Shown: in pieces, positions 1 through 64,000 of the stretch
Layout of the letters: each line of letters starts with the position of its first letter
How positions within the stretch are numbered: the stretch's first letter is position 1
Assembly: GCA_002104945.1 (NCBI GenBank)
Contig: MCFH01000015.1
Span: forward strand, 496,001-560,000
Length of the DNA: 64,000 nt
DNA from: Piromyces finnis finn
Taxonomy: Eukaryota > Fungi > Neocallimastigomycota
Direction of reading: 5' to 3'
Program-made: the position numbers and the translations under genes
Notes under the pieces: generated by a model
Database searches by the model: none
What the model was told of the DNA's origin: nothing
Seen by the model: only the letters and a program-made list of their open reading frames with translations

Positions 1-1214
1 TTCTTGATTTGGAAAATAATGATAATAAACATTTGGATCTATTATATTATAAGTATCCTTTGAATCATTGGTATTATTTATATTATAAACTGTGTATAAT
101 AAATTTGGATTCATTACAGTAATATTATAATCATTATCTAAATTTATAGTATTAATATTGATATGTGATGTTAATGAGGAATTATCTGATGGCACTTTTG
201 TAAAAGTCTGATTATTAGAAAAGTTATTTTGTGGTTCTAGCAAATTCAAAGTATTCAAACTACCATAACCACTATTTGGATTGAAATCAGTATTGATATT
301 CTGAGAATCATAATTATTACCAATATTGTCATAGGAAATATCTGATGGCACTTTTGTAAAAGTCTGATTATTAGAAAAATTATTTTGTGAATTTAAATTA
401 TTATAAGGATCATTTAATCCCTCATTGCCAATATTTGAAAGAGTAATATTATTGAATGATTGAGGTGATTGGAAATCATTAAATCATTGTTGGTTATTTT
501 TTCAACATGACTATTTTCATCTTGATTAAAAATATTGCATTTGAAAATTTTAATAGGAAATTGACCATTTTCTAATGATTTTAAATAATAAAATATTTCA
601 TTGCTTTTCCCCTTTTTATATAATATAAAGTATTTTTTCATTTTAGTAGTACTTCCTTTAGTCCCTTTAAAGAGTCTTTTCGAACTTATCGTAGAAAAGG
701 GTTCCCCAACATATATATCTGTATCATTACTTACAATGAAATGATATATGTAGAAACCCTTTTTTTTGTTAGTATTTGGTGATATCATTATTTCTTTTTT
801 TAGCTCCATTAAATTGTATAGTTTCATAGATCTATCTAAATCATGGATAGACATTTTTGTAATTTTTGAAGAAATTTTAGCAATAGTTTCATCATTTCTT
901 GAGGTGACATTTAATCTTACTAACCACAGAAATTCAAACCCTTCACATGCTTCTTTTGTAAATTTAACCCCTTCACTATTTGATTCTATATAAGGAATCC
1001 TTTTCAAATATTCTTCATTTTTCGTCAGGGAAAGAGGTTTTTTGCATTTTTTTTTCATTTCATTTAAATTTTTGATTATATTTTTTTGAGATTTATGACC
1101 TTTAAAAAAATCTCTATCTGAATAACATGTAAGATGGGTGTCAGTGTATTCTAATGATTTATAATTTTTATAATATTCTTTTATTATATTAATTAAAGTA
1201 TATCTAATATTCAT
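1..1214 (-). pseudogene. Unknown protein (>400 codons, runs off window start), frameshifted by an 8-bp tandem duplication at 473-488; pseudogene or assembly error
   Basis: ORF 1214-414 continues in another frame open to base 1 (NDFQSPQSFNNITLSNIGNEGLNDPYNNLNSQNNFSNNQTFTKVPSD...). Removing one AAATCATT copy joins the two frames (..ITNNDFQSP..). No family recognised. Confidence 0.55.
183..389 (-). repeat. 51-bp direct repeat (183-233 and 339-389, 1 mismatch) encoding QNNFSNNQTFTKVPSD twice
   Basis: tatctgatggcacttttgtaaaagtctgattattagaaaa(g/a)ttattttgtg occurs twice, 156 bp apart (in frame). Confidence 0.9.
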
Positions 1215-1931
1215 TTTATTTATAATATTAGTTATAAATTATTAAATAAAAAAATAACTTTTAAATTCGTAAAACTTATAAATATGAAAAATAAATAAAG
1301 AAAGAAAGAAAAGTGTAATGAAATAATTCTTAATTTATATAACACATAAAAATCATAAAAATATGAAGTATAGATGGATAATCCAACAAATGTAAAATTA
1401 AATTTATATATTTATATATGTTATTTATTACTATTAATATAGAACAATATATAATACAATATTTTATTATATATTTTATTATATATCTTAATTTATTTAA
1501 TATATATTACCTATATATTAAATAAATTAGGATAATAAAGAGTTTCACTATAAATTTATTGGCTATTTAATTTTTATATTCAATCAATATAATAATATAA
1601 AAACTTACTATATTGTATAATAAATAATGTCTTTATTTATATAGTAAGTAAATTTATATGTTTTTTCTTTTGTAATTACAATTCATAAGTTTTTTTTTTT
1701 ATTTATTAAATAAAACTCTTAAATAAAATAAAAAAATAAAAAACCATAGTCATTTTTATTTACACTGTAGATAAAATAAAATAACTGATTTAATTATAGG
1801 TATGATGAAAGAGAGGATAAAAACTCCATAATCATATCATGTCCAAATCTATAATTATTTTAAAATTTTAAAAAAAATTTTAAAAATTTTAAAAAAAAAA
1901 TTTAAATTTCAAAATTTTAATTTTCGACCTG

Positions 1932-2363
1932 TTTGGGTATACTTATATATAAAATAAGTACAATGTGTAGAAATATCATTTTATTCTTTTTTTTTCTATT
2001 TTATTCTTTTTTTTTTCTATTTTATATTTTATTCGTTTTTTATCGTTGTTATGGTTGTTACTTGTAAATATAAATATAAATCATTAAGTCCATTTTTAAG
2101 ATATTTAAAATTAATTTAGAATATATTAAAAATTGATTTACAGCTTAATTTAAAATTTATTTTGATTATATATATTTAAATTATATATATTATCAATCAA
2201 TTTATAATATATTTATTTTAATACTATTTATTTCTCTAACAGTTATTTAATTTATTACTAAAACTTTAATTCTTATCAAAAAATGGTACCTTTAAAAAAT
2301 TAAAATTTATTAATTAGTTTGACCAAAAAAAAAAGTTGAAATTTATTAGTAAGTATACCCAAA
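1932..2363. mobile_element. Possible MITE-like element (14-bp terminal inverted repeat)
   Basis: tttgggtatactta (1932-1945) is the exact reverse complement of taagtatacccaaa (2350-2363). The interior is AT-rich and non-coding; no TSD seen. Confidence 0.3.
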
Positions 2364-3757
2364 AAAAAAAATCATAATAAAATAATTATACTAATATTTA
2401 TTATTATTTTTTATATTTTTTTCATTTTAATGTTAATAATTATCTTAGATTATTAAACATTTTTAATAAAAAATAAAATATAAATATTAATTATGATAAT
2501 AGAATTAAATATTAATGTATTTTTTTTTTGAATATTATTGAGTTAATACGATAATGTTTCAGGAATTCACATCCATTTATATTGTTGAAAATGAATATAA
2601 AATTATCAGTGAAGCTGAAATGAAGGATCAAAATTCAAGTATGGTATATTATCTTGATATTATTCCCGGATTTTTTCATTAGATTCTTGAAAAACTTTTT
2701 TTATTGAAATAAAAAAATTACTATATATAAACACTTTATGAATTTCTTTATATACATATTTGTTAGCTAAAAATATATAAAAAATTAATGTTAACAAGAA
2801 TTATTAATACAAAATTAAAAATAATATATAATTTATTGATTGATTTCTCTAATTTCTACTATTATTATTACAATAAAGAGTTTTTCGAGTTTTTTTTACA
2901 ATAATAATAAATCTTTAAATAATGTACATTATGATAATAAAATGTATTTGAAATGTAAAATAATAGATAATCTTGTATTAAAAAAAAAAAAGAATTATAT
3001 TATATTAGTGTATGGTTTTACATTAAAAAAACGTATATATAATGAAAAATTACAGTTATTGATCATTAAACACTAATTTTTTTTTATTTTATTTTAACAA
3101 TTAAAATTTAAACTATTTTTCATCTTTAAATTGACATGAAAAAAAAAAATTTTTTTTTTTTCTGATAAAATGTTTAAAAACCTAAAATATTAAAATTTTA
3201 ATTAAATTAATGGATGATTATATACAAAATATTGAAAGTTTAATTTTTTCTATATTTTATGTATAAAATAAATATACCCACCTTTTTTAATTATTGGAAA
3301 AAAAGAAAAGTATAAATACTAAAATAACTTTGGATAAAAAAAATGATTTTTTTTTTTTTACCAAAAAACAACTGGAATAAGCTAATCCAGTAGATGATAT
3401 CCCATGAAAAGATTAAACCAAAACAATAACAATATAGGATCATTTTATCATAATTTATTTTTATTTCTTTTATTTTTGTTTCTATTTTTTTTTTTTTTTT
3501 TTTTTTTTTTTGTACTAAAAATGGTTTTATTGATGATGAATATACATAATTATATAAAAACACATTTTTTATAAAGAAAAAAGTATAATTCTTTTTTTTT
3601 TTTTTTCAAAAAAAAAAAAAAATTGACATTGATATAAACGATGATGATGATGATGATAATAGAATTATATAATTTAAAAAAAATTTTTTTAAATAAATAT
3701 TAAAAGATAAAAAAAAAAATTATTATTTAATGGTGGTAAATGAATAATGAATTGAAA

Positions 3758-6700
3758 TCAAGGAGATGATAATGGAGGTGAAGAACATGAAGAAGAAGAT
3801 AAAGAATAAGAGGAATAGCTTGTAGAAGAATAGGTTGAAGAAGACGACGATTCCGGTAGAGAGGTAGTTTTCAATTTTTTTGATGGTTGAACAACTTCTG
3901 TTTCTAATGGTAAACTATAAAATCTATCAGAGTCACCTTCTTTTTCTTCTATCTCATTTTCTACATCAATACTATTCTCGGGTGATAAATACATGGTCAT
4001 TTTTAATTTGTTATTAATCTTAGTTTTTGGTGGAGTTGCGACTAATTCTTGTGAAATTTCAGAAGATGGTGTGTATATACCTTTTATTTTATAATCCTTT
4101 ACTTTTGATTTTTGTGATTCCTCTTCTTCAAGAAGAGTAAGTAGGGTTTTGCTATCCTCTAAACAACCGTCTTGACCAACAGGTAAACAATCTTTAAATT
4201 CATTGAATTGAGAATCCTCAGAGGTAGGGTTTTCTATTGATTTTACATCATTTTTTTCTTTACTGAAAGTGGCAGTGGTATCATTATCACTAATGCTTGT
4301 GAGAGAATACGTTAAATTATTATTGATAATCATATTTTTGGTTTCAAGTAAGGTTTGTATACTATTTCTTTTAATTTCATTAATTAAGGAATCCTTAAGG
4401 GCAGATGAACTAGCTATTGCGGTGGATATAGCAGCCTGGGTATTATTAATAGTAGTACTAATGGAATTACTAATATAATTCATGGTAGCTTCAATATCAA
4501 AATTTGATTCTGATTTTTGGTTATTCATACCACCATTTAGTGAATGATGATAGTAATTGGTGGAAGCTAACATTTTATTAGGAAGGGATACTCTTCGACT
4601 AATGGTATCTAACGATTCTTCAGAGGAAACTGAAATCAAGGAATCAGAAATGCTATTATTTTCACTTCTGAAAGAGGTCTCTAAACTATCCTGAGAATCC
4701 TTAAATTGATCATCATTTTCAAATTCATCATCCTCATTCTCAAGTTCATGATAACTAATGATCATGGATGAATTGTCTTGATCTGAGGCTGATTCATAAT
4801 TTTCTTGTTCATTATCTTTTACATTTCCCTTTTCCGTACCATAAACTACGGTAGAAGGAGCATTAGCAACCAATGAAGATGAAACGCTGCTTCTTTTCTC
4901 TGCTTCTAACACCGCCGTTGTTGTGGAGATACTAATATGTTTATCATGGGAAGAAAGACCAGTCGTTGACTCAATATTATTCTCTATTTCAGAGGAATTT
5001 AGAAAACTGCTTTTGGATAGGGATGGTAAACTTTTTCGTAGAATGGATTTTTTCTTTTTCAATTGGGTAAAGTTAATTTCGGTATTACTATCAGAATAGT
5101 TCGCCTTTTCGTGTGATGAGGGGATTTCTAATTTTTCTTCTGTCGTAACATAACTAGTTGAGTCACCATCACTAATTTTTTCTTTGGTATAGGTGGTGTT
5201 ACTGGTAAGTGTAGAATTATCGTTTTCTAAGGGATTAAAGGTATCCTTTGTGGTATCCTTATGGAGGGATCCATTATCACTTGGGATATATTCTTCTATT
5301 TCCTTTTTGATATCCGAATATAAATCTACCTCTTGAGTAAGACGTTCCTTTTCTTTTTCAAAAGTTTGAAGAAGTTTGTTTTTGAATCCAAGGTAACTTG
5401 CTAATTTCAAACAAATTTCATCACAATTACCTAAAGCAATGACATCCCGATTTATTATAACCTCTACATCGTCTGGATCATTAAATATGTCAAAATGATC
5501 AAGATTATAGGATAAACTACTACGACGTTGAGGCTTGTCACTTTCAAAAGCACTAACCATTGTTTTATTGATTAAAAGACGTGGAACATTATGTGCTACT
5601 TCGTTAACTAAACGGGATAATGGTTCTACTTTCAAGGAAGTACCGATAACCATTAATAAATCACATTTTGAAAAATCTTCTTTGGCACATTCACTCACCC
5701 TATCTGGAACAGGTTCACCAAAGAATGAAATTGCTGGTTTAACTAAACCATTACATCTTTCACATCTTGGTATGACAAATTTTTTGTTGATTGGGAAAAG
5801 ACGAGAGTATAACCATTTATAATCATAAGTTTTACGGCAACTTGGTTTATCCTTGGTCCCTACACAATAGGCATAATTAAAAGAACCATGGGTTTCTACA
5901 ATTTTATTATCCTCTATTCCACATATTCTTTCTAAACCATCAATATTTTGGGTATAGTTACGAAGTAATAAATTTCTATTTTGTAATTCCTTAATGAAAT
6001 AATGAGTGATTGTTGGTTTATAATAACCAGGATAGAATTGTCTAGCCATATGATAGAATGGTTCTGGGTTAACTTTGAAATATTCCAATGTAAAAATGGC
6101 TTCTGGATAAGGTAGATTATACTTTTTTAAATTTGAATAAAGACCCGTTTTAGGGGATCGGAAATCAGGAATGCCTGCATTAGTAGAGATACCAGCACCT
6201 GTCAAAATAATAATATTTCTTGCTTTATTACTTTTAATATAGTCCGCAATACCTTTCAAGGTAGTCTCCTTCAATATTTCTTTATTATAATCTTCAATAC
6301 CAAAAACATCATCCACACGAAGATCAAAAAGAGATGATAGTGCACCTACACTGCATTTAAATACAGAAGACATTGAATATTTAATAGGTCTAGAAAGATA
6401 TTTATTTCTAAAATTACTAATTTTTTTAGCACCATTAATGACATTATTCTTTTTTTGCTTTAATATTGATTTAGAGGAAGAAGGCTTGGATTCGTTTGAG
6501 ACAGTTTCTTCTGTTTCATTTGTTTCAACACTATCTGTAAAACTACTAACACTAGATCCCTTTAGAGATTCTGAACACTCATGATTACTATCCATTTTTT
6601 TTGTTATAGCTTTTGAATAACATTCATTGTTGGATTCTTCTTCCTCTCTTGAAGAAATTGCTGTTAAGGTGTTATCATTTGAGATTGAAAATGAATTTTC

Positions 6701-7357
6701 ACCAAAGTCAACATTCTCTAGTTCTTTAGTAACCATGAGATTCATTGGTTTTTGGGGGGTTTGTGAGTGATTTTCTATTTCATTTTTATGATGCGCATTA
6801 AATATGGATTGATCCTCATTGATAATTTGAAGATCTTTATTATAAAGATCTGATGATGATTCGTTTTTTAGATTATCCTTACCAGACTCTCCACTTTTAT
6901 CACTATTTGCAGTATTAGATGTTTTATGACTATTATTATTGGAAGCTTTTTTCGATGATTTTCCTTTTTTTGACTTTTTCGTTTTTACCGATGATATATT
7001 TTCTTTTTCATCTGGAAGAAATAGGGAAGCTTTTGCATCATATGAATTTTGTTTACGTATAGATGATATTAGATTTGCGATTTCTTTTTTAGATTCACAA
7101 TCAAGATTTGTTGTGAGATTATTATGATTATTAGTATAACATATACTATTACGTATTTTATTTTTTTTTGAAGGTGTATGTTGATATTCAGATATGGTAT
7201 TAATAGTATTGTATCTTTTTAAATATTTAATAGAAGTAGACTGCTTTTCATTTTTATTTTTTCGTAGTTTTGGGTTTATCTTTTCCTCTATTGGATTTGT
7301 TTTTTGAGTATTATTCAATGTATCCAACGATGAATAATAATTTTTATTTGTTTCCAT
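3758..7357 (-). CDS. HST2: NAD+-dependent deacetylase, sirtuin class I (Hst2/SIRT2-like), 1199 aa with long low-complexity N- and C-terminal extensions, intronless
   Basis: Motifs GAGISTNAGIPDFRSPKTGLY, LPYPEAIF, YTQNIDGLER, HGSF, Zn-ribbon C..C/CERC, KPAISFFGE, GTSLKVEP, LLIN and GNCD. Confidence 0.93.
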   Translation of the reverse strand: METNKNYYSSLDTLNNTQKTNPIEEKINPKLRKNKNEKQSTSIKYLKRYNTINTISEYQHTPSKKNKIRNSICYTNNHNNLTTNLDCESKKEIANLISSIRKQNSYDAKASLFLPDEKENISSVKTKKSKKGKSSKKASNNNSHKTSNTANSDKSGESGKDNLKNESSSDLYNKDLQIINEDQSIFNAHHKNEIENHSQTPQKPMNLMVTKELENVDFGENSFSISNDNTLTAISSREEEESNNECYSKAITKKMDSNHECSESLKGSSVSSFTDSVETNETEETVSNESKPSSSKSILKQKKNNVINGAKKISNFRNKYLSRPIKYSMSSVFKCSVGALSSLFDLRVDDVFGIEDYNKEILKETTLKGIADYIKSNKARNIIILTGAGISTNAGIPDFRSPKTGLYSNLKKYNLPYPEAIFTLEYFKVNPEPFYHMARQFYPGYYKPTITHYFIKELQNRNLLLRNYTQNIDGLERICGIEDNKIVETHGSFNYAYCVGTKDKPSCRKTYDYKWLYSRLFPINKKFVIPRCERCNGLVKPAISFFGEPVPDRVSECAKEDFSKCDLLMVIGTSLKVEPLSRLVNEVAHNVPRLLINKTMVSAFESDKPQRRSSLSYNLDHFDIFNDPDDVEVIINRDVIALGNCDEICLKLASYLGFKNKLLQTFEKEKERLTQEVDLYSDIKKEIEEYIPSDNGSLHKDTTKDTFNPLENDNSTLTSNTTYTKEKISDGDSTSYVTTEEKLEIPSSHEKANYSDSNTEINFTQLKKKKSILRKSLPSLSKSSFLNSSEIENNIESTTGLSSHDKHISISTTTAVLEAEKRSSVSSSLVANAPSTVVYGTEKGNVKDNEQENYESASDQDNSSMIISYHELENEDDEFENDDQFKDSQDSLETSFRSENNSISDSLISVSSEESLDTISRRVSLPNKMLASTNYYHHSLNGGMNNQKSESNFDIEATMNYISNSISTTINNTQAAISTAIASSSALKDSLINEIKRNSIQTLLETKNMIINNNLTYSLTSISDNDTTATFSKEKNDVKSIENPTSEDSQFNEFKDCLPVGQDGCLEDSKTLLTLLEEEESQKSKVKDYKIKGIYTPSSEISQELVATPPKTKINNKLKMTMYLSPENSIDVENEIEEKEGDSDRFYSLPLETEVVQPSKKLKTTSLPESSSSSTYSSTSYSSYSLSSSSCSSPPLSSP

Positions 7358-10300
7358 TTTTGTTTTATTATTATGCTTAAGAATTAATATTTATATAGGT
7401 ATTAAATAATAAAAGTAAAATAAAAAATATATATATATATTAAAAATAATAATAATAATAAGGAAAGAAAATAGAATGATACAATGTGAAATAAAATATT
7501 TATATTAAACTTTATAAATTTATAATTATTAATATTGTCATTTATATGAATAAAGTAATTTGTGAGGATAATTTAACCATTTTTTTTTTTTTTTGTATTT
7601 TAAAAAGTTTTATTTTTTTTATACATAATAGAATAATAAAAAAGAAAATATATATTTATCAATAAATGTATTTTTAATTGCTTTATAATTTTATGTTACA
7701 AATCAAAATAGAAAAATGTTTTTATACCTTTAAATTTTTTTTAAAAGTGTTGTTTAAATACTTTTTTTTTTTTTTTTTTTTGGAAAAACAAAATAACAAT
7801 ACTTTTTCTTGTATTATAATGGCTATTGGTATATTGTATTAAATTTGTCTTTTCTTTATTATTATTATTACTACTGCTATTACTGTTAATTATTATTAAA
7901 TTTTTTTGGTTATAAAAAGAAAATAAATATGATAATAGATATTTCTTTTTAAATTTTAGTAATTGAAAGGGATTTTAAATTTTTATTTGGATACTAATTG
8001 TAATATTAGGTATTATTAAATTTTTAATAGATATGTATTTTTATTTATAGTTTACTATCTTAGAATGATGAGTAATATAACTTTTTTTTTTTTAGTCAAT
8101 TATTCCATTACTCTTCCTGTCATTTTCTTTTTTTTTTTTTTTTATACATTATTATCAATCATAAATTTTGATATTTCAAATAATAATTTTTGTGTCAATT
8201 ATTCATATCAAAGGTTATTAATAAAAATTTTTAATAAATAAAAAAAAAGGTTAGTAAAAAATGGGGAAGAAAAAAAAATTTTTTATTCTAAAAAATAAAA
8301 ATATTGTTAATATAAATAAAGTTTAAGAAATATAAACTTTAATACAAATAAAAAACTATTATTAATATGACTATTAAAGGAAATATATATAGTCTCAAAA
8401 AAAAATAAAAAAAGAAAAACGTGTTTTTATTACTTTAAAAGTTACCTTTTTTTTTCTCAAAAATATATCCAAAAAAAAAAAGATTTTATAAATATTTCTG
8501 GATATTGATAATTGTTCTTTTTTAATTAGATTCTTGGATATTGATAGAATACAGATAAAAAAACTATTAAATAAAAATTCTATTTTTTTTATATTTTTTA
8601 TTTTTATTTTGCTTTGCTTTGGTTTTTTTTTTTCGATTTTTATTATTGAATTTGAATATTTATTATGTTGTAAAGTAAATTGGGTTTTTAATTATTATTT
8701 ATTTTTTAATTTGTTTTATTTTTTTAAAATATAGGTTAATTGAGTTGCTCTCTATAATATTATCTTTTAGGTATTTTTTATATTTATGAAAATAAAAAAA
8801 AAATAATGATATTTTATAGTGTACTTTATAGTGACATTAAAAATATTACATTATTTTTTTATTTTTATTATTGGTTCTTAGCTTTGTAATTTATATTGTA
8901 ATTAATAACATTATTAAATTTAGGTGTTTCTATATAATAATTAATAAAAAGAAGGCAATATAGTAGAAAGAAAAGGAAATTGAAAAGAAAAAAAATAATG
9001 TTAATGTAAGGTATGTTTTAAAAAAAAGGGGTGGAATTAAGATATTATATAATGATAATAAAGAATAAATATATTTAATATGAAATTTCAATTTACAATT
9101 AATATAAGCTTTTCATTCAAATTTTATGTTTTATTGTTTATTATAATTATTTCTTTTTAAGATTAGGATAATGTCTACAAATGAAATATTATTCTTTTAA
9201 CAAAAAAAAGAAAGTAAAAAGAGCATTTATTTGATTTAAAAACAAATCTTAATAACTTTTTGTTATTATCATTTTATATATTTTTTATATATATTTTGTT
9301 TATTCATATATATAAAGTTTCAACATTCCTTTTTATTATTATTATTATTATTATTTCTTTTTTTTTTTTTTTTTTTAGAAAATTAAAAAAGAAAAAAGCT
9401 TTTTACTTTTACTTTTTACTTTTTGAAATTTTTAAAAATTTTTAAAAAAAATTAATAATTTATTAAAATTATCAAATAATTTTTTTTTCAATTGATTTTT
9501 TTTATTTTTTCTTTTGAATTTGATTTTTATTTTTTAATATATTTGCTAATATATTTTAGTAATTGAATTATATATTATTATATTATATCAAATCTTCCAT
9601 TTTTAATTTCTTTCAAAAAAAAAACTGACATTCTATTATTTATTATTTGAATCTTTTAAAATAATAGAAATTCACTTTTACCACTAATATTATTATATAA
9701 TTTTTTATCACTGAAAATAATAAAAAAAAAAAAATATTCTCTTTTGCTTTTTATTATATAAAAGATGAAAAGAAAAAAAAAAAGGTACACTTTAAAATTT
9801 AATTATTATAATTTAATATATTAATGAATATTAATTCAATTATAATATAATTAATATATTATTTAGAATATTGATTCAATCAATATATATTATGAATTAA
9901 CTATTGATGTACAAATCTTGTCTAACCATTCTTTTTTTAAAAGAATTTCATGTGACATTTCCTTATTAGGTCTTGGTAGTTTCGTAATAATTTTAATATA
10001 AATCATGTGATATGATCTGGGATAAACTTTATGTTGAATTTTATTTTGACAGACTGAGTTTCATTTTAAGATTTTCTTACTCTAAAAGTATAATTTCATA
10101 GTCAGTTTTAAATTTCTAATAGAAAGTTTTCTTTTTTACCTGTATAATACCTCTATTTTTTTTACTTTCCTACCATTGATTATTAAATAAACTTTGATTT
10201 TATATATCATTATTTATAAAAAGAAAAAAGTCAATAAATTTCTTTTAGAATCATATATAATACTCATCTAGAATTATAATTAAAATACTTTATAATTTTA

Positions 10301-12238
10301 ATAAAAATATTAAAATGATGTTCATTATAATAAAGGATACAATTATAAGCATTTAAACAAGAAAAAAGAAAGATACCTTAAATAGTTAGGAATATACTCT
10401 AAAAATAATAATCGACATTTCAACCAAAAACAAATGAGAACCTTGCTTGGTTTTGTGTAAATCAATAAATAAAAAAATAAAAAATCCAAAGATGTTAAAA
10501 AATAAAATGTTTTCTATTTAATCACAATATACACAAATATATATAGTTAATATAATTAATATTTTAAAAACATCAAAATAAATGATTTTAATCTAAAAGT
10601 GGATGAGATTTTAGTTAAAAAAAAACTAATAAAAAAGTAGACCTTTTAAATAAATTTCAAAAGGATGCTTTTTTAATATATAAAAAGTATAGGCATGATT
10701 CATTTTATATGTAATCTTCTTTATTCTCATCAGCACTTTTTTAGGTTGTAAAAATTTTACATATCAATGATAGTATGATAAATGGATTATTATTAAAATT
10801 TAATAATAATATGTTTGAACTTTAAAGGTTTATTTTAGCCAGAATATTTAGGCATTCTATTATTTTAGATTAATATGGATAACCACAAAAAATATTTTGT
10901 TAAATAAAGGTTTTCAGATTTTTGGGGAAACTTTATTTAATAATAAACAAACGAACAATAATTAATTTTATTTAATTTATATAAATTAAAAATTTAATAA
11001 TCATATATTAAATTTGATTATAATATATTATAATAAATTAACTATTGATTTAAAAGAAATTAAGTCTTCCAAAAAAATAAACCATAACTTGACCTTACAA
11101 TTTTATTATTAATTTCTCCACTTCTAACTATGTATATTAACATCCAATAATATAATGAATTAATATATATGCTAATATAATTCATTATAATATAATTTAT
11201 ACAAGAAAGACAGTCTAAAGAATGATGTTATTCATGTTGTGAGTTATGTCTGAATGGGAAAGTATTAACTATCTACTTTTGTAAAAATAATGCATTTTAT
11301 TATGTTTGTTTTTTTCTTTTCTGGTTTTATTTAATAGCTTTTATAAAATAGTTTATAATTATAAAGCATTCTTTTTGTAGCATTATAATAGGTATTACTT
11401 TAAATTATTTAATTATAAAAAAAGTTTTTTATTAAAAAAATTTTTTTTTTTTTTATATTGTCATATGCTATAAAATAATTTTTTTTAACCTTTGCTTATC
11501 ATTTTCCCTTACCTCCAGAATAAGTATAATAAATAATAAATATGATAATAAGTATAAAAAAAAAAAAAAAAAATAGAGGAACTAATTTTAAAGGATCATT
11601 TTTTGAAAAGTCTTAAGATTGTAATATATTTAAAACTTGTTCTTTTTTTTTATTATTATGATTTTATCATGAATTTTTATTTATTTCTTTATTTCAAAAG
11701 AATAGAAAAAAAATTTTTTTTCTTTTTTTTTTATTTCATCATAATGATATTCCAAAAGTATTATATATATTTTACTTTTATGAAAAGTTTTAAAAGAAAA
11801 AAGACTAGAATATTATTTAGTATAATGATGAGTTGAAATACAAAATTGTCTTTTTTTTTATTATTATTATTAATATTTTATTAATTTTTCTTTTTTTTAC
11901 TAATAGTATTTTTTTTTTTTTTTTAAAATGAAACAAGTAAAAATCTTTATAAAATTCTCCAAAATTAATAATAATAATAAAAAAAAAAAAAAAAAAAAGA
12001 AAATAATAATGTGCATATATATAGATGATGGTTAAAATATTCTTATTATTTTATTTGTTAATATGTTAATATATATATGAAAAGATAGTGATGTTATTAA
12101 TGTTATTATTATGGATTTATTAATGTTGTTTTGTTTTTCTATAACTTCTTCCTCTTTTTCTTCTTCCTTTCTCTGACAACGTCCTTAATGAGTGAAATGA
12201 AATTTCATGAAAAGAAATGTAAAAAAGACTACCCCAAC

Positions 12239-14755
12239 TTAGCAAAATAAAAGAATTTTTAATAGAGCAAGTTTAAAATGATGTTGCCAGGTTTGTTTCT
12301 CTTTTAATGCTTGCCTTACAATATATTTTACAGTAGGATGATGTCCTCGAAGAAAAGCGACCAATAATACTCGATAACTGTACCGACGTTTCTTGGTCAT
12401 TTTTGCTCCTTTCTCCATAAAATAGTCTACTAGCGACATCTTTCCTGAATAGGCTGCATAAAATAAAGCTGTTTTACCATGATCATTCCTTTTATTCATT
12501 TTAGCACCATGTTCCACTAAACAACGTACCATAGATTCATTATGATCTTTGGTAGCAATGATTAATGGTGTGTTGCCTTCATAACCTTTGGCATCAATAG
12601 GTGCATGATGTTCTAATAATAAGGTCACAATTTCATTATAACTTCCATAGCATGCAAGATGAAGCGCTGTATTTCCATCAGAATTCTTAAGATGAAGATT
12701 AGCCCCATGTCGAACAAAATATTGAACAAGTTCTTCATAGCCATAACTTGTCGCTACCATTAATGCTGTAAATCCCTCCTCATTTTGCCAATTTAAAAGT
12801 GAGGGTTCTCTACCAACAAAATAATCAACAATATCTCGACATCCAACCTCAGTAGCTCGCATAAAGGCCATCTTAGTGAATCTTTCTTTTTGATCGGAAT
12901 GAAGACATCCTTCTTCAATGACATAATCAACAACATTAATTCGCTTATTTTGAGTGGCCATGGTCAACACCATTTTTAAATCCCTTTCCAACATCTCTTC
13001 TAATACTTTTTGGATTGAAACGGATGAATTTGAATGGCGATGAGAATTATGATGATATGAACTGCTGGTACTACCTTTTCCATTTTTATGAGTATATTGC
13101 TTGGCAGAGCGTGAACGTTTAAAACGCTTTAATAAAGACATGAGCTTTCTACCCTTTTTGAGTTTTATTTTCTGATCTTCAATATACTTTTTTGTTTTCT
13201 GACCATTTTCTTTTTCACTTTCTTCTTCATACTGTTGTTGTTGTTGTTGTTGCTCTAGTTGTTTCGCCTCAATCATTTTTATTTTATTCTGAATCATATA
13301 CTCTACAATCTTACGATATCCATTTTGTGATGCAATCATTAAAGCAATGGAACCTTCCTTATTACAATAATCAATGGCATGATTTTCTAGCAAAATCCTT
13401 ACAATCTCTTCATGTCCTTTTTGTGAGGCATAGAATAATGCTGTCTTACCAAAACCATTTTGTTCGTCTACTGATGCTCCTCGTTCAATTAAATATTTTA
13501 CAACTTTAGAATTTCCTGCTTTTGCGGCATGCATCAGTACTGTCCAACCACCACTGTTTTTTTCATTTATATCTAATCCATAATCTAAAAGACAAGAAAT
13601 GGTTTCCTTTTGATCATGCATTGCTGCAAAGAATAACGCTGATGATCCATTATTACTACATGAATGAATATTGGCCCCTTGCTCTATAAGAAAAGAAATA
13701 ACTTCTACATGACCAAACATAGCAGCATATATTAATGGTGTTAATCCATTTCCATCCTGATCATCTATAAGGGCTCCCTTTTCTAATAAATAGTGTATAA
13801 TATCCATTTGACCATTTTTACAGGCGTAAATAAGAGGACTAAGTCCATTTTTATCTTTATCATTAACTAAAGCACCATGATGAATTAAATAGTCAACAAT
13901 TTTTATATTCCCTTTTTCTGAAGCAAACATTAATGGTGTTTTATGAAGGCCGTTACGTTCATTGGTTTTCATTTGTAAATGTTCTATTAAATAAATAACT
14001 ATATCCCAATGATTTAATTCTGACGCCACCATCAACAGACAACACTTTATTTGTATATTCATGATGCATCTATTTCTGTCATTTTCTATTAATAATTTTA
14101 AAAGTTCTAAATTATCATTTTTAATGGTTTGTATATACATTGCTTTGGTAATTATCACCTTTTTTTTCTCCTTGTATACTAACATTTTAAAATCATGTTT
14201 AGTTATTTTTGCTTGTTTTTGTTGCAACAAAATCATTTGTAATATAAATGAATTATTATATACATAATGTTCAAAAACCTTTTTCAAAAGATGAATGTTC
14301 TGCGCTTCAATAATATAATCCAAAAATCGTTTATTCTGTTCATCTTCAAAATTAATATTGATGCCATGATTTAATATATAGTAAAGATTTTTGGTATTTA
14401 GTAGATTCGTTTTGAAAAAATGAATTAATATATTATCTCCTTTCCATGTCAATAAATTTATATTTGAACCTTTCGATAGAAGTAAATCAGCAACATCAAA
14501 TCGATGATATTTTAATGAAAGATAAATTGGTATTTCTGCTTCGTTGACTTCATAATTTAAACTTCTATAGAGTACTATAATAAATTTAATAATGGCCAAA
14601 GAAGCTTTGCTTTTAATAGCATAATTTAAAATATCAAAATTATCACCATTAATATGAAAATTTTTTAAATCATTGAAAATAATCAATGACTGAAGTTCAG
14701 AAAAATTATCTTTTGCTATTAAATATTTTATTTTTTCTATACAATTTGTTGACAT
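12239..14755 (-). CDS. Ankyrin-repeat protein, 838 aa, intronless
   Basis: Many ankyrin repeats (KTPLMFASEKG, LSPLIYACKNG, LTPLIYAAMFG, WTVLMHAAKAG, FTALMVATSYG, NTALHLACYG, NTPLIIATKD), split by a polyQ/basic/Ser-His insert. Confidence 0.92.
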   Translation of the reverse strand: MSTNCIEKIKYLIAKDNFSELQSLIIFNDLKNFHINGDNFDILNYAIKSKASLAIIKFIIVLYRSLNYEVNEAEIPIYLSLKYHRFDVADLLLSKGSNINLLTWKGDNILIHFFKTNLLNTKNLYYILNHGININFEDEQNKRFLDYIIEAQNIHLLKKVFEHYVYNNSFILQMILLQQKQAKITKHDFKMLVYKEKKKVIITKAMYIQTIKNDNLELLKLLIENDRNRCIMNIQIKCCLLMVASELNHWDIVIYLIEHLQMKTNERNGLHKTPLMFASEKGNIKIVDYLIHHGALVNDKDKNGLSPLIYACKNGQMDIIHYLLEKGALIDDQDGNGLTPLIYAAMFGHVEVISFLIEQGANIHSCSNNGSSALFFAAMHDQKETISCLLDYGLDINEKNSGGWTVLMHAAKAGNSKVVKYLIERGASVDEQNGFGKTALFYASQKGHEEIVRILLENHAIDYCNKEGSIALMIASQNGYRKIVEYMIQNKIKMIEAKQLEQQQQQQQYEEESEKENGQKTKKYIEDQKIKLKKGRKLMSLLKRFKRSRSAKQYTHKNGKGSTSSSYHHNSHRHSNSSVSIQKVLEEMLERDLKMVLTMATQNKRINVVDYVIEEGCLHSDQKERFTKMAFMRATEVGCRDIVDYFVGREPSLLNWQNEEGFTALMVATSYGYEELVQYFVRHGANLHLKNSDGNTALHLACYGSYNEIVTLLLEHHAPIDAKGYEGNTPLIIATKDHNESMVRCLVEHGAKMNKRNDHGKTALFYAAYSGKMSLVDYFMEKGAKMTKKRRYSYRVLLVAFLRGHHPTVKYIVRQALKEKQTWQHHFKLALLKILLFC

Positions 14756-16969
14756 TTTAATTATTGTTGTTATTATTATATTTGAATATTATAAAAAAAA
14801 ATATGTATTTAATATTATATATAATTAAAAAAAAATGTATATATGAGTTGTTATTATAGAATGAATAATTTTAGAAATATTTATCATTTTTTGGTGTTGT
14901 ATATGAATGTATGTATGTATAATTAAATTTATATAAATGGTTGTTATTATTCAGGCTAATTTCTAAAATTAATTGTAATTTTCAGTTTTTTTTTTTAATA
15001 AAGTGAGTAATGATAAGAATTTTTTTTAAAAAAAAAAAACTTTGTATTTATGAACAGAATAAAAGGGTATACAAAAATATCGTTTTATTAAACAACTGAT
15101 AAATTATGATGATGATAATGATAATATATAAAATATATATATGGATAAATATTCTTTTATAATTTTGATAAAATGAATAAATATTATAAATTATAATTTA
15201 AATTTAGCATTGTTATATTGACAAAATTTATATTTTTTTTCTATCATTTGTTTTAATTTATTATCTTTTTCCTTTTTCTTTTTTTTTTTTTTTTAATTTT
15301 ATTCAATAATTTATAAAGTGAACTTTTTAAAATTTTTAAACTATATTTTAAAGATTTTTTTTTTCTTTTTGTATATAAATAAAATTTTTATTATTTATTA
15401 AATTTAAGGAAAAAAGGACTAATAAAAAATTAATTCACAATATATTATAATAAATTAAAATTTTATTAAAAAGTTTAATATATAAAAGGTTAATATTAAT
15501 CGCACTTTTTACTTTTTAACCAAGTATTGACAATAGATAAAATAGTAAAATGACTTTTATTAATAAAGAATATGGAAAAGACTATATAAATTATATTTAT
15601 TGATAATAAATTATTATGATGAAATAAATAAAAGGTTTATATTATTAGAGTAAAAAGAATAAGTTTTTAAAGAGCAAACATAATAATGAATTAAAACATT
15701 AGTAACACTATTTGGACCAGCAAAGAGAATTTTCATTTAATTAAACTCAAAGACTTTTTTTTTTTTTTCATTTATCATAAAAAAAAAAAAGTGTTTCAAT
15801 AATTATATTTTTTAATATTATTATTTAATGAATAAATAATATTAAAAAAAAAACAACAACTATTTTTAAAGTTCTTTTAGTATATAAAATACTTAGTTCT
15901 AGTTATTTATTAAGAAATTCTAGCATATATTTTAACTATTTTATTGTTACTTTTTTTTCTTTTATTCAATAATTCTATTTTATTTTATTGATATTTCTAA
16001 TGTGAATATTAGTTTTAATATTTAAAGAAAATCAATAGGATAGTATCAATTCATTGTAATTCATACTAAAAGAATATTTATTTGTATATGTTATATACAT
16101 TTTTAAATATAACTTTTATATTCCTTTTTTTCTTCAATAATCATACTTTTTCAAAATAATATTCTTTCAATATTTCATATTTAAAGAAATAAAGAATTAC
16201 ATGGTTTAACAATGCTTTGTTTCTAAAAAGACTGACTTTTTATTTATTGAAGATTTCTTTCTTTTTTTTTTCATATTATAGTTGATTGTGTAACCTTTTG
16301 ATTAAAATTAATTATTACTCATTTTTTATAATTCCAAAAGTAAAGCAAAAAAAAAGATAGTAAATAATATATATAAAAAATAAATAGTAATAAGATTTGT
16401 TTTTTAAAGCATCATATTAGCAAAAAATCACTTTTTTTTATTTATTTGTACATGATATTGTAAAAATTTTAATAATAAATACAATGTCAAAATAATATTA
16501 ATGTATAATGTTTTTTTTAATATTGATTTATAAACAGATTGTTATAAAGAGATGATATATAGAGAAAATGAGAGTAATGAATACAAAGAAGTTATTCAAT
16601 ATTATTATAACTTTTTTTTTTACAAAAACATATTTTTAAATGATAATATTGTTTTAAATTTTAAAAGGTTATTCAATAATTATAATACTATTGTAAAATA
16701 AATATTCAAATATTCTTATAGAAAATTGTTACATATTCATTAAATTTTTATTGTATACAATTTATGTAATACAATAATTTTTTTTTTCTTATTTCTATAT
16801 TCATTTTTATTCTTATACTTATTATTAGAATCTATAATTTGAAATTTAAATTTTGAAATTTGAATTTTAAAATTAAAAATAAAGTAATAATAATAATAAT
16901 AATAAAAAATTTCCTTTTATTTAAATAATAATAATATATTAAAAGTTATTTTGAAATATTAAGATAAAA

Positions 16970-18968
<1,999 letters not shown>

Positions 18969-19463
18969 GATCCAATAAAGATTCGTTATTAAAATAAGTT
19001 TAAATAAAAAGAAAATGAATTTTTAATATACCAAAAAAAAAAAAAAAAAAAAAAAAATTATTTATTTTAAAATTAATTAAAAGCTAACCATAACATGTAT
19101 TAACAAGTATAGAATAATTTAATTTATAGATAGATAGATAATAAAAAATATTTTATTAACTTTTTATTATTTTATTATTTATTTATTTTTTATGTTTATA
19201 ATTATTTTTTTTTAATAATTTAATCAATAGTTTTATAAATAAAATATGTTGAATAAAATATATGATATAAATATTGTTGTAAAAAAAAAAAAAAAAAACA
19301 AATATTTTTTATCAAAAAAATAAATTAATACTAAAATTAAAAACATTTTTCTTTTTGATTTTGTTATTGTAATTTCAACCTTTATACAAATTAAAAGAAA
19401 TTAAAATCTATAATTAAAACTTGGAAAAAAAAAAGTCTTATTTTCTTTTCTATCTTTTATAAT

Positions 19464-20190
19464 CTATCGTAAAATCTTTTTAGCTGTTCCAATTTGACAA
19501 GAATTAACCTAAAATATATATAATTTATTAAAAAAAATGTTTAATAATTATTATTATAAAAAAAAAATAATTATAAATGTATTTATAATTATTTTTTCAT
19601 ATACCTTAGTAGCAAATCTTAAGGAACATAAAGTTTCTTGTAAATTAGCAAAAAGTGGTGATATATTTACAAACATTAAAGTTTTACTGTTTCCTCCTAT
19701 TAAAATTTTTTTTATATATAAATATTTATGCATATTAATAGAGAATTTTTATTTCATAGTTTATACAAATTTATTAATTATCAATACAAATAAACTTACC
19801 TAATGAGTTTTGTAATAAAAAGGTTAGCTAATATAATTTATATATATAGTAAAGAAAAGAAAAAGATATATTAATATAGTATAATAAAATAAATTTAGAT
19901 AAAATTATTATGAATTTTAAATTTATTATTATTATTTTTTTTTTTTAAAAAAAAAATACCTTTGAATTACGATATGGAATATGAGGTTCATTATTTCCTA
20001 AAGCGGCAATAACATCACTTAGACAACTCAAACTTTTATTAATTGCACGAGTTTCTTTAAGACGATCACCTGTGGCTCCTGAAACAGCTAAACGTTCTGA
20101 GCCAGCTAAATCAATAAGATTTAAGGAACTTTCATATTTTTCATCTGTTAATTCATTATGTCCTTGTAAATGAAGGGTAAAAATACTATG

Positions 20191-20227
<37 letters not shown>

Positions 20228-20241
20228 TTAATAATAATAAT

Positions 20242-20287
<46 letters not shown>

Positions 20288-23200
20288 TTAATTAAAATAT
20301 GATACTATTATATTATTTATTTTATAATAGATAGTTTCTATCTTTATTTTTGCTATTATTCCTTTAGAAAAAATTCCTTTATCTACAAACCTGTGACTTC
20401 TTGATGAACGTTCATTACATAATGTGGCACCAACAGATCTGTTTTTAGAAGCAATTTGTAATAATTTATGTACTTCATCTGAAGTTTTTACCTTGACTAA
20501 AAAAATTATTGTTTAAAAAAACATTTATTAAATAAGATTAATATTTTATGATTTGTCTATCTTTATTCATTGCAAATATTTCATAATATTGATAAATAAA
20601 CAATTACCAATTTTAGCGTCAGTAACGATAGTTCTTCCATGAGAAAGATGCTTTATTTCATGTTTTTGAGTTTCATCATTTTCTAATAAATCTCTTATTG
20701 TCTCATTATATATTTCCAAAAACTATTTTATGGTTATGTGTATATAAATATTAATAAAAAATTACTTAAAAAAAAATCTTTATAATAAAGTAACATTAAA
20801 AAGTAAATTATATTCAACTAACTTGACAATCTATATCATATATCCAACCCTTCTTTTTGAAATCTTCAGATGCTATAAATATTTGTTGAACAGCTCTTGG
20901 AATCATACCCATTGTTTCTTTATCTTCACCACCTTCCATACTATTTTACGTTTTTTATAAGATTTTATTATTATTAATAATGTTTTTTTTTTAATTACTT
21001 TTTGATTTTGATAAAAATAACTTTAGAAAACATACGTATAGGTTTTACCACTTCCAGTTTGACCATAAGCAAATATACACACGTTATATCCATCTAATGC
21101 TGATTGAACTAATTGAGCAATTTCAGTAAATATTTCTCCTTGTTTTGAACTTCCATCAAATACCTGAAAATTAATAGATTTAAATAAAATGTAAACATAA
21201 TTAAAGAAAAAAAAAAAACAATATAAATTACATCGTTATATTATGTATATATATTGAGTAATAATTAATTTTTTTTTGTATTATTCAATACCTTATCAAA
21301 ACTGAATGGGTATGATTTTGATGATGCTGATCCCATAGCAGATTCCTATCATTTTAAGAATGTTTTAAAAAATCAATAATGAGTATTGATATTTTAATTA
21401 TAGAATTATGTCTATGATTATATAATAAATAAATCTATAAAATAACAACTTACAGTCTGTTGTACTAATGTGATTTCTTTGTCATTGTCTTTTGGATATA
21501 CAATATGTTGAGTTAAGTTTTCATTATTATATTTCTCCTTTTCACTTTCTATAGTTTTTTAAAATTATTATAAAATAATATAATTATATTTTAATGTAAA
21601 TAATAATAAAGGGTTTTCTAATTTTTTTCAATACATACGAAGAACTGGCCTTACTCTACAGAATACTCTAATATTTCCCTTTAATTCCTTTAAACCAAAA
21701 CAGTTGTTATAAATTAATATATTATTATTTATTATTATTAAATTATAAATTTTTATATTTTATAACTAAATTTATTAACAAATATACTTGAATTTCATTA
21801 TGTAAGAATCTTCTTTGCTCCTCTAAGGCTTGAATACTTCTTTTTGCTTCTAAATAATCATTTTCTAAAGTTGCTATTCTTTTTAAATGTCTTTCACGTT
21901 CTATTTCTAATTCATTTATTCTCTTAGTATCTTCTTTCTTTGCGTTTTCTAATTCTTCTATGTATTTTTTATTAACTTCTGATTCTAATTTAAAATTAGC
22001 AACTTGCTTTTCAAAATCAGCTATTCTTTGGTCTCTATTTTCAATTTTATTCTGTTATAATTGTAATATCATTATAAAATTAGTTTGTCAATATTATTAT
22101 GGAATGAAACGATTCTTAAATATTTAAATAAAAATAGTCAACACCTATATTACATTTAAATCATTGATAGTTCCTTTGGCTTTTTCTAATTCATCATTTG
22201 TTATTGTATGTTGTTTTGTTAATTCGCTAAATTCTTCTTTTAATTTTTTATGCTCCTCCTATATAAATGATTTTTAATTTTAATATTCGATAATTTATAT
22301 TTAAAATATCAAACATATGTAATAAAAAGTATAAATTTAATATCTGATTTATTTTTAAAATAACTATATTACAATTATTAACTACGATTATTTATGATTT
22401 ATTACCGTTAAATTCTTCTGTTCTTCTTTTAATTTATCATGTTGTTTAACAAATTGACCATAGGTATCTTCTAATTTGTTATTTTTTTCTTTTAATTCAT
22501 TTATTTCATTATCTTTTGACTTTATAACTTCTTCACTTTCTTGCTTCTCTTTCTATATGTTATAAATTTAAATTTATTATGTAATATCATTAGTTATAAT
22601 TTCCAATTATAAACTAATTATATTATACATTATATATATATTGATAATTTACTTCTTTTTCAACTTTTATTGCTTCAATTTCACTAACAGTTTTTTCTTT
22701 GTCTTGTTGTAATTGATCAACTTTTTTATTTTATTTTTTTAAAAAAAAAAAATCGTATATATATTTAGTTAATGGTATTGAAATCATAGTGATATATTAT
22801 TATTATTCTATAAATATAATTAATTAATAATTTACTTTGTTCTGATTTTTTAAGAAGTTCTTCATCCTTTTGTTCTAATAATTTACATGATTTATCAATA
22901 TGATTATTTAATTCAGATATATCCTTTTTAGCATCTTCCAAAAGACCCTTATATAATTATATTATTTATTATTTTTTTTTAAATTATATATAATATGAAA
23001 ATATTTTTAATCATACAATTATTAGAAATAATTCAAATGATCTTATACTATTATAATTGAGAAAATTTTATTTCCTTAATTTATATATAAAAAATAAAAA
23101 ATTAAAAAATACTTTTGTATCCCATCCTGAACGTCTTGGTCTTTTTGTTAATGTAATACCATATTTTGATTTCGGTGCTTTAACTGTTTTTTTTTCTGTT

Positions 23201-24144
23201 GTTGAAATTGTTGTATTAGAAACTGGATTCTTTGGTTTTATTGTTTTAGATGGTATAGTTTTTTTAATTGGTGGTTTCCTAGCAGAAAATGGTTTAACTT
23301 TAGATTCTATTTTCGATGTTTTAGATATTGGAGTCTTTGCTGTAATTGATGTATTTCTTGATATTGAAGGGGAAGAGGTTTTTGAGATAGATGAAGTTTT
23401 TGTTAATGTAGGGGAAGTAACTTTTAAATTGGATGAACTTTTTGATAATGATGATGGTGTTTTTATTTTAGATACAGTTGATGAAGAAGAAGAAATGGCA
23501 TTATTATTATTATTAGTAGTTGATGTCATTGCTTTATCTGTACTATGACTATTACTCGGGGTAGAAGTAGTTTTTGTTTTATTATATACTTTTGAAGTCT
23601 GTGAAATGGATTTTCGAGCAAATTTTGATGGTCGAATTATTATACTAGTATTAGCAGCAGCTGTACTCATAATTTTTGAAAGTTTTCTCTTTTTTGATGC
23701 ACTTCCATCAGGTTGTAATATATTTTCTGTTTTCGGAGTTTCAGGTGATTTTGTATTGACTTTTATATTTTCTTTGCTAATTGAAGGAATTTTGGTATGA
23801 ACCTTGGGCATTGGAATTGAAGTCTTTTTCTAAAAAAAAAGAAAGAAAGAAAGAAAAAAAGAAAAAATAAACAAGACATTAATATCAAAACAATATATTC
23901 CTATCACATTACTATTGTTTAATTAATTATGAACATATTTATAATTGATAATATAATTTTATAAATTGAATTTCAAATCATCAAAAAACATTGTACAATT
24001 AGTATTTTAAAATTCTAAATTATTCTAATTGATAAATTTATCCTTAGTTATTATTATGTTGTAATTCTAAATTTACTGTTTTCATATAAATATATAATTA
24101 ATTTAATTTGTGTGTACCTTGACTTCATTAACTTCTGTAATCAT
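19464..24144 (-). CDS. KAR3: Kinesin-14 (C-terminal motor, Kar3/KIFC1-like), multi-exon
   Basis: First exon MITEVNEVK (24144-24118), basic S/T/K tail ending RRSGWDTK|GLLED, coiled-coil exons. Motor motifs [20 protein letters not shown] (~21040-21110), NERSSRSH (~20400), LIDLAGSER (~20100), HIPYRNSK|[10 protein letters not shown]|[24 protein letters not shown]|[14 protein letters not shown]. Confidence 0.93.
20193..20290 (+). repeat. Interrupted (AAT)n microsatellite in a kinesin intron
   Basis: AAT run with ATT interruptions. Confidence 0.9.
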
Positions 24145-25378
24145 TTTTAGTTGATGTATTATTCCTTAAAATGCTATAAAAAATAATAGTTTCAATTAAA
24201 TAAAATTAAAAAAATATATATTAATAATAAATAATGTAAAATATATATATATTTAAGTATTAATAATAATAAAGCTTGAGTATTATAGTTTTGACATTTA
24301 TATAGATTAACTATATTATTACTTTTGTAATTTTAAATATATTCAAAATAATTAATTTTTCACCAAAAGATTTTATTCAAAATGTTATTATTAAAAGAAA
24401 TAAAAGAAAATAATTATTTCTTTTTCATCTATTTTATCTATTTATATATATACTTTTTTTTTTAAAATTTTTAACCGGCTTTATTAATGTAATGTATAAT
24501 TATAATTTAAACAAATATTATTAAAAATCTAACAAAAAAGAACTATAAAAAATTATATAATTTATTATTTTATAATTTTCTTTTTTTTCTTTTAAAAAAA
24601 AAAACATTAGAAAGTACTAATTTGCACGAACAGGGCTTAATTTCATTTTAAAAATTTAAAAATTAAAATTTCTAAAAGCATAGAATTAAAATAATACAAT
24701 GTATTAAGATTGTACAATTTTTTTAAATATGCTTCATCCACATTTTTAATTACATAGTTTAATGTAATTTATGTATAAACTTATAATATCATATGATCAT
24801 ATGAAATGGAAAAAGAACTATGAAATTGAAAAGCTTAAAACCAATAATAAATAACCAACTAATAATAATATGAAAGATTTTTGAAGAAATTAAAAAGATA
24901 TTAAATTTTAATATAATATTAAATAATTAAATTTATTATAAACAAAAGAAACCTCAATTTTTTTTTTTTTTTTTTTGAAAGCTTTAATTGAAAGTACTTT
25001 TAATATTTTATAACTTTATCTTACTTAATAATAATAAATAAAATAAATTTAACAAAAGAAAACAACTAATAAAAGAAAAAGATAATATAATAACTTTAAA
25101 AAAAGTATATAATCAACAACAAAAAAAAATTAACACCAAATATTTTAAATTTTATTAAAATTCAAATTTCAAATTATTAATTAATATTATATAATATTAA
25201 AAACTGAATGACTAATTCATATCTTCTTCTTTTTTATTTTTATTGATATGCTAATATTTGAAATACTTGTTATTCGTACTAAAACTAAATTGGCATTTTT
25301 TTTTTTTAAATTTGATTATTATCAATAATCAAATTCATAATAATAGAAATAGAAAGAAAATAATATATTTATAAAAAG

Positions 25379-27245
25379 ATGCCATTCCCATTAGAACAAT
25401 GGTACATGGAAATACCAATTGTAACTAGAGTTTATCTTACTTTAGTTGCATTAACTTCTTTCGCATGTGTAATTATCATATATAATAATATATAAAAAAA
25501 TAATTAAAAATAAAATCTATTCAAAAGTAAAAGAGAAATTGGTAATAATGTAATTTTTAAATATATTCACATATATACATAAATAATAGACATTAGATAT
25601 TATAAAACCAATTCAATTATACTTTAATTGGAATCTTATATTACAAAATCATGAGGTAAAGATGTCATTTCCTAATTAAAATTAATTAAAATTCGAATTC
25701 TCTAAATGAATTAATTATTTACAACAATATATATATAAAGTATTGGAGACTTATAACGTCATTTTTATACTTTGGAAACTTCTCCATTGATTTCATCTTC
25801 CATATGTTCTTTATGTATGTAATAAAAACTTCAAAAAACACTATTGAATATAAATTTATAAACTCAATAATATTTAATTTTAAAATTTCAATTAAAATAT
25901 TTGATACACTAATTAATAAATATATGTTACATATTATATATATATAAAAAAAAAACTAAAACACAACACACTATATAATAAATAAATATAAAAAAAACAA
26001 TTAAATGGATAAAATAATATGAAAAATTATTAATTAATAATTTAATGAATTAAACATTTATAAAACAGTTCAAGATACAGTAGAATGTTAGAAGAAGGTT
26101 CTTTCAGAGGAAGAACAGCTGATTATTTCTGGTTATTATTCATGGGTGTTATTGCTTTTATTGTAAGAAATACAAAAATACAAATATATATTTAAATAAG
26201 GATAAATAATTTTCATATTAAACATTATTATTCTATATTCACTTTTATATATTTCATATTATAATATATTATATGATAATTATAATTTTTATATTTATTT
26301 TCTTTGATACATTATATACAAAAAACTCACTTCATTCAACATAATATTTTAAAATAAAATAAATATTCAATATGCTTTTAATGTTTTATTTAAAAAATCA
26401 CATAAATTTTGCAAAATTTGTTACATCCTTCAAAATATAATATACCTTTATTATATCAAAATAAAAATATATATATGAACGCAAATATTTATTTTTAAAA
26501 TAAAAAGATTGTTATTCCAATATTTACAGCAAGATCTCAATTCCTCTTTTTATCTACTCCATTAACCTTTATGCTTGTATATATCTGGTCAAGAAGAAAC
26601 CCACAAGTTCGTATGAGTTTCCTTGGTATACTCAATTTCAATGCTCCATATCTTCCATGGGTTCTTTTAGGTTTCACTATTCTCTTAAACCACATCTGGC
26701 CATCTGGTGATATTCTCGGTTTAATTATTGGTCATATTTATTATTTCTTAGAAGATGTCTATCCAAAACTCTTCAACTTACCATTAACCTATCATATGCT
26801 CGGTGCTCCAAAGTTTGTTAAGAAAGCTTTTGATTACTTAATGCGTGATGCTCAAGATGCAAATTTAATGGATGATGATGATATTGATAATATTGATTCA
26901 GATTCTGACCAAGAAGATTTAAATACCCCATCCACCACTACTGTTCATAATGAAGGTGGATTTATTCTCGGCAATGGAGAAAATCTTGGTGAAAGTAGTT
27001 CAGATAATAAAAAAGAAGAAGAAGAAGCTGGTGAATCACTAACAACACCACCAGTTGAAGAAGCTGAAGAAGCGAAGGCTGATACCTTTACTTCATCTAC
27101 AGAAACTAATGCTAGTCAACCAAACATTAGCTCTGAAGGTTTAAAGAAGCGTACCTTTGTTCCAGATTTTAATCCATCTTCTGAACCGGGAGGTTACAAC
27201 TGGAATTCTTCTTCTACCGATACTGAAAATAAGAAAGATAATTAA
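25379..27245 (+). CDS. DERL2: Derlin (Derlin-2/Der1-like ERAD rhomboid pseudoprotease) with acidic C-terminal tail; exons 25379-25468, 25590-25655, 25741-25814, 26069-26162, 26508-27245
   Basis: MPFPLEQWYMEIPIVTRVY, YWRLITSFLYFG, SRYSRMLEEGSFRGRTADY, MLVYIWSRRNP, APYLPWVLLGF and GHIYYFLEDVYP. GT-AG junctions are phase-compatible. Confidence 0.93.
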
Positions 27246-27751
27246 AATGAAAAAAAAAAAAAATAAAAGACTCTATATTTTATTTAAAATAATAAAAAGA
27301 ATTAAATGCCCAAATAAAATATAAAAAATATAAAAATAAACAAAAAAAAAAAAAAAAAAATATTTAATAAAGCAACTATTAATATATATAATGTATATCA
27401 TATAATAAAACCAAATTTATGCAAATAAATAAATAAAAAAAACTTTTTAAAAAAAATAATAAACTTAAAATTGATGTTAATATTCTGTTGAATTCGTATG
27501 TATTTGAATAAATATAATTGATTGAAAAGAAGCAAAAAAAAAAAATATATATATATATAAAGGAAGAAAAAAAAAGTAGTTGTAAATTTTTTTATTTTTT
27601 TATATTTTTTTATATTTATTTATTTTTATATATTTTTTTGTTTAATATTTTATTAAATCAAGGATAGTATTATAATTACAAGGCATTATTTTAATATAAC
27701 AATGCAATAATTGATAATATTATTCTTTTATATAATAATAATAATTTAAAA

Positions 27752-27823
<72 letters not shown>
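27752..27823 (+). repeat. (TAT)24 microsatellite
   Basis: Pure TAT run downstream of the FHIP stop codon. Confidence 0.93.
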
Positions 27824-27824
<1 letters not shown>

Positions 27825-28078
27825 TTATATTAATAATAACGATAAATGTAATGCTATATTGTTATAATTCCAAACTTTTAAATATAAATGAATAATGCAA
27901 AATTAAATAACTTATTATTTCTTTAAAAAAATGAAAAAAATAATATATAGAATGGGAAATGGAATTATTCACAATATTAGTTATATAATAAAAAATTATA
28001 ATTATTATTTTTTTTTTTGAAAAGATATTAATATTATGAAATGAAACAAAACAGCATTTTTTTATTATTATTATTTAT

Positions 28079-31000
28079 TTATGCAAGAGCAAAATGTTCA
28101 AGTTGAATATGAAGGGAAGCAATAATATCTTTTAAAAATTCCATTAAAGTAATAGTATTTTTAATTGTTGGTACTTTGAACATATTTAAAAGATCTTGAC
28201 GTGAAGAAGCATCCATAGATTGAAGAAGGGCTTCAAATTCCTGAGAAATATTTTTTGTTGAATCTTCATCTACATAATCCAAGAAACCATCGTAGTTACA
28301 AATATTACTTATATCTACAGCAGATTCCAATGTAATATAAGAACTTTTACCTCTATATTTAATGTTTTCTTGAATATCTTTTACTTTTTCATACATTGAA
28401 ATGTAAAGATTATTAATTCTAGGAGATGTTTTGATAATTTTATAATAATCATTAATTCTTTGAATATGATGTTGGATGATAGTAAAGAGTGATCGACAAT
28501 TCTCGCCATTTGGAAGTATCTGATCATTCATAATTAAATATTGATAAAGGAAGAGGTGATCTGCACTAGTAAAAAGTTGATGGAAAACACCAGATAAAAC
28601 AAGATTAATTTCATAGGAATTTTCTAACCAGTTTTCAACAAGATTAAGAAGACATTGAAGAAGTTGATTATTTTGGAAACCAGCCATAATGGAAATAATA
28701 TCATCAATCTTTTCTTTATCCAATAATTTAATTACATCACTACTATTATTAATTTTTCCTTTACTCTTTGTTGCTGGAGAAGAATTATTCAATGTATTTG
28801 GCATTTTAACATATTGAGAAATATCAATGGAGGAGGAATCATTAGAATTGAAGGATAATAATTTTAATGGATTAGAAAATATTGAATGGAAGGCTTTTTC
28901 AACAGATTGATTATAACCAATAGAAGAACTGACATCCAAAAGATAAGGATAAATAAAAACTCTAGAATTAATGTTTGGAAGTTCAAGACTCTTAAAAAGT
29001 TTTAAGTAACGACCTTCTTGTAATTCATCCATACTTATTTGATCAAATCCAACACCACTAATAAACTTTTGATTAATTTGATTGAAATTCATTTGAAAAA
29101 CTTTTTTAAAGTGATAAACTGAATGGAAAAGCTTTCTATATTCCATTTCAAGTTCCTTTACTCTATCAAAATTAGTATCAGTTTTGATACTCTTAACATC
29201 AATATCCTGATTGCTAGATGAAATATCTATAGATGAAGAAATATTTTGGCATTGGTTTACCTTTTCTTGGGAATAGAAATAACATGGGAATAATTTATGG
29301 GTTGCAATGAAATTTTGTTTATTCAATAAAATAGCAAGCAATTGTAAAGAAACAAGGCGTAAACCATTACTTTCACCAGTTAATCTTGGTATAATATAAC
29401 TATATAAATTTTTATGATAGTTTATGGTATCCTTAGAGTTTTCACAAATAGCTGCTAAATTAATTTCAGATACAGCATAATGAGCAAGGGCTGATTCTTT
29501 TTCATGATGAAATTGAACCTTTCGATCAATTTCACTTATATTTTTAAACTTTTCAATGAAATAATTTGGATTTTTTAATTTTTCTTCAATTTCCTTTGCA
29601 AAAGTTAATGGATTTTCAAATTTTTCAATAGGTGAAATAATTGAATTTAATCTTTTTAATCTTGCACTTGTAAATTTAGTTATTATTTCATCATCATTAA
29701 TGATTTCACATTTATCATACTCTTCATCATTTTCGTTATTTTCGTTATTTTCATTATTTTCATTATTTTCATTATCCTTTTTATCATTTTCTGTTAATGG
29801 TGCTTGTTTTTTTGCAATATCCTGTTCCATGTTAATTTTATGATAATGTTCATATATTGCTTCAATTGACTTAAAGTAATGATCATTATTGTTTGAAATA
29901 TTTTCTGGGAAGAAATTATTTAATAAAAGCTGCGATAAAGCTGGACTTTGTAAATTATTAATTACAAGCTTCAAGTAAAATATATGGCTATAATCTTCCT
30001 CTTTTACTTTTTCAGATGAGAAAAATTGTTTATTTAATATATTTTTAATAAACATATTGTGAATATAGTATAAGAATGAATCAATCATTTTTAAGTTTTT
30101 ACATTCATCAATAATTTTTTGGATAAATTGGAAAATTCTTAAAAATATATTTAATTCATCACTAATAATATGACCTTTAAATGCTTTATTTTTTAAATAA
30201 AATAATTCTTTTTCTTTATCAATTTTTGTTTTTAATATTTCTTTAAATTCTTCACTATCTTTAAATTCTAAATTGTCATTTAAATGATCTATTACATATA
30301 TAAATAATTGAATAATATATATATATATATTTAAAAAAAATGTGAATTTTTCAAATAATTATTGATATTTTTTTTTTAAAAAAAAATACTTATTGGATAC
30401 CTACCAATGATTTGTAAATAGCCTGAATCTTTAAAGGTTGGTAATGCAGCATACGTACCACATAATGAACTAGTAATAACCAATGGAAAGTCATTATCCA
30501 ATAAAAATTTATATAATAAATCACAATCTAATTCTAAAAGAATTGAAATGGCAGTCAATGCATAATCACCTTGGTTACCAGCTTTGAAATAATAATTCAT
30601 TAAATAATTAAATACGAAAAATTCATAATTTGCTCCAAAAGAAGGATCAATATTTTCTGAATCAGCATGAATATGGAAAGGTGAATTATTAGAAAGTGGT
30701 GAAATTACTGATTTTGGGGAAGCAGATGAAAAATAATACGATTCCATTTCCTGACTAGAAATTACATTAATATTATGACTATTATGTTCTTGATTCTTTT
30801 TTGGATACATAAAGAAATTTAAAAGTGTTGGATTTTCATGCATTTTTTGGCACAAGACAAATATTAATTCTTTTAATTTTATTTATTTTAATTATAATAT
30901 AATTATTGTTAGTGTTTAATATTTTTTTGCCATGATTAAATATCCACATGTATATATTTTTATTAATTATTTATTTTTTTCACATTTTTGAGTTTTATTT

Positions 31001-31801
31001 AAAAGAAAGAAAAGAAATTTTATCAAATTAATTTTTATATATTTATATTATTTAATAAGAATCATTATATGAATGTTTTTTTTTTTTTTACCTATCAAAT
31101 AATCTTCATAGAGTTCATTAAGTTTAGGATTAGTTGCTGTCACGTAAATTAATTTATTCATTGATCTTTGAACTGAATGACGAGTTAAAAAGGCCGCATT
31201 GAGTTCACCACATAAATGTGAAAATGATTCAATAACTACTTGTAAAAGACCAAATGGTTGATCTTGTAATGCTGCATCTACAAAGGAACCAAAAATATTA
31301 TTACCTAACATAAATTCCATACAAATGCCTGCTTGATTTGAATGGCTTATACCTTGAAAATGAGGAGAAGCAATAGGACTTGTAGAACTACTACTAATTT
31401 GACGTTCCTCTTTTTCTAAAATATTTAATAATGCTTGAACATGGTTTGGTAAAAGAGTATTTGTAATATAAATTTCTTTATATTCAGGTCCATGATTTCT
31501 ATCAATATATTCCCATATCTATTATAATCCATAATCAACAATATATATATATATAGTAATATATGTTTAATAATTTTTTCCATTATACCTTTTAATAATA
31601 CATACTAATGCTAAAATCAAAATCTACTATAATATAATGATAATGATATATATATGTATATAAATTATGATATAAAAGATAAACCTTTTTTAACTTCAAA
31701 AGATTTTTTTGTTGTGGTGTTAAGGGAACAGTTGATTTCTTTTTTTTAAATCGAATTGATATATCCTTTAACTTTCCCTCAATATCATCTATCATTGACA
31801 T
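28079..31801 (-). CDS. FHIP/FAM160 (FTS-Hook-interacting, RAI16-like) family protein; exons 31801-31685, 31518-31092, 30869-30405, 30288-28079
   Basis: Segments resembling FAM160 blocks from memory: ALQDQPFGLLQVVIESF, ELIFVLCQKMHENPTLLNFF, FFVFNYLMNYY..GNQGDYALTAI, DFPLVITSSLCGTYAALP, LLNLVENWLENSYEINLVLSGVFHQL and KNTITLMEFLKDIIA. Splice phases are consistent. Confidence 0.75.
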
Positions 31802-31960
31802 TTTCCTCTCTTTTTTTCCCTTTATTGAATGTAATAATAAATATATTACTATTAAGTAAATAAAATATTATTTTCTACAGTATAAAGTTTTAATAAATTT
31901 TAAAGTAATATATTAAAATATTAGTTTTTTTTAAAAAAAAAAAAAATAAAAATAAAAAGA

Positions 31961-32005
<45 letters not shown>

Positions 32006-32658
32006 TATAATAGTTTTTGTTGTTGTTTTATTATTGTTAATAGTATTATTAGTTACTATTAAAATATATATAAATTTTATAAACGTGTTTTAACTATTTT
32101 TTAATAAACTTTAATATTAACATTTTTTTTTTTTAATATCTAGACTTTTAAAAAAAGTAATTAATTAATATTAAAGTCAAAAAAAAAATAATAATAAAAA
32201 AGAGAGAGAGAGAAAAGAAAATAAAACTAATAAAATGGAATGAATAATCTATTACTATTTATAATAATTGTTTATTATATAAATTAAACTTTATGATATG
32301 CTTAATAATGCACTTTGATAAAAAAAAAAAAAAAGGTTTATAATAGAAATAAGATTTTAATAAAAATAGAACTTTATTTTTATTAAAGAATTTTTTAATA
32401 ATTAATCATTAACCCATCCACTAACTAACCAACGAAATAAATTTATATTTTTTATAATTTAAAAAAAAAAAAAAAAAAAGGATATTTAAACTTTTTTTTT
32501 AAAAAAAAAAATTGAATTTATTTTCATATATATATACACCAATATTTCTATGATAAATTAAAACATTTAATTTGTTGTTTTAACTTTTAATATATAACAA
32601 TCCATAATAATTATTTAAATAGAATTAGATACATAATCATTATCAATATAATAAAAAA

Positions 32659-34135
32659 ATGACTAAAAGAACTGCTGAACAAGTAACATCAAATAGTGGA
32701 CAACCATCACCTAAAAAGCAAGCAATTCATAAAGAAAAGTCTGAAAAAAATAGAGGAGCATTTATTTTATTAGAAGGTTGTGACCGTTCAGGAAAAACAA
32801 CACAAGCACAACTTTTACTTCAATCATTAAAAGATAAAGGTCAAAATGTAGAATTTGCACGTTTTCCAGGTATATTAACATGTTTAACTTTTTCAATGTT
32901 AAAGAAAATACCAATTTAGAAAAAAATCAATTCAATTTATTTGAATAATACAACTTAAAAAAAATATTATAAGGAATTTAACATTGTTAATAATTTTATA
33001 ACGATTAAAAACAAATTTGAAATTTTCAAAATTAACCTTTTTTTTTTTTCTCTTCTAATATATATACATTATAACATAAAAAGAAAGAAGTTCTGAAATT
33101 GGCAAAGTTATTGACCAATATTTGAAATCAACAACAAATGAAAAGAATTTAAAATCTATGCATTTATTATTTACAGCCAATCGTTGGGAATTAATGTATT
33201 TATCAAAAAATATATATTTTGTTTAATATTATTTCTTAAATTATTATGCCAAAACAATTGTCAAAAGTAAAAAGAGTATTTTAAAAAATAATATCTAAAT
33301 CAATATGAAAAAGGATTAATTTAATTAAAAATGTGTTAAATTGTCAGTTACATTTCATATTATAAAAAACTATAAAATTAACCCAAACTTCATAATTATC
33401 AGATTCAAAACTTTTATTAATTTTGAAATTTCACCCATATACTTTTGAAAAATTAATAATCTATATAGTTAATTACAAATTTAATTTCAAAAGACAACAT
33501 TTACAAGTTCTTTATTAAATAGTTTTAGCATATTCAATAACAAATATTTTATAAATATATATTTTCATTTATTAATATTTTATTTTATAAATTGTAAAAT
33601 TACTTTTTTTACATTAAATATAAAAGGGAAGATATAGTTAAAAAAATAAAAAAAGGAACAACCTATGTAATTGACCGTTATGCCTATTCTGGTATCGTAT
33701 ATTCTATGGCTAATGGATTAGATAAGGAATGGTGTATAAGAATGGAAAGTAATCTTCCAAAACCCGATATTGTCCTCTTTCTCGATTTATCAGTAGAAGA
33801 TGCTGCTAAACGTGGAGAATATGGTAAAGAACGTTATGAAAAGAAGGCTTTCCAACAAAAAGTACGAGACAATTACCATCAATTAATAGAAGATAACTGG
33901 AAAGTAAGAATTGATTATTTTAATCATAAGAAAATAGAAATATATATTATATATTACATATTTTTATTATATAACGATTAAAACTAATTACACATTATTC
34001 TCTATTTTTTATATATAATGTTAATAATAGGTAATTGATGCCACCCAAACTAAAGAAGAAATCGCTAAACAATTATTAGATTTATCATTAAAAACTATAG
34101 AAGAATCAAAAAATAAGCCAATTCAAACTATATAA
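32659..34135 (+). CDS. CDC8: Thymidylate kinase; exons 32659-32869, 33084-33195, 33627-33903, 34031-34135
   Basis: [18 protein letters not shown] (P-loop), [40 protein letters not shown] and GEYGKERYE. Confidence 0.95.
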
Positions 34136-37100
34136 TTATTATTGTTATTATGACAATATTTTCTTTTTTATTTTTATTTTTTTATTTTCACCATAATAAA
34201 TTTTAAAACTTAATTTTATAAATATATATCTTAAAAAAATTAAAATTACAATCTTTTATTTATTCTAAGATATGATGAATAATACCATCTTTAATACATT
34301 TATATTAATTCTTAAATAACGTAAAAATGGTTTTTTAATAAACATACCTAAATATTTTTTTTTTTTTTTTACATTTGAATTTAACATGAATGAAACTATA
34401 TTTTTTCATTACATATACATGTAAATGTTATGATAAAATTAATATGAATTATTCTTGGAATAATATATATCAAAGAATTTAAAAAAAAGATCATACTGTA
34501 ATTTAATTGATACCCTCTTAATAAATAAAAATAATAATAAAAGTATATTAATTCTCTACTTTTTTTTTTTTTTTTGTAATGTTTTAAAAGTATAAATAAT
34601 TTGATTGTTAAAATTCTTGTAAAGAATATTCTATTATTCTCTATTTTTCATATATTTACTTTGATTTTTTTAAAAAAAAAGTTAAATTTGTATGAATGAT
34701 TAGACTTTTAATAATAAAATAACCAAATAAAACATAAAATATAATAACCATTTTAAATAAAAAAAAAAAAAAGATGAATTAAATTATTTGCAATATCATC
34801 TTTATGTTAAAATTAAATTAAAAAGTCATTGGTTCATTGGTGTTTGTATTATTATGTTTTAAAACTATACTATGAATGAAGTGAAATGAACGAAATCATT
34901 ATTATCAAAATTATAATATATTAGTTATTAATGTAATTCAATGTCGAATGAAACGCCCCATGAAATGAAATAACCAAAAGTGAAATGATTATTGAATAAT
35001 TTACATTATTCATTTTAAATAATGTAATTATATATTTCATCATTTCATCAAAAACATTATATTATATATAATAATACTTTAAAATATTTATAGAAATGCT
35101 TTTGATACAGCTATAGATATATATTTAATTTTTGAATACATTTTAATATGTTAAGTATTATATTAATCCTATTTATATATATTCTTCAATAAAGAAGATT
35201 ATAAAAAAAAACAATAATATAAATTATACATGAAGACATACTAAAAAATGATTTATTTAAAAAAAAAAAAAAAACAGAATAGTATATAGTATATTTAGTG
35301 TTAAGCCTTAAATTCCATTTTATAATATATTATCCATTTATTAAATGCACAGTATATACATTTTATTTCATTTTAATTATTTAAAAAACGGATAAAGTTT
35401 ATTATCAAAGGACATTTATTTTAAGATTTAGGTATTAAGATATAATCACAACTACTAAACATGAATGGTCAAATAATAATTGCTATAAGAATATAATTAT
35501 ATAGAAATATTTGAAACATATAAAGATGCAACAAATATAAATATATATACATAATAAAATAAACTTTTTAAAAAAAATACACAAAAAATATAAATTTAAA
35601 CTTTTACTTTTTTTTCCATTTCTGTAAAAAAAATACAGAAATTTTAAAACTATATATAAAAAAAGTAATTAATAAAAAAAATTTTTTTTAAAAAAAAAGC
35701 ACACTACATTAATTAAAAATGACTATTTATCATCAATGCATTTAGATTATATATTTATTTCAATTACCTTTTTTTTTTTTAAATAAAAAATAATAAATTA
35801 TGACTTTTATATTTAGGATGAGTAATAGCTTAAAATAAATATATTAATATAACTGAAAATTTTTATTGAGTGCTCATACAAACGCATTATAAAATTACTC
35901 TAAATTTATATATCTATTTCTTGTTTATTCAATTTCCATATTATATATATTTTATTAGATCATTTCAAAATTTATTCTTTTTATAATATTAAAAAAAATA
36001 AAAGTTAAACGACAATTAGATTTTAAATGAGCCTTTAAAAAAAAAAAAAAATTGGAAATATTGATAATTATTTTTGGCATATTAAATAGATGCATGCATT
36101 TCATTTCTATTTTAAATAAATGATCCTTTCCATATTAATATATGCAATACATTATAATGTATACAATATAGTGAACTTACGTAAATCTAAATTACTATTT
36201 TACTTATTATTTTCTATAAAAAAAAGAGAGAAAAAATATTAATAGAAAGTATACATAAAAAGAAATTTTAAAAGAAAATGAAATTTAAAAAAAAGTATAT
36301 AAATATGGAATAAATTTCGCATTTATTTTTATATAAATTGTTATAAAACAAGATATCAATTATACTCATTATATTGTGATATAATACTAGTTTTTCTTTT
36401 TAAAATAATCCCATTCTAATAAATATAGGAAAAAAAAAGGCATTTTGTCATTGATTTGATCAAAAAAACTAAAAAGTAATAATATTTATATATATAAAAT
36501 ATTGATGAGAATAGCTATTTTATAAAGTGAACTTCAAGAAATAATATCACGTGATTTATGTTATTTTAATAAGATTTAAAGTTTCAGATATCTCTATTTT
36601 ATATTTATTTTTTCCACTCTTCATGAATTCTAATGAAATGAACCAAAAACAATTTTCTTTGCCTTTTTTCCATTTTTATATATTTTTAAGTGGTTTTTAT
36701 TGTTATTTATTTTTCTATTTATATCTATTATACTTTAAAAAAGAATCTAAAATTACTAACTAATCGTAGCATAATTCTTTCTTGAATAATACATTTTATT
36801 AAAATTGATACAAATGTAAATACATTTTGATAAAGATAAAAAAAATTTTAAGGTTTTTATAATTATCATTTTCTGTATTTTTTATAAATTTAAGATATGA
36901 AAATTATTTAAAGATTTAATTAAAAAAAAAGAAATAAAAAAGTAAGAAAAAAAAAAATTGATGAAATCACAAAAAAATAAACTTAAAAAAAGAGAAAGTA
37001 GATATTCTATTAAAAATAAAGTTTAAAAACTATATAATTGACATTAATAATCAATATAAAATATAAAATATACCTTAATTTTAGATTTAAATATTGTATA

Positions 37101-38248
37101 AATCGACTTTAAAAGAGTTGATTTTAGAGTATTATAAACTAATGGAATTTATATTAAGTGTTAATTTTGAGTATTATTATTATATAAACTAATGGAATCT
37201 ATCTAGTCTATGTATTACATTAGATTTCAATATATCATAACATAATAATAAATACATCAACAATATGAAATTTTAATATTTATTTTATATATTATTATTG
37301 TTTAAATTACATATATAATAGGGACAGACCATGAAAATAAAGTTATTGATATATTAAAAAAAAAAAAATAACGATCATAACCAATAGTTACAACAAGTCT
37401 TAAATACACATTGTTAAAGTTACATATATTGGTTTATTTTAATTTAAAAGGAGAACCTTTAAAAAAAATTTAGTTGGTGTAAAATGTTTATTTATTATCC
37501 TTTTTTTATAATTATTATTTATTATTTATTTATTTATTTATTTATTTATTATTAATATATAAAATTCAAAATGTAATAGATATTATAAATAATTAAATTA
37601 ATAATGTTACATATTTAAATAGCATACTTTTTATTATATGTTAATTGAGAAAGCACAAAGATTTCATATACTATAAAAATGCTTCTAAAATTAAAATACC
37701 TAATAATATAATACATTATGTTCATACACTGTTTTCTTTTAACTATCGTAGCTATCGTATTATGTATCTCCCATCTACAAAAATAATTCTAATAGTACCC
37801 TTTTTTTTTTTTTTTGAGAATTGCTACCATCGCAGTATTTTGACCATCAACTCTTTATATAAAAATTATTTTATAATCGAATTCAAAGAATTAAAATGGT
37901 CATCTATATTTTTTTTTATTTCATACAATACATCAAAAGTAGACTTTTTTAAAAAAAAAATAGTCATCACCATTAGCAATAATGACTTATATATTTGTAG
38001 GTCATGTATAATATATATTTATTAATAAAGATAAAGTATATTTAAATTGAATAAAACTCTATTGACTAATTTATTAATTAATCAAATTTAATTAAATAAA
38101 TTTTTAATTAAAAATTAAAATTTTTTGATTTATATAGAATAATATATAAGCAATTTATTAAAGTTTTTTTATGGTATAATGGCTCTATAAATAAATAATA
38201 TCACATTCCCTTAGATTATTTATTAAAATTATCCATCTCAATATATAG

Positions 38249-38659
38249 GGAATATATTAAGCGCAGAACAAGCTTATAAAATGATAAATGATAGCATAAA
38301 TTGTTACATCCAATAGTATGTACTGTAAAAAGCATTCATTCAAATCAAACGAACTAATAAATAATAATATAAAGTATAGTAAATAGCAATTATTAATAAT
38401 AATTAAAAACATAAAATATAGTAAATAGTAATTATTGATAATAATTAATAATTATAACAAATAATTATAATAATAATAACTATTAAAATGAATTAAATAA
38501 AAATAATCAAATATTATTAATTTATTAAATTTATTTTTAAAATGACCTTTTCTCATTTATTATTCCCTAATTAATATACCCATAAATAGTAGGACTCATG
38601 AAAATATACTTACCACTATTAAAGAGTATATATTTATGATCAATAATCGCAATGAATAA
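38249..38659 (+). other. Possible terminal two exons of an unannotated or decayed spliced gene (38249-38315, 38590-38659)
   Basis: Acceptor ATATAG|, donor |GTATGT, branch CCTAAT 18 nt before ATAG|. The phase-2 join gives NILSAEQAYKMINDSINCYIQYRTHENILTTIKEYIFMINNRNE*. No homology recognised. Confidence 0.3.
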
Positions 38660-40947
38660 TATATGTAAATAATAACTACCTAGATAAAATTATATTCCGT
38701 TATTACCTCTAATATCAATACTTTTTTTATTACAAATAATATTATTACGAATGTATTTTTGTTGTTTTTGACATTTTATATTTATTAAAATATAAATTAA
38801 AATAATAATTAGTATATTATAAATTGATTAAATATAATACATATTACATTATTGAATAAATATTACTATTACATAACTAGCATATAGCATTACTATTGTT
38901 GTTGTTATAAATAAAAGTATATTATTATTTCTTTAATATTAATTAATGTAATTAAAGAAATTCATTATTTTATTTAAAAAAAAGATATTAGTATTATTGT
39001 TTATTTAATAATAATAGAATGACAATAGTTTATTAAGAAAAAAGAAAAGCAATTAAGATCATTTGATCCATACTATTAATCTTTTTTAGAAAATAAATTT
39101 TATAATAATGAAATAGATATAAATTCATTATTTCTTTTTTTACAACATAACCTTTTTTAACAATATTACAATACAGCTTTTTGATTTAGCTTCCCCTCCC
39201 CCATTAAGCTTTTTCATCATCATCACGTCTTGTGTGTTATAAAAAAAATTATTTATTCGAGTTAAATATTCGGGTAATTAAAATAAAAATTCAACTATTT
39301 ATTTAATTATTTATTTACTTTTATTAAGTTATTTATTTAATTATATAATATATATTCAATTATATATTCAATTTAAAATTTCAATTGATTAAAAATTATT
39401 TATTAAAAATTTTTAATTAAATTTTTACTTTAAAAATTTATAATATATTACAATGTACTATAATATATTATGTTTTGTCAATGATTATTAAATAGATACT
39501 AAAAATAGTTAAAATTACTTCAATGTAAAACAATAAAATTCAATTGTATTAATTTATTAATTACATATATTGCACTATACTATAATATATAAAGAATTCT
39601 TTAATTAAATTTTTGATTTGATATTGTAATTCAAATAGTAAAAAGTAAAGGAAACAAAAAATACTTCATCACCTACAATACATTGTAATATATCCATTGC
39701 AATACACAATTAGTATTATAATTAATATTATTTTTAGAGTTGAACATTTAGATATATTAAATAAAAAAAAATAATTATTTGAGTGTCAAATGCTTTCTTT
39801 CATATTAAAAGGATGAATGAATTGAATAAATATAAAATCATTATATTTTAATATATAGTATTTATAAATATAATTAAATTGAATGGTTCTTTTTGATCAA
39901 AAACTTTGGTAATTAGAAAAGTTGAATCATAGTTATAAAAAAAATGGTCTATTCATGTCAATACCAAAAAAAAGATTAATAGAAAAAAGGTCAAAACATA
40001 TTTAATTAAAATAATTAGTTTATTACAACAATTCACTTTCACCTTTTTTCTTCCTTGCCAGTATTAGTAGTGGAATAGATTAAAAAAAAGAATAATTATG
40101 GCTCGTCGATACATAGTCTATTAATTAATTAATCTGGTAATAATTAAAATGATAGAATATATTATATAATATATATTAATATATTAGGACTATATATTAT
40201 AATACTATCTAAATATTGATTATATTATTGTAATATATTATATTCCAATTAAAAATGTATTCTACATCTATTTTATCATATATTATTTTATCATGAATTA
40301 ATATATTTAATTAATTAAAAATTTTGAAAATTACAACAGATAATTTTGAATTTATTATTTATGGAAATTAAATGAATAAATATATAATTATTTAAATAAA
40401 TATTGTAGAAATAATTAAAAAAAAAATAAATTTAAAGATTACGACATTTTTCTTTTCCTTCCATCAATGGAAATAAATTTTTAGGTAATAAAAAATTTTT
40501 AATATATGAAATTTAATTAAAAAAATAAACAATAATTAATTAGAAAATTTTTCGAAAAGGTATAAATAAAAGGTTTTATTCTTTTGTTTTCTTTTTTTTT
40601 TTTTTTACTTTTCTACTTTACTTTTAAAAATATACTTTATTTTTACTATAAAATAAAAATATTATTAATAGATAAAAATAATAATAGATTATTTTTTTTA
40701 TTAGTAAATTGTATAGAAATATAAATATTTAATTTTTTAGTAAAAACAAAATCTAAACTATTTATTTGTAAAGTATTAAAAGATAAAAAAAAAAAAGAAC
40801 ATAATAATATAGTGTATTTTAATGAAAAAAATTTCAATAAAAAAATAGACAAAAGAAAAATTGTTATTAGATAAGAAATACTAATTAAATAAATATTAAA
40901 CTTTTTAAAAAAAAATAGGTACAAAAACTATATAATAATTAATAAAA

Positions 40948-43145
40948 ATGTCTCTTCCAGGAACTCCATACAACGGTGGTCAATTCGAACGTGTTCGTTC
41001 TCTCTCTGTTACTGTAAGTTTTTATAGTAAATAAAATATAAATATTTGTTTAAGCATATTATTAAAGTTTTATTTCTTCTTCAATTAAACCTAGGGTTTT
41101 GAAGCCAACACTATCAGTGTTGCCTCTAAGCAACTCAGAATTGAACTTGATAGATTAGCTAGCATGATTTCCAATGATGAAAAGCGTGCTGTAAGTGAAC
41201 GAGCATTTTTAACAAAAGACAAAGATTTATTAAAAAAAATGGATATATTAAAATTGGAATGGTCTTTTTTTTTAGTATAATTAACAATTATTTTTATGAT
41301 ACATAATAAATAGGCTTTTGAAAATGAAATGGATAATTTCTATGCTTTATTCAAGAGATACCTTCAAGAAAAGACTTCTACTAAGAAATTGTAAGTTTTT
41401 ACTTTTTCTTAAACTTTAAAATTTATTAAAAATAAAAAAATAATAGAAATAATAGATAAGACAGTATATTAAGATGGTATATTACATTATATATGAACTA
41501 TTATTATGAATTCATAAATATTGTTTATTTTTAATTATAGAAAAATTAAAATTGATAGATAGAAAATAGTATGTAATATATCAAAAATGGTTTAATTAAA
41601 ATTAAGTAGTAATAAAATTAGCCAATAAAATTAAATGATTTATTTTAAAAAGTAACATCCATAATTAAATTTCTCGTAATTCATTGGTCAAATAATTCGT
41701 CATATGATAAAAATAAAAGTCATGAATGATACAATAGAAAAATAAAAGAAATTAAAATTAGGAATATGATAAGATAAAATTAATTAGTCAATAAAGACAT
41801 TTGGTTTTAACATATTATTTAATATATATGTAATTATAAATAAATATATGTATTTAACAGAGATTGGGATGTTATCAAGTCTCCAAATTCTGAAGAAATT
41901 ATTCCATACAAGAATTTAATAAAATGTTCCGAATCCAAGGAAAAGGAAATTTTAAATAAGCTTGCTGTCTTAAAACTTAATGGTGGTTTAGGTACTACTA
42001 TGGGTTGTGTTGGTCCAAAGAGTGCTATTGAAGTTAGAGATAACATGACTTTCCTTGATTTAACTGTCAGACAAATTGAATACTTAAACGAACAAAACGG
42101 TGTTAACGTTCCATTCATTTTAATGAACTCTTTCAACACTGATGATGAAACTAAGCGTATTGTTCAAAAGTACACTGGTCACAATGTCAATATCTTAACC
42201 TTCAACCAATCTCGTTTCCCTAGAATTAGCAAGGATTCTCTCCTTCCACTTACTCACGACCCAGAAGGTAAACTTTCTTACTGGTACCCACCAGGTCACG
42301 GTGACTTGTTCGAATCTTTATACAACTCTGGTGTCTTAGACCGTCTTATTGCTGATGGTAAGGAATACATTTTCATCTCTAACGTCGATAACCTTGGTGC
42401 TACTGTTGATACTTCTATCTTAAACCACATGATTGAAACTGATGCTGAATTCATCATGGAAGTTACCGATAAGACTCGTGCTGATGTTAAGGGTGGTACT
42501 TTAATTGATTACAACGGTCAAGTTAGATTACTTGAAATTGCTCAAGTTCCATCCGAACATGTTGATGACTTCAAGTCTGTCAAGAAGTTCAAGATTTTCA
42601 ACACCAACAACTTATGGATCTCCTTAAAGGCTCTTAAGCGTGTTATGGAAGACAATGAATTAAACCTTGATTTAATTGTTAACAACAAGACTTTAGAAAC
42701 TGGTGAAAAGGTTATCCAATTAGAAACTGCCGTTGGTGCCGCCATCAAGCACTTCAAGAAGTCTCATGGTGTTAACGTTCCAAGAAAGCGTTTCTTACCA
42801 GTCAAGAGTACTTCTGATCTTTTCCTTGTTACCTCTGATTTATACAAGCTTCAACATGGTGAACTTATCATGAATCCACAAAGAATGTTCAACTCTGTTC
42901 CATTAGTTAAGTTAGGTGACCACTTCAAGAAGGTCGGTGACTTCTTAAAGCGTTTCCAAAAGCCACCACACATTTTAGAATTAGATCACTTAACTGTTAC
43001 TGGTGATGTTACTTTTGGTAGAGATGTTCAACTTCGTGGTACTGTTATTATTGTTGCCAACCATGGTTCCAGAATTGATATTCCATCTGGTGCTATCTTA
43101 GAAAACAAGGTTGTCTCTGGTAACCTTCGTATTCTTGATCATTAA
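40948..43145 (+). CDS. UGP1: UTP-glucose-1-phosphate uridylyltransferase; exons 40948-41013, 41095-41190, 41314-41390, 41861-43145
   Basis: [66 protein letters not shown] and [11 protein letters not shown]. Strong codon bias indicates high expression. Confidence 0.97.
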
Positions 43146-43505
43146 GGGAATAGTCATATATCGAATCACTTAATTTTAGATCTTTTGTACAAAAAAAAAA
43201 AAAGCACTATTTTTTATAATTATTTAAGTTTTTTACAAGCAAAAAAAAATTAAAAAAATATCATATTTTCAGTTATTTTATGTGCCCAATAATTGAGTAT
43301 TATATTAAAAAATGGTATTCAGTTATATTGTAAAAAAAAAAATACCACACACAACAAGAAATAATTACAAAAAATGATATAATCACTTTTGCGTATATAC
43401 ACACAAAATAATAATAATATATTTATTATTTGAAATAATCAATAATTTTAATCCAAGGAAAATCATAAATTTCTAATAATTACTAAAAGTCAATTCATGT
43501 TTAAT

Positions 43506-43537
<32 letters not shown>

Positions 43538-44552
43538 GCGAATTGGGGAGATTTAAACAAAATTAAAAAAAAAAAAAAAAAAATTAAAGCAATAATTTAT
43601 TTATTTTTTTACCACAAAATTTTCTATCATAATTAATAATTTTTTCCCGCTTAATAAGTATTTAATATAATTTTAATTTTTATTTTCTTTTTTTATTATA
43701 TTTAATAAAATAGGAAAATATTAATTTCTTTACTAAAAATTAAAAAAGTATAAAAATACAGAAAGGGAAAAAATAATATAAAAATACATCTAAAAATTTT
43801 TTTTTCATTATCTTTTCTTTTTTTTACTTTTAGTATTATCTAACTATCTTTTTAACTTTAAAGAAAACACTTTTAGATAAAAAAAAAAAAAAACTAAAAG
43901 AAAAAAATTTTAAAGAAAGGAAGTGGAAATTTTTTTTTATACTACCAAAAATCTTTAAAAAAATTTATAGCATAAAACTAATAGTCAAAAATTTTTAATC
44001 CTATATACTTTTTACAAAAAAAAAACTTTTTACTATTATTATTTATTTTTAAAAGAATTTAAAGAAAAAAACTATGCAGTTTATATAAATTTTTAGATTC
44101 ATTATAAAGAATTTTTATTATTTTTTATATAGAAAACTTTTAAAAAAAAAAAAGTTTATTATAACACTTTGTAAAAAAAAAGTTTTTATATTTAAAAATT
44201 TTTAACTTTTAAAAAAGTTTTATCTATACTTTTTTTATTTTTTTTTTTTTTTTTAACAAATTTATTTTATAAAAATCTATCAATTAAATGAAATAAAAAA
44301 AAAAAATTCAAAAAATAATAAAAAAATAAATTACAAAAAAATCATTGTTTTATATAATATTATAATAAAAGTAAAGTGTTTAGTGTAAGGTGCCATTTTT
44401 TTTTTATAAATATATATGTATTAAAAGTTTTAAAATAGTTTGCTACCATTGAAAAAAAAAAAAATTTAAAGGTAAAAGGATTATACGGTCAAGTCATATC
44501 TGTATTGTTCTGGTTATTAGATTGTCCAACATTTAGAGATATCCGTATTAAA

Positions 44553-44929
44553 CCCTCTTGGGAACGTGCCTTCATTTATTTAATAAATGTAGTTTCTCAA
44601 GGGGGTCTACTCATGCTCATGGTACTGAGAGAGTAGAAAGAATTAAATCCAAGTATTGCGCAATGGATGCTTGGTGCCCTTCCCTCTTGGGAACGTGCCT
44701 TCATTTATTTAATAAATGTAGTTTCTCAAGGGGGTCTACTCATGCTCATGGTACTGAGAGAGTAGAAAGAATTAAATCCAAGTATTGCGCAATGGATGCT
44801 TGGTGCCCTCTTGGAAACGTGCCTTCATTTATTTAATAAATGTAGTTTCTCTAGGGGGTCTACTCATGCTCATGGTACTGAGAGAGTAGGAAGAATTAAA
44901 TCCAAGTATTGCGCAATGGATGCTTGGTT
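44553..44929 (+). repeat. Three tandem 124-bp monomers at LINE 5' end (44553-44676, 44682-44805, 44806-44929)
   Basis: Unit ccctcttgggaacgtgcc...tctactcatgctcatggtactgagagagtaga...ccaagtattgcgcaatggatgcttggtg, with an extra ccctt between units 1 and 2. Confidence 0.97.
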
Positions 44930-45040
44930 AGTCTTTAAGGGAAAATTATTAGGACTAAGCTCATGGTACTGAGCGATTAAAAAACATTTTATTCATCGAA
45001 TTTAAGTATTTGATGAATAAGTTGAATGTTTGATATTCAG

Positions 45041-45381
45041 GTAAGTTTGTATAGTATTTAATTAGAAGAGTAATGCATTTTGTTGCTGTATTTTTTCTTT
45101 TATTCATGTATTCTTGTAGTACTACTCTTCTCTTGTAAGAATCCAATGTAGTCAACTCTAGCATTTGCATTGTATTTTTATATTCATGTAGCTATTGTTG
45201 TATTGTTTCTTGTAAGAGACTGATTCACTCTACATCATGTAAAAATACTATTCACAAGCTTTCTGGTGTCAACATTCTTGATTCAAATTTTTTACCAATT
45301 TAAATATTTAATGAAAAGTAAAGTCAAACAATTTTAGTGTCAAAAAGCGAATCGAATTTACTAACAACAAACCAAAACTAG
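45041..45381 (+). other. Predicted spliceosomal intron in LINE copy 1 5' UTR (341 nt)
   Basis: CAG|GTAAGT donor, TACTAAC branch point at 45359-45365, CTAG| acceptor 16 nt later; conserved in copy 2. Confidence 0.65.
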
Positions 45382-45570
45382 AATTTTAAAAAAAGTTAAC
45401 AACTAGAATTCAAAAAAAGAAACTTTAAACAAAGCATCGTAACAATTTTTGTACTATCCAGTACTTTTAAGAAGAGAGAGAGAGACAGATTTTTTTTCCA
45501 TATACGTTATATTTATAATTTTTATTAGTATTTATTTTATATTCAATATTTTTAATTAGAATTTATTATC

Positions 45571-48500
45571 ATGTCAGTCTTTTATATTAAAGACAAGAAT
45601 TATATCAGACGTGGTACCCGGTCTTATGGTATCCCCTTAGATGATATTCGCTCCTTCTTTATCCGTGGTATTCGATCATGGTCAGTAAATATGCTATGGG
45701 AAAAACTCGAGGTTATTCTAGAAGATAAATTTAATTCAGTTATTAGTGTTAAATATTTTCAAACTTTCAATGATCACTTTTTCTTAGTCAAGGTTCATGG
45801 TTCATCAAAAGATTGTATTAAAATCTTACACATGTTAAAGAAGAAACTTTCAGTTACCTCAATTTCCTTTTCAGCTCGTAGTAGAAGGAATCACAAATAC
45901 ACTTTTTCCACTCTCAAACGTAAAATTTTAGTTTCTAATAAACATCAACATTCTATTCAACAATCATTTCAACAATCAGTTCAACAATCTCATCAACAAT
46001 CCGATCTTCAACAAGATCTTCAACAAGATCTTCAACAAGTTTCCAATCATGAAAATATTCCAGATCTACAGCAAACACAATTTCAATCTCAACATTCAAC
46101 AATTAATTCTAATAGCTCTATCAACTCTGATAACAGTTCAATAGTTGATAGTTCTTCAGTTTCACAGCCATCTAGTAATAGTTCTACTTATTCCTCTGAT
46201 GCATCATCCATTAATAACGATGACTTTAATAATAATAATAATAGCAACGATTCTTCCTCATCCAACAAGCCTGATAACTTTTCTTTTTGTCTTAGTTGGA
46301 ACACCAATGGGTGGAATCACGAAAAGAGAGATAGTATTAGCTATTTCACAGCTATTTTCAAACCATTATTCTTATGTTTCCAAGAAACTGGTAATGGTTC
46401 TGGATCGAATACAGATTATCCTTGTCGTGTTACTTTGCGAAACTATAGACACTTTTTCAAGAAAGCTGACGAATCAGTTCCGGGAATGAGAGGTTTATAT
46501 TTAGGTTTTCACAATTCATGTCAAGCCTCACTTGAAAACTTCTCTGGAAAGTATATTATTTCTATTTATACTTTTAGTCTCTGGAATAGATTCAAATGCT
46601 CGATTGGTAATGTTTATATGCCTCATAGTCATCACAACATCTATGTTGATCATGCAAAGTTAGAAGTTCGCTTGTGGTTACAAACTCATTCATCCCATCC
46701 ATCGATTCTTGTTGGTGATTTTAATATGTCTAAAGTAAAATTATCCAACTGGTTATCAACTAATGGATTAGGAGATTGGGAAATTCTTCCGCTTAGAGGG
46801 TCTACTATCTCTTGGACTCGAGGTGATCAATCTTCCGACATTGACCATGCTCTTATCAATTCGAAGATGAAAGATCTTATTCACTCAGGATCATTTATAA
46901 ATAATTTTTATCCTGTATCAGACCATAAGCCACTTCTTATTAATGGTAAAATTATTCCTATGGAAGATTTTTCTAATGACTTTAATGTTCCTAAGAAAAT
47001 TCTGAAATGGAATAGATTAAAATGTATTGAGGAAAAGGAATCTATTCTCAGTCATAATAAATTCCAAATTCTTTCAGCAAAATTCAACGATCCTAATGTT
47101 TCTACAGATGAACTTTCCAAAGAGTTTACTTCAACTGCTTTTTCAATTGCAGACGAGCTCAGTATTACTTCAGCAAATAATGTTATAAAGTCTTCATTTC
47201 ATATTTCACAACAAATTTTTAATCTTCAAAAAATCAAAATGAAGTTGTATAAGAGATTTAAAAAAGAAAGAATTTATGATATAGATGAATTTATTAAAAG
47301 AATTAAAATCTACCGTAAACTCATTGATTACATCCACAAAAGATGTAATGAATTTAGGAAGCAAGAATATCTTCATTGGATTAAAACAGGATGTGAGTAT
47401 ATGAAGAGTCATAATCCTAAGAAGGCCTGGAAATGGATCAAGAAAACTGCAAAAATTGGAAAAGATTCTTTCTTTATTGCTCAACCAATTAAAAACAAAA
47501 ATGGAGAATTAGTTGTTGCTACGGAAGAACAACTAGATGTGTGGCATGATCATTTCGAAAACCTTGCATCAGATCCAAGTGGTGTAAGTCTTGATTTGGA
47601 GCATTGGTATGAAGAACCAACGAATAAACGTTTTTCACTCCCTATGCTTGATGAATGGGATATCAACCAAGATATTAGTATTGATGAAGTCAAGTCAGCT
47701 ATCCTCTCTACTCCGAATTATAAAGCATCAGGTCCGGATGGTATTCCAATTGAATTTTACAAAGCATTAATTCCATCAAGTAATGATTCTAATAATGCTA
47801 CAGATAATAATTCTTCCGGTAATACCACTTCAGATAATGATGCGTATGGTTTAAATTTTATTCTTAAATTATTCAACCGTATTTGGGATGGAGACTTCCC
47901 CAACTCATGGAATGAATCCAGTATTGTTTCTATTCCTAAGAAGGGAGATTTGACAGATTGTGATAACTATCGAGGTATATCACTTATCAATAATGGTATT
48001 AAGTTGATTTCCAAAATTGTCACCACTAGAATCTCAGAATATGGTCTAAAGAATAATTTCATTAGACCTGAACAATTTGGTTTTCGAAAAAAGGAAGAAA
48101 GTATCAGTCTTTTCATTTCAATCCAAGAAATATGCCGTAGACGTCAATTAGATAATAAAGAGACATATTTGGCCTTTTTAGATCTCAGGAAAGCATACGA
48201 TTCAGTCCCAATCGGTAATATTCTCCATAAATTAGATTGTTTAGGAATCCGAGGTAAGAGTTTACAATTCATCAAAAATTTATATTTAACATCTAAGGCT
48301 AATGTCAAATTAGATGGACAATTCTCGAAATCTTTTGATGTGAAGAAAGGAGTCCGTCAAGGTTGCCCTCTTTCTCCTATTCTCTTTAATCTCTTTATTA
48401 ATGATATATTTAGAGAGTGCGAAGATCTAGGAGTCAGTTTAGGTGACACTCGATGCTGTGGTGGACTTTTTGCAGATGATATAGTTATTTGTGCTCCAAC

Positions 48501-50094
48501 AAGAGGATGCTTAAAAAAGATGCTTAGAAGAGTTAATGAATGGGCATTGTATAATGAAATGGAATTTGGTATCCAGAAATGTTCAACGATGGTGATTCGT
48601 CCTGAATCAATAGAAAATCAGAACAAGAGAGATCCAACATTTTACTTAGCAGGACAACCCATTCCAACTACTGATTGTTATACTTATCTTGGTGTTCCAT
48701 TTGATAAGAATCTGTCCCTTAAACCAGTAATTAAAGCTCTTAATAACAAGGTTTTGAAAGGGCTTTTCTCAGTCAGTAAATTCTTAAGAAATCCTAATAT
48801 TCCTATTCCTTTCAAAAAACTAGTACTTAACTCACAAGTGATTAGCAGAGTTTCATACTTTGCACCATTACTTGGATCCAACAAAGCTAGGTCTAGGATT
48901 GCTCAGAAGCATGTTAACAAAGGAATACGATGGGTTGCCGGAGTTCATAAAGCTGTATCGTTTATATCTTTATACTCTATTTCAAAAGATTTGAATATTC
49001 CTCCATTGTCAGCCAAATGTGCGTTAGCTCAGGTTAGATGTTTTAACAAATGGAAAAACTCAAATTGTATTATCTCACACCTTGTCAATTACATTCCTAA
49101 ATTTAGAAAATACACGTGGTGCAAATCAAGTAGGACACTTGATAAAAAATTAAAGAAACATGGAGATGTTAAAGCAGTTAAAAACTTTTATTGGAAAGAT
49201 CTCAAAGGGAATTCAATCAAAGCGCAATATTATGATGATAATAAATTTATTGAAACTAAAGATTTTATTAAATTATGTTATGAGTACCCAGAGTTTGCCT
49301 ATGGCTTCTACTGGCTATTGAAAGCAAGAAGCGGATACAAGTTGGATGCTAGAGTTGCCAAAGCTGCTAAATTTGTTGATCCAGTTTGTCCTAACTACTG
49401 TCCATGTTGCAAGTGTGGAGATCAAAGTATTAAACATTGGTTATTAGATTGTCCAACATTTAGAGATATCCGTATTAAACATTATGATTCCATAGTCCAG
49501 CTATTAAATTTTTTCAGTCAACGTAATTCCAATAGTCCTATCAATAATAATGAAATTGATAATATCAGTAGAGATAGTAATAACATTAATACTAATAGTA
49601 ACAATAGTAGTAATAACAATAGTAATAGTAACAATAGTAATAGTAACAATAGTAATAATAACAATAATAGAAATAATAATATTAGTAATGATAGCAATAG
49701 TGAAGATAATAATTCTAATTTAGATAGTAATTTAGTTAATGATAGTAATAGTTCTAATAATCCGGTGAATATTAATGTGTATGATTATTCTAGTGTGTGC
49801 AGTAAAATATTTAAATTCCTTCTTGGGGGAAGAAGTTTTAACAATATTAATTACAATTCAAGGGAATGGAAAGAACTTTGTAAGCGTCAGATTCAATCTG
49901 GTACTAACGAAGGAACACCATTCTTGACGGTAACCGCGGAACTTCTAACCAAAATCATGCCTTTTGCTATTGGCCAGCAATGGTCAATGTTCAAAAGGTT
50001 TGAAGCAACATCCAAGAGCGTCAATGCTGAAGAAACAGTAAGACAGGCCAGGAGGGCCAGCGCAACCAATGGAGATCATAATTTTGTTCCATGA
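45571..50094 (+). CDS. LINE polyprotein: N-terminal RRM-like domain, APE endonuclease, reverse transcriptase, C-terminal CCHC-type Zn knuckle, Asn/Ser tract (1507 aa)
   Basis: APE: WNTNG, FQETG, GDFN, IDHAL, SDHKP. RT: GPDGIP, NYRGISL, QFGFR, FLDLRKAYDSV, GVRQGCPLSPILFNLFI, LFADD, YLG. Zn: CPCCKCGDQSIKHWLLDCP. Confidence 0.97.
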   Translation: MSVFYIKDKNYIRRGTRSYGIPLDDIRSFFIRGIRSWSVNMLWEKLEVILEDKFNSVISVKYFQTFNDHFFLVKVHGSSKDCIKILHMLKKKLSVTSISFSARSRRNHKYTFSTLKRKILVSNKHQHSIQQSFQQSVQQSHQQSDLQQDLQQDLQQVSNHENIPDLQQTQFQSQHSTINSNSSINSDNSSIVDSSSVSQPSSNSSTYSSDASSINNDDFNNNNNSNDSSSSNKPDNFSFCLSWNTNGWNHEKRDSISYFTAIFKPLFLCFQETGNGSGSNTDYPCRVTLRNYRHFFKKADESVPGMRGLYLGFHNSCQASLENFSGKYIISIYTFSLWNRFKCSIGNVYMPHSHHNIYVDHAKLEVRLWLQTHSSHPSILVGDFNMSKVKLSNWLSTNGLGDWEILPLRGSTISWTRGDQSSDIDHALINSKMKDLIHSGSFINNFYPVSDHKPLLINGKIIPMEDFSNDFNVPKKILKWNRLKCIEEKESILSHNKFQILSAKFNDPNVSTDELSKEFTSTAFSIADELSITSANNVIKSSFHISQQIFNLQKIKMKLYKRFKKERIYDIDEFIKRIKIYRKLIDYIHKRCNEFRKQEYLHWIKTGCEYMKSHNPKKAWKWIKKTAKIGKDSFFIAQPIKNKNGELVVATEEQLDVWHDHFENLASDPSGVSLDLEHWYEEPTNKRFSLPMLDEWDINQDISIDEVKSAILSTPNYKASGPDGIPIEFYKALIPSSNDSNNATDNNSSGNTTSDNDAYGLNFILKLFNRIWDGDFPNSWNESSIVSIPKKGDLTDCDNYRGISLINNGIKLISKIVTTRISEYGLKNNFIRPEQFGFRKKEESISLFISIQEICRRRQLDNKETYLAFLDLRKAYDSVPIGNILHKLDCLGIRGKSLQFIKNLYLTSKANVKLDGQFSKSFDVKKGVRQGCPLSPILFNLFINDIFRECEDLGVSLGDTRCCGGLFADDIVICAPTRGCLKKMLRRVNEWALYNEMEFGIQKCSTMVIRPESIENQNKRDPTFYLAGQPIPTTDCYTYLGVPFDKNLSLKPVIKALNNKVLKGLFSVSKFLRNPNIPIPFKKLVLNSQVISRVSYFAPLLGSNKARSRIAQKHVNKGIRWVAGVHKAVSFISLYSISKDLNIPPLSAKCALAQVRCFNKWKNSNCIISHLVNYIPKFRKYTWCKSSRTLDKKLKKHGDVKAVKNFYWKDLKGNSIKAQYYDDNKFIETKDFIKLCYEYPEFAYGFYWLLKARSGYKLDARVAKAAKFVDPVCPNYCPCCKCGDQSIKHWLLDCPTFRDIRIKHYDSIVQLLNFFSQRNSNSPINNNEIDNISRDSNNINTNSNNSSNNNSNSNNSNSNNSNNNNNRNNNISNDSNSEDNNSNLDSNLVNDSNSSNNPVNINVYDYSSVCSKIFKFLLGGRSFNNINYNSREWKELCKRQIQSGTNEGTPFLTVTAELLTKIMPFAIGQQWSMFKRFEATSKSVNAEETVRQARRASATNGDHNFVP

Positions 50095-51208
50095 CAAAAT
50101 TTTGATCTTTGGCTCGGTGTCCCATTGGAAGTCAAATACAATTATTATACTTTAGTATGATAGTGGCTTTCTTACTTTAATTAAAATTACTAGAATACAT
50201 TATACCCAAATTTTATTCATTTGTGTTTATTTAAACATATTTTTTTTATTTTTATTTTTATTTTTATTTTTTATTACATGTATTATAATTTTAATTAAAT
50301 TAATAATAAAGTTTAAAATATTTGATGCCGTTAAAAAAAAAAAAAAAAAAAAATATCCGTATTAAACATTATGATTCCATAGTCCAGCTATTAAATTTTT
50401 TCAGTAAACGTAATTCCAATAGTCCTATCAATAATAATGAAATTGATAATATCAGTAGAGATAGTAATAATATTAATAGTAATAGTAACAATAGTAATAA
50501 TAACAATAGTAATAGTAACAATAGTAATAATAACAATAGTAGTAATAGAAATAATAATATTAGTAATGATAGCAATAGTGAAGATAATAATTCTAATTTA
50601 GATAGTAATTTAGTTAATGATAGTAATAGTTCTAATAATCCGGTGAATATTAATGTGTATGATTATTCTAGTGTGTGCAGTAAAATATTTAAATTCCTTC
50701 TTGGGGGAAGAAGTTTTAACAATATCAATTACAATTCAAGGGAATGGAAAGAACTTTGTAAGCGTCAGATTCAATCTGGTACTAATGAAGGAACACCATT
50801 CTTGACGGTAACCGCGGAACTTCTAACCAAAATCATGCCTTTTGCTATTGGCCAGCAATGGTCAATGTTCAAAAGGTTTGAAGCAACATCCAAGAGCGTC
50901 AATGCTGAAGAAACAGTAAGACAGGCCAGGAGGGCCAGCGCAACCAATGGAGATCATAATTTTGTCCCATGATAAAATTTTGATCTTTGGCTCGGTGTCC
51001 CATTGGAAGTCAAATACAATTATTATACTTTAGTATGATAGTGGCTTTCTTACTTTAATTAAAATTACTAGAATACATTATACCCAATTTTTATTCATTT
51101 GTGTTTATTTAAACATATTTTTTTTTATTTTTATTTTATTTTAATTTTTATATTACATGTATTATAATTTTAATTAAATTAATAATAAAGTTTAAAATAT
51201 TTGATGCC

Positions 51209-51261
<53 letters not shown>

Positions 51262-51348
51262 TATTGTTCTTGTAAGAGACTGATTCACTCTACATCATGT
51301 AAAAATACTATTCACAAGCTTTCTGGTGTCGACATTCTTGATTCAATA

Positions 51349-51750
51349 CCCTCTTGGGAACGTGCCTTCATTTATTTAAACCCTCTTGGGAACGTGCCTT
51401 CATTTATTTAATTAATGTAGTTTCTCAAGGGGGTCTACTCATGCTCATGGTACTGAGAGAGTAGAAAGAATTAAATCCAAGTATTGCGCAATGGATGCTT
51501 GGTGCCCTCTTAGGAACGTGCCTTCATTTATTTATTAATGGAGTTTATCAAGGGGGTCTACTCATGCTCATGGTACTGAGAGAGTAGAAAGAATTAAATC
51601 CAAGTATTGTGCAATGGATGCTTGGTGCCCTCTTAGGAACGTGCCTTCATTTATTTAATAATGGAGTTTATCAAGGGGGTCTACTCATGCTCATGGTACT
51701 GAGAGAGTAGAAAGAATTAAATCCAAGCATTGCGCAATGGATGCTTGGTT
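51349..51750 (+). repeat. Copy 2 monomer array: 31-bp partial unit (51349-51379) plus three 123-124-bp units (51381-51504, 51505-51627, 51628-51750)
   Basis: Same unit as copy 1; units 2 and 3 share private variants (ttagg, atggagtttatc). Confidence 0.96.
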
Positions 51751-51861
51751 AGTCTTTAAGGGAAAATTATTAGGACTAAGCTCATGGTACTGAGCGATTA
51801 AAAAACATTTTATTCATCGAATTTAAGTATTTGATGAATAAGTTGAATGTTTGATACTCAG

Positions 51862-52203
51862 GTAAGTTTGTATAGTATTTAATTAGAAGAGTAATACATT
51901 TTGTTGCTGTATTTTTTTCTTTTATTCATGTATTCATGTAGTACTACTCTTCTCTTGTAAGAATCCAATGTAGTCAACTTTAGCATTTGCATTGTATTTT
52001 TATATTCATGTAGCTATTGTTGTATTGTTTCTTGTAAGAGACTGATTCACTCTACATCATGTAAAAATACTATTCACAAGCTTTCTGGTGTCGACATTCT
52101 TGATTCAAATTTTTTACCAATTTAAATATTTAATGAAAAGTAAAGTCAAACAATTTTAGTGTCAAAAAGCGAATCGAATTTACTAACAACAAACCAAAAC
52201 TAG
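51862..52203 (+). other. Predicted spliceosomal intron in LINE copy 2 5' UTR (342 nt)
   Basis: CAG|GTAAGT donor, TACTAAC at 52181-52187, CTAG| at 52200-52203. Confidence 0.65.
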
Positions 52204-52397
52204 AATTTTTAAAGAAAATTTACAACTAGAATTCAAAAAAAAAAAGAAACTTTAAACAAAGCATCGTAACAATTTTTGTTCTATCCAGTACTTTTAAGAA
52301 GAGAGAGAGAGACAGATTTTTTTCCATATACGTTATATTTGTAATTTTCATTAGTATTTATTTTATATTCAATATTTTTTAATTAGAATTTATTATC

Positions 52398-55300
52398 ATG
52401 TCAGTCCTTTATATTAAAGATAAGAATTATATCAGACGTGGTACCCGGTCTTATGGTATCCCCTTAGATGATATTCGCTCCTTCTTTATCCGTGGTATTC
52501 GATCATGGTCAGTAAATATGCTATGGGAAAAACTCGAGGTTATTCTAGAAGATAAATTTAATTCAGTTATTAGTGTTAAATATTTTCAAACTTTCAATGA
52601 TCACTTTTTCTTAGTCAAGGTTCATGGTTCATCAAAAGATTGTATTAAAATCTTACACATGTTAAAGAAGAAACTTTCAGTTACCTCAATTTCCTTTTCA
52701 GCTCGTAGTAGAAGGAATCACAAATACACTTTTTCCACTCTCAAACGTAAAATTTTAGTTTCTAATAAACATCAACATTCTATTCAACAATCATTTCAAC
52801 AATCAGTTCAACAATCTCATCAACAATCCGATCTTCAACAAGATCTTCAACAAGATCTTCAACAAGTTTCCCATCATGAAAATATTCCAGATCTACAGCA
52901 AACACAATTTCAATCTCAACATTCAACAATTAATTCTAATAGCTCTATCAACTCTGATAACAGTTCAATAGTTGATAGTTCTTCAGTTTCACAGCCATCT
53001 AGTAATAGTTCTACTTATTCCTCTGATGCATCATCCATTAATAATGATGACCTTGATAATAATAATAATAGCAACGATTCTTCCTCATCCAACAAGCCTG
53101 ATAACTTTTCTTTTTGTCTTAGTTGGAACACCAATGGGTGGAATCACGAAAAGAGAGATAGTATTAGCTATTTCACAGCTATTTTCAAACCATTATTTTT
53201 ATGTTTCCAAGAAACTGGTAATGGTTCTGGATCGAATACAGATTATCCTTGTCGTGTTACTTTGCGAAACTATAGACACTTTTTCAAGAAAGCTGACGAA
53301 TCAGTTCCTGGAATGAGAGGTTTATATTTAGGTTTTCACAATTCGTGTCAAGCCTCACTTGAAAACTTCTCTGGAAAGTATATTATTTCTATTTATACTT
53401 TTAGTCTCTGGAATAGATTCAAATGCTCGATTGGAAATGTTTATATGCCTCATAGTCATCACAACATCTATGTTGATCATGCAAAGTTAGAAGTTCGCTT
53501 GTGGTTACAAACTCATTCATCCCATCCATCGATTCTTGTTGGTGATTTTAATATGTTTAAAGTAAAATTATCCAACTGGTTATCAACTAATGGATTAGGA
53601 GATTGGGAAATTCTTCCGCTTAGAGGGTCGACTATCTCTTGGACTCGAGGTGATCAATCTTCCGACATTGACCATGCTCTTATCAATTCGAAGATGAAAG
53701 ATCTTATTCACTCAGGATCATTTATAAATAATTTTTATCCTGTATAAGACCATAAGCCACTTCTTATTAATGGTAAAATTATTCCTATGGAAGATTTTTC
53801 TAATGACTTTAATGTTCCTAAGAAAATTCTGAAATGGAATAGATTAAAATGTATTGAGGAAAAGGAATCTATTCTCAGTCATAATAAATTCCAAATACTT
53901 TCAGCAAAATTCAACGATCCTAATGTTTCTACAGATGAACTTTCCAAAGAGTTTACTTCAACTGCTTTTTCAATTGCAGACGAGCTCAGTATTACTTCAG
54001 CAAATAATGTTATAAAGTCTTCATTTCATATTTCACAACAAATTTTTAATCTTCAAAAAATCAAAATGAAGTTGTATAAGAGATTTAAAAAAGAAAGAAT
54101 TTATGATATAGATGAATTTATTAAAAGAATTAAAATCTACCGTAAGCTCATTGATTACATCCACAAAAGATGTAATGAATTTAGGAAGCAAGAATATCTT
54201 AATTGGATTAAAACAGGATGTGAGTATATGAAGAGTCATAATCCTAAGAAGGCCTGGAAATGGATCAAGAAAACTGCAAAAATTGGAAAAGATTCTTTCT
54301 TTATTGCTCAACCAATTAAAAATAAAAATGGAGAATTAGTTGTTGCTACGGAAGAACAACTAGAAGTGTGGCATGATCATTTCGAAAATCTTGCATCAGA
54401 TCCAAGTGGTGTAAGTCTTGATTTGGAGCATTGGTATGAAGAACCAATGAATAAACGTTTTTCACTTCCTATGCTTGATGAGTGGGATATCAACCAAGAT
54501 ATTAGTATTGATGAAGTCAAGTCAGCTATCCTCTCTACTCCAAATTATAAAGCATCTGGTCCGGATGGTATTCCAATTGAATTTTACAAAGCATTAGTTC
54601 CATCAAGTAATGATTCTAATAATGCTACAGATAATAATTCTTCTGGTAATACTACTTCAGATAATGATGCTCATGGTTTAAATTTTATTCTTAAATTATT
54701 CAACCGTATTTGGGATGGAGATTTCCCCAACTCATGGAATGAATCCAGTATTGTTTCTATTCCTAAGAAGGGAGATTTGACAGATTGTGATAACTATCGA
54801 GGTATATCACTTATCAATAATGGTATTAAGTTGATTTCCAAAATTGTCACCACTAGAATCTCAGAATATGGTCTAAAGAATAATTTCATTAGACCTGAAC
54901 AATTTGGTTTTCGAAAAAAGGAAGAAAGTATTAGTCTTTTCATTTCAATCCAAGAAATATGCCGTAGACGTCAATTAGATAATAAAGAGACATATTTGGC
55001 CTTTTTAGATCTCAGGAAAGCATACGATTCAGTCCCAATCGGTAATATTCTCCATAAATTAGATTGTTTAGGAATCCGAGGTAAGAGTTTACAATTCATC
55101 AAAAATTTATATTTAACATCTAAGGCTAATGTCAAATTAGATGGACAATTCTCGAAATCTTTTGATGTGAAGAAAGGAGTCCGTCAAGGTTGCCCTCTTT
55201 CTCCTATTCTCTTTAATCTCTTTATTAATGATATATTTAAAGAGTGCGAAGATCTTGGAGTCAGTTTAGGTGACACTCGATGCTGTGGTGGACTTTTTGC

Positions 55301-56948
55301 AGATGATATAGTTATTTGTGCTCCAACAAGAGGATGCTTAAAAAAGATGCTTAGAAGAGTTAATGAATGGGCATTGTATAATGAAATGGAATTTGGTATC
55401 CAGAAATGTTCAACGATGGTGATTCGTCCTGAATCAATAGAAAATCAGAACAAGAGAGATCCAACATTTTACTTAGCAGGACAACCCATTCCAACTACTG
55501 ATTGTTATACTTATCTTGGTGTTCCATTTGATAAGAATTTGTCCCTTAAACCAGTAATTAAAGCTCTTAATAACAAGGTTTTGAAAGGACTTTTCTCAGT
55601 CAGTAAATTCTTAAGAAATCCTAATATTCCTATTCCTTTCAAAAAGCTAGTACTTAACTCACAAGTGATTAGCAGAGTTTCATACTTTGCACCATTACTT
55701 GGATCCAACAAAACTAGGTCTAGGATTGCTCAGAAGCATGTTAACAAAGGAATACGATGGGTTGCCGGAGTTCATAAAGCTGTATCGTTTATTTCTTTAT
55801 ACTCTATTTCAAAAGATTTGAATATTCCTCCATTGTCAGCCAAATGTGCGTTAGCTCAGGTTAGATGTTTTAACAAATGGAAAAACTCAAATTGTATTAT
55901 CTCACACCTTGTCAATTACATTCCTAAATTTAGAAAATACACGTGGTGCAAATCAAGTAGGACACTTGATAAAAAACTAAAGAAACATGGAGATGTTAAA
56001 GCAGTTAAAAACTTTTATTGGAAAGATCTCAAAGGGAATTCAATCAAAGCGCAATATTATGATGATAATAAATTTATTGAAACTAAAGATTTTATTAAAT
56101 TATGTTATGAATACCCAGAGTTTGCCTATGGCTTCTACTGGCTATTGAAAGCAAGAAGCGGATACAAGTTGGATGCTAGAGTTGCCAAAGCTGCTAAATT
56201 TGTTGATCCAGTTTGTCCTAACTACTGTCCATGTTGCAAGTGTGGAGATCAAAGTATTAAACATTGGTTATTAGATTGTCCAACATTTAGAGATATCCGT
56301 ATTAAACATTATGATTCCATAGTCCATCTATTAAATTTTTTCAGTCAACGTAATTCCAATAGTCCTATCAATAATAATGAAATTGATAATATCAGCAGAG
56401 ATAGCAATAACAGTAATAGTAATAGTAACAATTTTAATAATAACAACAGTAATAATAACAATAGTAGTAATAGTAATAATAGAAATAGTAATAATAACAA
56501 TAGTAGTAATAGAAATAATAATATTAGTAATGATATTAGTAATGATAGCAATAGTGAAGATAATAATTCTAATTTAGATAGTAATTTAGTTAATAATAGT
56601 AATAGTTCTAATAATCCGGTGAATATTAATGTGTATGATTATTCTAGTGTGTGCAGTAAAATATTTAAATTCCTTCTTGGGGGAAGAAGTTTTAACAATA
56701 TTAATTACAATTCAAGGGAATGGAAAGAACTTTGTAAGCGTCAGATTCAATCTGGTACTAACGAAGGAACACCATTCTTGACGGTAACCGCGGAACTTCT
56801 AACCAAAATCATGCCTTTTGCTATTGGCCAGCAATGGTCAATGTTCAAAAGGTTTGAAGCAACATCCAAGAGCGTCAATGCTGAAGAAACAGTAAGACAG
56901 GCCAGGAGGGCCAGCGCAACCAATGGAGATCATAATTTTGTTCCATGA
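52398..56948 (+). pseudogene. LINE copy 2 polyprotein interrupted by TCA>TAA at 53745-53747
   Basis: ORFs 52398-53747 and 53787-56948 are in the same frame. Copy 1 reads cct gta tca gac cat; copy 2 reads cct gta taa gac cat (APE SDH motif). Confidence 0.96.
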
Positions 56949-58215
56949 CAAAATTTTGATCTTTGGCTCGGTGTCCCATTGGAAGTCAAATACAATTATT
57001 ATACTTTAGTATGATAGTGGCTTTCTTACTTTAATTAAAATTACTAGAATACATTATACCCAATTTTTATTCATTTGTGTTTATTTAAACATATTTTTTT
57101 TTATTTTTATTTTTATTTTAATTTTTTATATTACATGTATTATATTTTTAATTAAATTAATAATAAAGTTTAAAAATATTTGATGCAGTTAAAAAAAAAA
57201 AAAAAAAAAAAAATTCTAATAAATATGAATCATGTATAGATGATTTTTATCCTGTATCAGATCGTAAGCTTACAATTCCTTTTATTTATTCTTGCGTTTT
57301 GTTGTGGGGTGCGATTACCATTACTTTTAATCATATTTTTTAATTTTTTTATTTTTCTCTATTTTTATTTTTTCGAAGGGCGCTGCTTTTTTTATCTACG
57401 ATTTTTATATAATTTCTAGTAATGTCTTTATTTTTGAAACTCTAGGTTTTCCAAGGAATCTCCTTCTACTAAAATTCTTTTGTATACTTTTTCTATCTCT
57501 TTTCTATATATCTTTTATACTATATATTACATATTTATCTATATATTTGTATAATTTTTTAGATTTATTATGGACTCTCATGGTAAGTATCAAACACCTT
57601 CTTTTTTTCTATTAACATTGTGCCAATGAAGCTTAAATCCTGGAAAATCGAGTATTCTAGTTTTTATTTTATATACTACTCTTGGTTCAAATTGTATTTT
57701 GAAATTTTATTATGTTCTTTATTTAAATTCTTTAAATCCTTTACCCTTTGCAATATGGTATAATAGCTGCTCACTCTTTTACCACTCTTCCTTCATCATA
57801 AATTAGCATTAATGATTATTTAAATCCAACAACCAGAATCAACATAACACAATAGTCAACCAACAAACAGCATTTTCTAATAAAAAAATAAAGTTTACAA
57901 ATTATAGTTATAATTCAGAAATTCAAAGTGACAGAATATAAATTTATTTCCAATTTAAAGTCTTCAATAAAGTTAAAACTAAATTTTTTCAGTAACTAAG
58001 TTATTTTTTTCCAAGTTTTAAAATTAAAACATTGTTTGACAAATAATCCAATAACTATTCTATATATCCGTTTTTTACTAAAATTATTTTTTATACTATT
58101 ATATTACTATTTTATATTAATTTTATCCAATATTTATCAATCAATATCAATATCTATTTTAATATTAAATATCAATTTTTTAATAGTTATATTTCCATAA
58201 TAAGTTCCTTTAAAA

Positions 58216-60012
58216 ATGAACATTATCAATTGTACTGTGTATACCTTACGACGTGGCCTACGTTTCTTTGGGCCTAACTCAAATAAATCATACCTCATTT
58301 TTATCCATGATCTTAGTTCATGGTCCAAACAACGCCTAATGGAATTTTTATTAAAAGATATTCAGCCTTTCAATAAAATTCTCCAAATCCCTTAACAAAA
58401 AATATTCACAATCACTCGGTACTTATTTCATTCTAAAAGCCGACAGTAAATTTCCGCTAAAAGTCATACTTCTTATTCACTCTCTTTCCAATAAACTCCC
58501 AATTTCTAGTAAAATATCTTGGAAATTCATTGATAAGCTCAAAAATAATAGATCTTATAAAAATAAGCGTTCTATTAAAACCACCATTTATCCACTCTCG
58601 GACAATTTCTACTTTAGTCACTTAAATTCTAATACTTCCTTTTTCAACTTATGTACTTACTGGAACATCAATGGTTGGAACCCGAAGAAAAAGGACGGGG
58701 TTCTATACTTCACTTCAGTTTTCAAACCTATATGTGTTTGCCTTCAAGAAGTAGGTAGCAACCAATTCCTTTGTAGTAATGCAATTTCTTCTCCATGCCT
58801 TCCGAACTATAAACCAGTACATAGACGTGCTAATCCTAAAGTTCCTGGTATGAGAGGGCTTTACATTGGTGTTCACAATTTATGTTCCTTTGCACCTGAA
58901 CCTCTTCTATATAAGTACATTATTTCAGTTACATTATTGTCATTTTGGAGCCAGAGATGTACCATTGGTAATATTTATTTCCCGAAAACTAGATGGCCGG
59001 ATGCTAAATTAATTGCCTTTGATGAACTTGGGAAATGGCTAACAACACATAACAAATTCAACCATCCAGCTATCCTTGAAGGAGACTTTAATATGACAGC
59101 TATTAAAATCAAATCTTATATACCACAACACTTCCCGGATTGGACTATGGCAGAATTAACTGGTAATAATTTCACTTGGGAAAAAGGTTCTAAATCTTCA
59201 TGCATTGATCATATTATATACAACAAAGCTATGACAGAACACATAAACAAATCTTCAGTTTGCGAAGTTTTTCACGATGTTTCTGATCACAAACCGATCC
59301 TTGTGTCTTGTAAAAAAGACTCTTCTGATGGTTTCAAAAAGCCTAAGAAGACCTTTAAATGGTCAAGTCATATCTGTAACACAAAGTGTTCTGACATTCT
59401 TACTAGTAATCGCTTTGCTGTTCTAGCTTCCGAGCTTGAAACTAATTGCGATAGCCTTTCGGCTGACGATATGGTTTCAAGTCGTTCCAGTTTTTATCCT
59501 GGTTGTTAAGGCGTTTCCTTAGCATACATAAGGCTTCTGGTTCGACCCAGCAGATGTCAGTGCCTGTTGATTTTCCCACTGGGTTTGCCATGGGTTGGGT
59601 TATGATATTCAGGTAAGTATAAATGAACTTTCTAATTTACTACTATGATAATAACACTCGTCTAGCCGGCCTGAGAGGATCTAGTGTACATGGTACATTC
59701 CAAATTAGAACTTAATAAGTGGTGACTTAGGCTATGCCAAAAACACATAATATTCCTTAATCAATTTAAGTGTAAACATTAGGGGGCGGTTGACACGTGA
59801 TCAAATTGACTATAAGAGGCTTAGCATTGTAGTTGTGAAATATCGTACAACGACATGCATCTAATGTACATGGATTAAGTGAGCGTCGAAGCTGAAGAAA
59901 CAGTATGACAGACCAGGAGGGTCACAACCACCTAGCAATAGGAATGAGCCAACGTTTCTCTAAGAACCACCATTGGAGCTAACTCTGATCGATGGGAGAA
60001 ATGCACTCGGAA

Positions 60013-60043
<31 letters not shown>

Positions 60044-61620
60044 ATGGTTTCAAAATTTTTAGATACCTCCAAAACTATAGGTAAAGAAATAAAAGTCAAT
60101 GTGTCTGCGGAATTAAAAGGTCCAGCATTCCATTGCCCTCAATACATCAAAAATTTATCAATGAAAAACCAAGTTATTTATCCTCCCATGTTTCTATCAT
60201 TAAGGACAAGAATGGTAAAGATTTATTTTCTCCACAAGAACAACTAAAACGATGGGCTGAACATTATGAAAATCTTGCATCTGATGTTACAAATCACAGC
60301 TTAAATCGTGGTTACTGGGAAAGAGCCTTCCAATTCAACCATATCAATCAAATAGCATGGGATATAAATGGTCCCATTTCTATTAAGAAAATTAGAAATA
60401 CTGTTCTGTTAATGAAGAATAATAAGGCTCCAGGTCCCAATGGTATCCCAATTGAATTCTTCAAAGCTTTCTTTTGTAACGAAGAACTGGAAAAAGAACA
60501 TAAGTCTGCTGGAAATTGTCTTAAATTAATTTTTAATAAAATCTGGAATGGTTCCTTTCCTTTGAAATGGAACTCTGCTTCCATTGTTTCTATTCCAAAG
60601 AAAGGCGATCTTTCAGACTGTAATAATTATCGTGGTATTTCTCTCATCAATGTAGGTCTTAAAATCATTTCAAAAATTGTAACTGATAGAATTTCAAAGT
60701 ATGCTCTTTCTCATAATTTTATAAGACCTGAACAATTTGGTTTTCGCAATAAAGAAGAATGTATTAGCTTATTTATTTCCATTAGAGAAATCTGTCAAAG
60801 AAGGAAATTTAAAGGAAAAGCCACTTATGTCGCCTTTCTAGACCTTAAAAAAGCATACGACTCAGTTCCTATTTTTAATATCCTTACAAAGTTATATAAA
60901 TTAGGTATACGTGGTAAATGTTTTGATTTTCTCAATAATCTCTACTCTACCTCTAAAGCTCGTGCACGTTTCTTGGATATGCTTTCCAATGAATTCCCTA
61001 TAAACCGTGGTGTAAGACAAGGATGTCCTCTTTCTCCTATACTGTTTAACCTCTTTATCAATGATATTTTAAATAAATGTGAAAGGCTTGGAGTTAGCTT
61101 AGGTAATAAACGTTGTTGTAGTGGCCTTTTCGCTGATGACATTGTTTTGATTGCTCCTAGTAAGAAGAACCTTCAAAAGATGCTCAATCTAGTCCTTGAT
61201 TGGGCTAATTTAAATGAAATGTCTTTTGAAATAAATAAATGTGCAACTATTGTTGTTAAACCTATCAACTTTAATAGATCCCCTAGTTATGTCGACCCAA
61301 CATTTTACATCGGTATGTGCTCGATTCCAAAGGTTTTTTGCTATACTTATCTTGGAATCCCATTCGACGAAGATCTCTCTCTGACTCCTATTCTGTCTAA
61401 TATGTACAAAAAAGTTCAGAAATCCTTATTCTCTTTTAAGAGCTTCCTCACTAACAATAGTGTTCCTATTGGCTTAAAAAATATAGTTATTCATTCCTAT
61501 ATTTTAAGTAAAGACTCTTATTACGCTCCATTATTTGGTTCCAACAAAAATAGAACTCGTAGAGTCCAATCTCTTATCAATACTGCTGTTCTTTGGAGCG
61601 TCAATAGCTTTCACAATAAA
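58216..61620 (+). mobile_element. Decayed LINE family 2 (diverged relative of family 1): frameshifted, internally deleted, 3'-truncated, interrupted by a SINE-like insert
   Basis: ATG 58216 MNIINCTVYTLRRGLRFFG..LSSWS aligns with the family-1 N-terminus; frameshift near 58390. APE WNING/LQEVG/GDFN/SDHKP; frameshift and deletion near 60150; RT FLDLKKAYDSV, GVRQGCPLSP, LFADD, YLG. No Zn knuckle or poly(A). Confidence 0.92.
59481..60041 (+). mobile_element. 561-bp non-autonomous retroposon (SINE-like) with tRNA-like head, LINE-shared motifs and poly(A)
   Basis: TSD atatggtttcaa at 59469-59480 and 60042-60053; poly(A)26 at 60016-60041. Removing it restores SADDMVSKFLDTS. B-box-like GGTTCGACCC at 59539-59548; LINE-like segment at 59881-59929. 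Confidence 0.9.
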
Positions 61621-62292
61621 AGTCTGAATAACAAGGATTTTAGGATTAGATCAGTTTTAATGAAACTGATCTAATCTTTTTTTTTTAGGTATACCTCAAT
61701 TATTTGAAAATACCATAATAAAATAAATAATAGGATCATATTAATTGAACAAGTCTTGACAATATATAGATTTCTGCTTTTTACTTTCAAGCATCAGTAT
61801 ATCCTATAAAATCATTTTTAAATCAATTTTAATAAGTGACACTTTAATAATAATTCGCTTTAAAATATAGTGGGAGAAAATATATATATATAGAAAATAC
61901 ACTATCATTCTATTAATTTTACAATACACAATTATTATATATACATTTAAAAAATATTTTAATTTTTTATTATTTTATTTTTAATACTTTATATATAAGT
62001 TTAATAATTATTTTTTATCTAATTTATAATAAAAAAAAATATATCTACTATATATATTATTCTTGTTTTTTTTTTATTTATTGTTTATTTTCATTATTAA
62101 TGCTTTATATTTTTTTTCTTTTGTATTTTGTTTTCTAATTCTTTTTCTTGTATTTAATTTTTATATATATAACATTCAATTTTTTTTTTATATTTTACAT
62201 TTTGTTGTTAAAAAACTAAATAATTTATAAAAATATTTTACATTTATTATTTCTTATAAAAAGAAACTAAATTTTTATTTGGTAACACTAAT

Positions 62293-63411
62293 TTAACGAC
62301 GGCAACCAGTCTTGGCAACTAATTCAGCTGGACATTCAACTTCTTCAAAGTCCATTTCTGGATTATCGGCATTCATGAACCAACCGAATCTCCATCTACA
62401 ACCAGCTTGGAGAGAAGATGGTAAGTTGGAACAACCATCAACTGAACGAAGACCACCATAACGTTCACCCCAGGAGGCAGCGTTAGTGTTGAATTGAGAG
62501 GAACAACCATCGAAAATACCAAGACCACCACCAGGCATTTGGAGATCGAAGTGGTTTTCACCAAGATCACCACCAGTGTTAGTAACTTGGACAATCATTT
62601 GCTTACCGGCAATAGCAGTGTTGGTGAAGGTTAACTTGTAACAAGCACAACACCAGGAAGCTTCAGAACCACCAGAAATGGAAGCAGCAGCGAAACCATA
62701 AGATAAATTGTCATTAACAGCCCATGGTTGTTGGTCAGTACACATGAAGGCTTCACCACCATCACAACCACTCTTAGCGTTAACATCACTAAGAACAGAA
62801 CCATTTCTGCTACAAGTGTTAACTGGGTGGCTTACGCTAGCCTTACCAGACCAGGAGCAAGATGGCTTACAACAATCCCAGTAACGAGTAGTCTTACCAT
62901 GTCTCTTACCAGAGCTTGGAGTGTAGTTACTGTTGTGGTTGTTGTTGTTATTGTTGTTGTTGTTGTTCCAGTTGTTGTTGTTGTTATTGTTGTTGTTGTT
63001 CCAGTTGTTGTTGTTGTTATTGTTGTTGTTGTTCCAATTGTTGTTATTGTTGTTGTTGTTGTTGTTACCACCACATTTGCTGGTATCAATTTCACAAGCG
63101 GAATTGTTTTCCCAACCCCATAAACTGTTATCACCACCAGTACCAGTGACAGTACAACCGCTACATAAACGAGCACCGTGTGGACCAGTTCTGTTAGAGT
63201 TGTTGTTGTTGTTGTTACTAGCATTGTTACCACCGCACATGTTTCTGTCGATTTCACAAGCAGTGTTGTTTTCCCAACCCCATAAACTGTTGTCACCACC
63301 AGTACCAGTGACAGTACAACCATTACAATATGGAGCACCGTGTGGACCGTAACCAGCGGCAGCAGCGGCACCAACCAAACCAGCAATAGTTAATAATAAT
63401 TTAGAATTCAT
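62293..63411 (-). CDS. Secreted GH45 endoglucanase with two N-terminal CBM10/fungal-dockerin-like modules and Asn-rich linker (372 aa, intronless)
   Basis: Signal peptide [19 protein letters not shown]; two [34 protein letters not shown] modules; GH45 catalytic motifs [12 protein letters not shown] and [10 protein letters not shown]. Confidence 0.96.
62935..63066 (-). repeat. Coding 33-bp tandem repeat (Asn10-Trp)x3 plus Asn10 in GH45 linker
   Basis: aac/aat runs punctuated by tgg every 11 codons. Confidence 0.9.
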
Positions 63412-64000
63412 TTTTTATTTTATTTATTTTTTTAATAATTTAGTAAAATATAATAACTATCAAAGTTATATTTACTTTCAAAGTAATAAAGATTAAAAAA
63501 ATTATGGAAAAAAGCTCTTCTTTAAATACCACGGAATGAAAGGATAAGTAGCAAATATATTAATATATAAATTACCAATATATTAATTCCGTTTTATTAT
63601 ATATTACCTAAAATCCATTAAGTTTCAAATAAAATATATAAAATTAATATAATTAAATTAAAGCTTACTTTTTCTTTTATAAAAAAATTAGTTTTAATAT
63701 AATAAAGTTTCAAATTTAACTTTATATAATATAATAATAATAAATTAAATTAAAAAATACATCTCAATTTAATTTCCATATTTTCCTTTTACTATTTTAC
63801 TCGAAGAATTATATATTTAATATATATTGGATTGAATACATCATCATTTAATATATTTTCCTTTTTGTTTTAACAAATACGATTTAATTTATTTTTGTGT
63901 AACTGTTGTTTTATTGCATGATAAAAATTTTTTAATTATAAATAAATATATTTTTTAGGATTTATATTTATACTATAAAATATAAAAAAAGCTTTTGTCC

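Follow-up and report, generated by a model that had tools for sequence, protein, structure and literature searches.

Our analysis shows that a 341-nt stretch in the leader of a LINE of the anaerobic gut fungus Piromyces finnis (positions 45041 to 45381, plus strand, of the 64,000-nt DNA analyzed here, which we call the window) is transcribed into the template RNA of the element and kept. The stretch has the outward signs of a spliceosomal intron. We assign a probability of roughly 0.55 to the reading that it is a retained leader module which works unspliced and is flanked by splice signals peculiar to the family, with these signals being used seldom if ever. Its interior holds a conserved noncoding core, which recurs in roughly a dozen LINE lineages of anaerobic gut fungi that are related to the P. 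finnis element at 38 to 63% protein identity.

The stretch lies in a nest of non-LTR retrotransposons that occupies 44.5 to 62 kb of the 64-kb window. The nest is composed of LINE copy 1 (44554 to 50353, plus strand), an older 5'-truncated LINE copy that encloses it (44511 to 44553 plus 50353 to 51257), and, downstream of copy 1, LINE copy 2 (about 51348 to 57214), whose ORF is split in two. The single ORF of copy 1 (45571 to 50094, plus strand; 1,507 aa) encodes an apurinic-type (APE) endonuclease and a reverse transcriptase (Pfam Exo_endo_phos and RVT_1); RVT_1 was matched at 1.3e-35, and Exo_endo_phos was detected in the N-terminal ORF of copy 2. Human L1 ORF2p is the best solved relative of this protein (E = 1.6e-33). 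Endonuclease and reverse transcriptase in a single ORF are as found in APE-type (L1-like) non-LTR elements, and the further hallmarks of such LINEs are present as well: a poly(A) tail, a target-site duplication (TSD), variable 5' ends, and a variable number of 5' monomers. In copy 1, the TSD is 15 bp long (ATATCCGTATTAAAC, at 44539 to 44553 and 50353 to 50367) and the poly(A) tail has 20 nt (tail and right-hand TSD, 50334 to 50367, plus strand). Pfam searches of the LINE ORF found no GIY-YIG domain and found the APE domain instead; the fungal element belongs with the L1-like LINEs rather than with the Penelope-like elements. Intergenic DNA in the window has a GC content of 14 to 20%. A Dictyostelium-type, tRNA-targeted element, which had been a guess from the high AT content, was dropped; the window is without tRNA genes or Rfam matches, and the relatives of the LINE come from gut metagenomes.

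Three tandem monomers of about 124 to 129 bp each, delimited by tandem repeat finder, form the 5' end of the LINE (44553 to 44928, plus strand). They are richer in GC (41%), and every monomer contains the perfect palindrome ATTGCGCAAT (e.g., at 44654 to 44663), a bZIP/C-EBP-type site. The monomers are probably promoter units. Genomic copies hold 0 to about 4 of them, and the 5' start of a copy is often monomer position 1. In several sister families (L037, L045, L051, L060, and L067), TGCGCAATG motifs, which are related to the monomer palindrome, occur upstream of the core. A nonrepeated leader segment (44929 to 45040, plus strand) connects the monomers with the donor-like site described below.

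Pieces of the stretch were also seen ahead of monomer arrays. An 87-nt piece, corresponding to 45199 to 45286, lies at 51260 to 51346 (plus strand), directly upstream of the monomers of copy 2, with 97.7 to 98.9% identity, and at another locus (L024, positions 640 to 1253) a whole 5' part, up to position 117 of the stretch, stands directly upstream of a fresh monomer array. These arrangements suggest same-strand insertion into, or template switching onto, the leader of another copy. Three full-length copies (L092 to L094; G000:C1:1522176, 1527689, and 1533310) are ordered head to tail with a spacing of about 5.5 kb, like the nest in the window, and the LINE family seems to land within or beside itself.

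The intron-like stretch starts at 45041, within a donor-like CAG/GTAAGT (45038 to 45046, plus strand) that agrees with the 5' splice-site (U1) consensus over 9 nt. Toward the end of the stretch, a branch-like TACTAAC (45359 to 45365, plus strand) puts the branch A at 17 nt from the last base of an acceptor-like CTAG, which ends at 45381 (plus strand) and has a near duplicate, ACAACTAG, at 45400 to 45407. Consensus 5' splice site, branch site, and 3' AG are thus all present with proper spacing. As the initial annotation had described, they can be read directly in both full-length copies of the window (45041 to 45381 in copy 1; 51862 to 52203 in copy 2). When the 1,018-nt leader was simulated 20,000 times with a first-order Markov model, GTAAGT, TACTAAC, and YAG in the right order and spacing arose with P = 0.005, and with P = 0.0001 when the CAG prefix was included. 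Signals so unlikely to arise by chance count against the retained-module reading, and so do host introns of similar length with a GTAAGT donor. One of the latter, in the UDP-glucose pyrophosphorylase gene (41393 to about 41861), has about 468 nt, a GTAAGT donor, and an AG end, which makes a length of 341 nt normal for P. finnis; it has no CTAAC branch consensus, and its 3' end is A/T rich. The donor is probably recognizable to the spliceosome.

The genomic copies of the element show what has passed through RNA. That copy 1 passed through RNA with the 341 nt intact, as had been deduced from its TSD and poly(A) tail, agrees with our survey, in which about 300 copies keep the stretch. The comparison of spliced with unspliced copies, a test that had been named beforehand, lent no support to a splicing switch. 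Exact donor 23-mers occur 190 times in the genome and exact branch/acceptor 28-mers 297 times, whereas the spliced junction (45040/45382) has no genomic match with up to 3 mismatches allowed. Likewise, the end of exon 1 is joined to exon 2 in none of about 197 copies that have an exact exon-1 end. In these copies, among which aberrant ends were sought as CAG followed by non-G, GV, or GTB, the exact CAG is followed by GTAAGT (190 copies), by GCAAGT (3 copies; a shared variant), by ATAAGT or TTAAGT (3 copies; point mutants of G1), or by a deletion (1 copy). Human L1 has functional splice sites in its 5' UTR and spliced retrocopies (SpIREs), which make up about 2% of its full-length copies (Larson et al. 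2018; PMC5860796). The same proportion would amount to about six among the P. finnis copies, whereas we found no RNA-derived copy without the 341 nt among about 300 and one copy without 79 nt.

This one copy (G000:C216:154552-154576; L042/L089) is a candidate SpIRE, which would be a genomic copy with a precise GT..AG deletion between own splice sites of the element. It lacks exactly 45041 to 45119, a 79-nt segment (GTAAGT...TCTTGTAG) that starts at the donor and has GT and AG as its bounds; the terminal TCTTGTAG sits behind a T-rich run, and the bounds share a 2-nt microhomology (AG). The copy is possibly a retrocopy of an RNA that would have been spliced from the predicted donor to a cryptic acceptor; alternatively, it may have arisen by plain deletion through the 2-nt microhomology. 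A GT..AG deletion that starts exactly at the donor counts against the retained-module reading.

Copies that have the exact acceptor and no exact donor 23-mer retain the stretch, too. All 20 that were sampled have the donor region and the stretch, with an intact GTAAGT in 17. Most of them belong to a third subfamily, in which exon 1 differs by one deleted and one changed base; in the oldest copy (L109), about 93 nt of the core are missing. An internal transcription start within the stretch had been considered and was dropped; all 20 copies reach up through the donor and the monomers, and there is no clustering of 5' ends within the stretch. Across four subfamilies, the oldest of which is about 12 to 18% diverged, the donor is intact in most copies, which also counts against the retained-module reading. 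In a sample of six old copies, GTAAAT was found in two and G1 point mutations in two. GCAAGT is shared by three copies at different loci (G000:C18:38083, C113:269851, and C160:234540; L022 to L024); a progenitor with a GC donor thus still spread. Two copies have a longer distance from donor to acceptor than the usual roughly 333 nt, namely, about 712 nt (G000:C24:990305-991044) and about 413 nt (C79:216340-216780), by insertions in the stretch.

The distribution of ATGs had been taken as a rationale for splicing, on the count of six ATGs in the stretch and none in the 189 nt from acceptor to start codon (45382 to 45570). Our recount agrees with these numbers, while the rationale itself fails. 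Six ATGs are what the composition of the stretch leads one to expect (shuffle mean, 5.9), and four of the six belong to a (C/A)ATGTA motif; their absence from the 189 nt is mildly unusual (P = 0.037). The whole leader, roughly 1 kb, has 24 ATGs, of which 18 precede the donor, with 15 in the monomers and the other 3 in the nonrepeated segment of 112 nt. Because copies commonly start at the first monomer base, the RNA includes the monomer ATGs, and splicing would leave these upstream ATGs uncleared. Moreover, the ATG-free part of the leader (45314 to 45570, plus strand) follows a conserved ATG at 45311, so that the zone before the start codon, counted as 260 nt, starts 71 nt inside the stretch. 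An ATG-free zone of 233 to 333 nt, following a conserved TATGAA block, also exists in five sister families, in which splice signals are absent. By this comparison, the zone is ancestral and is not aligned with the acceptor.

What the stretch has in common with other elements is its interior. Relatives were collected by a protein search of gut-metagenome contigs (38 to 63% identity), eight of which were read, and a pattern made from the shared core found further contigs; 15 are true relatives. An exact search of the metagenome contigs with the exon-1 end gave no match. In alignment A1 of these sequences, the core (45092 to 45245, plus strand) is noncoding and consists of repeated (T/A)TGTA(G/A) on one strand, with the shared blocks TC.TGTAGT, CTCATGTAAGAATC, ATTGTAT, CATGTAGCT, and TTGTAAGAG-NN-TGATTCACTC-.AAATCTTGTA. 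The 341 nt contain 11 TGTA, compared with 2.3 ± 1.5 expected, and no other place in the window reaches 10. The strand bias is found in 13 of 13 sequences (TGTA, 6 to 11; TACA, 0 to 4). RNAalifold places a small hairpin at 45215 to 45231 (plus strand), with an AGAG/CTCT stem and a 9-nt loop that contains an invariant TGATTCA. Its 4-bp stem pairs in all 13 sequences (52 of 52 cells), and the closing pair is AU in 8, GC in 4, and UA in 1 of them. Over their full length, the 341 nt show no exceptional RNA structure (z = -1.39), which counts against the retained-module reading, and support is confined to this one 4-bp hairpin. No open reading frame crosses the core in any frame of the 13 sequences. 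“Start-stop” mini-ORFs (ATGTAG or ATGTAA) had been considered as the conserved feature and were dropped, as the first base varies (A, T, or C) and TGTAG is fixed. With any other base at one variable position, the core pattern has no match in the P. finnis genome.

The core also keeps its place: its end lies 326 to 417 nt from the start codon in six of six families measured (the window family and five sisters). Within P. finnis, an old subfamily and the others are 88 to 92% identical in the stretch and 81 to 83% identical in its flanks, the latter being the range that the nonrepeated segment shows between subfamilies. The core is under sequence constraint across lineages. The splice signals, on the other hand, are kept only within the P. 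finnis family. In the 260 nt that precede the core, all sister lineages are without GTAAGT, GTATGT, and GTGAGT. Conservation of the splice sites across families had been named beforehand as the refuting test, and the outcome is unfavorable to an intron: the donor is absent from all sisters, and the best-conserved part of the leader is the interior of the stretch. Since the core is shared with sisters in which the donor is absent, the leader module appears to be older, and the splice-like signals appear to be a later acquisition of the P. finnis family only. We found no paper in a literature search on LINEs of anaerobic gut fungi, and the conserved TGTA module seems to be undescribed.

Sequencing runs of the same organism add contigs that contain the stretch. 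Four runs from three studies (2016 to 2022) are presumed to be RNA, being taken as transcriptomes from their contig totals (20 to 45 Mb), longest contigs (9 to 17 kb), and years; one metatranscriptome came up as well, with a small share. Contigs of the four presumed-RNA runs cross one or both junctions unbroken, and their depth in the stretch equals that in the flanks (777 throughout in run X2 and 56.5 in run X1), with the proviso that contigs drop rare isoforms. The contigs of these four runs report no splice joint, and a minor isoform could be hidden in them. If the runs are RNA, unspliced LINE RNA dominates; if they are DNA, the contigs merely repeat the genomic result. Two JGI contigs of one sister family are 5'-truncated DNA copies and carry no information on RNA. 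In runs X2 to X4, position 46099, within the ORF, is linked in contigs directly with the beginning of the 3' UTR (about 50099), and the boundaries are not GT..AG; this join looks like an internally deleted, nonautonomous derivative of the LINE.

A regulated 5'-UTR intron would have part of the transcripts spliced and translated, with the unspliced, core-bearing RNA as the copying template, so that intron-less copies would not arise. We regard this as improbable, although the donor, branch, and acceptor are perfect and properly spaced, the length is within the host range, and Penelope demonstrates that this kind of design is possible; the SpIRE-like copy, too, loses only 79 nt upstream of the core and fits the rule that only core-keeping RNAs get copied. 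The absence of intron-less copies among about 300, the contigs of the presumed-RNA runs without a joint or a drop in depth, the 18 upstream ATGs that would survive splicing, an ATG-free zone that is ancestral and not tied to the acceptor, and sister families that manage without a donor all argue against it. Under the same reading, the protein would have to work in trans on another RNA, contrary to the cis preference that LINE proteins usually show. Zero spliced copies, the remaining ATGs, the ancestral zone, and the donor-less sisters likewise tell against the switch that the initial annotation had put forward, with a spliced isoform for translation and an unspliced one as template. An intron that acts as a division-of-labor switch, the spliced RNA being messenger only and the unspliced RNA template only, could carry a cis-required RNA module, and such a module would explain why none of about 300 copies is intron-less; we hold this to be very improbable.

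Two readings dispense with splicing. CAG/GTAAGT may be a candidate U1 snRNP site that would suppress premature cleavage and polyadenylation in an AT-rich transcript, or would influence nuclear retention or RNA fate, with branch and acceptor being incidental. The case for it comes from other retroelements. All three CAGGTAAGT sites of the 64-kb window lie in retroelements, namely, in the two LINE copies and in a SINE-like element, where the 16 nt TGATATTCAGGTAAGT (59606 to 59621, plus strand) are identical to those around the LINE donor-like site. The 15-mer GGTTATGATATTCAG at the SINE site has 214 genomic matches; matches without the G after CAG number only two, both in unrelated DNA, and the G is present in every SINE copy examined. 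The leaders of two other LINE families (57583 to 57591; L037, about 520 to 530) contain (A/C)(T/A)GGTAAGTAT, which matches the 5' end of U1 over a long run. These super-consensus donors in the SINE and the two LINE families hint at selection for U1 binding and count against the retained-module reading; the intact donor in most copies of four subfamilies points the same way. However, we know of no fungal precedent for U1-dependent protection from polyadenylation, the sister families with the same core have no such site, and the three copies with GCAAGT still spread. We consider a U1 site without splicing quite unlikely. Downstream of GGTAAGTAT, the two other LINE families have CTAAT or TTAAC plus TAG, and it may be that introns or U1 sites in the leader recur in gut fungi. 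The SINE-like element itself (59481 to 60041) has a poly(A) tail and a TSD, is inserted in another LINE, and shares with the LINE a further 41-nt motif (59881 to 59921 matches 50016 to 50056, with 90% identity).

The core might instead act as DNA, as an internal promoter, with the splice-like signals being neutral. Internal promoters are known from LINE 5' UTRs, and promoter activity is lost in spliced human L1 copies; the short repeated motifs and the TGATTCA heptamer do resemble transcription-factor sites. This account is unlikely, too, given that the motifs keep a single orientation across 13 lineages, that the hairpin covaries, and that the start codon follows at a fixed distance. The monomer array, which is separate from the core and has a bZIP-type palindrome, is already promoter-like, and a spliced copy that was dead on arrival would still show in the genome, where none was found.

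Under the retained-module reading, an old noncoding module, made of one-strand TGTA repeats and the hairpin with the TGATTCA loop, would have come first, and consensus splice signals would later have come to bracket it in the P. finnis family. The promoter would lie in the upstream monomers. The spliceosome may recognize the donor now and then, with splicing of the whole stretch rare or absent, and the stretch would stay entire in the RNA that serves for translation and for reverse transcription. Because the motifs are biased to one strand, the hairpin covaries, and the ATG-free run and the start codon follow at a fixed distance, we infer that the core has its role in the RNA. As a binding platform, it could either help ribosomes to reach the ORF across the roughly 1-kb, ATG-full leader or mark out the RNA for the protein that the element itself encodes.

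The splice-like signals are a variation on a theme known from human L1 and Penelope. Penelope-like elements had been named as the sole retroelements that retain an intron, and this is too narrow in view of the splice sites and spliced retrocopies of human L1 (PMC5860796). Like human L1, the fungal element is an APE/RT LINE with a donor and an acceptor in its 5' UTR, in which the unspliced full-length RNA propagates and leader splicing is a side road; the 79-nt GT..AG deletion copy would be its one SpIRE candidate. It differs in that its splice signals are of full consensus. In Penelope, a 75-bp intron lies near the transcription start, and spliced and unspliced RNAs were seen by RT-PCR; its splice sites are conserved between elements that are 67% identical, and intron deletion abolishes reporter expression, with a post-transcriptional role (Schostak et al. 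2008; PMC2377424). The fungal LINE resembles Penelope in keeping an intron-like 5' segment through retrotransposition. Its splice sites are putative and its sisters lack the donor, whereas in Penelope the sites are conserved and splicing was detected by RT-PCR, and it has an APE endonuclease in place of the GIY-YIG endonuclease of Penelope-like elements. A Penelope-like element with an intron kept in its 5' region was reportedly also described by Arkhipova and colleagues in 2003. Mouse L1 has tandem 5' monomers in variable number, followed by a nonmonomeric leader before the ORF. The fungal LINE shares this layout; its monomer sequences are unrelated to those of mouse L1, and its leader adds the deeply conserved TGTA-rich module.

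If an intron switch were true, the Penelope-type strategy would be extended to L1-like elements; if the stretch is unspliced, the splice-like signals in its leader put the fungal LINE beside human L1 as an ordinary case. Of more use is the finding of the TGTA-rich, one-strand module with its hairpin at a fixed distance from the start codon, common to about a dozen gut-fungus LINE lineages whose protein identity goes as low as 38%. Mammalian L1 leaders are often replaced, and LINE leaders usually turn over fast. Because of this, the deep conservation of the module points to a cis element, a candidate for a role in translation or in the choice of the template.
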